Source: Vicugna vicugna (lineage: Eukaryota). Taken from it: 64,000 bases of DNA. Positions 1-64,000 of this stretch are shown here, one piece after another (the first letter of the stretch is position 1; each line of letters begins with the position of its first letter). Both the position numbers and the translations under genes were made by a program. Location of the stretch: contig MU058198.1 in NCBI GenBank assembly GCA_013265495.1, forward strand, positions 7,207,779-7,271,778, in the 5' to 3' direction. Below the pieces are notes generated by a model. That model saw only the letters and a program-made list of their open reading frames with translations, searched no databases and had not been told where the DNA came from.

Positions 1-1039
1 CAGGATTCGATACAGGTCCTGTTGCCTATGGATATTGAGAAAGACCATGAAGGCAATCACAGGAGTTGGGAGCTCTCTGCCCCAAATAAATCCACCCCCA
101 CCAACCACATCAAGAGCTGCCCTATGATCGTGTTCCAGATCAACCTCACACCTTGACCATCACACCACACACCTCCATCCAGCTTCCTAATCCTGCCTAT
201 CAAGTTTAAGCCAAAGACTCAGACTATAATCTAAGCTTTATTCCAGGCTCCAGCCTTCCACCCTTGCCTGTACACCCACATGCTCCCTACCCATTCCCCA
301 GCACAGACTGTGCTCTCTCTCCATCTGCCACCATCCTATAAACCCTCAAGGTCACCTTCTTCAGGAAGCTTTCAACAGCGCAGCACCAGCCTGCCTCCAG
401 CACTGTCTGAATGTTTTTACCACCCCAGAGCAGGAGCTCCCCCAGGGAATGGCCTGCCTTATCTGTCTCACTGGATTTCATCAGTTCCCCCAGGGCAGGG
501 CCCTGGTTCTTGGTGAAGGCTTGGGAAACCAGCTATGCCTCAGACCTTTCTCTTGTCTCTGTATCCAAAATAAACTGCCCTAGACCTCTTCCTCTTCCTT
601 GAGGGTGCCCCACTGCTGTGCATGGAAATTCCATCCACTCAGCCCCATGTCAGAAAACCGAGAGCCTTCCATCACTCCCCACAGCTAATCAAGTGTTATC
701 AACACCACATTCTGAATTTCATTCATCTCTATTTCCTATCTCCACCTCCCAGCCAGTGAGCAGCTCAGACCTTCATCTCTTACCCAGGAAAATGTAATAA
801 CATCCCAAATCCTCTCCCTGCCTCCAGTCACCCACTCATGACCACTGCTTACAATAGTGTTTCCCAAAATTGTCATTGAAGTGTGATCTTCATTTGTGGT
901 ATATCTGCATGCCACCCCTACTATTATCTACTTAATTTTTTTTTCCAGTCTGCAATAGCATCCTTGAAATGACAGGTTTGATATACTAGTTATCTTACCT
1001 AATGCATATTAAAATAAACATGTAACTTCCCATGCTACA

Positions 1040-2530
1040 TTCACCTACCAGATTGTGCCACCGCCTTCTCCCCTGTTGCTGTGGGTGAACTATCTGTGAT
1101 CCTGGCCAACCACAGCCTTTCCACTTGGGCACTGCGTCCCATCTCCTAACCTACACAGGCCATCCCTCCAGCAACCTTCCCATCACTCGTGTATCATCAA
1201 TTTTTCTCAACATACTAGATTGTTCCTGTTGGCATACCAACATCTGTCATTTCCTCCAGCTTAAAAAACAAAAAACAAAAACCTCCCTTTATCCTATTTC
1301 CCCTCCAAATATCACACCATTTCTTTCCTACCTATTCAGTAAAAAAAAACCCAGAGTACAGACCTGCTATCTTCAATTTCTTTCCTTCCATTGTTCAATC
1401 AGGTTTCAACCCACTGCTCCACACAAAACTGCTTTTATCAAGGTCACCAATGACCTTCACATTCCTAAATCTAGAGATCGATTTGCAGACTTGACTTTAC
1501 TTGACCCATCAGCAACATCTACAGCTGATCCTGAAACCACTCTTGACTTTGCTTCTAGGAATCATACTCTCCTGGTTCTCCTTATACCTCACCAGCTTCT
1601 CCTGCCAGTCCTTCTCCTTTACTGGTTCTTTCTCATCTTCCCCTTCTTGAAATGTTGGAGCTACAGGGTTCAATCTTTGAACAGCTTCCTTTCATAGCTA
1701 TACCTGCTGCCTTAATGACCTCATCCAGACCGACGGGGGAGATTTAGTCCCACGTAAAGGCTGACAACTTTAAATTTCGAAATTATTTCCAGTTTAAACC
1801 TCTAACCGAAATCCAAACTTATATAATACTGGACATCCAGTTTACTTGGCATCTCCATCTGTATGTCCAAGAAGTATTTCAAACTTCACATTCCAAAAAT
1901 GAGCTCCTGATAACATCCTCAAATCTACTTTCCCCCCAGTTTTCCCCATCCATATCAGTATATTGCAACTCCATTCTTCTAGTTTTCTAAGAAAAATGTT
2001 GAAAAACATTTAGAGTCTTCCGTAACTACTCTCACACACACTCCAGGTCTAATCCACTGGCAAATCCTTTAGGCTCTACCTTCAAAATATATCCAGACTC
2101 CAACCACTTCTCCCCATCACCCCACTGCTATCATCCTGGTCTGTCTGTCATCGTCTCTCTCCTGGATTATGAAAACAGTCTCCTAACTGGTCTCTCTGCT
2201 TCTACCCTTGTCTCCTATGGTCTGTCCTCAGCACAGCAGCCAGAATGATCCTTTTAAAACACAAGTCAGATCAAGTCACTTGTAACCCCATCTCTAGTCA
2301 CATTCTCTATCCCCCTTTCTTGCTTTAAACTCTTCCTTAATATTTACCATCACTGTACATACAACATACTTTCCTTCTTTATCTTACCTACTGTCTATCA
2401 CTACTAACTATAATAAGCCCCCTGAGGGCAGGAGTTTTTGTCTTTTGCTCACCGCTATCGTCTGTGACTAAAACAGGACCTGGCTGATAGCAGGTGCTTG
2501 ATAAATATCTGCTGAAAGGGTGAACTTATT
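1040..2530. mobile_element. Ancient L2 LINE fragments (approximate limits)
   Basis: L2 hallmarks: AAGGTCACCAATGACCTTCAC, CTCTACCTTCAAAATATATCCAGA, AGTCTCCTAACTGGTCT, CAGCCAGAATGATC, GTGCTTGATAAATAT. Confidence 0.65.
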
Positions 2531-3041
2531 GATTAAAAAAAAAGTCCATCCACATGCTCCCTCAAGCTGAGAACCACCTAAAAACATCTTGCACACAGCT
2601 AGGGAGCAGTATAGAGACTTCCTGAGGAAGCCTGGCATACAGAACAAAACTCAAGGCTCTTGGCAGAACATTTAAGGGCCTTGGTGATCTGGCCCTAAAC
2701 TGTTTTTCCAGCCTCAGCTCTACCCAACTCCACTGCCCAGACACAGCTTACATAACCCTTAAGCCAGGAAAAACCTGGCTCCCATCTACCCTTCCAAACC
2801 CAGCTCAAATGCAGCCTCTTCAATGAACCTGTGATGTGGCTCCCCATCCCCTCACCAGCACCTCCCCCTCATCACTCTGAGTCAGAGCCTCCCTCCTAGG
2901 ACATTTCCTTCAATATGGCTTGACACACAATCCATTAAGGACCATTCCTGTGGAAGTCCTAGAAGGCTTTCAACCCAGCCCCTATATCTACCTGGAGCTC
3001 TCAACAAATGTTTGCTGACTGACTCAGTCAGGTCACCTTAC

Positions 3042-6000
3042 CCATGTCCGCCTCGAGCAGCAAACATCTCGTGGAAAGGGAACTGGCGGTGCAAGTCCTT
3101 CTCAATCACATCCAGCCACTTGGGGTCCCCAGGAGCCCGTTCCAGCTCCTGCAGAGGGACAGCAGCGATTATCTCCAATCTGGAGGAACTAATGACACTC
3201 TTCACACAGACAATGTCACAGGTCCCCACACCCTGGAGCTGTGCACACCTCAAATTTGCCTGGGTTCTGCTCCAGGAGTTCCTTGCTGTTGGACAGGTAC
3301 TGCCAGGCTTTGGCTCTGAGAGAGGAGGGGATCCCCTTCCGGCAGCGCAGCTTCACCTACGCAGAGTCCATGCAGGGGAACAGCCTCAGTGGCGGGCACA
3401 GCCTCCAAGCTTTCCCCAGCAGTCCTCAGGCTCCCTGGGACACCCATCCCACATCCCATGGGCTTAACACCATTGGACCTGGCCTGGCCTTCTGTCTTTA
3501 GCTACTCTTCCCCCCAAGCCCAAGTACCACCTACCCCCAACATGGTCCAGACAGCAGAAACTATCAGGTTCCTGGGCTTCTCCAGAGCACACAGGCCCCC
3601 CTGCCCCCCCACACCCTCTGTGTCCATTGCCCTGCCCACCACTCAGCCTTCTCAAACCTTCTGGAAACGCCGTGACAGCCACTTATCCCAGTTACTGAAC
3701 ATCTCCAGCCATTTGAGCTCCCGCTGCCGAGCCACATCCACAGGAATAGAGCTCTCTCTGAGGACATGAGGAGTATGGAAGGGGTCAGTAGTATAAAACC
3801 TGGCTTTCTAGGGGAACTGAGGCAAGCCACCTCCCCAAGTTCAAATGAGAGACCAGAACATAAAAGCATTTTGTGAGCTACCAATACCAAACAGCAGGAT
3901 GTCTGGCCACTTGGCCATCCAAGGCCCTAATTCACCATACTGGAAGAAATTCCCTTTGGAAGGAATCTCTGAACAGAGATCGTGTTCTCATGTTGGATCT
4001 CTATACAGAGACTGTGTTCAAATCCCACTTCTGACACATACAAGTTTGGGAAGAGAGTATGGAATATTTAAAAGCTACATTCTGCAGTAGACCTGGATCC
4101 AAGTTCTAGCTTTACTATTTATTCACTGTGTGGCCTTGGGCAAGTCACTAAATTCCTCTAAGCCTCAATTTCCTCATTTGTAAGATGCAGAGAAAAACAA
4201 TATCTACCTAAGAGATTATATGAAATAACACAAAACAGGGACACAGTTAAGTGACAGCAATTATTATCCATAAAATAAAATAAAGAACAAATACACTTCC
4301 CTGTCTCCTTAGAAGCAACTGTGTGAGTTTCCTTCTACCAGACTCTAGAGAGCCTTTGGACCATCTGCAATTTCCTCTACCTCCTCCTCCCTGAAATCAC
4401 CCCAGATTACCAAACAAAGGAAGCTTTCCTTGCACTGTTCGCTCACTGTTCTGTCAGAGCTTCACACTCAAGATACCCCATCAGTCCTGAAACAGTTACT
4501 TGTGGGAGCCAGTACCAGGAAGTGAGTGGAGTGGAAGAAAGAGCTTGGGTGTCCAGACAGACTTGAGCTCAAATCCCAGTTCTGTTCCTTAGAAGTTGGG
4601 GAGTCTTGGCAAGTGATAACCTAATTCTCTTCCCTCTCTGTAAAAAGGAATGCCACCACTTACATCACAAAGTTATGAGAGGACTATTGAGAAACTGCAT
4701 ATAAAGGACTGTTAAATGGGAGGTTTAATGTTAGTTTCTCTGGTCCTAGAAGCTCCTTAAACAGAAAGATCATTTCTCATTAATCTCTATCATAAGTCAA
4801 TTTCAAACTCTACTAAAGGCCAGGAAGAGTAAGATACCTTTCCCGCCCTTAAAAGTCCACAAGCTAGCAGGGAAGATAACTGCAGTATGGTGAGGGAAAT
4901 GCAATGACAAGGATGCACAGAAAAGGCACTAATTGCAGTAGGGGCAATGGATATCAGGGAAAGCTTCCTGGAGGAAGGAACATCTGCGGTAAGCCATGGA
5001 GGAGAGTAGAACATATCAGGAAAAGATAGAGAGAAGGGCATTTCTGGCTGATGGTACAGCCTGAGTATAAAGGGGAAAAGACTTCAATCACTTCAAAAGG
5101 ATCACAGCACATGGTGAGAAGTGGAAAAGAAGACCTGAGAGGCTGGCAGGGCCAGATAATAGGAGCCTGTGTTCAGGCTAAAGCACTTGGATTTTATCTG
5201 GTGGACGGTAGCCACTAAAAGGTTTTAAGGTAACGTGTGCCACAGTCAGCCTTGCCTCAGAAGTAGATTCTGTCAGCATGGAAGATGGATTTTTAAAGGG
5301 ACAAAATCACAAAACAGAATCAGCACCCAGCACAGTGCCTGGTACACAAGAGGGGCTCACTAAAATCCAATTCGATCCAAGTTCCTTAGGGCAGCATAGT
5401 ATTAAGGAGAGTACTGTTGGTCACAGAGGTCAAAATTATTTGAGTGGGGCAATTCACTCAGTTGCTCTAATCCTGTTTCTTCACCTATTAATTTGGCACA
5501 ATAATGCATCCATCATGCATGGGAAAGCACCAGAGTCAAACTTCAGTTGCCCACCCCATACAGGGCTGTGAATATTGGTGCTCAAAGATTTTACGATTTT
5601 TTGGTTGTATTATAAACCCTGCCTAGAATATCCTCCCACAGGGCTTCCCCCAACACCAGGCAGGTCCCCCTGATCGCAACACGCAGAGCCATGACTAAAT
5701 CCTACTCATTCTTCAGATTCATCAGCTCAGTTGAATTCCCAGACTGGGCAAGATTCCTTCCCTAGGTGTTCACAAAACCCTGTGATGATCTCTAGGCTAA
5801 ATGTAACATATTATATTGAAACCAACTGTTTAAGTATTTGTCTCTCCCTCTAGATGATGAGCACCGTGAAACTATTCTATCCTTAGTACTCAGCACAGGG
5901 CCTGGCACTGGGGTTCTCAGGTGATGCTGTTAAAGGGGTACAGGAACAATGGGCAGGATCCAAAAAGAGAGAAGGAAGAAGCTAGAAGCAATCACACCCC

Positions 6001-7657
6001 CACCTTAGGAGTGACTCAGGCCCCTGGAGGGAACTAGGAAAGAGTAAGCCAGGCTGAGGAGATGAGGAAATGGGGAAGAGGCCTCCCCCACCTCCTTTCC
6101 TTCAATGAAAACACAAGACTGCCTTTCTCTGTTTCACAGAGGGGCCTTGCCTTCAGAGTGTCCCCTCCATCCAGACATCCCCATCTCACCACCCTATCAG
6201 ACCAAGGGTTATGGGGAAGAGAAGGTGCCTCCATCCCTCCACACTTTCCCCCTAAGGCACCAAAGATCTCCACCAGAACCCCTGTCCAGCCAGCCCTCCA
6301 GAATATCTGGCCTGTGGCTGGAGTTGCCCATTGAAGAGCTGGGATACCTAAGATATCATCTCATTCAACCTTTCACCTCATAGAGGAGGACAGTGAGGCA
6401 GGGAAATGAGGAAGACACTAAGTCAAGGGCACACAACGCACCAAAAGCTTAAGCAAGGCTTAGGCTCAGATCCAGAACTCCAGACACCTGGTCTGAAACC
6501 CTAACACGCCAGTTCCAAAGAAACCTCAGGATGCTCTAGGCAAGACAGATTGCTAAGAAGCCCACTCCCACTAATCACCCCCTGGATCCTCAGAAGAGGA
6601 TAGGCTGCCAGAATATGGGCAAGGTGTATCATTTCCTCCTCCCCCAACCTCTGCTTCCCTGAAGCAGTCCTACTGGGTGCCCACTGGGTACTCACAGGCT
6701 GCCGGAATACTGGCTGCCCCCCAGGAAGCCATACTTGTCCGTCTTGCGCAGAGCCAGCCCATTTATCTCTGAGTCTGAGCCCATGGAGCTCACATCATCC
6801 GCCAAGGACTCTAAGGTCCCAGACATGAGGCTCACGGAGTCCAAGTAGCTCAGAGTGTCTGGGGCCTGCCCTCGAGGCCCAGAGATGCCAGGTCCCAGGC
6901 TGGACGTGGAGCCTAGGTCCTGAGAGTTTTCAGCAGGCTCTGGAGCTGGGGTCACGGTCACGACAGCTACCAGAGCCTCACATGTCCCTGGAGGGCCTGT
7001 TCCAGGCCCTGAGGGGTCCTCTGGAGCCTGTTCTGTTGATGCTGATGTTGCTGCTGCAGCTCCATGTCCACTTGTCACCTGTCCTGCTGTCACTGCTGCA
7101 ACCCGTGAAGTCACTCCTGAGGCCACTATGGTTCCCGACTTGGGGGCAAGCGGGGGTTTGGCGGTCAGGGCCCCAGGAGCCGTTCTGGAATAGGTCCTGG
7201 TGGGGTTCCCGGTAAGGGTACCTGGTCCAGGCGCGGGTGAGATTCCGGCCTCCTCCGTCTTTGGAGAGTCTGCCCCTGGCGCCAGAGCCTTAGACATCTC
7301 GGCTCCTGCCACAGCCTGGGGCGCCAAGGGCTCTGGGCCGGAGACCTGCGCCTTCGGGGCTTCGGGTGAGGCCTCCAGAGTCAGCACCACCACCGTGCTG
7401 CCTGTGACCGTCGGACCCGAGGCCGAGACCGAGGCCGAGGCCGAGGCCGAGGTCTGGGTTGGACCCGGTCCCCATGCGGGCAGCGCCTCCCCGGGGGCAA
7501 CCAGAGTGACCGGGGCCGAAATGGCCGTGGTCACTGGCGGCCCCGGAGCCACCACCACGACGGACCCAGCTCGGGAGCTGCGCGGCGGCGGCGAAGGGGC
7601 CGCGGGGGCGCCATGACGGCGCGGCGGGGCCACCAGAGGCGCCGGGCCGGTCTCCAT
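3042..7657 (-). CDS. TBC1D10B: TBC1 domain family member 10B (Rab GAP), 5' part; remaining exons lie left of the window
   Basis: Coding exons 7657-6696, 3757-3658, 3356-3249 and 3148-3042, all GT-AG and in phase. They give [12 protein letters not shown]...[69 protein letters not shown].../[26 protein letters not shown], containing the TBC IxxDxxR motif. Confidence 0.95.
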
Positions 7658-8800
7658 GGCCGCGGGCCGCCCCTCACATCCCCCCGCCGGGGCGGCCGCA
7701 AGAGGCGCCGCCCCTCAGGCCGCTCCGCGCCGCCAGCCGAGAAAGGGGAGAGGGCGAAGGGCGCGGCCCGGCGCGCGCTGGGGTCAGGGGCGGCGCGCGG
7801 GCAGCTGCCAAGCGCGCGGAGGCGGGGCAGGGGCCCGGGGATGCCAGGCGTCGGGGTCTCCCTCTCGCTTTCTCACCCGTCTCGATCTCTCGCCGCCGCC
7901 CCCTCCCTCCCGCTTCGGGCGAGCAGCCGACCTCGCGCCTGCGCATACGCCCCGGTGCCGGCCAAGCGGCCAGCGTTTCGGCGTTCCACGCCTGCGCGCG
8001 GGCGGTCCCATCGCGCTCCTTTTTCTTCCCGCCTCGTCAGAGGGCTCGGACGAATAATAGGAGAGAGGGAACCGGGTTTCTGCCAATCGTTGGAAGGGTG
8101 GGTGGGGTTGGAGGTGGGAAGGGGGTGGGTAATTTAGGAAGAGGAAACGGAGAAGGCGGAGGGCTATAAAAGCCAATGAGAGGGCGCGTGAAGGCAGGAG
8201 GAGGTGGAACGAAGGAAGTAACTAATAGCAAAGCGGGAAGCTTAACCTCCTGGCCAATAAAGATGGCTGAATAGTGAATGATGGCGGAAGGAGGCGGGTG
8301 CTGTGCGAGGAGAGGCAGGGCTGGCTCATAGGAATAATTAAAAGAGAGCCAATGAAAAGGGAAGTAGGCGGAGGTCAAATTGACAGACAGTAATGTCTAT
8401 TTAGGCAATGACAGACAGTATCCGCAGTCAATAGGAGCTGAGGAATTGAGGAATTCTTTAAGTCTCCCAAGAAGGTCAGGAAGAAATGACAGCTGAGGGG
8501 GGCGGGGGGCCAGGGCAAATTTGCGATTAATGTGCCTCAGTAGCCAATAAGCTCATTCTCTCACTTCAGCAACGGGAGGAAGATAGACAGCTGTATCAGC
8601 CAATGGCAGCCTCCAAAGGGTAGGGGCGCTGCCAGCAGGCGGTGCCAGCTCAGGGATATCTGTGACAATCCGAGACAAGCGCGGGAGAGGGGTGACAGTT
8701 GGGGACAGCGCGGAGAGAGGGCGGGGGCCGGGAGCATTGGTGTATTCCTTAGCCAATAAGAGCTCCGCGCTGCCCTGCCTGAGTCCTTTCTTGGTCCCCA
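7400..8800 (-). promoter_or_regulatory. TBC1D10B CpG-island promoter with NRF1-like motif and CCAAT-box array
   Basis: CpG-dense sequence around the ATG. GCGCCTGCGCA at ~7935. CCAAT at 8083, 8173, 8254, 8349, 8544, 8600 and 8753. Confidence 0.8.
7416..7452. repeat. Coding hexamer repeat (GGCCGA)n encoding a Ser-Ala dipeptide tract in TBC1D10B
   Basis: CCGAGGCCGAGACCGAGGCCGAGGCCGAGGCCGAGG, translating to [11 protein letters not shown]. Confidence 0.75.
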
Positions 8801-9703
8801 TTCTCCATTCAACTCCCAAGCCCACCACAGATCCAGTGCCCGGATAAAGTACTCTCGACCTCCACTCTGTCTCTAAGTCTCAGCCTGGTCCGCAACCAAC
8901 CCCAGCACTCCAAGCCCAGGCGACTATAACCAGAGCCCTAAAATCCTTTAAGCTACTCATCTCTCTGGATCCGCCATCTCCTGCAGGAATCCCAAACCCC
9001 AAGTCCCTCTCTTCAGCCCCAACTATCTGAGCTCCTCCCCAGAATCTGGGCTACAATTCCTGGGACTTCGTCCTCTGAGTGGCCCACCTCCCCTATTCTA
9101 CTGGGGTCCCAGACCACAAACCATGAATTCCCAATACCATGAACTCCCATATCTGTGTTCTTATTCTTTGGGGGATCCAGGGCCCGTCCCATCACCTACT
9201 TCCCTGTCATTGACACACCTCTCTGTGCTCTTCATTCTCTGCTAAAAAACAAACAAACAAACAAAAAAACAGACCCCAATCTCATCAGCCACCCTCCTCC
9301 AGAGGCTACCCTAGACCACAAACACAAAGCCCTGACTTTACCAGCCCCTCCTGTCTCTGGTCCCCAGTCCCTGGAGCCCCAGGATTCAAGATTCAGCCTC
9401 AGGAGAGCTTCAGTTTCCATACAAAGTCCACCATCCTGAAATTTCAGTCAAGCCTAGCTCCCAGCTTCCCAGTTTCTTGGTTTCTGAGTTCTTTGAGGCG
9501 CCGCACTCTAAGCTCAGACTCAGATCCTGTGAACTCCAGCGTCTGAGATATGTTGCTTCTGATCTCCTTCTCCTCAACTTCCTCACCTTCCATTTGGCTC
9601 CAGCTTCCTGAGCACTTCCCCCATTACCTTCTTTGGAGTTCTCCTCCCCTCCCAGAACCCAGCAATAAGTGGGCTCCTCCCTGAGCCTGGACCCCCATGG
9701 TAA

Positions 9704-9814
9704 CCATATAAGGTTAGGCAGCTGTCAGCTAAGGCAGGGAGGGGCAGTTCAGGAGGCCAAGGGCAGCTGCTAAGTTTAGGGTGGCTCCTTCTCTCTTCTT
9801 AGAGACAACAGGTG
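9704..9814. promoter_or_regulatory. Candidate skeletal-muscle enhancer (CArG + E-boxes + MEF2-like)
   Basis: CCATATAAGG at 9704-9713, CAGCTG at 9719 and 9764, CTAAGTTTAG at 9770-9779, CAGGTG at 9809. Lies ~1.6 kb upstream of MYL11. Confidence 0.7.
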
Positions 9815-11169
9815 CCTGGACCCCAGTGCCCAGAAAAGAACATGTCTTAGAGGCATTGGCATGAGGCTGGAGGAGGGGGAGGGAAGGAGGCAACTTCCTC
9901 AGGACATCAGGTCCTAGAGGCAGCAGGAGGAGGAGGAGATGAATGTCCGTGCCAAACCTGGGGCTTCCTCAGCCACTGTTTCCCCAGACCTCCACTGAAT
10001 GGAATGGACTGGGACACTGAGGCCCAGATGGGTGGGAAAGGGTACCTCAAAGTCACACAATCAACCTAGCTAGTTCTTGCCCAGATTGGAGAGAGAAGCC
10101 ATTGGCCCATCCCAGCCACCCAGGAGGAGGTGACCAATTAGTTTCTCTCTTGGTGTCTTTGACTCTCCTAAGAGTTCCAGCTTTCACACTGGTATCCAAA
10201 AAAGTGATTATAGACTCTCACTAGACCATGTCCTTCTCCTGTTTCAAACTTTTTCAAGGCTTCCAGGGCCTCAGCCTGGCACTGAAGACCCTCCTGTGTC
10301 TGACCCCCTGGTATCCTCTGCTCAAGCCCAACACAATTCTGGTGAGCTAAACACTCCTGATCTTTCACGCTTCCAGGCCTTTGCCCATCTGTGCCCTCTG
10401 CTTAGCATGCCTGCTCCTCCACTTTCACCTGACTCACTTCTACTGGCCTCCATAAATCCATTCCCATACTCCTGGATAGGGCTGCTATGCCCTCTACTTC
10501 TGTACTCCTGTCCAGCTGGTGTGTCATTTCCACGGCTAGACTGTAAGTACCACCAAGGCAGGGCCTGAATATTAATTATAATGATTATACTTCACTAACT
10601 GTTTTGAAATAGCGTTCACATCCACAAGTTCGGGGGTGGGATGGGAATTATGTCCCCATTTTATAGAGGGGGAAACAAAGACCCAGGAAGTTGAAGCAAA
10701 AAGCCCAAGATCCCAGAGCAGGCTCTCTGCTCCAGGCTGTCTAGTCTCTTCGTACCTAGTGACTCCATGCTCCAAATATATCCTTATAAAATCCCCCCTC
10801 TCCTTGAAGGGGATGTAGAAGAACTTTCTGATCCTTCAGCTTCCCCAGATGGATCCCTCCCACCTTTAAACTCTACCCCTACACCTACATATACCTACAC
10901 TTGACTATGAACTCCACAATGGGGTAGGGAGATTATATTTGCCAAAGTGCACCCACAAATCACAGCCCAGAGCCTAAATGCTCAATAAATTTACTGGGTT
11001 TTAATCTGGGCCCACCCCACTCATCTCTTTCCTAGTACTGTGCCTTAGCCTGGACCCTCTCCGAACTTTGGTACATTCCAGTCCCCTTCAGGAAGAAAGA
11101 ATATCCCTTCCTGCCCAAGTCCTAGTGAGACATGCATCCCAAGACCCACTCCCTCCTCCCTCCCTCCCT

Positions 11170-11301
11170 GAGCTCCAGCTGCTGCGGGCCCTCCAAGAAA
11201 GGAGAGGCCCTGAGCTGGGCTATTTTGGTACTTGGGGTGGGCACCCACAGGGCTAAGGTTACCCTGGTATGTTAAGGGCTCCCTGGGGCAGGACTATATA
11301 A
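11170..11301 (+). promoter_or_regulatory. MYL11 proximal promoter with TATA box
   Basis: TATATAA at 11295-11301, E-box CAGCTG at 11176, and an AT-rich CTATTTTGG at ~11220, upstream of ATG 11381. Confidence 0.7.
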
Positions 11302-11380
11302 CTCCAGAGGGACCGCCCCAGGCTGTCTCTCTGCTCCTTTCCAGCCAGAGCCACTGTCTTGCCCCCAGGAGACCTAAAAC

Positions 11381-13458
11381 ATGGTGAGTGAGAATCCCCC
11401 AGCCCTGCCCAGATCCCTCAGACCTCAGGGCAGCCTCACCCTTTGAAAGAAAGTAGCTGGTTCCCAGTTAGCAAGAGAAAAAAAGATGAATCTTTCTTTT
11501 CTTGGTATCACCAAGGGGAATGTCCAGAATGATACCCTGAAGGACTAAACCAAGAATAATCTGCCCACCCACAGGAACCCAGACCCTCTCAAAGCATGCA
11601 TCGTACCTTCCTGCACTCCATCTTCCTAAAACCCCCTGGGACCACCCAGGCAAGGATTCCTACTCCCATTCTATAAATGAGAAAGCAGACGTTCAGACAA
11701 GGTGAATGAGTGGATCAGGGTCACACAGCAAGTCTTTGAGGAGGCAGGCTCAGGGCACTGAGACGGGGAGGTATGTTCCAATTGTTGGCTAGGATGGAAG
11801 GATGGAGACTTGAGGGCTATGGATAGGAATTTGGGCTACAACTGAAGCAAGTCCCCTCAGCAAAGAGGTCCTAAGGAAGGGGAAGTCTAGAGCCAGAAGT
11901 TACTTTAGAAGAATGGACCCAAAGAACCCTGAATCTAATCCATTGCCTCCAGAGAGGAGTAGGGATTGGCCCATGAACCCTTCTGCCCCACCTTAACCCC
12001 TCAGGCACCCAAGAAGGCCAGAAGAAGGGCAGCAGCAGAGGGCGGAAGCTCCAGTGTCTTCTCCATGTTCGACCAGACTCAGATCCAGGAGTTCAAGGAG
12101 GTAAGTGTGGGAAGAAAGGAGAATAAAGGCTGATCAAAGGCACCCCCTGCTGTCCCTCCTCCCACCCACCTCCAGAATGTGCACCTGTTCTGGGGGGGAG
12201 GGAAAGAGTTTAGAATTCCTTGTTCCCCTCTCTGCTTGGAGTGTAAGAGTGTGGCTGGCTAGGGGCCCAGAATCTGATCTGCCTGGGGTAAGGATGCTGC
12301 AGCCTAGCCATAGGGATCCTAACCTCCCTACTCCTGCCCTCCACAGGCCTTCACGGTAATCGACCAGAACCGTGATGGCATTATTGACAAGGAAGACCTG
12401 CGGGACACCTTCGCAGCCATGGGTGAGCCTCCTACCCAACCAGTAAAGATTCAAGGCTGCAGAGTCCTGGGAATTCAGCAGCCTTGTGTTCCAGCCCTGC
12501 TGGCTCCACACTGGGCCTCAGTCTACCCATATGAAAAATGGGTGGGATGATGTGAATTCATGGGAAGCATCATCCTCTGGCCCCAAGACCCCACTCCAGC
12601 CCATGCTTCCCCCATCCTAATCCAGGGCGTCTGAATGTGAAGAATGAGGAGCTAGATGCCATGATGAAGGAAGCCAGTGGACCCATCAACTTCACTGTCT
12701 TCCTGACCATGTTTGGGGAGAAACTCAAAGGTGAATGAAGTATCTCGGGTCCAAGCCCCTAGCTGTCTCTCCCTAGACCTTTCAGGCACTGACCCTTTAG
12801 CAACCCTTCAGCTTCATGTGCCCTCTGACCCCCAGGTGCCGACCCTGAGGATGTGATCACTGGAGCCTTCAAGGTCCTGGACCCTGAGGGGAAGGGCACC
12901 ATCAAGAAGAAATTGTAAGTGACCCCCTCCAGCTGTTCTCACACAGAAAGCATCCTTAAATCCTACAAAGAGTTAGGCATTGCCAGGGATAAGGGAGAAA
13001 TTAGGACTGTGGAAGTGGGCAAGGATTAAATTTTCACAGCACATATAGGGAAGGGCAAAAGGAGGGAGGCCAGAGTGTTTGGGAGACCAATGAGGAATCC
13101 AGAGTGAGCCCGGTTTTCAAGGCGAGACTGGGAGTAGCAATAGGGATGAGATGGGAGGTAGTGGAAAGGCCTCACCAAGCCCAATCTCAAATCCCTGTAT
13201 GTCGCCTCTCTCCAGCCTGGAGGAGTTGCTTACCACGCAGTGTGACCGCTTCTCCCAGGAAGAGGTGAGTGGGGGAGGGGCCCAAGAGACGTCGAGGGAT
13301 GGGGGAGGGTGGCCTAAGAACCAGTTGGAGATACCATGACACCTTTTCCCCAGATCAAGAACATGTGGCAGGCCTTCCCCCCCGACGTGGGCGGCAACGT
13401 AGATTACAAGAACATCTGCTACGTCATCACGCATGGCGACGCCAAAGACCAGGAGTAG
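11381..13458 (+). CDS. MYL11: Myosin regulatory light chain 11 (fast skeletal MLC2, MYLPF), 170 aa
   Basis: Exons 11381-11383, 12005-12100, 12347-12422, 12626-12730, 12836-12914, 13216-13264 and 13354-13458 (513 nt). Protein [51 protein letters not shown] (EF-hand)...HGDAKDQE*. Confidence 0.97.
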
Positions 13459-13524
13459 CGGGTTCTCTTTGGCCTCTGCTGGCCAACGACTTCCTGCCAG
13501 TTCGACTCCCCCACCCCGACTCCT

Positions 13525-13530
13525 AATAAA
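13525..13530 (+). terminator. MYL11 polyadenylation signal
   Basis: AATAAA 66 nt after the stop codon, followed by T/GT-rich sequence. Confidence 0.8.
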
Positions 13531-13755
13531 TTGTACTGGTCTTGTTTCTTATCCGCGGCGCCTTCAGTGCATTTGTGCGAGCGGGACTCAGGTGGGAGGC
13601 TGGACTGAAACACTGGCTGGCTCTAAACGAGTGCCCAGCAAATGAATGAATAAATAGTGGCCCAGAAGCCTGGGTGGAACGGTTCCATCCGCTACGCCCG
13701 CCACTTTTTCCCGCTGGGAAAGGGAAGATGTGCGAAGCCTCAAAGAAACTAAGTT

Positions 13756-13761
13756 TTTATT
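13756..13761 (-). terminator. SEPTIN1 polyadenylation signal
   Basis: TTTATT on + (AATAAA on -), ~290 nt past the SEPTIN1 stop. Confidence 0.75.
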
Positions 13762-14051
13762 GATGTCTCAGCTTCAGTGAAGTGGAACAGGGTTAGGGGG
13801 GTAGGGGCTGGAAGTGAAGCTCGGGCTCTTGAAGTGGACGGGGCGGGGCCAAGGCGGTGTCGGGGGCGGAGCCAGAGGCGGGGCTACAAACTCCGAGATT
13901 GGGAGAAATTGTCAGCCGGTGAATCCCTTGCAAGGGAGGGCTTTACAGTCCGGGGCTCCGGGATTAGGAGCCAGGCAGCCTGGGGCTCGGGGATCGGACA
14001 AGAGACGAATTGAAGGCGGAGGTGAGGTAAAGTAGGGCCCCGGCGGGGGCC

Positions 14052-17000
14052 TCAGAGAGCGTCCGACTGCTCGCCTTGAGCCTGGCTCTGCTGCATCTGG
14101 GCCTGCATCTTCTCCAGCATCTCCTGCATGCGGCGCAGCTGTACAGGGCAAGATTGCAGGCGGTGGGACCGGGCGAGGCCAGAGAGGGACTTCGAAGAGG
14201 GCTTGGGGCCCTAGTCGCGGGGGAAGCTAGGTGCTTGCTCACCTCTTCGTCTTTCTCGCGGATCAACTTCTCCGTCTCCGCCAGAGGCAGCATGGGCAGA
14301 GGGATCTCTGTGGCGCTCTGGCGGGAGAGCTTACTACGGGGTGTAGGGAAGGGGCAGGAATCAATCAAGGGCTAGAGGCGCGGTTGTGGGTCACGGCCGC
14401 GAGGCAGAGCCTAGGCTTTGGCTGGGGTCCAGAAGGTGGACACATGTCCTTCGGGTTAGGGCCTTAAAGCCGTAAGCAAAGTGGGTGAGAAAAGATTCTA
14501 GGAGAGAGGTCTGGAAAGTGAAGGCTGGTGAGGGAGGGGCCTTGCAAGCACCTAGGAGTCAGCTCCGGCTCTCACCTCCGGCTGGCTCGATCACGCGCCC
14601 CGGGCCGGGCCAGGCTCTGTAGGCAGCGGGCACGGTAGCCCTCATAGAGCAGATCGTGCGTCACCTCCTTCAGGTCCTGCAGGTGTGTCTGTACCAGCAT
14701 CCGTCGCAGGTTAAGGAAATCGCAGTGATGGGGGTTCTCCACTGGGGGGCGGACCGGCGAGCGTCAGGGAGCTTGTGGTCCAGCCCCATCAGCTGGGTCG
14801 GGTCGCCCCAAAGCCCTGCCACCGCTGTAGCGGAGGGTCCGCAGTTTGCTGCCCAAGGACCCCTCTTTCGGCTCCTAGGACCCCCGGGACCAGAGCTCGC
14901 CCCATCTTCACATGTTGGATGTGGCTGACTTGGAGGCGGCCTGGGCTGCTTGCTGGCCTCAGAACACATGTCCCGGCTTACTCACCCTCCACGGTGCCCC
15001 AGGAGTAGCGTCGTCCCCTCACCGGTCGGGTCCCGCCATCCCTCACTACTTCACATGAACCGACGACTGCGAAAGGAATGCTTTCCTAGAGGGCAGTAGT
15101 CAGGGAATCATCCTTGGCCCCACTTTGGGCAGAAACTTCTTTCTCACCTCCTACTTCCACATCTGCCTCCCCTGCTTCTCTGCCCCTTCCTCCTTTGCCT
15201 CTGCACCTTCATCTCTGCATCCTGCCTCTTGAAGTCTTCATCTTCATCAGAGTCACAATCAGGGAACTGGTAGATGTTGATCTCCTCCTCCTTCAACTGG
15301 TCCCGGATCTTAAAAAAGACAGATGCAGAGATAGTGAGAAACACAGAGGCTGTGAGCCACAGAAATTACATGACCACAGAGAGTGAGATATAGATACAGA
15401 TAGGGGGTGGTAGAGACAGAGGAAGACATGAAAGACACAGATGGTGAGATGGATATACAGGATGACTAAAAAACAAAATCTGAAGACAATGAAAGGCAGA
15501 GACCTAGATGATGCAAAACTGAGACAAACAGTTACCCTAACAGGGAAGACAGATGCCTGGGAAGTTTCTAAGATGTGTAGACACCAAAAGACCAGGAGAG
15601 AAAAACATAAGCAGACACATGGGAGAGGGCTCTGAAGACACTGGGGCTAGGAAGGTGGTCAGCACTCCGGGGCAGAGAGATAAAAGGGGGTCATCATGTC
15701 TGTGTCCCTGCTCTCATACGGGCCTTAGCCAAGCATCCAGTCTAGGGATTCTGTTCTGAGCCTCCAGAGACATGGCTCCCTTAGGCAGCTTACGACCCAC
15801 CTTTCTCAGAAACCTCCCACAATCTAGCCTGACACATTAAGCTCCAAAAAGGCTATCCCAAGATCAAAGAAGTCAAAAGCTGAGTATGGGTTTGATCATG
15901 ACTTCTGGCTTCATGTGGGGCCAAAGGTCAGAGGCCACCACACACACCTTCTGCTTGAGGGCCTGTGTTTCCTTAGGCATCAGGGCATCTGCTTTGCCAA
16001 TGACCGGGATGATGTTGACTTTCTCGTGCACCGCCCGGAGGAAGGCCACATCTAGAGGCCGGAGCCTGCACCCAGGGATTGGTCCCATCTCAGTCTCAGG
16101 TACAGAGATCCCCCCTCATCCCTTCCAAATGCCCCAACCCCCAGGGTGCCCTCCAGACCCCCGGCCAAAGGGTGAGATGAAATAGAGGCAGCAGTGGACA
16201 CGGGTATCCTGAATGTTCTTCCGGTTCAGGCCACTCTCATCCCGAAGATACTGCTCAAATTGCTCCTCAATGAAGCGCACCACGGGCAGCCAGCTGGGGC
16301 ATGGAGAGAGAGCAGGCAGTTGGAGATCAGGGACCACAGGCAGGGAAGCGGGCAGGGGAGCCAGGACTGTGGGGGTGGGAAGTAGTTTCTTTGGCTCCAA
16401 CCAAAGACATCAGAGGAAACTGGCAGGTGAGATGTCGGAAAGCAATGGGTACTTTGGGCCACAAGGCCACCAGAAATGGGCCCCACCTTTGGGATCAGGG
16501 TTGGGGCAGCCAGGGTAGACCAGCCCTGTATCTAACCCCTCAGTCCCCACAGAATAGCCACATTGGGAAGCTGAGCCTCATACCCTCCCCTACTCCTTAC
16601 CAGTCTGAACAATCCACTGAGTCCCCAAAGCCAGGTGTGTCCACCAAGGTCAGCTTCACTTTAATACCTCCCTCCTCGATTTCCACACCCCGACGCTCAA
16701 TGGTCAGGGTTTGTGTCAAGCGGGCTATGAGGATGGGGAGACATCAGGGAGCTAGGTAGGGGTCTGAGGCAAGACTGATTTCCTTAGGCTCTCAGTTGCC
16801 CCCACATATTTTTCAGTGGAGGAGACTGGGTCTCAGAGAAAATCAGAGAGCTGCCTGAGTCCCCCAGAACATCACGGGAGACCCAGATGGGAAGGAAGAG
16901 AGTGCAGCCTCGGGACACAGGAGGGATCAGAGTGCCTGGACAGCATGGGGTGGGGCGGTCTTACCACTGGCCTCTGGTACTTGCCGATCCTCATAGAGGT

Positions 17001-17414
17001 TGGTGAGAAACAGGCTGTTGATGAGGGTGGATTTTCCCAGGCCTGACTCTCCTGAGGACAGGACAGAACCAACTGATCAGGTGAGAGGACAGCCAAGGTC
17101 TCTTGAGGACCCCTTGCCAGGCCCCTCTTCCAGACCCCCAGACCTGCCACCATGAGTGTGAAGTCAAACCCCTTCTTGACGGACTTGCGGTGCAGCTGAC
17201 TGGGGAGGGCGGCGAAACCCACATACTCCTTGTCCTGTTGGGGGGGCGTGATATGAGGCTGCTGAGGGCTGAAGGCAGGGCCCCCAGTGCAACCTGATCT
17301 TGGGGTTAGGAGAAGTCAGCCTACTGTGGGTTGACCTGGGTGGGCCTGGCTTCCTTGGGGGGTTGGGCGCTGGAAGCATAGATGCCTGGATTCCTGGGCA
17401 TAAAGACTCACCAT
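14052..17414 (-). CDS. SEPTIN1: Septin-1, 367 aa
   Basis: Exons 17414-17412, 17234-17144, 17051-16965, 16724-16601, 16293-16159, 16065-15948, 15308-15207, 15085-14986, 14741-14576, 14333-14243 and 14138-14052 (1104 nt). Contains the G1 GESGLGKS, G3 DTPG and G4 GKAD motifs, the septin unique element [11 protein letters not shown], and a C-terminal coiled coil. Confidence 0.96.
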
Positions 17415-17720
17415 GGCCCCGATAGCTGTCGCTGCACCTGCTGTCTCTCTCCACTTCCTCTGGTGGGCAGGAAGCTGAGAGCAGCAAACAAGGGGGCGGG
17501 CAATGTAGGAAGCTGAGATGCTCGAACCAGCCCAGAGAGGTGGGAAGAGCCAAGACTAAGAATACCTGGGGTCCTCACTTCCTGGATCCCTTTGCCTATC
17601 ACCCCTTTAGAAAGCTTCAACCCCTCTGTTCTCTGTATTCCTTTGTTCCAAGCCCGATTGTAGCCCCATCACCCTGTTGGGGGGGAGGGTATTGGCAGAG
17701 AGGAAGGAAGCGGGTTGGTC
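17415..17720 (-). promoter_or_regulatory. SEPTIN1 promoter region with ETS (GGAA) motif cluster
   Basis: CACTTCCT/AGGAAG at ~17452, 17469, 17506, 17576 and 17701, plus a GC box at ~17492, upstream of the ATG exon. Confidence 0.5.
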
Positions 17721-18132
17721 TCTCTAGCAAGTGAGATGAAGGCTTTGACAGGGATGGTTTAAAAAAAAAAAGTTTCAATGTCTGAGTAGACCAAAAGCCA
17801 TAACAAGATTGGAGTGTGGGTGGGAGGGGCCATCAATTTTCCTCACCAGCTCATGCATTGGATTCTTTAAAGGACTTCAGGTCTTTGGATACCACCACCA
17901 GAGAGAACTTTCTTCAGGATCCTGGCCAAGGTACTCCCCTGCTCGAAACCCTTCAGAGGCTTCCCGGTGACCTCTGAATCAAGTCTGAGTTCTGATCTGG
18001 CAGCCTTCCCCATCTGACCTCATAACCCCATCCTGCACTCACATTTAGTGAGTGCCACATCCTTGGCTCTGCTCACACTGAGCTTTTCCTTCTTCTGCAC
18101 CAGGTGAATTCCTCTTCATCCTTCAAAGATTT

Positions 18133-18146
18133 TTTTTTTTTTGTAT

Positions 18147-18189
<43 letters not shown>

Positions 18190-18244
18190 TATTGAGGTAT
18201 AGTCAGTTTACACTGTAGTGTCAATTTCTGGTGTACAGCACAAT
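18133..18244 (-). mobile_element. Very short 5'-truncated L1-type 3' end with (TAAA)n/poly-A tail and target-site duplication
   Basis: On +, poly-T and (TTTA)n followed by TTGAGGTATAGTCAGTTTACA.... Flanked by ATCCTTCAA[A/G]GATTT at 18118 and 18245. Confidence 0.75.
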
Positions 18245-18962
18245 ATCCTTCAAGGATTTGATTCAAAGGGCTCTTCTTCCTCTTCTATGAAATCTTACCC
18301 ACCTACCCGAGGCAGAGTCATTTTTCCATCCTCTGGACCCCTGGCACCTTTCACAGGCCCTTCCAATGCCCACGTTTGCTTACCAGACTGTGGCTGTCTC
18401 TTCTACTCCCAGCTGAGCTTTCTGAGGGCAGTGACCATGTCTTCCTAATTTCTGTATCCCCAGTGTCTTGGACAGCACCTGACACAAAGAAGGTGCCAGC
18501 AAATAATGTACTAGATGAATGAATGCATGGAAAAATGAGTGAGTGAAGTTAGTCAGGGACAAAGCTGGGAGGCTGCAGAACACATAAAAGAAGGTTTGCT
18601 TTGGAGTCAGAAAGAATTTTTTAAACCACAGCTCTACTGCTTAGTATGTGACCCCGGGCCAGTCATTTGACCTCTCTGAACTCCATTTTCTTCATAGTAA
18701 GATGAAATGCACACATTTCCACTCACTCATCAGGACTCAGAGTGGTTTTGGATGATGTGTGCTTTGGAGTCAATCAGATACATATACACTGTACCCTGTA
18801 TACATACCTAAGCTTTAGCATTTATTAACTGAGTGACATCTCTGAGCCTTTAAAGATAGTCTTCTTACTATGGTCTTGCTTGATCTGGATCCCGCCTACT
18901 GCTCCAACCCCATTTCCTTTCTCCACTCCTCCTGGTTCTATTTATTATTTCCCTTTTGGCCC

Positions 18963-19329
18963 GTTATTGACTGAATTGTGCTCCCTGCCTTGAATTCATG
19001 TGTTGGAGCCCTAACCCCCCATGTGATTATATTTGGAGATAGGACCTTTAAGAGGTAATTAAGGTTAAATGAGGTCATAAGGGTGGGGCCCTGATCCGAT
19101 AGGTCTGGTGTCCTTATAAGAAGAGACATCGGCAATCTGTCTCTGTACATGTGAGCACACAGTGAGAAGGCAGCAGTCTGCACCCCAAGGAAAGAGGCCT
19201 CACCAGAAATGAACCCTGCTGGCATTTTGATCTTGGACTTCCAGTCTCCAGAACTATGAGAAAATAAATACCTGTTGTTTAAGACTAGTCTGTGGTATTC
19301 TGTTATGGCAGCCTGAGGCGACTAACACA
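18963..19329. mobile_element. MaLR (MLT1-like) solo LTR
   Basis: Recognisable MLT1 motifs: GAATTGTG...GCCCTAACCCC, AATTAAGGTTAAATGAGGTCATAAGGGTGGGGCCCT, TTGGACTTCCAGTCTCCAGAACT, GTTATGGCAGC...ACTAACACA. Confidence 0.8.
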
Positions 19330-20384
19330 GGCTCATGGCTCACTCCTTTCCCCTCCTCACTTCAAGGCAACCACGCTAATGTGCTTAATGTGTAATTTTT
19401 TTATTTGCATATATTTTGAAAAATGTACAGTATACAGTACATGTTTACACAAATGGTAATATATATAGAGATGAATATATATTTCTGTTAACTTTTCATT
19501 CAGCACTATTTTTAAAGACCCATCCATGTTGCCATCCATTTACCTTATCTTTACTTCAACCTCATTTCTAGTACTGCCACCTTCATGTAACCCTGGGAAA
19601 ATCACCTCTCTGGGCCTTACTTTCCTCATCTATCAAATGGAATTGGAAGTTCCTCCCATACTGAATTCACAAAATCTGTGCAAGTTTCATATGATAATAC
19701 ACATACAGTGATTAAGAGTTCTGTGATCCTATTAACTGTGTGAATTTGGGCATCTTACTTTAACCTCTTATGACTTAGTTTCTTTATCTGTTAAATGGTA
19801 GCATTAATAATTTTACCTCACAGGGTCATGATGAGGATTATATGCCTGACACACATTCCTTCATACCTGGCGTAGGAGATGAGCTCACATAGACTGCTAG
19901 TTATTGCTATAACATGAGCTGAGGGGTGTGACTGTGCCACTGGCTCCAACTCAGTGACTGCTCTTCTGGATTAGCTGCTGAGAATCCAGACACAATGAAT
20001 CAGTCACAGTTGCTGCCCTCTAGGAAGACAGAGACAGCCACAAGTAAATGTGACACACAGTGCTGGTGCTAAAAATACAGTGTAATGAGATAAACAGAGT
20101 TCTTTGAAAGGCCAAGGGAGGGATAATTATACCCTTCCCCACTGCACCACAACCCTTCCTCTTGCATTTCTCATCAGGCTGAGCAGCCCTACCGACTTAG
20201 TTAAAACTCTGAACACCCCCCTCCCTTGCTCTCCTCAAGTATATCCAGTTTCCAATTCCTTCCTATCAATGAGAAAAATTGGTCCCTTCCTCTCTACACT
20301 CTTCACCCTTTTGCCCTTGCACTGAGTTCAGGCTCTAATCAGCTCTTCCCTAAATTATTCAACAACCTTTAAGAAAATAACATG

Positions 20385-21148
20385 TACACACCTGTCAGAA
20401 TGGCTATCATCAAAAAGACCACAAATAACAAATGTTGGCGAGGATGTGGCAAAAAGGGAACCTTTGTACATTGTTGGTGGGAATGCAAATTGCTGCAGCC
20501 ACTGTGGAAAACAGTACGGAGGTTCTGCAAAGAACTAAAAACAGAACTACCATATAACCCAGCAATTCCAGTCTTGGGTATATACTGGAAGAAAATGAAA
20601 ACACTAATTTGAAAAGATGCATGCACCCCAATATTCATGCAGCAGTATTTACAATAGCCAAGACATGGAAGCAACTTAAGTGTCCATCAACAGATGAATG
20701 TCCAAAGGAGATGTGATATATATATATCACATTATATATTATATAATACATATAATTATATATAATGGAATACTACTTAGCCATAAAAAGAATGATGAAA
20801 TTTTCCCATTTGCAACAACATGGATTGACCTGGGAGGGTATTATGCTTAGCGAAATAAGTCAGAGAGAGAAAGACAAACATTGTATATTACCACTTATGT
20901 GTGGAATCTAAAAAATAAAACTAGTGAATATAACAAAAAAGAAACAGACTCACAGATACAGAGAACAAACTAGTGGTTACCAGTGGGTGAGGGAAGGGGG
21001 AGGTGTAAAACGGGTAGGGGATTAGGAGATACAAACTACCAGGTATAAAATAAATAAGCTGCAAGGATATATTTACACCACAGGAAATATAGCCAATATT
21101 TTATAACTATAAATGGAGCATAATTTTAAAACTTGTGAATCACTATTT
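20385..21148 (+). mobile_element. LINE-1 fragment (ORF2 C-terminus + 3'UTR)
   Basis: Translates to [10 protein letters not shown]...CWRGC...[13 protein letters not shown]..., the L1 ORF2 Cys-rich end. Followed by an L1 3'UTR ending in AATAAAAAA. Confidence 0.92.
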
Positions 21149-23699
21149 GTATACCTGAAACTTACATAATATTGTAAATCAATTACATCTCAATAAAAAA
21201 TGAAAAAAACAGGCATATCATTTATTTACTGTATAACCAACACAGTCTCATAGAAAAATTAGCAAATGCAAGTGGTTAGAAAAACTTACCTCTCATATTA
21301 GTACCATGATATAACCTCATTCTGATTTTGTATTCTTCTAAATTTTCTCATATGCCTATACATATGAATAAATATAGTCACAAAACTAGGATCATACTGG
21401 AACTTTAGAAACCTGTTTTTATTCTGTACACCTTTCTATGATCATGAATACACATCTGCATTAACATTTTTAGAGCTGCTTAGTATTTGGGTTGATGCCA
21501 GTTCTTCCCTGTGATAAACAGTGCTGAGCTGGGATGAATACGTTTGTGGTGCTATCATTATGCACTTGTCCAACCATTTCCTTGGGCCTCATCTCTATAC
21601 AGGGAATTACTGAATCAAAGGAAGTCACATATTTAAAGTATATGTGCATATTAACAAATACCCTGCAGAATGGGTTCTCGGCTGGTCTTTGTGTTAAGTG
21701 CAGAGATGACATGAATTAGTAGTAGTAACACAGTATTCCATTTACATGCTTATTAACCCCAACAAATTATGCCCAATTATTCATGTGATAAGGTTTGGGA
21801 CCTGTTTAGAGAAAGGAAGATTCTTGAGTTTCCAATGGGACAGCGTACGGTGGACAGCAGTTTTCCCATTTAATAATCATCTGGATTAGTTATTTTTCAT
21901 CTCACCATCATATCTTCATAGCTACCTATGCCTACCAGGCAGTCCTGGGGGGGCTTCTATATGTTTAGAACTGAGTTCAGGTTCAGACCTAGTAACTCCA
22001 GGATTCATCTCAAGAGCTAGCTCTACAAGTGAGTATGGCATGTGGGCTGGCCAGTCTTTGGGGGGTTTCCTCCAAGAGGGACTGGCTCTTTGCCATTTGG
22101 TGCCCTCTTACCTCTGTTTCCCAGCACTTGTGCCTGGTACACACTGGACCCATCAGGAAATGTCTGTGGAACAAATGATTAACTTACCATCCTATCTTTA
22201 GCTTCCACTACTTTGCTATTATGTAAACTCATGACACATTAAAACAGACCTATTCTGTTTTCCTCTTTGAGGATAGGTCATAACCATCTTTGGATTCCAA
22301 GCTTCCAGCACACAGCAGGTTTTCCTTGAGTGCATGGGCCACTGTTTATTTCATTCCCTGTCTAGAGTTCTTCATTCAAGGCCCACTTCAGCCAGACTTT
22401 GCTGAAATCTTAGCTGTTCTGAAACAATCAGCTCAAAAATGCCACCTTCTTCCTTGCTTACTTCAGCCCAAAGAGTAATTTCTGCTATTTTTTACTAAGT
22501 GCTTTACACATATTATCCTCAACCATTCAAATTGGGTATTATCATTTCAGGAAACAGAAGTAACTTCCCTAAGGTTAAACAGTAGCAAATGACAAGGCCA
22601 GGAATCAAACTCTGCATGAATGACCTTAAAAAGTGTCCACAGCCACTAAACTCTCCAGGTCTCTCTCTTTCTGCACTACATTCTTATCAAATCTTTCTTC
22701 ATTATGTCAGTATAGAATCTGTCACATCATCTGCCCACCTCCTACCCGGCCGAGAGCTCCCTGAGGGGTTTCTTTGTATTTCTAGGTCTTAGACAGTGTC
22801 TAAATTATTGGTTGGTGATTCATAAGTATGTGTTGATTCATTTGTGGTCCCTGTTTATCAGTGTCTAACATTCATGCATACCAGGTACCTAGAACCATGT
22901 AGACTCATTCCCACAAATTAGGCTTCTTCCTGCTCTCCCACACTATCTTGAATCAGTACATGTAACTCTCTAATGCCCCAACAATTCTTATTTGTCATGA
23001 TTTGTATACTAGCCCTTTAAACTGGTAGCATCCCAAGGACAACTCTTACATGTGTTTCACCTCTGTATCAAACTCTTGGCATAACACTGAGGCGCTAATA
23101 AATGTGAATTAATACACAAATCTTGGTTACACTTCTCCATCATTAGATGGGCTTCAGACACTTCCAGGCACCCCACCTGCTCCCCAAAGGCAAGCTTGCC
23201 CAGAGTACAGATACTGGGGAATCATGCCCCTGGGACCACTACAACACAGCCCTAGCCAGGGGCCCACCAAGCTGGGAAACAGGGTTTCATGTTTTAGTCT
23301 CTTCCTGGGCTGTGCCTTTGTAGGGCTGTCGACCTGTCCCTAGTCTCCTCAGGGCTTCTTTCTTTGTGTGTCTCTTTGTCTCTGCCTGTTTGGTCTTTGT
23401 TCCACTGCCTCTGGGCCTGTTTCTCTCCAGGTTCCCTGCCTTTTCTTGCAGTTCCTCCGACTCTGTTTCAGTCACTTTATATCTCTTATCTGTTTCTGCA
23501 TCTCTTTGTTTCTGGCAGCCAATCTTCTCCTCCTGTATTTTTGATCGGCTGCAGTCTCTCCGTCTCTCCGCTTTTGCAGCCTCTCTCACTCTGGGCTCTT
23601 AAAATACGACTTTGTGAGTCTCGGGGCCCAGGTCTAATTCCATCAGGCTGCCTCTCCACAGCACTCTGGTGTCTGCCACTAGCTTCTGTTCCTGCCTTG

Positions 23700-24700
23700 G
23701 TCTCCCCCAGCTTAGCCCCCACCCGCAGCTCCCGGCCTCTCCGACCAGCCCCGCTTTGTTTCCTGTGTCTCGGCGCCCCGCCCCCGCCCCGTCTGGGGTC
23801 TCCGCCGCCCTCTGCCGCCCTTTGTCTGCCTTGGTCTTTCCCCCACCCCTTTCTCTGGGTCCGTCTTTGGATCTCTTTGTCTCTCCGGGCTGGGGTGGCT
23901 GGCGCTGTCAGCCAGCTCCGGGGGTCGGCGCGGGTGGCCCGACACAGCGACAATTAGGAAGCTCTTCGGCCCTCCTCGCTCAGCTCCAACCCAGGAGGCA
24001 CACGGTTAAAACCACCGAGTTCGGGCATCTGTCCTCGGCTCAGAGTAACCCTCTCCGCGGCACGCAGCGCCCGCCGGCCACCGAGCTCCGGAGGACACAG
24101 GCGGCCGCCACAGGAGTGCAGCTCCTCCAAGGTCCTAGAGCGGCTCGGTGCCGCCCGGCGCTTCCGCTTCCCGTCCCCGCCCCCGGCGGCAGCCCCCGGG
24201 ACGCCTGGGTCCGAGCCCCCTCCTCGTTTGGCGCCGAGCCCGCATCCCCGAGCCGCCGGCGGCTCGGACACCGGTGCCCCCCCGAAGAGCTCCGGAGGGC
24301 GCCGGGGTGGCGGCGGCGACGGCGGTTGAAGGGGAAGGAGGAGGCTGAGTGCCGGAAGGAGCAGCAGGTGCAGGGGAGGCGGGCGGCGCGGGCGGCGGTC
24401 ACCGGGAGCCGCGCCCCGCACCTCGGGTCTGGACGCTGCCCGGTGCCCGCACCGGCCGGCAGAGGGCAGCGGCAGGGCGCAGCCGTCCGCACATGGCTGT
24501 GTGACCGTAGAATTGTGTCTGTCCCCTTGCTCAGAGCGGCGTACCGGCGATGGAGCGCGCGGTGGGGTCCTGGGGCCCGGATCTCCGTGGCCCAGAGGAC
24601 AGGGAGCAGCTGAGAGGCGCCCGCACAGGTGAGGGACGAGGCGGCGCGCCGCCATGGGCAGGTAATGGCGGGGTGGGGATTCCGGAGCTGGGCTCTACCT
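23700..24700 (+). promoter_or_regulatory. ZNF48 CpG-island promoter and 5'UTR (candidate UTR intron 24368-24534)
   Basis: High GC and CpG density. Donor CAG/GTGCAG at 24368 and pyrimidine-rich acceptor CAG ending at 24534, just before the ATG. Confidence 0.7.
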
Positions 24701-27569
24701 GGCCCAGACCCAGAAAAATCGGACATGAACTGTGCTACCGGGGAGAGAGGGGGAAGGGAGCAAAAGCCCAAGGAAGGAGCCAATGTTTCTGAGCACCTAC
24801 TACGCATCAGGTCACGAGGGGCATCATTTCAAGGACTTCCCCTTCCCGACAGGCATCACCATCCTCACTGCCTCTATCCTACTTCAGGCCTCATTCTGTC
24901 TAATCCTGGCAATTGCAGCAACCTCCCCTCAGCCCTTTTCTCTCTGTGTAGTCACACTGATCTAAGTCCAGATCTAATCCTGTCTCCCTTCACAAAAACC
25001 TTCCCTTGCTCCCTCTGCCTACTAATTAAAAACCTTAGCCTAGTGTTCAATTCAGAGGATACATGCTTAATCTAATTCCAGCATCCCTTTCCAGCTTTAT
25101 CTTCCATTCCTTTCCATGGTTTACTCTTTTCTATGCTGTGAAAGCCCAGCCCTATTTCCTCTCTGCTGTGACAGCACAGTTATTCTAAGCCTGCAATCAT
25201 AATTATTTGTGTTTTATCTCCTACCAACCCAAAGCATCTTGAGGAACAGGTGTGTGTCTGGGTCCTCTCAGGTACACACAAGATGATTGAGAAATAAATT
25301 ACAGGATGCGCTAATATAAAAAAGATATAATAGAATTAGCGAGTACTGGTTTTCCAAATAGAGACAATATAATGTAGGGCTTAACACAGTCTTGGGAATC
25401 AGACATACCCGAGTTAGAAACCTGGTTTTACTACTTTCTAACCTTAATAGCCTTGAGCTAGTGACTTAAATTCTCCAAGTCTCCCCATGTCTATAAAATG
25501 GGGATAGTAACAGTATTATCTCATAGGATTGTTCGCAAGGATTCAATAATGTTTAATTAAGTTATTGGCACATACGAAGGGCAATGGTAAAAAGAAGTTA
25601 CTGTTATTGAGAGGCACAGACAATATGTGCTTCAGAAATTCAGAGGAGCAAGAGCAAGAGAGATCCTTGTGACCACAGACTGTCAAGGACACCTTCTTGG
25701 GGAGGCTGCAGTGGAAGATAGGGCCTGAGCCAAAGGGCAGATCTGCAACTCCCTTTTCTTTCCCCAGGTCTAGGGAGTGAGAATGCAGAAATTTCTCAGC
25801 CAGATGAGTATGATCATGCCCCACAGGAGGATGACCTGGGGTTCAAGGAAGAGGAAGATTTGGCCCCAGGTCATGAAGTAGGAAATGCCTCTCTCAAACC
25901 CGAAGGCATCCAGACCTGGGATGACTTGTGGGTCCAGAGAGAGGGACCTGGAAAACCTCAGGCTCGGGACAGAGGCCCCCGGCTCCTCGGAGAACCACGC
26001 TGGGGCCAGGTTAGTGATCGGGCTGCTGTGTGTGGTGAGTGTGGCAAGAGTTTTCGGCAGATGTCAGATCTGGTGAAACACCAGCGGACCCACACAGGGG
26101 AGAAGCCCTACAAGTGCGGGGTCTGTGGCAAGGGCTTTGGGGATAGCTCTGCCCGGATCAAACACCAGCGAACTCATAGCGGTGAAAAGCCCTACAGAGC
26201 CCGACCTCCAGCCCAGGGTCCCCCAAAGATTCCTCGGTCCAGGATCCCTGCTGGTGAGCGCCCCACTATCTGCGGGGAATGTGGCAAGAGCTTCCGGCAG
26301 AGTTCTGACCTGGTGAAACACCAGCGGACACACACGGGTGAGAAGCCATACAAGTGTGGCATCTGTGGCAAGGGCTTTGGCGACAGTTCTGCCCGCATAA
26401 AGCATCAGCGGACACACCGAGGGGAGCAGCCCCCTCGGCCTGTGGTGTCCCGACGGCAGCCATCCCGAGCGGCCATGGCAGCTGCACAGGGACCTAAGGC
26501 CCAGGACAAGCCATATATCTGCACTGATTGTGGAAAAAGATTTGTGCTCAGTTGCAGCCTCCTGAGCCACCAGCGCAGTCACCTAGGGCCCAAACCTTTT
26601 GGCTGCGACGTGTGTGGAAAGGAATTTGCCCGGGGCTCAGATCTGGTGAAGCACCTGCGGGTGCACACAGGAGAGAAGCCCTACCTCTGCCCTGAGTGTG
26701 GCAAGGGCTTTGCTGACAGCTCTGCCCGGGTCAAGCACCTCCGTACCCACAGTGGTGAGAGGCCTCACGCCTGTCCGGAATGTGACCGCACCTTCAGCCT
26801 CAGCTCCACCCTTCTCCGCCACCGCCTCACTCACATGGAGCCCCAGGACTTCAGCTTCCCGGCCTCCCCTCTGGCCCCCCTGATCCCCAGCCCACCCCCC
26901 AGCTCAAGCCCACCTCCACCTCCCCTCGGCACCAGCCCCCCGCTGACGCCTCGAAGTCCTTCACACTCAGGTGATGGCCCTTTTGGCCTGCCTGGCTTGG
27001 AGCCAGAGCCTGGGGGCCCACAGGCTGGGGAGCCACCCCCACCACTGGCGGGTGACAAGCCCCACAAGTGCCCTGAGTGTGGCAAGGGCTTCCGCCGAAG
27101 CTCGGACCTGGTGAAACACCATCGCGTACACACGGGGGAAAAACCCTACCTCTGCCCTGAATGCGGCAAGGGTTTTGCCGACAGCTCGGCCCGAGTCAAG
27201 CACCTCCGCACCCACCGTGGTGAACGGGCTCGGCCACCACCACCATCCACTCTCCTGAGGCCACATAACCCCCCTGGCCCAGCACTCACAACCCCTCGAT
27301 CCCGAGTCCGGGCCCAGCCCTCCGGACCCAGCCAGCCCCATGTATGTGGCTTCTGTGGGAAGGAGTTTCCCCGGAGCTCAGATCTGGTTAAACATAGGCG
27401 AACACACACTGGGGAGAAGCCATACAAGTGTGCAGAATGTGGCAAGGGTTTTGGTGACAGTTCTGCCCGTATCAAGCACCAGCGTGGGCACCTGGTCCTG
27501 AGGCCCTTTGGGACAGGGGATGGTCGGGCAAGGCCCCTGAAAGAGGAGCCACCAACGGGACTAGAATGA
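24550..27569 (+). CDS. ZNF48: Zinc finger protein 48 (12 C2H2 fingers, no KRAB), 626 aa
   Basis: Exons 24550-24628 and 25768-27569. Protein MERAVGSWGPDL...GART/GLGSENAEISQ... joins in frame to ORF 25860-27569. Syntenic position matches. Confidence 0.93.
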
Positions 27570-28559
27570 TGGGGTCTAGGGAGGGTGGAGGCCCAGGAGA
27601 CCAAAAGGAGGGTATCTGCTCCTTAAGCAGAGAAGAAAGGGCCTGGGAGGTGGTGGGAGGGAGAAGGAGGGGAAGAAACGGGAGAAAGGAGTGAATAGAT
27701 AGAGACAGAGATTGGAGACAATGACCTTGAAGCTCAGGAAATTGTCCTGGCTGGGCTGTCAGGACCTTGCCAGTGTGGTATATGCCCCCAGCTTTTAGAA
27801 CACTGCCTACTATACAGAAGACACTCAATAAGTTTATTTGTTGAATGAATAAACTGGCCTTAGCCTGAGGGCCATTAACTCCTTAAAGAATTCCTGCTGC
27901 CTCTTAACCTATTAATTGATTCCTCCCAACCTTGCCCCTGGAAGACCAGCACCCTGAACCAGGATTTGTTAGACCTGTTGAGCTGCAACAATGAGACTTA
28001 CGACGTTTGTGGTGACAGAGCGAGGCAGGGCCATCTTGAGCTCTGAAGCAGGCAGTACCCAGCCTCAGGCCACTAGACGCAGTCTTAGGCAGGAAGGGCC
28101 ACTTGGACAGGCACCAGACCTATCTGCCCTGGAGAAGCCCAACCCATCCTGACATCTGGACACTGGCAGAATAGAGCAGAGACAGCAGAAGGACATCCAC
28201 TCTGGATGCTAAGCCCAGGTCCTCCTGGCAGGCATCAGCAGAGACACACTGGCTTGGAGAGCAGTACTTGAGTGAGGAGAGGCCAGGGAAGCACCAAGAC
28301 CCTACAGTCACATCTCTGTGTCTCCTTGCCAATAAACTGCTTTTTGTCTGAGGTTTGGACTCGTGTGTGCATGGTGAGGGGTGAAAAATGTACCCAAGGG
28401 TCACCACAGGCAAAACCTACAAGCCATGTGTAAACTTGACCTCTGAGCCCGTCAAATAAAGAAGCTGGCTCCTCATAGCTGCTTTCTAGCTCTGATAACT
28501 GGTTAAAAAACGGCAACCAGGTCTGTCAGCTGATGCCCTAGACCTGAATTCTGCCTGCC

Positions 28560-29250
28560 CACAGGCGCCACCTACACCACAGCATCAGGCGCGACCCTTA
28601 AAAGGAAAAACACACAACGGAACGGGGTAAGAGGGGAGGCAGAGAGAGTGTGTGTGTCGGGGGGGCGGGGATTCCTTGAGCGCTGTTGCTACGGCGACAG
28701 GTGGGGGGAAATTGTGGCGGGCCTGCCTGATGCTCTGCCTTCTGGGAACCTCGCCTCCCTGCGACCCTTTTTTATTTCTCAAGAAGCAGGTCATTTGGCT
28801 ACAGAGCCCAAAAGGAGGGCAAAGGGGAAGGCCTCTTTATCCCCTGGAAAAGGCAACGTATTTCCCAGCCACCCATGCGTCATTAGGTGCAGGACTCCAA
28901 TTCCTAGCTTTTTCCGAGGAAGGCGCCAATAGGGAGGAAGAAGGAACTGACCTGATTGGCCAGGGACAAAAAAAAAAAAAGACTAGGGCGGTTCACCCAC
29001 CTAAGAAATGAAGTCCAAAACTGCCCTGCAACTTCGCCGCCTGGGCGTCTCAGCTAATTTGCGTGCAGGAATGAGCCTGGGTAGAATCTCTCGCGAGATC
29101 TTAACCATCGCCCGGGCTTCCCTAGAAACCAATGAAAGCTTGCTGCTGCACGGCTCCTCCCTGTCTTTCCACCGCTGCCAAGTTGTCACAAACGCTCCGT
29201 AACCCAAGAATTTTGAGTTCTGTTCTGGGGTTCTTCGCGGCTTCCGTCCT
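28560..29250. promoter_or_regulatory. Orphan promoter-like element (TCTCGCGAGA, RFX X-boxes, CCAAT)
   Basis: TCTCGCGAGA at 29089-29098 and GTTGCTACGGCGAC at 28686-28699. CCAAT/ATTGG at 28897, 28926, 28955 and 29129. Locally raised CpG. Confidence 0.55.
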
Positions 29251-31899
29251 TCAGTGAACACACACCCATAGATCTGAATGGAGGCCTCTTGGGGCTTTAG
29301 GGAGATACTGCTGGTTTCTGTGTCTCCCCTCCCTACCAGGTTGGCCTCCAAGCTAGTCTGCAATGAACTCTGTAAAATTGTATCTGACCATGTCACTCCC
29401 CTAATTAAAAACCCTGCTGTATCTCTGCATGTCCTCTAATAAAACTTACCTCCTAAGTTGGCATTCAAGGCCTTCCACTATGTGATTTCAGCCCTGGGCT
29501 TCTTAAATGTTCTGTTTACTTAACTTGGAATGCTGCCGACCCCGCCCTTGTTAACCTAACCAAACACTTCAAGCATTATTTCCTCCCGGAAGCCTTCCCT
29601 AAACCTCCCCACTGGGCCCCTTCATCTGAGCACTTAACATACCGAGAGCGTCTTTCGGATAAATAGAGACTCAACAGCATTACTTACTGTGTGCTGGGTA
29701 GTGAGCATAGAAGGATGAGTAAGACAAAGTTTCTGCCATCAGTTTCCAAGCAGAAGATAGGCAATGAACAACTATTTTCAAGTGTAAAGACTATGCAGAA
29801 AGCATGCATGCATGCAGGAGAGAATCATCTGACCCTACATGGTCCAGTGCCTCTCCAAAGAAGTGGTAATTATGACATAAAGACTAATTTGGAATAAGCT
29901 AAGAAAGGAGGAGGTGGGAGATGGGATGGGGGGGTAGCGTGTTCTAGGCAGAATAAAGAGTGTGCACCAAGTCCTTGGGGAGTCAAGAACTTAAGTAAAC
30001 TTCTAGTGAGGCTGAAGACACACAGTGAAATGCAGAGTAAAGAGTAAGATAAAGACTTTCCCAAATTCAACTTTCTACTTCCTAGTCCTAAAATGGGCCT
30101 GGCACACAATAGGCCTCACTAAATACTTTTTGTTTCCTTGGATGTGCTCTTCACAAGAGTTCACGGTTCTACAACCTGCTCTTTGTCCATCTGGAAGACT
30201 CCTACTTATCTTTGAAGGTCCTTTACATTTATCTCTTCGGCAAGGCCTGCACCCAATATCTACTCCCTTCCACCCCGCTATTCTCCTGCCACAACACCTA
30301 CTGTTTCCTTTTCATATGGATGTGACATACAAATATATATAAATTTTTTTAATCACAATCTTCTTTACTAGACTGTGCGATTCTCAAAAACAGGAACTAG
30401 TTCTGATTTCAGAGAGATACTCGTACCTATTCCTCCTGCAAGCATCTGTTCCAAAGTCCTCCCACAGTAGGAGGACCTTCCAGTAGGGACTTTCACTGCT
30501 CCCAGCTGAGTCTCCTCACTGAGTCTCTGAATCAGGGGAAGCAGGCCTTGCCTTTTGCTATGGTTCCAGCCACAACCTGGCATCTGCCTGCCTCTCCTCC
30601 AATTCCCACACTACATTTCCCCTCGATAACTCACTTGGCTCCAGCCACACATCTTTCTGTTCTCAAACATGCCAAGCTTAATCTCACCTAAAAGTCTCTG
30701 TAGTTCTGTCTAGAACATTCTTCCTCCATATTTTCAAATGGCTAACACTTTCTCATCACTCAAGTTTCATGTCACTTATTATTTCCTAAGAGATGCTGTC
30801 CCTGCCCACATTAAAGAAGCCCCCAACCACAGCCATTCCCTATTGCATCATCTGGCCCTATTTCTTTCTTACACCTATTATTATCTGAAATTATCTTGTT
30901 TATCTGTTGACATTTTTTACACCCTGAGAAATGCCATAATAGCCAAGATTTTTGTCTGTTTTGTTCACTGCATCTTCAATATTTAGAATGGTACCAGGCA
31001 CATAGTTGGGCTCAATAAATACCTGATGAAGAATGAACCCAATCAAAGTGATTTTGGGGATCTTGAGTGTATCACACTCACTTACCCCATTCCCAGCTCT
31101 GCGGAAGAGCAGAACTTTGACCAGATATAATCTCAACATCCAAATCGTGCCCTGGGCTCTGCAGACTGAGGCTCAGGCTTGGGTCTTGGCTCCGCTACCA
31201 ATTTGCTCATGTAACCTCATTTCTGAGAGATAATTTGGTGCAAGAGCATGAGCTTTGGAATTTGCTACATACAAGCTATGTGACTTTGAGTAAATTACTT
31301 AAGTTCTCTAAGCTTTTAGTTCCCTTATTTGTCAAAGAAAGATAGTATTATTGATCCCCACAGGGCTGTTGTAAAGAGACAATTAAGGATTGTAAGCACT
31401 TACTGAGTATTCTTTTTTCTTTCATCACGTCGGAATCTTAGTTGCCCCATTCATAAAATGGGAGACTTAGGTATCTTTTTCAAGAGAAGTGAGAAAATAC
31501 AGAACTTTATATGAAATATCCCAATTTTTCAATGTTGAAATCAAAATTTGTAAAAAAAAAACAAACCTTTTTTTTTTCCTTCTTTAAGTTAGTTTTTATA
31601 AGTAAAAATCCCTGAGGGCCAAACAAGATACTTCCGTGGACTGGATTTGGTCCGTGGGTTATAATTTTATACCTACACTTACTGTGTAGTTTAGGCAAAT
31701 CGATTTACTCCCCTGAACGTCAATCAGTTCATCTGTGAAATACGTTCACATTTATGCGGATCAAGAGATCAGGTGTGTAAAACGCTTAGCATAACGCTTA
31801 GCATAGGAGGCTATACACAATACACGTCAGCGGCAGCCTGGATGGCTGTTGATATGGTAAGTAGGTATTCAAAGAGCAAGGTATCCCAGAGACCAGGAG

Positions 31900-32560
31900 A
31901 CCGGGAAGACGACGCCGGGAAAGGAGAAAAGACGTGAGAAGAGGCAAAAAGAGCGAAGGGAAGAGGTGAGGAGGCAACAGGGTCCGCCCTCCAGGCGGGG
32001 CGCCAGCGAGAGGCCCAGGCTGGGGCGTGAGCGCACGTGGCCTATTTCGGGCGGAGCGGACACGCTTGGCCGCAGCGGAGACCTTCGAGCCGTCCACAGG
32101 AGACGAGACCTGACGGTAGGTCACAACCGGGCGATGAGAACCTTGAACGCCCACTGGGGCAGCCCAGGGCCCTCGGGAGTCGGGGAACAGCGGAAGCCTT
32201 TGGGTCTGGTCTCGCCACACTCCCGGGCCGGTTTGGGCCGGACGCCTGGGTCCTCTAGGACCCTCCCCTCGGGGGCGGGGTTAGGTGTTCGGACCAATGA
32301 CCGATCGTCACCGAGGCCCCGCCCTGCCCCGCCCCCAGACTCGCGGCCTCGGAGAGTGCCCAACCGCCCGGCGCCCTGGCCTGGGGCAGCGCGAGCGCGG
32401 AACCTGCGGCTGGTGAGTGCGCACTCCACCAGGGTCTCCGCCCCGATCCCGCCTCCAGCCCGTGCCCTGGAGCTCCGGGCCGCCCGACCAGGCTCCGGGG
32501 AGTGACTCAGCGCGGGGAGGGTGGCGACTCATTGGGGCTGGAGATTCGAACTGTTTCAGG
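31900..32560 (+). promoter_or_regulatory. ZNF771 CpG-island promoter; non-coding first exon ending at ~32412
   Basis: CpG-rich, with GC boxes and CCAAT at 32294. Donor CTG/GTGAGT at 32413 and acceptor CAG ending at 32772 before the ATG. Confidence 0.7.
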
Positions 32561-32781
32561 GCCTTGAATGCCGGGATGAGTGGGGTGAACGAGTGACTTC
32601 CAAGCTGGTCCCGGGGCAAGGATGGGGCCTAGGGCCGGGCTGGGATAGTGGTAAGAGGATCAGACCCAGAGACCTGGTCTAGTTGGGAGAAGGAGAAGCC
32701 ACGGCTTCACCGCCTTGTGTGGGCCAGGGCCATGGTGGGGGGCGGGTCTTCTGACCCGGCTCCTTGCCCCAGGACACCAAG

Positions 32782-35700
32782 ATGCCGGGCGAACAGCAGA
32801 CAGAGGAGGAGGAGGAGGAAGAGATGCAAGAGGAGATGGTGCTGCTGGTGAAGGGTGAGGAGGATGAGGGTGAGGAGAAGTATGAAGTAGTGAAACTCAA
32901 GATCCCTATGGACAACAAGGAGGTACGTGTCCCACATCCTGGGGTCCCATTGCCCCTAACCTCGTGCAGGTCCAGCCTCTCCCTCAGAAGCCATGGATGT
33001 CCCTACTTTCCCCTGACTCTCAGACCTAGACTCTCAGGGTTGGCCACCCATCCTTCTGTCCCACTGCCTATGCTGCCATCATACAGATGTCACGCCTACT
33101 GTGCCAGGCTCTGTGCTGGGTGCTGGAGAGTAAACGCTATCCTCAGTTCCCCATGGAGCTTGATGTCTAATGGGGTTAGACTAACAAATAATCACACAGC
33201 TTTCAATCCTGTGTGATGGGTGCAGGGGGGTGTGGAGACCCAGAGATGGTAGACTTAGGGCTTACTGCAGACTTAGGGCTGTGAGGGAGGTCAGAAGAGG
33301 TAACAGCAACAGTTAACAACTGACTCTTGGTAGTATTTACTTACGCGTGAGACACTATTCTAAGCAGTATTTGTTCCACTTTACAGGTAAGGAAACTGAG
33401 GCCCAGTAAACTGGACAGTTTGGTGACTGGCCCAAAGGTCTCAAAGTTAGTGAAGGGATGGCTTATTTGAGACCAGGGACAGTCTGAGCGCTGAAGGGGG
33501 TGGCTATTCCAGATAGAAGGAATGGCCCTTCCTGTGGCTCAGAGGAGTGAGTGGGGCACTGGGAGAAATGGGGGCAGGTGGTTCAGTCTGCTGTGGCATG
33601 AATGAGAGTAGGGTGGTTGGCAGGCCAGGTAGGGCATTTCGGTTTTATCCCGAGGGTGCTGAAGGTTTTGAGAGGAGTTTTAAGGAGATCAAAATATAAG
33701 TTAGATTTCCCCATTCGAGACCTAAGTGCCACTGGGTATATTTTCTACTTCCCCGAACCCTACAGGACTCCTACTCCCAGTCGCAGCAGCCCTGAGGCCA
33801 CCTAGAGGGCTCCTCCTGGGCCAGGTTTCTGGGCTCAGACTCCCTGATTTCTTCCTGCACAGGGGCCAGTTCCCAGGAAAAGAAAATTCTGCTGCCCCCT
33901 AGTGGGTGTGGTGGGCCCTAGGGGGAGGGGGCTGGCTGCCGTGGCCTCCTATTTCAGTCAAAATAACTACTTAGTTCTGTTTCTCTCAGGCCTCTTTGGC
34001 CCATCATCCTAGCTCAGCCTGCCTCTTCTGGCCCTGTGGATCCCCTGATCTCCAGTTCTGGTCTGTAAGTTAAGAACTCAGACCTCAGAGCTTAGGGTGG
34101 ACTTTCAACTCCATCAGTTACCAGCTGTGTGAACTTAGGCAAGCTTAACCTCTTTGTGCCTCAGTTTTCTTGTTTGTAAAAGGGAACTCATAACTGCATC
34201 TACTTTTTGGGGCTGGGAGGATTAAAAGAGTTAGTACATGTAAAGAGTTAGAACTGCGTCTGACATATAATAAACACTAAATAAGTATTTGCTGCTATTA
34301 TTATGCATTCTATTCTAAAACTTAGGACCTTGGGCTGGGTCATCCTTCTGAAGATTTTTGAACTCATTTTATCAAAGCCTTTCTAGGCTGAATCCTGGGG
34401 CTGGGAGTGAACAGGGAAACCAACATGGAGGCCTAGACAGAAGATTGAGGGCAAATAACCCAAGGCAGTGGGAATGACTTTGACATGGTCCTTGAAAACT
34501 TAGTGGGAATTGGGCAAATGGGGAAGGAGGAAGGGCATTCCAGGATGAGGAAACAGCAAAAGCAAATGCTCAGAGAAGATAAGGCCAGAGAAGTAGGCAG
34601 GGCCAGAGAGTAAAAGGATTGAAAGACAGCAAAGGAATTTGGACAGAGTCTGTTAGGTTACGCGGTGCCATCAGAAGTCTCAAATCAGAGAGATATGATC
34701 AGATTTTCTATTTAGGAGACTCATTTGCTGCTATGGGGAGACCAGGGGTAAAGCTGTAGCCTGCTCTAAGGTAGTGGCAGCAGGCTAGAGAAGATGGAAA
34801 GAAGGGGATTAATGGGAGCCATGATTGGACTGGCTGGAGCTAGTGAGCATGGCTAGTCATGAAAGGGCTGTAGGGCTAGACTCTAAATGGTATCACATAG
34901 CTGTTAAAATCATTGGTTCAAATCCTAACCGGCTTTGCCTTGACCTGCTTTCTTATCTATAAAATGAGATAATGAAAGTAAGATCCTTGAAATCCAGTCT
35001 AAGCATCACGTGGGTGACTGGATTTGGAGGAGGGGGCTGGGAGTGGGAGTTACACACACACATCCCCTGAAGATGTGCCCACAGGGTAGCTCAACAACTT
35101 GCTGTGTGGTCTCCCTGAGTCTTAGTTTCTATGAAATAGTGATCTCGAAAGCTCCTAGTGTTGGCATTCTGTGGCTCTTAGCTGTCACCCAGTCCCATGG
35201 CTGCTCATATCCAGAACAGGCCTTAATTATGCTGTACCCAGGGGTCAGAGTATTCGCTCACTGCCTATCAAAATCCCAGCTATCTTTAATGAATAGATTT
35301 TCTCAGAGGGCTCTATGTACATCCAGTTCTGTCTCTCCCTGCTTAAAACTGAACCCTTGAGTGGTTTTCTGTTTCCCTCAGCTCCCACGCCTGGCATTCA
35401 AAGCTCTTCACCATCTGACCTCATGTCCTGGCTTCATCTCTCATCACTCAGCACCCATCCCATGCCCCCAGCTTCAAACACACCTGACCTTTCTCACCTC
35501 TAAGACTGCCCACAGGGTCTTTCAGCCTTCTCAGCCTAATACCCTCTTCGAGTTCCCACCTGCTTTCTCCAGGAGTAGCTTGTCTCTCTTCTAGATGAGG
35601 TTATTCATTTTTAGCATGCATACGTATCACCCAGGGATCTTGTTAAAATGAAGACTGTGATTCAGTAGGTCTGGGGTGGAACTTGAGATTCCGCATTTTT

Positions 35701-38700
35701 AACAAGTTCCCTGTGATGCTGATGCTGCTGGTCAGTGGACCACACTTCCTGTAGCAATGAGCAGAGGAGGAGATCGTATTTTATATTTTGTACCCAAGAG
35801 AAGGGAGATTCTGGCAGCTATAAGAGTCCAGGGGAGGGAGACAAGCTGTGTAGGTGACCTCAAACTTGTCAGTGAGCTAGAACTGCATCATGGCTGAGAG
35901 AAGAGGTGTTTTGGACAATGAGAGAATTTCCGTTCAAACCCTGGCTGTGCTGACTGATTAACTGTAGGGCCTTGGTAGTCACTTACTTCTAAGTCTTATA
36001 TCCTTATTTTAAAATGAAGTTAATGATACCTAACCCAAAGAGTTGTGAGAATTTAAAAAAAGGACATAGGTGAAAAGCACTTAGCATCATTCCTGGCACA
36101 CAGTGTGCAATAAATGGGAGTGTTATTATTATTAGAAAAGTAATGGCTGAGGAGGAAACTGCGATGTTTGCCCTGGTTTAAAAAAAAAAAACTAAAGCAG
36201 AAAGACAAAACCACTAACTTTAAATACCTGGATTATCATATTACTGTACTGCATTGTATCCCCATGGTACCCTCTTGTTACAGTGCAAATACCCTTTATT
36301 CTCATTTTCAAATCTAACAGCAGTAGAATTTAAGTCTGGTATTTGCTGAGCTTCAGTCACATAATATGGCTCACCTGTTGTGCTCTTTCATTCAGTGCTC
36401 TTCTTCAGATAGATTCACATTGTTTTGTTAAATAAATTTACCTTCATCTGAATAACAATATTGATGAAATTGTTGGTTTTGTGATCCATTGTTTTCCTAA
36501 TACCTGTGAAAATAATGATTATAGTAAGATAAATGTTTGCCTACATAACCCTTAGAATCCTTTTGCATTCTGTTAAGTGCATACCTCAAGTCGGGAAATT
36601 TCTGCCTCACCTAGCCTAGCCTTCCTTGGTTCACTGAGGCAGGGGAAGGGAGGAACTTGCCTGGGGTCTTAATGAGCTAGACTCAGCCCCTCTTACCAAG
36701 ATTCTTCCTTGCAGAAGGAAGTGGCGCCCTTCCTAGAGCTGGAGATACCAAGGGTACTTGTGTGAAGAATCTCTTTTTCCCCAAGTCAGTGAACACAGCA
36801 TAAGGAAGTTCTCAGGCTGGTCAACTCAAAATAAACCCAATAGATGTCAAAACCAGGGCAAGACTGAAAGTGTGACCTTGAATTCAGACTGTGCCAACTC
36901 TGCTGTGGGGAGTTTCTCGATTTAAAGTATCAAGTTATATTTTAACCTTGAATCCCTCTTGGAGAGCGCCAGGCATCTGGAGTCCAGCCTTTGTCATATC
37001 TTGGCAAGCAAGTACCGGGAAGCAATGTAGCCGACTGCTAAGGGTGAGAATGTTAAAGTGGGTCCTGACTCCGACTGGCTAAGTGAATTTAATCTCTCTG
37101 AGCTCAGTTTTCTCAATTACCAAAAGATAACACCTGATTCAAAGGGGTGGCAGGAAGATTTAACACAATAATGTACATAAAATAGCATTGTCAAAGCTTT
37201 ACAGTGTAATGCTGTTATCACCATTAGCATTATGTACACTGTGTAAATCAGAGTTCCCTTGACTGGTCACTCATTTTCCAAACTGCCTAGTTTTCAAATT
37301 TCTGAGTTGGTTACCAGAAAGCTGCTGTCTTTTTACAACGGATCTTGAAGGCCCATCCTTGCAACTTTAGAAAGAAAAGTTCTTACCATCCCTAGTTGTC
37401 CCTTACTCTGTCTTAACTTGTTCTCTTGTCTATAAGAGAACAGTGATAATTACTCGGTGGAGATGGAATATGAGGAGAAAGAAGCTAACACTGTCTTGTC
37501 CTTAATATGTGCCCAGTTTTTCACTTGGTCACTAGTCAATATATACCTGATTGCGATTGTTTGGCCCACGTTAGACTCAGCAACTCCAGGATGAGCCTTC
37601 TCTTTACTAAGAAGGAAGCAATGTGCCCTCAATATTCCTCTTCACTCTACTGTTAGTGCAAACTGTTTTCCCTTCATCTGCTTCTTACAAAGCATTTCTT
37701 CTTCTGATTTTATCTCTAGAGGGCCAGACCTTATGAAACTGGCACATTTTCATATTTTTCCATTTTATGCCTCAGATTAATATTTAGGTTTTACCCTTGC
37801 TGCCTGTTTCACAGCTTTAAAAAATGATAGGTGCTCGCTCTTGAGCCCGGACTTGATCCTGGCCTGGCTTTGAAGATACCATGCTCTCCTGGCTCTCTTA
37901 CCTCACTGGCTGCTTCTGCTCAGTCTCCTTTACTGGCTGCTCCTCATCTTGCTGCCCCAAGTTCTCTCTGCCTATTCCCTGAGTAATCTCATCCAATCTC
38001 ATGACTTTAAAAACCATCTACAGGCTGATGTCTTCCCAGTTAACATCTCCAGCCTGGGCCTCTCTCCTGAGCTCCAGATGTGGTGAGGAAAATTGGAGAT
38101 AAGGTCAGAAACAGATCACAGGTACCAACCTGGTCCTCCCACCATCCTCATCTCTGTAGACAGCAACTCCACCTTTGCAGTTGCTAATAAGCTTAAAAAA
38201 TTTGGAGTCATTTCAACCCCTTTTTCTTTACATTTCTTATCTGTTATCAAATTTGTGGCTTCAAACTGCAAAATATATCCAGAAGCAGACCACCTTCAGT
38301 TTCCACCTATGTCACCTGGGTCCGAGCCACTATCTTCTCTTGACTGCAGTATAGTAGCCTCCTCACTGGGTTCCTACCCTCTCCCGTCCTTCATTCTGTG
38401 GGACTTTTAAAAATATGAGTCTGATCTGTTTGTGTCCTTGCTCAAAACCATCTAACATCTCTTCTAATGGTTCCTCATCTCATTCACATTCAAGGCCCTA
38501 TGCTAAAATATCCCCCCACCCCAGGACCACTCACCCTCCTGCATTCTGCCCTAGGCACTTCTTGTTATTCCTGGAACAGAAAAACTCCTGCCTCAGGGCC
38601 TTGCTGTTCCCGCAGTAGCTTGCTCTTTTACCTCCTTTAGGTCTTTGCTCTTGTGACATCAGTAAGGTTTCTTAACAACCCTACTTAAATTTGCAGCATC

Positions 38701-39845
38701 CTCCCAATACAAGCACTCCTATCCATTCTCACTGAAAGCTGGAATTTTTTTTTTTTATTTAATGCTGAATCCCCAATGTCTAGAACAGAGTCTGGCACAT
38801 TGTACGCGCTCAATAAATACTGTATTAATAAAGAACAGCTAGAATGACACTAAGCATTGTGATGTGCGTTAATGGCTAATCTCACTTAACGCGCACAACC
38901 GTCCTAAGAGGCAGGCACCGTGGCATTTCCTACTTTACAAACGGGGACGGAGAGGTTGCAGCTTGCGGAGCCCCACGTTTCTGGCTCCCAGGCCTCTCGG
39001 TCAGGGCTGACCTGTCGCCCCTCTCCCCGCAGGTCCCGAGCGAGGCGCCAGCGCCGTCGGCCGACCCGGCGCGCCCACACGCGTGCCCGGACTGCGGCCG
39101 CGCCTTTGCGCGCCGCTCAACGCTGGCCAAGCACGCACGCACGCACACGGGCGAGCGGCCCTTCGCGTGCACCGAGTGCGGCCGGCGCTTCTCGCAGAAG
39201 TCGGCGCTGACCAAACACGGCCGCACGCACACAGGCGAGCGGCCCTACGAGTGCCCGGAGTGCGACAAGCGCTTCTCGGCCGCCTCGAACCTGCGGCAGC
39301 ACCGGCGGCGCCACACTGGCGAGAAGCCGTACGCATGCGTGCACTGCGGCCGCCGTTTCGCGCAGAGCTCCAACTACGCACAGCACTTGCGCGTGCACAC
39401 GGGCGAGAAGCCGTACGCGTGCCCGGACTGCGGACGCGCCTTCGGCGGCAGTTCGTGCCTGGCGCGCCACCGACGCACGCACACGGGCGAGCGGCCGTAC
39501 GCATGCGCCGACTGCGGCACGCGCTTCGCGCAGAGCTCGGCGCTAGCCAAGCACCGGCGCGTGCACACAGGCGAGAAGCCGCACCGTTGCGCCGTGTGCG
39601 GCCGCCGCTTCGGCCACCGCTCCAACCTGGCGGAGCATGCGCGCACGCACACGGGCGAGCGCCCCTACCCGTGCGCCGAGTGCGGCCGCCGCTTCCGGCT
39701 CAGCTCGCACTTCATCCGCCACCGTCGCGCTCACATGCGGCGCCGTCTGTATATCTGCGCGGGCTGCGGCCGGGACTTCAAGCTACCCCCTGGCGCTACA
39801 GCCGCCACTGCCACTGAACGCTGCCCAGATTGTGAGGGCAACTGA
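32782..39845 (+). CDS. ZNF771: Zinc finger protein 771 (acidic N-terminus, 8 C2H2 fingers), 317 aa
   Basis: Exons 32782-32922 and 39033-39845 (954 nt). Protein [18 protein letters not shown]...[26 protein letters not shown]...CPDCEGN*. AATAAA at 40076-40081. Confidence 0.94.
33890..33906 (-). promoter_or_regulatory. CTCF motif
   Basis: CCACTAGGGGGCAGC on the - strand matches the CTCF core consensus. Confidence 0.7.
34075..34300. mobile_element. MIR SINE (one of many; others at ~4090, ~4560, ~25370, ~35910)
   Basis: MIR core: TTACCAGCTGTGTGAACTTAGGCAAG...CTCTTTGTGCCTCAGTTTTCT...GTAAA. Confidence 0.65.
35610..35757. mobile_element. MER5A-like hAT DNA transposon fossil
   Basis: ATCACCCAGGGATCTTGTTAAAATG...GATTCAGTAGGTCTGGGGTGG...TTTTAACAAG...GATGCTGATGCTGCTGG...GGACCACACTT. 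Confidence 0.75.
37865..38830. mobile_element. Ancient L2 LINE fragments (approximate limits)
   Basis: Same L2 motifs (CTCTCTCCTGAGCTCCAGA, CAAAATATATCCAGAA, GCTCAATAAATAC). Confidence 0.55.
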
Positions 39846-42060
39846 GCCGCCGTTCTTGTCGCCGCGGGGTCTGGTTGGGGAGGGACATACTGGGACCCAG
39901 GCCTGGGATGCGTTAGCGTGGACGACGACTCCTCACCCCGCCACCCGGGACTGGGATCGGGTGGGATGGCAGTCTTGGCTGCCCTGGAACTGGGAGACAG
40001 GGAGAATCCCCCGCCGAGGTTCCTGGAAGCCGTGCCCACCTCCCCCTCATTACATCCCCTCCGTCCGTGTTAGTGAATAAAATATTATATCCTCACCCTA
40101 CCTGTGCCTGTGAATGAGGTGAGTGGGGACAGGAGGAAAGTTGAAGGTTTCTTCAGGCTTAGGTGAACTGTCGTGGAGCCAACTAGGGCTATAAGCCCCA
40201 AAGGGTTTCTGGAACTGCGTTTCTGCGTGTGGTGGAGTCATCCTGCACTCGGCCCTTGGCTATGTCCTCAAAACCTCAGATCTGGAAGGGTCCATATGTT
40301 TAGCATATGCGTGATCAACAAGCACTGTATTCTGCAGAGCTTTGGCGAGCGGCGTGAACCTCACAGAATTCAGTCTAGTGAAGAAGTAGTCTTCATAGCA
40401 CTAGAGAAGCTCTTCTCAGAGGTGATATTTAAGCTGGTCTTAAGAGCATTTTGGGGTTGGGGAAATATGGAGAGCCCCTGAAACTGCATGCCAGACTTGT
40501 TAGAGCTTGCAGATGTCCCCTGGGGTGGAATGTAGGGACAGAAAGCAAAGAGGTTGGCAGGAGAGACCACTAAGGAACTTGGAAGCCAGTTAAAGGTTCC
40601 AAGGCCGCAAAGAAGCCTTGAGAGATTAGAGGGGAGGGGTGGATCTGGCATATTTTTAAGGAGCTAGAATTCATAGGAGTTAAAGTGGCTGTGGGGATAA
40701 GGGAATGGAAGAGTGGGGCTGACTTCATTTCTTAGCTTGGGGGACTGCAGGTAGTGTCCCTGAGATGGCACAGGATGAGGAGCAGGACAGGACTTGAAGT
40801 GGCAGCAATTGTTACACCCTTATCTGGACATGTTGAGTGTGATTAAATGTGGAGGGGTCAGGGAGGTGATGGGAAATAGCAGCTTGGGGATATTAGGTCT
40901 GGAGGGCATGGCACCACGTTCAGAAGGGGGTCCTTGAGAACTTGAGTCTGTGAAAGAACAGCCAGCGGCAGAAAGAAAACCAGAAGTGTCTTGTCTGGGA
41001 AATCTAGAGGCAAGTGTTTCACGGAGGAAAACAGCTCAGTCAACTGATGCTCTGGTGTCCACTGTGTATGTATGAATTTGGGGAAAGTGGTGTGGACAGT
41101 TTTAGTGGAGGGGTTGGGGTGAAAGCCAGCTTTGAGTGGATTAGGGTATAAATGGGATAAAGAGTAAGCAGAATGGATCCGTGTAGACGACCCTTTTCAA
41201 GAAGTTTGGGCATGAAAAGCATGAGGGAAGGAGCTGGAGTTCTGCTGGTTTTGTTTGTCAATAGGGAAGAGACTCATGTGCTGGTGGGAAGGGCTAATGG
41301 AAAGGAAGTAATTATATAGAAAGGAGATGAGATAATTGATCAAGGAGACAGGATTAAATAAGAGATCAATAAGAGATCAATAAGATAAGGCTCCTATCAC
41401 TGGTAGGGAGAGGAAAGGAGGGTTTGGGAACATAAAGCTAAAGCAGTTCCAATCTGATGGATCCTTTTTTACCTGGGAAATAAGAGAGGTCACTGGTTAA
41501 GAGAGAGTGAGGTCATTAATAAGAGGAATGAGGCCAGTAACGGAAGTGCTTCATTTTACTGATGTGGAAACAGGCTCAGAGGGGAAGCAAAAGTAGTTTA
41601 ATGGTCTTCCCTGCGTTACCCTACCCTGTGAAGGAGGCAGGCCATGGGTATCTCAGTAAAGGAGATACGTCTGAGGTCACACAACACTTTTCTTTAGGTG
41701 TAGAAGTGGAACAAGAAATTGACCTTGGGAGGGCAGGAGAGGGGCAAGGGGCTCAAGCCCCGGAGAGAGGAAGCCCTGTTCTGCTCCAGACCAGGTGGAC
41801 CTGACCCTGATTTGTGCTGGGAGCCAAGGGAGAGGGACAGAGGGGGCTCACAGGGCTGGGGTCTTGATGGACAAGGCTGGGGCCTGCCCTAACTGTTGAT
41901 ATTTCCTGCTCTGGCCTCCTGAAAGCTTTGAGTTGAAAAGCAAACATAAGAACAACTGCACACTTAGGAAATACCTAGTATGTGCCAGGCACTGGCCTAA
42001 GCACTCTTCTTACAGTAACTCGCTTAAATCTGACAGCCCTATCAAGTAAATACCACTCTT

Positions 42061-42257
42061 TCCTTTTCTTTTTTGTTTTTGTTTGAGTAAAGGTAGATTT
42101 ATTCAGAGAGATACATACTCCATGGATAGAGTGCAGGCTGTTACAGAAGGCAAGAGAAAGGCCACGAGGTGTGGGGGTAGGGTGTCTAGTTTAAAGTAAA
42201 AGTAGTTACACACTCCATAGACAAGAGTGTGATCCCTCTCAGAAGGGAGAGCGGCCC
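42061..42257 (-). mobile_element. Poly-A-tailed retroposed fragment, probably an ERV LTR transcript 3' end, inserted in a MIR
   Basis: On -: internal ~50-nt duplicated motif, AATAAA, then CA and an A-rich tail. MIR-like sequence resumes on both sides. Confidence 0.55.
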
Positions 42258-42759
42258 ATTCTTTTCATTTTAAATGAGGAAACAGAGATACAGAAAGATG
42301 AAGTAATATAATGAACATGAACCACTCTCAAAGATAGCTCCAGAATCTGGGCTCTTAACCAACACTACATATGGTCTCCAATCTTGTTTAGAGAAAGGGA
42401 AGAGACTTGCATGAGATCAGACAGGGACCTTACTGGAAATCAGGTCTCTCTGCTCTGCAGGAGGGAGGTACAACAGAGAATCGTGGGAGCTGGCCTCCCT
42501 GGGGTCCCTCCACAGCCTGTGCTGAGACAGAGACTCCCTGGCTGCTCCAGGAAGAATCCAGAAGTTGCTAACCAAAACTTGTACTGAGAAACAAAATAAT
42601 CAGGAGGTTATCTTCTGGAAGTTCTTGGGCCTCAGACCTCAAGAAGTGTAGACCCCATGCCCATGGTCTGCTAGGAAAGGTCTAGAATGAAGTTCCATGG
42701 CCAGGGCACCCTCTGCTCCTCAGATGCCGTGCTGGGTCGGAGGTTCTGTGCCTACGTCT

Positions 42760-45533
42760 CTAGGTTGGGGCCTGACCTGCAGACTCACAGGCAAGGTCTG
42801 CAGGCCTCACAGTCTGGTCTTCAGAGGTGGCCTCGTGGGGCAAGTCTGTATACTTGCGGGCGGAGCCGCGGGACAGATGTGCTGGGTAGCGTTGCCGGTT
42901 GGTGTCCATCTTGGAGAGCACTGCTTGGGGCAGGTCTACATGGCAGCGGGCTGCTAATGCTACCAGGTAGATGAGGACATCACTAAGCTCCTCTTGAAGT
43001 GCTGCTCGTTCCCTGGGGGACCAGGCTTGAGGGCCAGGCTCCTCATCGGGCTTCCACTGACTGGGGAGAGAACACATAGGCACACATGCATAGACAGTAA
43101 CCAGGACAATGGGTCCACCTCTCTTAGGTGCACCCTAGTTCTTGCAGCAGTAAACTCCCACCTCCTGGGAAATTCCTCCGAGGACAACTCAACTCATCTG
43201 GGCTCTGACTTTTCATGGGCCCCAACAGATGACTCACCCAGACCTCTGTGTTCCAAACCTGAGCCAAGTAGCCATGAGAACATGTCGCTTACTGCAGCCC
43301 AGTTCTGCTCCCCACCCCCCGCTGGAGCCCTAGACTAAACCTCAGACCCGGACCTCTGAGGAAGCCTTCTAACATCGTCATGCCTCTTGCCCTGTGCCAT
43401 CTTTTAAAAGCACAAATTACATTTTGTCCCTTCGCTGCTTAAAACTCCCTCAACTGTGCTTGGAATAAAATCCAAACTCCTACCATGCCCTCTAGGTCCT
43501 ACATGAATTGACTCCTGCCTCTTCCAATGTCATTGTCCACCACTCTCCCTTTGACTCCCCACCTAAAGCCACTCTGGCCCTTTCTGTCTTGCAGAGAGGC
43601 CAAACTGTCACAGGGCCTTTGCACTTACTGTTACCTCTGCCTTGAATGCTCTTCCCCCCATCCTTCCCATGGCTGGCTGCTACTCAGGTCTCAGCTCAGA
43701 TGTCATGTCCCCAGAAAAGCCTTCTCCCTCTGTTATTTTCCTTCTCATCACCTTGTGTTATTTTTCCACATAGAATTTGTCACCAGTCCATATCTTTTAA
43801 AATTGGTTTGATTATTTATTGTCAGTTCCCTTGCACTGTGATGTAGGAACTTGTCTGTCTTGTTCAAGGCCGTATCTCGATCCTAGAATACCTAGCACAC
43901 ACATGATGCTCCCGAATCTGTAATGAACGAATGGCTTGCCCTCACAGACATTTGTGCCCTCATTTCTTCACCCAACAGTGACTGCCCAGCTTAGGCCTCA
44001 CCACCTTTTGCCGGATCTACACCAGCCTCCTCACTGGTCTCCCCTGGCTCAATTCTCTTGGTGATCCAATCCACCCTGAAGACATAGTGATATTTCTACC
44101 ACTCAAATCTGGTTAGGTCTTCAGTATAAACTCTATTACTTCCCAATCCTGATTCTGTGTTCCAACCTAGCGCTCTCCTCCACAGCTACAGCAGATATAT
44201 ATTGAGTGCCTATTGTGTGCCAGGCACTTCGGATGGACCAGAGAACAAAATATACACAATCCTTGCCCTTCCTCGAAAAACTTACACTGAAGGAATCTTA
44301 AACTCTCCCTTAATTTAACTTGCCCTTTCCTACTTCGCTACCTTTGCAAATGTAGTTCCCCCTGTCTGAAATGCCATAGGCAGGTCTCCTATAGAATCCT
44401 TTCCAACCCAGAGGCAGAGGTAAAGGAAGGTTCCACCACCTCTTCTTAGACCTGGATCTGCCTTGCTGTTTTCACAATTTTCCCAGGAGCCTGGACAGCC
44501 CTAGTGGGCAGGGACCCATTAGCCATCTCTGTATCCCCAGCAACCAGACACAGAACTTGATAGTGAGGAGGGGAAATTGCATCCTGGGATATTTGATGGT
44601 CACATAAATCCTCCCCAACAGACAGACTTTCATCTACTCACAAAAGCTCCGCCAGCTCCCCTACTTCCCCCACCAAGGCCAGGAGGAGGTTCCGAGGCTT
44701 ATGGAACTGGTCCCAGTCTCGTTCAGCAGCAAACTCAGCATGGAGGCGGCGGCTAGAAGAGGAGGAAAAGGGTAGAAGTCCAGGTCCCAAGGTTAGCGGG
44801 TAGGGCAGAAGATGCAGAACCCAGGCAGGTACCTCAGTGATATGTAATGGGGACATGGGTAGCAGAGAGGATTCTGCAACTAATTCCTTGGATGGCCTAA
44901 GCAAGTCAGTTGTCTTTAGGGTACTTGGTTTCCTTATCTATAAAATGGGTGCGCCCTTACACAGACCCTAAACTATCGAAATCTAACAATACCTTCTTTT
45001 CCGTTATTCCACCTCCTGCTGGGGCTTCTGCAGTTTCCTCCACCTAGAATATCCCTATCTCTGCATATCTAAAGCCTATTGATTTTACAGAATGCAGAAC
45101 CAAGACACTTCCCCTAAGAAGCCCTCCTTGATTTCCTCCAGCAGTAAATGTCTCCCACCTCTTAGCACTACATTTGCCCCCGTCCTACGTCTCGTTCCTG
45201 GAGGGCAGAGGCAAGGCAGAAGCAGCATTTGACTCCGGTATTCCCCGCCTCAGGTGTGCACTGTTAATCCCATTTTCCAGATAAGGAGGTTAGAAGCCTT
45301 GCCCGAGGTCAGGGAGCAGAGCTGAGACCCCAGCACAGCTGCTAGCTTTCTTGCCGACCACGTGGACGGACCCTCCCCAGTAGGAAGGAGAAAGGGGGCG
45401 ATCTCCCCAGCCCAGACGGGGCAAGGACGGCTTACATGTCCTCCAGCGTGGGTTCAGAACTGAAACTGAAGGGGCCGGCAGAAGCAGTGCCCTCTCCCTC
45501 CGTGTCCCCACGCCTCTCCTCACCAGCTGACAT
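42760..45533 (-). CDS. DCTPP1: dCTP pyrophosphatase 1 (MazG family), 169 aa
   Basis: Exons 45533-45436, 44752-44642 and 43060-42760 (510 nt). Protein ...EPTLEDIRRLHAEFAAERDWDQFHKPRNLLLALVGEVGELAELFQWK...LQEELSDVLIYL, containing the MazG EXXE...EXXD motif. Confidence 0.95.
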
Positions 45534-45589
45534 GCTGCCCACCACACAGCAGTCGGGACTGCCTGGGAGAACCTGGGTCCAAGCTCAGA

Positions 45590-45920
45590 GCCCCCGCCTC
45601 CGGAGCCCCAGACCAATCACAAGCATTCACGATTGCTTCATGGGGGCGGAGCCGAAGGAAAGACCAATTGTTTACGTGGAGTTTACTACAGCCTGCCCCT
45701 TACCGGGCCTGGACCAACCTAAGAGAACTTCAGGCCTGCTTTCCTAGGCTCTGGCCCCTGAATTCTTGAGTCTGGACCGAGCGTCTTAAAGGTGTATGTA
45801 CCAGATTCTAGCAGGGGAAGAGACAAAAGGTCAGGCAGAGGGCGAAAGAGCGCAGGCGCATCACTTCCCTTTTGGACGCCAGATGGCGCCAAAGCAAAAT
45901 GAGTGGGCGGGGAGCCCCGT
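45590..45920 (-). promoter_or_regulatory. DCTPP1 promoter (CCAAT, GC box, NRF1, CTCF/YY1-like)
   Basis: CCAAT at 45613 and 45664, GGGGCGGAG at ~45643, GCGCAGGCGCA at 45850, CGCCAGATGGCGCC at 45877. Confidence 0.65.
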
Positions 45921-46806
45921 GGAGAACCCCAGAAACGAAGCGTTTAAACAAGAAAGGGGAATTTAGTAAGAGGATAGAGGAATGTCTCTAGAATAGAGCT
46001 GGGCCTTAGGAATGACCTAGAACTAAAGTAGCTGTTTCAAGCACTTTACATACTTAATCCTCACACAACTCATTCAGCCCTCACAACAACCCTCTGAGGT
46101 AATCATCATCCTCACTTTACAGATAAGGAAACTGAGAGATGGAGTAATCTAACTCAACAGCTAGTAAAGCGGTAGCCAGGTTTCAAATTCAGGCAGTTTG
46201 GCTTCAGAGTCTGTGTTAATCCCTATGTTGTCTCAAATGGTGATAAAGTACTATGAAAAAGATTTTTCAATCTACAATATTTAAATACTATGAAAAGTGG
46301 GGGCAGCTTTAGACTACATGATCCAGAGAAGATGGGGTAAGTAAGAACTGCTGGTTACCTACTCAACTGCCCTTTCCCCTCCTCTATTCTTGGCAGAACC
46401 ATGATGCTGTTCTAGGGTCCACTCTCCTCTGCTTGATTGATCATGTGACCCCCATTATCCTGGCCATTGATCAGTTTTATCTGTGAACATGTGGCCCAGT
46501 TCTTGACAATAGAATTTAGAAGAAATCTGTTGGAGACTTCTGGAAAAGTTTCTTAGTTCTTTTTTTTGAAAAGTCACAGGATGTTTCTGCTTTTAGATGT
46601 TGGTATGTGAGGATCAGATTGTGATGAGAGCTAGCCCACAAGTTGAGACTGGTAGACAGCAAGATAGAAAGGACCTATCCATTATTTTTACAAGTTACAG
46701 AGGTGCCCTGATTTAGGACTCTGATTATGTAAAATAATAAATCCCTTTATTGGTCATATGACTTTTAGTTAGTTTTCTGTTACTTGTCTTTGAGCAAGTG
46801 ACATTT

Positions 46807-47216
46807 TTTTCTTTTGTTTTCTTTTTTTTAATTTCTGAATTTATTTTACAATATCATATTTTTTAAAGTGAAGCATATTTGAGGTACAATATTATATGTT
46901 ACAGGTATACAATATAATAATTCACAATTTTTAAAGGTTATACTCCATTTATAGTTATTATAAAATATTGGCTATATTCCTTGTAAAATACATCCTTGTA
47001 GCTTTTTTTTAGCTTTATGTTTTATTTATTATTTAATTATTTTATTTTGGTCAGGGGAGGTAACTAGGTTTATTTGTTTTTAGAGGAGTTACTGGGGATT
47101 GAACCCAAGACCTCATGCGTGCTAAGTAAGCACTCTACCACTTGAGCTATACTCTCACCCCCCTTGTAGCTTACTTTATACCTGATAGTTTGTACCTCTT
47201 AATCCTCCACTTTCAT
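46807..47216 (-). mobile_element. L1 3'-end fragment with TSD, itself interrupted by a SINE
   Basis: Poly-T plus L1 3'UTR-like sequence, flanked by AGCAAGTGACATTT at 46793 and 47217. Confidence 0.75.
47005..47161 (-). mobile_element. tRNA-Ala-derived SINE (Vic-1-like)
   Basis: On -: GTATAGCTCAAGTGGTAGAG...TTAGCACGCATGAGGTCTTGGGTTCAATCCC plus an A-rich tail. TSD CCTTGTAGCTT at 46994 and 47162. Confidence 0.85.
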
Positions 47217-47971
47217 AGCAAGTGACATTTAAGCTGAGCAAAAATCAAGGGGAATAGAATTCTAGGTAGAGAGAACGCCAATGCTTAAAGCAGGAAAGGC
47301 TTGGCATGTTCTAAAGACAAAAATAATTCCAGTGTGGCAGGAATATAGTGAAGATGGGGGAGAATGGTGGGATATGGTGTTGGAGAAGTTAAAAGAGATG
47401 AGATCAGATCAATCAGCCATGGACTTTATTTTATATTTTATTTTATTTTCTATTCTAAGTATTATGGAAACGCTTTGGAGGGTTTTAGGCAGGGGAGCCA
47501 TGTGATTGTATTTTGTATGTTTGAGCCCTCTGGCTGCTGTGTTAGGAATGAATTGGAGGAGGGCAAGAGTAGAAGCAGGGAGATGAGTTACGGCTGTTGT
47601 CCAGGAAAGAGATGATGGTGACTTGGGCCAGGCTGATGGTGGGTGAAGATGGAGAGAAGTGGATGCCTATTTTGGAGATAGACCTATAAGCTTTGTTGGT
47701 TTTTAACAAGTGAGATGGGAGAAAGGGTAGAATCAAGCATGGCTTACAGGATTTCAGTGTTGAGCAATTTGGTGAATGGATGGTGACTCATACTAGGATG
47801 AGGAAGATGAGGTGCAAAATTGAACACATGTAGCATTAGAACTGTGTTTTAGGACAGAGGAAGTTGAAGATGCATACCAAGTTGGCAGAAGGATTTATGA
47901 GCCTAAGGTTTAGAGAAGAGATAAGGGCTAGAGAATCAGTTTCGGTAGTCTCAGTCATTTAAACAGTACTT

Positions 47972-48066
47972 AGAGGGTGGGTATAGCTCAGTGGTAGAGT
48001 GTATGCTTAGCATGCACGAGGTCCTGGGTTCAATCCCTGGGACCTCCATTAAAAAATAAAATAAAT
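47972..48066 (+). mobile_element. tRNA-Ala(AGC)-derived SINE (Vic-1-like)
   Basis: GGGTATAGCTCAGTGGTAGAGTGTATGCTTAGCATGCACGAGGTCCTGGGTTCAATCCC...CTCCA plus an A tail. TSD TAAACAG[T/C]ACTTA. Confidence 0.88.
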
Positions 48067-49478
48067 AAACAGCACTTAATGTCAAGGAATTGGAGAAGAA
48101 TAACTTATACAAGAATCTAGGTAGACAAGACCAAGATTTGGGGCACTTCAACATTTAGCAGTTAAGCAGAAGAGAAAGGTGAGGTAGGAGGAAAATTGGC
48201 AGAGTGTGATGTTATGGAGGCTAAGAGAGGAAAGTGGTCCAGAATGAGTGCTGCTGATGCTGCTGAGCTGCTGTGTAAAATGAAGTGCAGAATTTGCTAC
48301 TGGATTAGGCAACATGGCAGTTAGAGATGGGAGATAAGAGGGAGTCCTGGGTAATTCCTCTGGCTTGAGTAAATCGATGAATAGTTTTGCCATTCACTGA
48401 AATGAGGACACAAAAGACCTGGCAGTTGGGGTAGGAGGAAAGCTAATGAATTCAGTTTGGGACACATTGAGCCCATGATGGCTCTAGAACAACTAGATGA
48501 TGTCCAGCCGGCAGGTGGACATACAGGTCTGAAGTTCACAGCATTGAGCTGCCTTATGGATCTGGGTACTGAAAGTTTCAGAAGCCAAGTACCACCCCTA
48601 GCTCCTTCCTTGATGTTTGCCAAGCTTCTTCAGGCAAGAACACAAACTCTCACTGGAATATAAAACACCGCTTGAAGAGCAGCTTCTCAGGAGTTCTCTG
48701 CATCTCTGATTTTCGAAGAGTCAGGTTTCCAGGACTTGTAGAGTTCACAGGTCAGATGGTCCTTGGAGACTGACAGGAAGGAGGAGATACTCTTTCTCGG
48801 ACTGCCCCTGCCCACCCCAACTAGGAGGTTCCCTGGCTGAGCTGTAAAGCTCTTGCAAAGCATCCTGCAGGAACATCCAAGTTCTTAGCTCCACAGTGTC
48901 ATGCCCTGAAAACCAACCAAACCCAGCTCCAGCCCAGCACAGAGCATGGAGTTGGTGATAGGGGTGCGTGGGAGGCCTTCATGAAGGAGAAGGAACAGAC
49001 ATGAACATATGATTGGCCCCATCGTGTGGGCTTCTTATCCCAGGCTCTTCCTGAACCCTCACCCCACATCCTGTTAGTTTCCTTTGTTCTCCTCAGATAC
49101 ATCTTGGCAGCCAGATTTCTCTGCTTTATTCAGGGCCTCAGTATACTTGGTCTTGTTTTTTGGTCCACATTTGTGATTAGCCCTTTATAAATAGGTCTAT
49201 TCCCCAGAGTCTGGACTGTTCTCTTTTCAAACCAAAGATGTTTATCCAGTACATGTTAATGAATGTTTAATGACAGAATGGATGGGCTGGGACAGGCAAG
49301 CATGAATATGCACACACGCCCTTCTGCTGCTCAAAAGAGTTTGGCCATCTTCCCCACTAGACTCAAGCAGGTGCAGCTGGTTCCAGTAAGGCTCTTCTCT
49401 TTGGGAAACCCTGGAGTGGAAGAGGCAGTAGAAGCTGGAGAACAAAGTAGCAGAGGCCCATAAGCTGGGCAGATGGCT

Positions 49479-49532
49479 GGGACCTCATGCATGCTAAGCA
49501 TGCGCTCTACCACTGAGCTATATCCACCCCCC
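49479..49532 (-). mobile_element. 3'-truncated (tailless) tRNA-Ala/SINE copy
   Basis: The SINE head stops at GAGGTCCC. No B box and no A tail. Confidence 0.75.
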
Positions 49533-52500
49533 ATAATTTGGTTTTATATAGCACTTCATCCACTGGTGCGCTCATGGTACTTACCAGTTCTTACCTTAGT
49601 TTTGGGGTGATTGGTGTCCCTGTTCTAGATCTCCCCCTAGACAGGGTCTCCTGGAGAACAGAAGCAGCATCAGGCTTTTGTTTTCCCAGGGCCTGGTACT
49701 TGAGTCAGTCTAATAAATACTACTTTATAGGAGCATGTCTCATGGGATGCTCTCCATGACTTGCCTGCCATAGGTGGGCATGGCTGTACCTATTTTACAG
49801 ATGAGGAAACTGAGACCCAGAGAGGTCAGGAGACTTGTCTGACCTCACCAGAACTCCCCAATGCTCCTCAGCAAGTGAAAGGAGTCTTCCCCCGCAACAA
49901 GGGAGTAGAGGATGCAGCTTTACATGAGCTTCGATGTGTGCTGAGGTCACCTTGTCACTCTCTTTCCTTCTGCCCTCTGTCCTTTCTCTCCCTCTACCTT
50001 CAGTTTGCTCTTTTTCTCTTTTTCCTTTGGCTGCCTTCCCTTTTCTTCCTCTTTCTTTTCCTCCATCATCTTTCTTACCTCTCTTTGGACCTGTGATTCT
50101 GTTCTGACTTCCACCCGGGGTCTGTCACCCCCACTACCTGCTACCTCCATTTTGCTGCCCAGCCCCTCCCCAAGGAATAGTTGAATGCCTACCTTGCTCT
50201 CAACCCCTAATCCTTTCTTGGGTAACTAAGAGGACCCAGGCCAGGGAAGCATCCAGTCATTTTCCTGCCCTTTCCTACTGCCCATCCCAAGCTAGAAAGT
50301 AAACGAGTTAGAGAACTGTGTAAGTGGACAACTAGGACCAAGGGCCAGATTTCTTCTCCAAAGCCTTGTCCTGAGATATTGTCGGTACCAACTTCCACCA
50401 CTAGGAGACACCAAGAGCAAGGAAAGTGTGAAAACAGGGGGTGCTAGGGTCCCCAGTGTGTACCTCACTCATTCATTCATTGATTTGTTGATTCAATATA
50501 TTCTGAGCACTGACTGTGAACCAGACACTGTTCCACGTGCTTCGGATACAGAGTATCCTCTGCCATCTTGGAGCTTATATAGTAGCAGAAAGGGACAACT
50601 GTGCAGTGAACTAATAAATCCTCAAGACAGTTTCAGATCAGGATAAAAGCTATGAAGCCAGTAAGTACTACAATGAGTTGGAGAGTAGTCAGGTGTTGAC
50701 TGAGGTCAGAGAGGGCTTTTATGGAGCGGTTTTATTTGAGCTGCGCTTGGACTGGGGAGTGAGCGAGCTAGGTAGAAGGTTCCAGACAGAGTACAAAGGA
50801 TCTGGATGTGTTTGAAGGCCTGTGGGAAGGCAAATGGGCTAGAGTTTATTGAGAGAGGTAATGAGTATCATGAGATGGAGCAGGGGTTTTATGCAAAGCT
50901 TTATGAGAGCTTTGAGCTCTGAGCAGGGGAAAAGCCGACCGAATTTATTTATTATTATTTGTTGTTGTTAGATGAAATTTTATTTTTCAAGGTTTTATTT
51001 TTGGCTGGAGCTTACAACTACTACTTTTTTTTTATTTGCTAACTTTCTATGTAACTATCACTAATCCTTTTTACATCTTCCATGAATCTTCAAATACAAT
51101 TTTTCACACAATTAAGTATATCAATACTCTTATCAGCTTCATTTTTTCTCTTCCTGGAAGACTTCCAGGCTCCTGTTCCGGCATGGGCTGGTTGTTCTCT
51201 ATGCCTACTGGACAGATATTGCCTTGAGACCTCCCTTCACCTCTCCCCTGTGCTGGGTTGGGTTTCCTGGACCTCCTGTTTTTCTCTTTCTCAATTTGTT
51301 CCCTTGTTTTGCTGGAGCACATCTCCCAGTAGTTTACTGAGAAAGAGTGAATGGGATGAAACCACTTTGCTACCTTGCATGTCTAAAAATATCCTTCTAC
51401 TACTTGTTTGGAAAATGTGGCCAGATATAGAATTACACATAGAAAATCATTTACCCTCAGAATTTTGAAAACATTGCCTGTCTTTTAGCTTCCGACTCAC
51501 TGTTGAGACGCCTGATACCATTCTTATCACCAAACCTCTGTAGGTGATCTGCCCCTCCCCGCAGAAGACTTCAGAGAGCATAGCTTAAAAAGCGTGGACT
51601 CTGGACTCAGACTGTCTGGAAGTCTGCCAGGGCAACCTTGGACAAATTTCTCCATCTCCCTGCACCTCAGCTTCCTCGTTTGCAAAACGGGGTTTTGAAA
51701 GTTTAAAGGAGTCAATACATATAAAAGCACTTATATGTCAGTGCCTGGCAAAGAGTATGTACTATTAAAATTATTAGGGTCTCTTTGTCCCTGGCATTTT
51801 AAAACTTAACAATGAGTGTAGGTCTTTTTCCATTCACTATGCATAAATTCAAAAAGCATGTGACAGACACAACTTTGAAATTTTAGAAACCTTTCTTGTA
51901 TTATTCTTTGCTAGTTTTCTTTCTTCCATCTGCTTTATTACCTCTTTCTGGAACTCCTCTCAGATGTTGAACCTCCAACCTCACCTCTGATTTTCCTATT
52001 TTTCTTTTTTCTTCTATTGTGCATCTTTTTGTTGTTGCTGTCCTTTCTGATAAATTTCCCAACTTTACTTTCTAAGTCTTCTACTGAATTTTAAAATTTT
52101 AGCTACACTTTTATATTTTAAGTACTTGGCTCTTATTATCTTTTTATAGATACTTTGTCTTCTTTTATTTCTGCTTTTTTTCCTTCTGCTTCCTGTATTA
52201 TCTCTTTCTTGAGTTTTTTGTTTGCTTTGACTTCAGGTTGAAGGCTTGCCTCAAATGGTGATCCTTGACTGCTCATATTTTAAAATGAGGCATTAAAAAG
52301 AATGTGTTTGAGTGAAGCTTTTCAACTGGGAGGCTCCCTAAATGTTTATATTTATAGGTCTTTTTCCTGGGCAGGTTTATTTTCTCCAGAGGAATATTCT
52401 CCAGTCTTCTATCTGCACCAGCCAGGGGCAGTATAAGCTCCCTGGGCAATGTTTCTAATAGCTAAGCTGAGGAAAGGAGCTGGGGCAATCTCATTTTTCA

Positions 52501-53031
52501 GTCCTTACTCTTCGGTTTTTGATAACGCTCCCAGTACTCTCTCTGCCTGGTGTCCTTGACTTTACAGTATTTTTTAAATCCACATTTTCCAAAAAATAAA
52601 TCACCTTTTTCCTACAAAAGTGAGAAGTCATCTGGCTGTGTGACAAGGAGAGGTGTGAGAACTTCAAAGACCTGATTACTCTGTGCATAAACTTTTAACC
52701 AGTATCTGTTTTTATCCTCACCTTTTGACCCCACCTTCCTTAGTATACCTGGAGCATATCTCCTTGCTTCCTGTTAGTATTCCCTGACTCTGAAGGCATT
52801 TATACTTTGGCCTCCTCTGTTCTGCTCTTCCACCCACTTTCCATCTTCCAAGAATAGCTGACTTTTTTTTCTATTTCCTCTCCCACCCTTTAGTTCTTGG
52901 GGTTTATGCCTGTCTTGAGTCCTTTGCTGTCAACTCTAAATGAATCAGCTGGTTTATTTTATGACTGTAAAAAGATTCAGAATTCCAAGGATCCAAACAT
53001 TTAGCCAGAAGAATTTTTCAACAAAATTCTC

Positions 53032-53057
53032 TTTATTTCACTGGAAATCACTTTATT
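53032..53057 (-). terminator. SEPHS2 tandem polyadenylation signals
   Basis: AATAAA on - at 53057-53052 and 53037-53032, just 3' of the SECIS. Confidence 0.75.
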
Positions 53058-53121
53058 GATTAAATCACCAGGAATTTTCAGCACAAGATTTAACATCTTA
53101 ATGTCCACCAAGGCCTAGGCT

Positions 53122-53190
53122 CTGGGGCTTGCTCTGCCTCTCCCGGTCCTTAAAGGGGTTTAGAGGGAGAGACATCATTAACAGAGACCA
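53122..53190 (-). promoter_or_regulatory. SECIS element (type II) in SEPHS2 3'UTR
   Basis: mRNA GUUA-AUGA-UGUCUCUCCCUCU-AAA-CCCCUUUAAGGACC-GGGAGAGGC-AGAG. AUGA at 53178-53175, helix II GUCUCUCCC/GGGAGAGGC, AAA at 53161-53159, apical mini-stem CCU/AGG, and a 3' GA. Confidence 0.93.
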
Positions 53191-53760
53191 AGTAAGGTGG
53201 CTGAGGTCCTCCTTTCCCAATCATTGGACAAGCTGCTCAATTCTTGTCCAGAGCAGGAAAGAGCCAGTATTTCAGAGAAATCTAATAAAGAATTTGACAT
53301 TGCATTTTACTATCTCTCTTAACAGTTTAGATTTATCAACAATATTGGTCCAAACTTATTTGCTTCTGATCTAAATGTTTTTCATTTTGTAATTTACTTC
53401 TGCTATCTATGTAATTTTAATAATCTCACTCCCTGTGCAGAAATCAATCAACCCTGTGCCAAGAGAAATCTCTCAAACCTGAGTAGCCTAATCTTGCTCT
53501 TGGAAAGAGTAAATAAAGGTTTTTCTGCTCTTCTTCCACTCAAGAAATTAACAACCCTAACCCTCAGAAGTTCAAAATAAATGTTACTTTTGGCCTTGGA
53601 ATGTGCAGCTTTTGATGGGCCAATTCAAGTCACCTAGAAAGAGCAACTGGAACTACTATGCAGGCAGCCTTTGGAAATTTCTTCCTAAAATGAACTTTTG
53701 AGAACCGTCCATGATTGTGTACAAAGGCTGTCTGGTCCAGACCACTTCTGCTATTCCATC

Positions 53761-55119
53761 TCATGAGCTAGGCTCAGAGGAGGCACTGGCATTCTCAGGA
53801 ACAAGAGCAGTAGCAGTGGCCCCACGAGGTAGGACCTCAATGACTCGAGGCTTGTCAATGATCCGGGCGGTCCGGTTCCCCTTTTCCACAATGCCGACAA
53901 TCCATGCTTGGTGACCCTCTCCATACTTTGAAGATTTGATTTCAGAACAAAAGCGAGCTGCTTGTTCTCTTGGCAGACAAATCAGTAATCCCCCTGAAGT
54001 TTCTGCTGAGGTTCCTTGAAGGAGCCCAAAGCGCCCACTGGCTTTGCTGATGGCAGCCATCTTAGCAATAATTGGCAGATTATGAATGACAAAGGACACC
54101 TCATTTCTTTGTTGTTTTGCAAGGTTCTGAGAGTGTCCTAGAATGCCAAAGCCTGTGATATCAGTGGCTGCATGGGCATTAAACGTGTGCATTAATCCAG
54201 CAGCAGTTCTATTGAGGGTAGCCATATTGAACATGGCTTCCTGATAGGCCAGCTCTACCTCTTCTCTGGAGACCACCATCTTTATTTTATTCCATCTCTC
54301 AGGATTATCCAGCCATTGGTGGGCATTAACAGCAACTTGGGTTCCTAAGGGTTTGGTTAACACCAGCACATCCCCAACAACGGCACTGTCAGGCATTATG
54401 AATTCATTTGGCTGACATACCACAGTGGCAACTCCACCGACGATAATCCAAGGGTTTACTACCGTCTGCCCACCAGTCACTGCAGTCCCTCCTTCCTCTG
54501 CAGCGTCCCGAAAGCCTTTGATCATGAGTGGTGTTATCTTTTCTCGCTCCTCCTCAGTCATACTCTGGCTGACGCTGAGTAGCATCAACATGTTGTCACA
54601 TTCGGTAATGCCCATGGCGTAGAGGTCACTCAGCACGTTGGCACAAGCTATGCGCCCCATCATGTAGGGATCTTCCACCAAGGGGTAAAAGAAGTCCGTG
54701 GTCTGCACCAGGGAGAGGCCCCCGTGTCTCAGGGGTATGACACAGGAATCCAACCCAATGCCGAGGGTTGGAAGGGCTGGGCTGGGTTCCGCCCTAACCG
54801 GCAGGCAGGCTTCCTGGGCTGCCTCTTCTGGGCCTCCGACCAGGGTCCGGCCCAGCGGGGGCCGCACGTCTGGCCGCGTCAGTCCCGCCAGGAGTTTGAG
54901 CAGCGTCTCCTGGGGGACCTTGCAGCCTCAGCCCTTCATGCCAGAGAAGCCGGTCAGCCGCCAGCTCGGGCTTAGGCCCAACGCCTGGGGCTCGAAGGGC
55001 CGGTAGCTCGAGAAGCCTCGGCCTAGAGACAAACCCGCCGCGCCCGAGGAGCCTTCCCCCGCCGCCACCGCTGCCGCCATCGCCTCTCCGCCGGCGCCCG
55101 TTGCTGCGGCTTCCGCCAT
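53761..55119 (-). CDS. SEPHS2: Selenophosphate synthetase 2 (selenoprotein, Sec at codon 64), intronless CDS, 452 aa
   Basis: ORFs 54928-55122 and 53761-54867 are in the same frame, separated by TGA at 54930-54928 in [15 protein letters not shown]. SelD motifs [23 protein letters not shown] and ETSGGLL are present, as is a SECIS. Confidence 0.97.
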
Positions 55120-55199
55120 CACGCCTGCCCTGCAGGGAGGGGAAAGGAGGAGCGAGGACAGGAGATCCTTTTTACTTTCTACTCCAGTTAATAAAGAGT

Positions 55200-55450
55200 A
55201 AGTCAGATGTTACCGCAGAGATTTTCCCCGGCACAACTCTCACGGAAGGACTACTGCCACCCCACGCGCTCCTGGCGGTCCTGAAGGAGGAGCCTCTGGC
55301 CTCTCATATTTATAACCCTGGTGATTGACAGCTGTACCATCCAATGAGAACTTTGTCACCGAGGGGCGGGCTTCCTGCCGTCTAAAAGATGTATTACAAA
55401 TCAACCACCAGCTTCCGAAATTGGTCTCGGCAAGTTTACAGAACAAGTGA
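55200..55450 (-). promoter_or_regulatory. SEPHS2 promoter with PBX/PREP decamer + CCAAT + GC box
   Basis: TGATTGACAG at 55322-55331, CCAAT at 55341, GGGGCGGG at ~55363. TATAAAT on - at ~55313-55307. Confidence 0.6.
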
Positions 55451-55721
55451 TTTTGTTCATTCCCCTTGATGTAATTTAAATGAACTCTTGGGAGAACCTG
55501 GCGAAACTCTGTTCCCCTCGAGGCAGTTGACCAAATCCAGCATTTTCTAAGACAAGGGAAGATCGGTCACTCGGCAAACCTCAAGCAAGTCAGAACTGTC
55601 CAAGAGTCACTTGATAGCGCACATGATCAATACAGGGTAGGAAATAGTCCAGGGGAAAAAAATCAGAAAAAAATGATGAGAAATTGTAAGTTACTAACAT
55701 TATGTAAGCAAACTGCAGCAT

Positions 55722-56098
55722 CCATTCTAAGTGAAGTAAGCCAGAAAGAGAAAGAAAAATACCATATGAGATCGCTCATATGTGGAATCTAAAACAAAAA
55801 CAAAAACAAAAACAAACAAAGCATAAATGCAAAACAGAAACAGACTCATAGACAATGAATACAAACTTGTGGTTGCCAAGGGTGCGGAGGGTGGGAAGGG
55901 ATAGACAGGATTTCAGAACTGTAGAATAGATAAACAAGATTATACTGTATAGCACAGGGAAATATACACAAGATCTTGTGGTAGCTCACAGAGAAAAAAA
56001 TGTGACGATGAATATGTATATGTTCATGTATAACTGAAAAATTGTGCTCTACACTGGAATTTGACACATTGTAAAATGATTATAACTCAGTAAAAAAT
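55722..56098 (+). mobile_element. LINE-1 3'UTR fragment
   Basis: ATTCTAAGTGAAGTAAGCCAGAAAGAGAAAG...ATATGTGGAATCTAAAA...GTGGTTGCCAAGGG...TATAGCACAGGGAA. Confidence 0.85.
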
Positions 56099-58868
56099 GT
56101 TATATTGTTGTTTAAAAAAATAATGAAATGTTAACATGGACTTGAAAGAATTTTAGGACTCTTTTAAGTCCAGACACCTGCATGGGTTCTCATGCTGCTT
56201 CCACCAATTGCCTGTGTGAGTCACTTTCCCTCTCCCGGAATTAGCTGACTCATCTGGACAAAAAGTAAGCTTACCTAAGTTTCTTTTATTCTAAAGTTTC
56301 TATATATCTTTAAGTTAACGTATGTGAGAGTCTGTGATGTATTCAGGAAGGGTAGTTTGCCAATATCCTTTAAAATTATAACGGCATGCATTACCTGACC
56401 CAGAAGTTCCAATTGTAGAACTTTATCCTGCAGATGCACTGGCCTATTTGAGTAGGAAATGGTAGTTAGTTATTGCTGCGCCTTTTGTAATATCAACAGA
56501 CTGGAAACAACTTAAGTGTTTATCAATTATGATGAAAATAAATTATGATACATTTACATTACAGGCCACAAAATAACTGTAAAAAAGAATAAGAAAACAT
56601 TGATGTGATTATATTGATAACAGTTATAGTTCTAATAGGCACAATTCTAAATGCTTTACATATATTAACTAACTTAATTCTCATAAAGACCTTATAAATT
56701 AAGATTCTCATGAGATAATTCAAATAAGGAATATAAGGCACAGAGAGATTAAATGACCTGTTCAAATTCACAGCCAATTTGGGGTGGAGCTGGATGTGAA
56801 TCCATACAATTTGCTCCAAAGACCACCAGATTATACTTCCGATGATGTTTGTTAAGAGAAACAAAGACGCTTCAGAACAGTATGTATAGAACACTATTAC
56901 TTGTTTTAAAAAAAGTAGGAAAGTATATACAGAAGCATAGCTCTGGAAGAGTGATCACCAGAAACTGGATATTTTGATTGCTTCTGGGGAGGGAATGAGA
57001 TGATAAGGGAACAGGACATTTTTTCCATTATATTGTCTTTTTCTTGTTTTAACATTTGGAACTTAAAAAAATTCTTTTAAAGTTTAAATGTAATACATAC
57101 TTGAAAAAAAATTAACTGCCTATGGGAATATAAATTGTTGCACACATTTTGGAAAAGAGCTTGGCCTCAACTGATAAATTTGGACATATGTAAACCCATG
57201 CAATTGCACCCATAGGACATGCCCTAGAGAAACTGCTGCACGAGTGCCCCAGGTGATATATACAAGAATGACTGTCATTGCACATAAATTATACTTCAAT
57301 AAATAATTAATTGATTAATTAAAAATGTAGGAGCTCTGGAGATTGATTGCATAACAATGTGAATGTACTTAACACTACTGAACTGTACAACTAAAAATGA
57401 TTAAGATGGTAAATTTCATGTTATGTGTATTTTACCACAATTAAAAATATTAAAAATATAGTAGATACTCATAGATCTTATGGTACATCGTTACAGTTGT
57501 TTTTAAAAATACTTTTTAATTGAAGCATAGTTGATTTACAGTGTTAGTTTCAGATGTATACATTTGGTTTTTTATTATTGCACAATACAGTATTAAGTTC
57601 TGGAGTGAATTGGAAGGACCTAGAACATTAGAATTAGACTGAGTTTCAATCTTGGCTCTCCTAATGACCTTAGGCGAATTGTCTAACCTGTAGGAAAATC
57701 ACTTTCATTGCCTATAAAATAGTCCTTTCACCTGAAGGTAATAACACTTATCAAATAGCAATATTATGCTAGTTAAATTTTAAAATGTGTATAAAGCACC
57801 TAACACCGTTCCTGGCTGATGGTAAACTCAAACTAAATGACAGAACTTATTATCATATAATACCGTTAACATGGGTACAGGGACTGGAATTCAAATTCAC
57901 AAAATTTATAATACCTTGAAAATTTTTTTATAAAAAGAAATTTGTTTATCTCCCTTAAAGAAAAAGAACTATAACAGTAAAATACTGGAAATGATCCAAG
58001 TGTCTGTCAACAAGGGAATGCATAAATAAATTGGGATATAATCACAATGGAATATTATTTATCTGAGAAAATGAGGTATAGGCAGCGCCATCAGTATGGA
58101 TAATCTCAAAAACAAAACGTTGAGGGAAGAAGCAAGTTACGGAAGAAGACATAAACTAAGATGCCATTTATATACAAGCAATAATATATTGTTGAGAGAT
58201 GCATAAATGATAAAAAAAACTTTCAGAAGGTAAAACAGTGAATGATTAACAAAATTTAGCATAGGAGTTACTTCTGGGGAAGGGAACATAGGGGCCCTCT
58301 GAGCTTTGTTAAATTCTGTTCCTTGGGCTGGGTGGTGGTTACATTAGTGTTCACGTAACTAAAAATGTGGAAGCAAAAGATCCCTGGGTTTTGTCAAACC
58401 TCTGGATCTGCTGTCAGTGAGCGGTCTGGCCTTGAGGAAGTTACATAATTTCTCTACACCTTAGTTTCCCCTTCTGTAAAATCAGGGTCATAATCTCTGC
58501 TTTGGATCGTATGAAAATCTCAACTATGAAAAGTTCTTTTCAAAATGTTCAGCATATAGTGCCCATGAAGGATTCTTTTTATCATTAAGGGAAAAATGAA
58601 AACATTCTATTACGTCTGTAGTCACCTTGCCTGGGTTAAAAATTGACTCCATCAGGTACTTCTGGTTACATGCTCTCTTAGGTCTTTGGACTTTTCCTTT
58701 TCAGTATTTAGTACAATTTGTACTTCTTTATTCATGTGATTACACCATAACTATCTGTCCCACTAGGCTTCTTTGTTTTGTCCACCCTGGTTTCCCTAGC
58801 AATAACTTTTGTGAAACGAATACATCATTTTATACATTGCTAAGTACATATGCTGAGCCTTAGGATGA

Positions 58869-58925
58869 CCAGGACCTCATGCATACTAAGCACAAACTCT
58901 ACCACTGAGCTATCCCCTTCCCCCC
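58869..58925 (-). mobile_element. 3'-truncated (tailless) tRNA-Ala/SINE copy
   Basis: The SINE head stops at GAGGTCCTGG. No B box or tail. Confidence 0.72.
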
Positions 58926-59502
58926 TGGAAGTTGGTATTCTAATCTCCATTTTACGGAGGCAAAAACTGAGATCCCTGATAGGTTAGGGGTCTTGCACAG
59001 GGTCACTAGCTGGGAATCAACCTAGTGAGAATGCAAACCCATGTCTGTCTGACCTGAAGGCTGATGCTTTATCGCTCATCCTAGGGGCCCCCTTGATAAT
59101 ACTAATAACTCCCTGCAACGCCTCTCAAGGAAGCAGGATTCTTTTGGGGGAAGATTTTCATCCATATCGCTCCCTGTCACTTCTACCTGGGAGCAATGTT
59201 CACCTGGGCCAGTGCAAAGTAAATTTGCCTTGGCCAGTGACCAACCCACTGGGCTCAGAACAAGTTCATATGCCTTTGTGCAGGCAACCCACCTGGGTGG
59301 ATCCTTGTAACTGCATCATGAGCATTCAAAAGTGATTTTTAAAAAATCTTTTGCTTATTTTTCACTGAGAGATTCACTGAATACATTTACCATTTGGGTC
59401 AAAGATTGCAAAGGTAAAAACCTGGAGGTGAGGTTGGGAGAGCAGGCAAAGGAGAAGAAAGAGAGGTTTTAGGGAACGAGGATTTGAATACCAGTTTGTC
59501 AT

Positions 59503-59720
59503 TTTTTAAAACTGGGGCATAGTTGATTAACTATATATATGTTTCAGGTGTACAACTTAATTATTCAAAATTTTTTATAGATTTACCGCATTTAAAGTTA
59601 TTGTAAAATATTGGCTATATTCCCTGTGCTGCACAATACATCCTACAGCTTATTTATTTTATACATAGTTGTTTGTACCTCCTAATCCCGCTTCCCTGTC
59701 TTGCCCCTCCCCCTCGCCCA
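59503..59720 (-). mobile_element. L1 3'-end fragment
   Basis: AAAATATTGGCTATATTCCCTGTG...CAATACATCC...TTATTTATTTTATACATAG, similar to the fragment at 46807-47216. Confidence 0.65.
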
Positions 59721-60118
59721 CTTGTTTTCCATATACGACAAAAGCCTTGGGGCTAGGGCTAGTTGTAGTTTTTTTCCCCATTATGATAATCATTTAGTTA
59801 TAAAACTACATTTTAAGGTTCAGTACACTTTTTAGACTGTTTTTTATTGTGGTGAAATATACATTCAGTATATTTTCAGTACACTGAAAATACTTCCGTA
59901 TGCTTAGTACACTTTCAATTCAGATTTTTTCTTATTGCAAGATCATTCTTCTGTCATTGGAGAAAAGTCACTAAATGAAATTTAGTAAAAAGGAAAAAAG
60001 TTAAAATAACTTGAAATCCTTCCCCCCAGAGAGAAGTACTATTGACACCTTAAGGAGCAGAGCTTAGTTTAGGCATTTTTTCCTGTGTACTATATGGAGG
60101 GACACCACCTCACAATGA

Positions 60119-60133
60119 CCGCCAGGGGACGCC
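60119..60133 (+). promoter_or_regulatory. CTCF-like motif
   Basis: CCGCCAGGGGACGCC (one mismatch to the core) in a small CpG-retaining patch within AT-rich DNA. Confidence 0.5.
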
Positions 60134-60216
60134 CTATCATTCCTTCCCGGCTGTTTGGAGCCGCAAAGTATATGTGTTCTGTGTATTACATATACTTTAA
60201 GAAACAAAACAAAACA

Positions 60217-60360
60217 GGGGGAGGGTATAGCTCAAGTGGTGGAGTGCATGGTTGGCATGCATGAGGTTCTGGATTGAGTCCCCAGTACCTCCTCTAAAAA
60301 TAAATAAATAAACCAACTTAATTACCTACCCCCCAAAATGAAATTAAAAAAAAAAAAAAA
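60217..60360 (+). mobile_element. tRNA-Ala-derived SINE (Vic-1-like)
   Basis: GGGGGAGGGTATAGCTCAAGTGGT...CCCCAGTACCTCCTCTAAAAATAAATAAA...CCCCCCAAAA plus poly-A. Confidence 0.85.
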
Positions 60361-61877
60361 GCAAAAATGGGATCATCCCATTTATTTCTAGCAAGAAATA
60401 GAATAAAGGCTGAAAAATACCCGGTATGTAATAGATGCTCAACACTCCTCCTCGGTTCATTCACAAATATTTATAGAATACCTCCTTTGTGTTAGTCACT
60501 GCACTAGATATTGGAGATACAGCAGTGAACACAACAGACAAAAATCCCTGTCCTCATGGAGCTGACATGCTAATGGAGAGAAATAACAGTAGATAAGATC
60601 AATCATTTGCTAGTTAGGGATAGATATTAAGGAGAAAAAATAAGGTTTGGAGAGAAGGGTATAAAAAGTCTGGTATGTGAGTGTGTATTGTGTGATTGTG
60701 GCCAGGGAAGCCCTTATTGAGAAAGGGACTTTGAAGTAAAAGCCTGATGGAACAACGATGCAGATATCTGGGAAAGAGTGTTTCAGGCAGAGAGAATGGC
60801 AAGTGCAAAGGCCCTGGGGCAGGAAGGAGTATACCTGGGGTGGTCTAGGAACAACAAGGAGGCCAGGGTGACTGCTGCACAGTGAGTGGGAAGAGTTAGA
60901 GGAAATGAAGTCAGACGGAAGTGGCACAGGGCATGGGGGAGGTGGTACAGGACACGGCCTCAGAGGTCATTGTAGGAGTGACATAATCTAACTCTGTGAG
61001 TTTTTTAATCTGCAGCCACACCCCAGAGGCCCAAAACCTTTCCCATTGGCCTGAGCCCCCAGCGCTCTGGCCTGACAGCCAGCTCAGGGTCCCCATTGTT
61101 GGTTCCTGACAGGGCTCTCACCTAGGCCAGCTACAGCTCTAGTTCTCAGCTCCCACCTGCCCTGGGCTTTCTCCATGGGGCTTCCAGCAACAGGCTCTGC
61201 CTCAGAAGATTTGAGAAATGACACCCATGACCACAGCTCTCGCACTCTTAACCAGCTTCCACCATCCCAAATGGCAGGAAGTTTCATCTTTGTATCTGAG
61301 GGAAATGTGAGAAGCCCTAGTGGGTCAGCTCTTGCCATAAGAACAAGAGAGAAACAAGGAGAATAGCAAAGTCCTGGAGACAGAGCAAGCCTGATGGGTT
61401 GGAGGAACCGTCAGAGGCCAGCATGACTGGTGACAAATGGTCAAGAGAAGAGCAGAAGGAGTTGATGTCAGAGTGGCAATGAAGAGCCCACTGTGCCTGT
61501 AAGGCCTTTGGCTTTGGCACTGGGTGAGATAGGAGCCTTTGGAGGGTTTAGACTGGAGGACTGACATGATCACCCTAGCTAAGGTGAGGGCAGATGGACT
61601 TGGGAGGTGGAACCAGAGGGACGGTGAGGAGGCTCCTGCAAAAACCCAGAGGAGAAACGACGGTGGTTTGCACTAGTGGCTACATCAAAGATTGTGAGAG
61701 GCAGGCAGATTCAGGATATCTTTTGAAAGTAGAGCCAAGAGATTTCCTGATGATTTGGGTGCAAGATCTGATGGGTAACATGGAAGAACTTTGGACTTTT
61801 TCTCCTAAGAGAAAGAGGAAGCCACAGGATTGGTTTTAAGCAGGGGGATGACATGGTTGAATTTGTCTGTGTGTGTA

Positions 61878-61985
61878 TTTTTTTATAGACCACTTCACGA
61901 ATTTGCAAATCATCCTTGTGCAGGGGCGATGCTAATCTTCTCTGTATTGTTCCAGCTTTAGTATATGTGTTGCCAAAATGAGCAT
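61878..61985 (-). pseudogene. U6 snRNA retropseudogene (full length, diverged)
   Basis: On -: ATGCTCATTTTGGCAACACATATACTAAAGCTGGAACAATACAGAGAAGATTAGCATCGCCCCTGCACAAGGATGATTTGCAAATTCGTGAAG plus an A tail. The ACAGAGA box is intact, but there are many substitutions. Confidence 0.92.
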
Positions 61986-62884
61986 GAAGTTTTGTTTTTG
62001 AAAGATCGCTCTGGCTGCTAGGTCGAAAACAGACTGGAGGGGAAGAATGCAGCAGAGGGCAGTGAAGGATGGTTGCTGGCTTGGACTGAAGGAAGCAGGT
62101 GGAGGGGGTAGACAGAAGACGGAGTACACCTCTCCCTGCCTCTGGACCTTTGCATAGGTTGCTCTCAATCATCAAAAAGCCCTTTATGACCAACAAACAC
62201 CGTTATCTTCAAAACTCCAAGAAATCCCTCTTCTGTGATGCCTCAGCCCTGTGATTTCCTCTGTTTTACCACACATCATGCTAGGTTTTCTCTGAAATAT
62301 GTGAGCTCTTCACAGCTGGGATCACACCTCACTAGGCTCTAAGAGCCCAAGGCCCAGTCTGAGGTCTGGTGCAGAGAAGGCTTTAGAGAGCATTTGTTTA
62401 ATAAATAAATGAAAAGAATGTGAAAGAGGAAATAGATCAACACCCTGATATTCAGAGCTCACCAAGGCACTGCAAAACCTTTATTATTGTTTTCAGATTA
62501 TGACAGTAATATGTGCTCTTTATTAAAAGCAAAACATTACATCATAGCATGAAAGATCCCCCAAGCCTCATCCTCTATACTCCAGAACTAATGCAAGACA
62601 TCTCTAGAATCTAGATATAACTATGCAGAGTTCAGTAAGTATCCTCCCCCCAATATATTTTATGTATACACCAAAAAAATGAAGTATTTGAGAGGCAGAG
62701 ATGTGGGAGAGAGAGAAGCTGAGAAAGGGACTTCCTGCCTCGCAGACAGATTAAGATGTAACACAGACTGTTTCATAACTTGCTTTTTTCCTACTTGCAT
62801 TATGACAATCTTTCTATGCTAATAGATGTAAGTCTACGATATTTTGTTAAAGGTTGAATAGTATTCTATAAAATAGATTTGTTT

Positions 62885-62976
62885 AATTGTTTTTAAAATG
62901 GAGGTACTGTGGGTTGAACTCTGGACCTCGTGCATGCTAAGCATGCGCTCTACCATTGAGCTATACCCCCACCCCC
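62885..62976 (-). mobile_element. tRNA-Ala-derived SINE (Vic-1-like)
   Basis: On -: GGGGGTATAGCTCAATGGTAGAGCGCATGCTTAGCATGCACGAGGTCCAGAGTTCAACCC. Confidence 0.85.
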
Positions 62977-64000
62977 AAATTCTTATTATGCTGGGTATTT
63001 AACCTATTTTCTTCTTCTTTTTTTAATTTAAAGATTTCCTTGAATATCCTTGCTGCATTTATTTTGAGGCACCAGATTTTAGGAGTGTAGTTGAAACAGG
63101 TGTTCTTCTTGGGGTAGTCAGAGGGCTGGAGGCTTTGTTTTATGGGGAATATTAGCAGTGACTGAGGATGATCAGCCTGGAAGAGAGAAGAGTAAGGACT
63201 GACATGAATCCTGTCCAAATTTCTGAAGGGGCTTCCAGGCGGGAAAATAAACAGACTCATCCTACATTTCCACAGGGCAGAACCAAGTCTAGAGCATGGA
63301 AGTCACAGGAAGAAAACTGGCATGGAATACAGGAAATTACTTTCCTACAGGAAGAGGTGCTGGAGACGCAGCGGATCTCCTTGAGAAGTCTTGAGCATCC
63401 CACCTTTGAAGGTGTGTAAGCGGGCTGGCTGAAGGTTCAGTAGGAGGTAATATATAAGGGACTTGTGTGAGGCAAGGAGGGGTTGAATTAGGTGATATTC
63501 AGGAGTCCTTTCAAATCTGAAATGTTTTACTACACTTTCAGTGGAAGGTATCACAAAGAATAGCATGGAAAAGTTGGCACGAAGCCTTAGAGAAGATTTT
63601 GGGAAGATTTTGACAAGTGGCAACGAGGAAGGCACACTTCAGGCAAAGAGGATGAGCTGATGAGAGATTAAGGAAGAAAAGTAGGACATGAAGCTGAAGA
63701 AAGTTTGAAACAAGTTATAGTGTAAGATCGAAATTCACCCCAGCTAACAAAGAGCTTTGAGCACTTCTGCCTAACCCTAGCCCCACAACCTCAATTTAAG
63801 AGCTACTTCCCCATCTGGAGATTTAGGGCGTGACCCTGTTCCTTTGGCCTTAGCTGCTTACTGTAGGGCGGACATTGGACTCTAGCTGGGTCAGATTCTC
63901 CTTCCTAAGAGGGTGGAAATTCAGAGATCTTAACCTCTGGTGGTCTTTTCAATTAAGTATATATAAAAATGGAATGACGGTGCCAATAAAGGACAACCTT

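Follow-up and report, generated by a model that had tools for sequence, protein, structure and literature searches.

Selenophosphate Synthetase Genes and Their UGA Codons

All selenoproteins owe their selenium donor to SEPHS2, which, as the source of selenophosphate, is dependent on its own product (PMC13134290). As far as the available extracts of these papers go, the placental form of the gene, SPS2b, arose via retrotransposition and replaced the multi-exon SPS2a (PMC3316567, PMC4561486, PMC13134290), and the functional placental SPS2b is itself intronless (PMC3316567, PMC13134290). The decoding of its internal UGA has been followed in human and mouse. In human cells, the SEPHS2 UGA is read through more often as selenium increases, against the competition of release factors (extract of PMC5323020); in mouse liver, the ratio of ribosome density 3' of the Sephs2 UGA to that 5' of it is 0.43-0.58 and drops upon loss of Secisbp2 or of tRNA-Sec (extract of PMC5397149). 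A C-terminal KG is a C-end degron for KLHDC3, and truncated SEPHS2 is reported as a CRL2-KLHDC3 substrate in the part available of a review (PMC12035522). Vertebrate SEPHS1 reportedly does not make selenophosphate from selenide (PMC13134290, in part). A UGA in this column is not always read as selenocysteine (Sec), since the insect SPS1-UGA genes use a non-Sec read-through, according to the extract of PMC4561486.

We analyzed a stretch of 64,000 nucleotides from Vicugna vicugna, called here the window, whose numbering is used throughout. It almost certainly carries an intronless placental SEPHS2 beside DCTPP1, in which a UGA at codon 64 and a downstream SECIS likely direct the insertion of Sec into the active-site loop of an enzyme of 452 amino acids. 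The locus resembles the human and mouse SEPHS2/SPS2b genes in its intronless coding sequence, the Sec-UGA within KGUGCK, the similar SECIS distances, the DCTPP1 neighbor and the KG end left by failed recoding; the only differences seen, those of the protein sequence, are at the species level, namely a few extra Ala-rich N-terminal residues. The SPS2a genes of marsupials and non-mammals share the enzyme, the Sec and the SECIS (PMC3316567, in part), but they are multi-exon and, in sauropsids, lie in the G6PD/IKBKG block (PMC13134290, in part), whereas the window gene reads in a single frame and belongs to the placental clade. Vertebrate SEPHS1 (SPS1-Thr) has the same AIRS/PurM-like fold family and a core identity of about 83%, but presents Thr in place of the UGA and forms a clade of its own. 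As for the insect SPS1-UGA genes, they have a UGA in the same column and a hairpin beside it, but no SECIS and a GGGUGY hexamer (extract of PMC4561486); the window gene has a SECIS and the hexamer GGCTGC, and thus shows neither of the two marks of the insect type.

A Single Frame Interrupted by One UGA

Read on the minus strand from the ATG at 55119, the SEPHS2 (SPS2b) coding sequence extends over 53761..55119 (-) and encodes 452 amino acids followed by a terminal TGA, with no frameshift and no stop other than the TGA at codon 64 and that at codon 453. A stop-to-stop listing of open reading frames breaks this sequence into two pieces of the same frame, 54928..55209 (-) and 53761..54927 (-), with one TGA between them. 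This TGA (54928..54930, -) is the predicted Sec codon and lies within K-G-U-G-C-K. A sequence-only reading of the window had described two same-frame frames parted by a single TGA at this motif, and both the frame listing and the codon reading agree with it. Aligned with SEPHS1 and SelD proteins, as that reading had proposed, the TGA falls in the Sec/Cys/Thr column: the position of codon 64 is Thr in the human SEPHS1 structures 3fd5 and 9hjt, and the same region reads KGCSCK in the enzyme of L. major (5l16). In-frame ATGs are found at 55119 (Met1) and 55080 (Met14) on the minus strand; G occupies positions -3 and +4 of each, and two N-terminal isoforms are therefore possible. Compared with the primate record P0004, the alignment shows a few extra Ala-rich N-terminal residues, which is why the Sec is residue 64 here; in human SEPHS2 it is Sec60. 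The UGA of the catalytic column is followed three residues further by K67, the arrangement of the Sec-type SPS2, and for the L. major enzyme it is the Cys46/Lys49 spacing that is named catalytic in the available part of a preprint (bioRxiv 10.1101/2020.01.28.922716).

The same reading had warned that naive annotation would break the gene at the TGA, and the closest protein records behave in this way. Core identity to the product is at least 92% for 30 of the 120 homologues listed, and none of these 30 spans codon 64 or contains the KG-x-GCK motif, in a protein collection that may under-represent U-bearing records: seven retain the N-terminus and have a gap over codon 64, and the 23 others begin downstream. 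Curated databases do annotate Sec. The absence of this position from all 30 of the closest proteins is also what would be seen if the TGA were a true stop, through a nonsense allele or a sequencing error, with translation from a downstream ATG giving an N-truncated protein and nothing else. Against this, records in many species skip, or start after, exactly codon 64, which points to an annotation artefact; among the 80 distant eukaryotic loci described below, 39 likewise have TGA here; and a trypanosomatid enzyme deprived of its N-terminal Cys/Lys loop fails to complement, as stated in the extract of bioRxiv 10.1101/2020.01.28.922716. A true stop is hardly credible on these grounds. The main value of the finding is a correct annotation.

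Orthology, Neighborhood and 5' End of the Gene

The product matches the SelD family model TIGR00476 (NCBIfam) with 256.6 bits against a cut-off of 125 (E 3e-76), and both Pfam domains AIRS (PF00586) and AIRS_C (PF02769) score above their cut-offs; structures of human SEPHS1 already represent this fold. Its core identity reaches 99% with placental SEPHS2 records and is 80-83% with most SEPHS1 records. We built a maximum-likelihood tree from 27 of the 121 available proteins, a choice covering SEPHS1, SEPHS2 and outgroups from insects. The query nests among the placental SEPHS2 proteins in a clade with 100/100 support, and SEPHS1 forms a separate clade, also with 100/100. The terminal branch of the query measures 0.021, against a median of 0.061, and hence shows no accelerated decay.

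Toward lower coordinates SEPHS2 adjoins DCTPP1, of which we located two exons on the minus strand (44638-44937 and 42760-43134, the latter with a PDB match at E 2e-45), and then two C2H2 zinc-finger genes recognized with Pfam on the plus strand (25722-27569 and 38880-39845). Further away lie a TBC1D10B-like exon (6692-7714, -) and a SEPT1-like exon (about 16900-17500, -), both putative; Pfam gave no match for the frames of these two putative exons and for one DCTPP1 exon, that is, for three of the six queries. From the gene order, these frames of the window would correspond to ZNF48, ZNF771, TBC1D10B and SEPT1. The neighborhood agrees with the order ZNF48, ZNF771, DCTPP1, SEPHS2 given for human and sheep in the available extracts of PMC10137620 and PMC10376747. 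Judged by its sequence, the locus is a placental SEPHS2 orthologue and not a pseudogene, because of its placement in the placental clade and because it adjoins DCTPP1 as in human and sheep; from this orthology, the product is predicted to synthesize selenophosphate from selenide and ATP.

The 5' end of the gene is CpG-rich, with an observed/expected CpG ratio of 0.97 at 55000-55250 versus 0.0-0.1 in the 3' UTR. Candidate Pol II promoter motifs of the minus strand, found by motif match, are TATAAA at 55314-55309, CCAAT at 55345-55341 (reverse) and 55424-55420, and a GC box at 55369-55364; a scan for bacterial promoters, a method not applicable to such a gene, gave no match. Motif matches also outline a possible 5' UTR intron of 114 nt at 55243-55130 (-), with a donor-like GTGAG at 55243 and a polypyrimidine tract and CAG 10 bases before the ATG.

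The coding region is without introns, in one frame from 55119 to 53761 that aligns end to end with the orthologues, and this is a structure which a processed SEPHS2 pseudogene would share: the locus would then be a retrocopy whose UGA and SECIS are inherited remnants, and PMC3316567, in part, does describe SPS2b pseudogenes of human, macaque and guinea pig. The functional placental gene is, however, equally intronless in the extracts cited above, and the copy studied here has no frameshift or further stop, keeps its conserved place beside DCTPP1, sits on a short tree branch and has a CpG-rich 5' end with promoter motifs. Taken together, the orthologue placement, the synteny, the intronless functional gene, the SECIS distances and the 5' CpG and promoter motifs make a pseudogene very improbable.

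The SECIS Element and the 3' End

A scan of both strands of the 64-kb window with Rfam gave a single SECIS match, to RF00031 (SECIS_1), at 53120..53186 (-), with 35.5 bits and E 0.0022; its margin over the gathering score of 35 is only 0.5 bit. The hallmarks of a SECIS are the AUGA, the tandem GA pairs and the AA(A) motif (PMC3316567; PMC2761289, in part), and on the minus strand we find the AUGA at 53178-53175, a 9-bp helix, an AAA at 53161-53159 and a GA at 53134-53133. The core reads UGAU/AGAG, in which a U-A pair of Watson-Crick type and a U.G pair enclose the tandem G.A pairs. This core, the narrow Rfam margin and the folding energy of the whole hairpin given below count against the element. 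The AUGA lies on the strand of the gene, 1749 nt 3' of the Sec UGA and 582 nt 3' of the stop. These distances are close to those of opossum SPS2b, for which 1805 nt from UGA to SECIS and 596 nt from stop to SECIS are given in the extract of PMC3316567, and the minimum UGA-to-SECIS spacing is 51-111 nt (PMC3316567). The locus thus combines a 3' SECIS, of marginal Rfam score, with a spacing above this minimum.

By its folding energy alone the element does not stand out, the whole hairpin being no more stable than its shuffled versions: the z-score is -0.99 over 91 nt and -1.63 over 67 nt, and reaches -2.36 in the 47-nt core. We would expect this of an element with non-canonical core pairs. A filter combining a SECIS-like pattern and its fold found this SECIS as its one match in the window and matched 5 of 2000 dinucleotide-shuffled 3' UTRs, a figure that flatters the SECIS because the filter was designed after the element was known.

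Three AATAAA hexamers, candidate poly(A) signals found by motif match, follow the SECIS on its 3' side at 53057-53052, 53037-53032 and 52958-52953 (-). The earlier claim of a SECIS hairpin some 1.75 kb downstream, just 5' of poly(A) signals, holds on all these points. We also surveyed the share of the words of 52700-53760 held by sequencing runs (24 listed, 18 indexed; sampled words only, no read positions). The share was 0.55-0.63 in four runs recorded as RNA, from one study, 0.53-0.65 in ten runs guessed to be RNA and 0.98 in four runs of unrecorded kind. The shares of the RNA runs, a weak indication, would suit a transcript whose 3' end is near the first AATAAA, and also the DNA of a related, diverged species.

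The system had also been called complete, which is overstated because the window holds the cis signals only: the UGA and the SECIS are present, and none of the trans factors. In particular, the Rfam scan of the 64-kb window gave no match to tRNA-Sec. The same scan returned four similar degenerate tRNA-like matches, at 62899-62970 (-), 47977-48048 (+), 60221-60293 (+) and 47085-47156 (-), which are probably copies of a tRNA-derived SINE, perhaps akin to a camelid one, and not tRNA genes. It also returned a full-length U6 snRNA match of 83.5 bits at 61879-61985 (-), which ends in a run of A and not of U and is likely a retroposed U6 pseudogene.

Probable Recoding of Codon 64

With a UGA at the active-site position and a SECIS downstream, codon 64 is likely read as Sec and not as a stop. 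By analogy with the human and mouse orthologues, SECISBP2 would bind the kink-turn of the SECIS, and Sec-tRNA(Ser)Sec, carried by eEFSec, would compete with the release factors at the UGA. A stem-loop that begins just after the Sec codon (54872..54927, -), with an inner stem of 13 bp (54919-54881) and a spacer of 8 nt, likely aids the recoding, again as judged from these orthologues. It resembles the SREs described in SPS2 genes (PMC4561486, in part). Its folding energy is -35.4 kcal/mol, with a z-score of -3.06 and 2 of 200 shuffled sequences equally stable. It matches no Rfam model in a search of 53760-55400 with E up to 10; the four weak matches returned by this search are far below their cut-offs and were taken as due to chance.

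Recoding would be partial. When it fails, translation gives a peptide of 63 amino acids with a C-terminal KG, and this product, ending ...MKG, would be cleared by CRL2-KLHDC3. When it succeeds, the UGA of codon 453 likely serves as the normal stop, and the enzyme would be the source of the selenium donor for Sec synthesis, its own included.

The strong hairpin after the UGA and the marginal score of the SECIS could also suit another mechanism, in which the UGA is mostly read as a standard amino acid without the help of a SECIS, as in the insect SPS1-UGA genes. Distant loci add to this side. A metagenome scan for DNA of mammalian orthologues yielded 80 loci, all of them distant, with a best-segment identity of 53-77% and no mammalian SEPHS2 among them; their Sec column contains TGA in 39, Arg in 29 and Leu in one, and was not found in 11. 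Many of the TGA loci had no detected SECIS: Rfam gave none in the 20 of the 80 loci scanned, 10 of them of TGA type, and a looser filter found a SECIS-like match in 7 of 26 full-length TGA loci versus 0 of 23 Arg loci. On the other hand, a SECIS is present in the window, where the UGA is followed by GGCTGC, as against the GGGTGY read-through hexamer of 32 of the 39 TGA-type distant loci, and the read-through of mouse Sephs2 depends on Secisbp2 and tRNA-Sec (PMC5397149, in part). We consider a standard amino acid at codon 64 extremely unlikely.

The preferred reading, a SEPHS2 with SECIS-directed Sec at the catalytic column, was already that of the sequence-only reading, and it is supported here by alignment, tree, synteny, Rfam and, in extract, published work on the orthologues. 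That this is known biology in other mammals, as it had also stated, accords with the recoding published for human and mouse (PMC5323020, PMC5397149, in part). Recoding, retrogene origin and KG degron are all in print for SEPHS2, a textbook selenoprotein gene, and the finding will not surprise specialists; the only fresh question concerns the small chance of recoding at the terminal UGA.

The Terminal UGA

The coding sequence ends with a second TGA, followed by G (53761..53763, -; codon 453), whose read-through would extend the protein by U and 34 amino acids before a TAG with its last base at 53656. Where selenium is plentiful in the cell, a fraction of the ribosomes might insert a second Sec at this codon and produce a SEPHS2 of 487 amino acids, with a C-terminal tail of 35 residues that would tune its stability or activity. 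We think of this since the terminal UGA lies 582 nt before the SECIS, well above the minimum of 51-111 nt, and the second UGA of DIO2, which can take Sec, offers a precedent (PMC3316567, in part). No stable hairpin follows the terminal TGA (z +0.96 against shuffles). A G at +4 favors termination and counts against recoding at this codon. Two frameshifted gene models, one of a galago and one of a bat, end in ...AHEMKW and ...ALEME, and the shifted frame of the window in ...AHEME, which suggests, at the level of these predicted models, that the TGA-G stop context is common to several orders. A search of the literature gave no report of terminal read-through of SEPHS2; a preprint, bioRxiv 10.1101/2025.08.15.670488, concerns frameshifting in the part available. 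A second Sec in SEPHS2 is, on balance, very improbable.

Distant SPS Loci with UGA or Arginine

Some observations concern the distant loci themselves. Among those of TGA type (L008-L018, L026-L029, L043 and L045), many are without a detectable SECIS and resemble the SPS1-UGA non-Sec genes; the lack of matches could also come from 3' UTRs that are cut short or from poor detection. In a quick tree, 19 SPS loci that have Arg at the Sec position form a clade with an SH-aLRT support of 100 (within L015-L055, e.g., L030:266-1585 and L019:72-1514). A literature search gave nothing on this clade. It is separate from the named SPS1-Arg proteins of insects, its neighbors being loci of TGA type without a SECIS-like match, and it may represent a further independent change from UGA to Arg, beyond those described in the extract of PMC4561486.

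Follow-up and report, generated by a model that had tools for sequence, protein, structure and literature searches.

We identified a hairpin in the coding region of SEPHS2, which encodes selenophosphate synthetase 2, a few nucleotides downstream of the selenocysteine (Sec) UGA codon of this gene in the window (i.e., the whole stretch of 64,000 nucleotides of Vicugna vicugna DNA analysed here). Fold predictions and comparison with homologous sequences suggest that this hairpin is real and likely functional; it is probably the previously predicted SEPHS2 selenocysteine redefinition element (SRE), which would raise the share of Sec insertion over termination at the UGA. This reading is supported by the geometry of the hairpin, by its context in a SECIS-bearing selenoprotein gene, by synonymous constraint in distant homologues and by loss of the stem in non-UGA paralogues; the same observations support the proposal of a first-pass annotation of the window that the hairpin represents a second cis-element of the recoding system. 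While that annotation considered the element a candidate, the hairpin is already known and has been predicted in print since 2005 and 2015: Mariotti 2015 includes SPS2 among the selenoprotein genes with earlier-identified SREs, with attribution to Howard 2005 (PMC4561486). According to the same study, SPS genes present stable stems that begin 2-10 nt past the UGA; structures are given for non-bilaterian metazoa, basal bilateria, Vertebrata, Hymenoptera, and Drosophila, that of Vertebrata having been obtained by RNAz (Fig. SM6.2C; PMC4561486). Being in the same gene and at the same place, the hairpin in the window is almost certainly this published SPS2 SRE, as judged by its described position. 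Our analysis thus represents a confirmation and not a discovery, its additions being the register at base level, evidence that synonymous positions are constrained in distant homologues, and a small set of wobble sites. No mutational test of the SEPHS2 hairpin was found in the literature searched, which covered few subscription papers.

SEPHS2 in the window presented an intact frame with a single internal UGA, followed in the 3' UTR by a SECIS that scored just above the Rfam gathering score (Table 1); the C-terminal 245 aa of the predicted protein matched human SEPHS1 structures (E 2e-130). The placental SPS2-Sec gene has been described as the intronless form (PMC4561486). A processed pseudogene was considered and rejected, since the frame, the SECIS, the poly(A) signals and a TATA-like box are all intact, and since the gene is accompanied by a TBC1D10B-like and two C2H2 zinc-finger neighbours. 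We take these zinc-finger genes to be ZNF48-like and ZNF771-like, and together with the TBC1D10B-like exon they match the known gene order of the human SEPHS2 locus. The TATAAA box (55309-55314, minus strand) is located approximately 190 nt upstream of the SEPHS2 ATG; CCAAT-like motifs are present around 55341 and 55420, and two in-frame ATGs are found at codons 1 and 14. Two overlapping AATAAA hexamers were also identified inside the coding region (54281-54291, minus strand), where they encode W-N-K-I-K; these may be a mere consequence of the codons or may, if used, give rise to a SECIS-less transcript of the kind about which Mariotti 2015 speculates.

Table 1. Features of SEPHS2, its hairpin and its neighbourhood in the window (positions counted from the first letter of the window).
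Feature	Position	Strand	Basis or remark
SEPHS2 (selenophosphate synthetase 2) coding sequence, intronless, 452 codons + stop	53761..55119	-	one internal UGA, at codon 64
SEPHS2 start and stop codons	ATG at 55119; stop codon 53763-53761	-	reading frame
Sec UGA, context GMKG-U-GCKVPQ	54928..54930	-	sequence
Spacer GGCUGCAA, 8 nt (9 nt without terminal G-U pair)	54920..54927	-	sequence and predicted fold
5' arm GUCCCCCAGGAG, encoding Val-Pro-Gln-Glu	54907..54918	-	predicted fold; wobble constraint in homologues
12-nt loop ACGCUGCUCAAA, encoding Thr-Leu-Leu-Lys	54895..54906	-	predicted fold
3' arm CUCCUGG-C-GGGAC, bulged C at 54887, encoding Leu-Leu-Ala-Gly-Leu	54882..54894	-	predicted fold
GCGGCC, predicted partner of GGCUGC (+1..+6; 54927-54922) in outer 6-bp helix	54872..54877	-	predicted fold
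SECIS	53120..53186	-	Rfam RF00031, 35.5 bits vs gathering score 35, E 0.0022
Two AATAAA hexamers directly 3' of SECIS	53032..53057	-	likely poly(A) signals
TBC1D10B-like first exon	6692-7714	-	SEPHS2 neighbour
Two C2H2 zinc-finger exons	25722-27569; 38880-39845	+; +	SEPHS2 neighbours

The minus strand reads UGA GGCUGCAAG GUCCC CCAGGAG ACGCUGCUCAAA CUCCUGG C GGGAC from 54930 to 54882, as the first-pass annotation had given it, leaving the strand unstated, and the whole hairpin (54882-54918) is located inside the SEPHS2 frame (55119-53761), as also claimed. The predicted fold of the 37 nt agreed with the GC-rich stem of 7 bp plus 5 bp with one bulged C described in that annotation (-20.4 kcal/mol, ensemble frequency 0.89); only one of 200 dinucleotide shuffles was equally stable (z -4.27). 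The claimed distance of 9 nt from the UGA is correct if the stem is counted without its terminal G-U pair, but becomes 8 nt in the fold with flanks, in which G54919 may pair with U54881 to give 13 bp. When nucleotides +1..+8 after the UGA were held single, the inner stem was unchanged (-22.5 kcal/mol); a stable stem-loop (-20.4 to -22.5 kcal/mol) thus begins in the coding region 8-9 nt past the Sec UGA, inside the limit of approximately 10 nt expected of an SRE. In free RNA, nucleotides +1..+6 were predicted to form an additional outer 6-bp helix, with a total of -35.6 kcal/mol, or of -35.4 kcal/mol in the fold compared to shuffles, a value that none of 200 shuffles reached; a 111-nt segment including upstream sequence did not present an unusual fold (z -1.06). 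The outer helix was excluded from the element acting at decoding, since the listed homologues pair +1..+6 with varying partners, its register not being common to them, and since the inner stem is unaffected when +1..+8 are held single; presumably, the outer helix would not be able to form during decoding of the UGA. None of the six matches of an Rfam scan of the window at gathering score is located over the hairpin.

The stability of the hairpin exceeds what is required by the encoded peptide. Synonymous recoding of SEPHS2 codons +4..+16 under three codon-usage nulls, with 3000 draws each, yielded mean energies of -7.4, -9.4, and -12.4 kcal/mol, compared to the observed -21.6 kcal/mol; p values were 0.0003 for the usage of the gene, 0.0023 for the usage of its GC-rich first 130 codons, and 0.026 for GC content matched per codon. 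Codons +1..+20 presented the lowest energy among the 218 twenty-codon windows of the coding region, as well as the lowest z under the gene-usage null, whereas with the GC-matched null two windows near 54141-54147 ranked ahead of them, leaving them in third place. These two overlapping windows (54088-54153, minus strand) showed a z of -3.7 under the GC-matched null and only -1.9 under gene usage, with 60 draws each, and their low z probably arose by chance among 218 windows.

A search for the SPS motif with wobble positions left free found at least 116 metagenome loci, with 23 of 64 parts covered, and one locus in genome_contigs; no locus was found in the viral contigs. By residue at the Sec position, the 117 loci listed comprise 111 with UGA, four with Cys, one with Arg, and one with Thr. 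Flanks of these listed loci were identical to the window at no more than 75/120 nt, so that no vertebrate SEPHS2 could be recognised among them. In an initial pass, 22 of 118 records were removed because their frames fell short of 45 codons, and merging of duplicates left 78 distinct UGA loci; among these listed loci, 33/78 presented a z below -2 at codons +4..+16, compared to 5/154 control windows. The listed loci with both UGA and the LLxGL peptide, hereafter the hairpin group, comprise 49 records (window included) that form 28 clusters when clustered on their flanks alone.

Codon choice in the listed hairpin group was biased at the positions that form the stem. Val+4 is GUC or GUU in 28/28, Pro+5 is CCY in 25/28, and Gln+6 is CAG in 22/28; on the 3' side, all 19 of 19 Glu+14 codons are GAG, and Gly+15 is encoded by GGA in 25/28. 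Across 22 of the 28 genes, the background frequencies were 53% for GTY, 45% for GAG, and 31% for GGA. Gly+1, Leu+9, and Leu+16, with wobbles outside the stem, each present four to six different codons in the same listed loci. In 27 distant listed homologues, pairing was kept beyond the protein requirement, with a mean of 10.44 of 12 pairs as compared to 7.81 after synonymous recoding (maximum 8.70 in 1000) and a mean energy of -19.5 as compared to -7.7 kcal/mol. No such excess was found in 46 other listed UGA representatives (5.46 pairs observed, 5.60 recoded) or in five listed non-UGA genes (5.80 observed, 5.63 recoded); both of these recodings used the pooled codon usage of the hairpin group, and four of 50 other UGA genes had been dropped for table-1 stops.

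With +1..+6 held unpaired, the spacer of the listed hairpin group is 8 nt in 17/28, 7 nt in 8/28, 6 nt in 2/28, and 13 nt in 1/28. Among the listed homologues, the loop differs, often in ways that lengthen the stem, and the bulge is displaced by 1-2 nt. Of 336 cells, 31 are G-U but only 12 are A-C, and in 20/28 of these listed sequences the sense strand folds more stably than the antisense strand, which points to a structure of the RNA strand. A structure linked to initiation was disfavoured, as the Sec codon is located approximately 24 to 66 codons past the upstream ATG in listed homologues; this test is weak since the stem is also tied to the peptide. The 3' half of the loop, CUC-AAA (54895-54900, minus strand), is common among the listed homologues (Leu+10 CUC in 12/16, Lys+11 AAA in 17/23), and could represent either a loop motif or an extension of the stem with Val+8, which is GUU in 12/13 of those listed. 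The Gly codon preceding the UGA is GGA in 23/28 listed hairpin-group genes (background 31%), in 28/50 other listed UGA genes, and in 1/5 listed non-UGA genes; in the window, it is GGC (54931-54933, minus strand). Readthrough is known to be associated with an A at -1 (PMC3159437), and GGA before the UGA may represent a second, upstream constraint that is missing in this mammal. An Rfam scan of 20 of the 117 listed loci yielded three SECIS_1 matches (L051, L054, and L014), all below gathering score; two of the three belong to hairpin-less genes, which hints that other SPS genes can do without the hairpin, although such weak matches offer no firm basis.

Formal covariation of the hairpin was modest. 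In the 28 listed sequences of the covariation set, 87.5% of cells pair, a level reached by 1/500 shuffles; eight cells carry changes on both sides and the covariation score is 0.174, values reached in 0/500 shuffles each. The measures least inflated by kinship, i.e., 3 pairs (46/500 shuffles) and 9 pair types (76/500 shuffles), were not significant. Sliding the register by -1 left the number of pairs (3) and the number of cells (8) unchanged, and one stem pair is present in only 13/28 sequences since the bulge moves. With RNAalifold, the register of the hairpin was recovered as a consensus of 9 pairs, with an energy of only -3.08 kcal/mol.

When 86 of the 118 records were placed in a tree from which the hairpin region had been left out, the window fell in a 41-tip clade (support 0.688), in which 25/26 of the listed UGA representatives presented a fold of -14 or lower, compared to 0/31 outside of it; the -14 cut-off was picked after the data had been seen, and the clade represents one origin and not 25 events. 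From its grouping with the window, we read this hairpin clade as mostly animals. Four SPS-UGA genes that branch at its base and are GC-rich with a short linker (L059, L067, L012, and L043) folded the same stem, at -19 to -21 kcal/mol in L059, L067, and L012; after codon control, these folds were not significant (z -1.3 to -1.9). If these four genes belong to unicellular kin of animals, the hairpin would be older than animals. Another observation concerns a eukaryote-type SPS-UGA gene (L117:390-458) found on a contig of a Verrucomicrobiaceae MAG; this contig is likely mis-binned, since the gene groups with eukaryotic sequences in the tree.

Among the listed loci, the stem is absent from UGA genes outside the hairpin group and degraded in the Thr and Arg paralogues, which are the only two informative non-UGA controls. 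The Arg (AGA) gene L034:443-505, located among hairpin-bearing UGA genes, presented -10.1, compared to -25.0 to -28.2 in three UGA neighbours; with a peptide nearly identical to that of these neighbours and a stem largely lost, it represents a natural loss-of-constraint control. The Thr gene L011, identical to human SEPHS1 over 47 aa, retains only 5/12 pairs (-5.5).

Several known elements resemble the hairpin. Like the SELENON (SEPN1) SRE, it is a coding-region hairpin that follows a Sec UGA by a few nucleotides, and in both cases the mRNA carries a SECIS as well; however, the SELENON SRE has a 16-bp stem, a 5-nt loop, and a 6-nt spacer (PMC3159437) and has been tested by mutations and patient alleles, whereas the hairpin in the window is a predicted one with 12-13 bp, a 12-nt loop, and a spacer of 8-9 nt. 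Pairing in SELENOT begins 8 nt past the UGA (PMC1440920), a spacer like the one found here, and SELENOP SRE1 enhances recoding at the first UGA of its mRNA; both are in different genes, and no sequence homology is claimed. The hymenopteran readthrough element (HRE) of SPS1-UGA is located in the homologous gene region and has been proposed to derive from the SPS SRE (PMC4561486). The HRE consists of a three-stem clover with the UGA at an apex, followed by GGGUGY, and has no SECIS; identity with it was ruled out, as the window presents a SECIS, GGCUGC in place of the GGGUGY hexamer after the UGA, and a UGA in a side helix and not at a loop apex in the wider (111-nt) fold. The bacterial SECIS (bSECIS) of selD, the gene for the orthologous enzyme, is also a hairpin directly 3' of a Sec UGA, and descent of the SPS hairpin from it has been hypothesised (PMC4561486). 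The bSECIS has a bulged U in its upper stem and an unpaired GU in a small apical loop, and binds SelB (PMC8704476, PMC4561486); with a bulged C and a 12-nt loop without GU, the hairpin in the window was ruled out as a bSECIS.

By analogy with SELENON and SELENOP SRE1, the 8-nt spacer would fill the mRNA entry channel when the UGA is in the A site, so that the outer helix would be melted and the base of the inner stem would meet the unwinding site; a spacer of 8 nt has been suggested to set a structure at the ribosome unwinding site (PMC3159437). The inner stem might then hinder the release factor, or hold the ribosome during SECIS-SECISBP2-eEFSec delivery of the Sec-tRNA, and the contest would be tilted from the release factor toward the SECIS-delivered Sec-tRNA. 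The hairpin would act as an accessory enhancer, perhaps of approximately two-fold or less, and would be no substitute for the SECIS. SREs have been described as non-essential enhancers (PMC5727441, PMC8704476, PMC2248747), and mutations in SELENOP SRE1 lower recoding by 20-50%, with up to 50% for those in the lower stem (PMC5727441). The selenium donor on which all selenoproteins depend is produced by SEPHS2, which is a selenoprotein too; a cis-element tuning its UGA would therefore sit in a feedback loop spanning the selenoproteome. Synonymous variants in the arms would be candidate hypomorphic alleles, in line with SRE mutations in SELENON.

It appears very improbable to us that in this mammal the stem merely results from a GC-rich 5' region together with a conserved peptide (VPQE...LLxGL) whose codons are complementary by chance, or that it is a functionless vestige. 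The peptide alone does account for approximately 7.8 of the 12 pairs in the listed homologues, the GC-matched null was beaten only at p = 0.026, and two other windows of the coding region score as low; nevertheless, listed homologues on low-GC contigs (about 0.36-0.45 GC) keep the wobble-site pairs, the Thr and Arg paralogues lose the stem despite a similar peptide, and the excess of G-U over A-C cells and the more stable sense strand among listed loci also argue against it. We further consider it unlikely that the hairpin is a brake or pause element that slows ribosomes at or after the UGA, tuning mRNA decay or limiting SEPHS2 output. Mouse Sephs2 presents a disome peak at the Sec codon (10.1101/710061), failure of recoding leads to translation-dependent destabilisation of Sephs2 mRNA (PMC5397149), and the proximal stem-loop (PSL) of SELENOS inhibits recoding (PMC6844570). 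However, in the same preprint, disome sites were not strikingly associated with RNA elements (10.1101/710061), and the coding-region hairpins tested at such spacing, i.e., SELENON and SELENOP SRE1, stimulate recoding (PMC8704476, PMC5727441).

A role mainly in SECIS-independent readthrough by near-cognate tRNAs, yielding non-Sec SEPHS2, would mean that the ancestral dual role hypothesised by Mariotti 2015 is still active. In cells, readthrough is promoted by the SELENON SRE even when no SECIS is present (PMC4561486, PMC3159437), the related HRE is kept in the SECIS-less hymenopteran SPS1-UGA (PMC4561486), and the 8-nt spacer is that of viral and Drosophila readthrough stems (PMC3159437). Against this, the window presents GGCUGC and not the GGGUGY hexamer that Mariotti 2015 ties to non-Sec readthrough (PMC4561486), and Sephs2 recoding needs SECISBP2 and tRNA-Sec: translation past the UGA of Sephs2 is reduced in Secisbp2-deficient liver and further reduced in tRNA-Sec-deficient liver (PMC5397149), and SEPHS2 recoding is SECISBP2-dependent in HAP1 cells (PMC9599142), making such a role rather improbable. 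A more speculative reading, on which we would place little weight, is that of a bootstrap valve: when Sec-tRNA is scarce, a near-cognate tRNA (Cys, Trp, or Arg) would read the UGA without the SECIS, and the resulting non-Sec SEPHS2 would restart selenophosphate synthesis or do SEPHS1-like work. The stem would then have kept one fixed register from the origin of a single SPS clade, comprising animals and perhaps their close unicellular relatives, and would be strong enough to steer the residues of VPQE...LLxGL. Enhancement of Sec insertion by the published SRE remains our preferred reading.

Elsewhere in the window, a degenerate U6 copy (61879-61985, minus strand; Rfam match) is likely a U6 pseudogene, and four tRNA-like Rfam matches (47085-47156, 47977-48048, 60221-60293, and 62899-62970) are likely tRNA-derived SINEs. 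The stretch from 54600 to 55200 was present, in whole or in part, in 21 of 24 listed sequencing runs, with shares under 0.2 not counted as evidence; five runs of one organism, from two studies, presented shares of 0.85-1.00, and the best of these may be the source sample.
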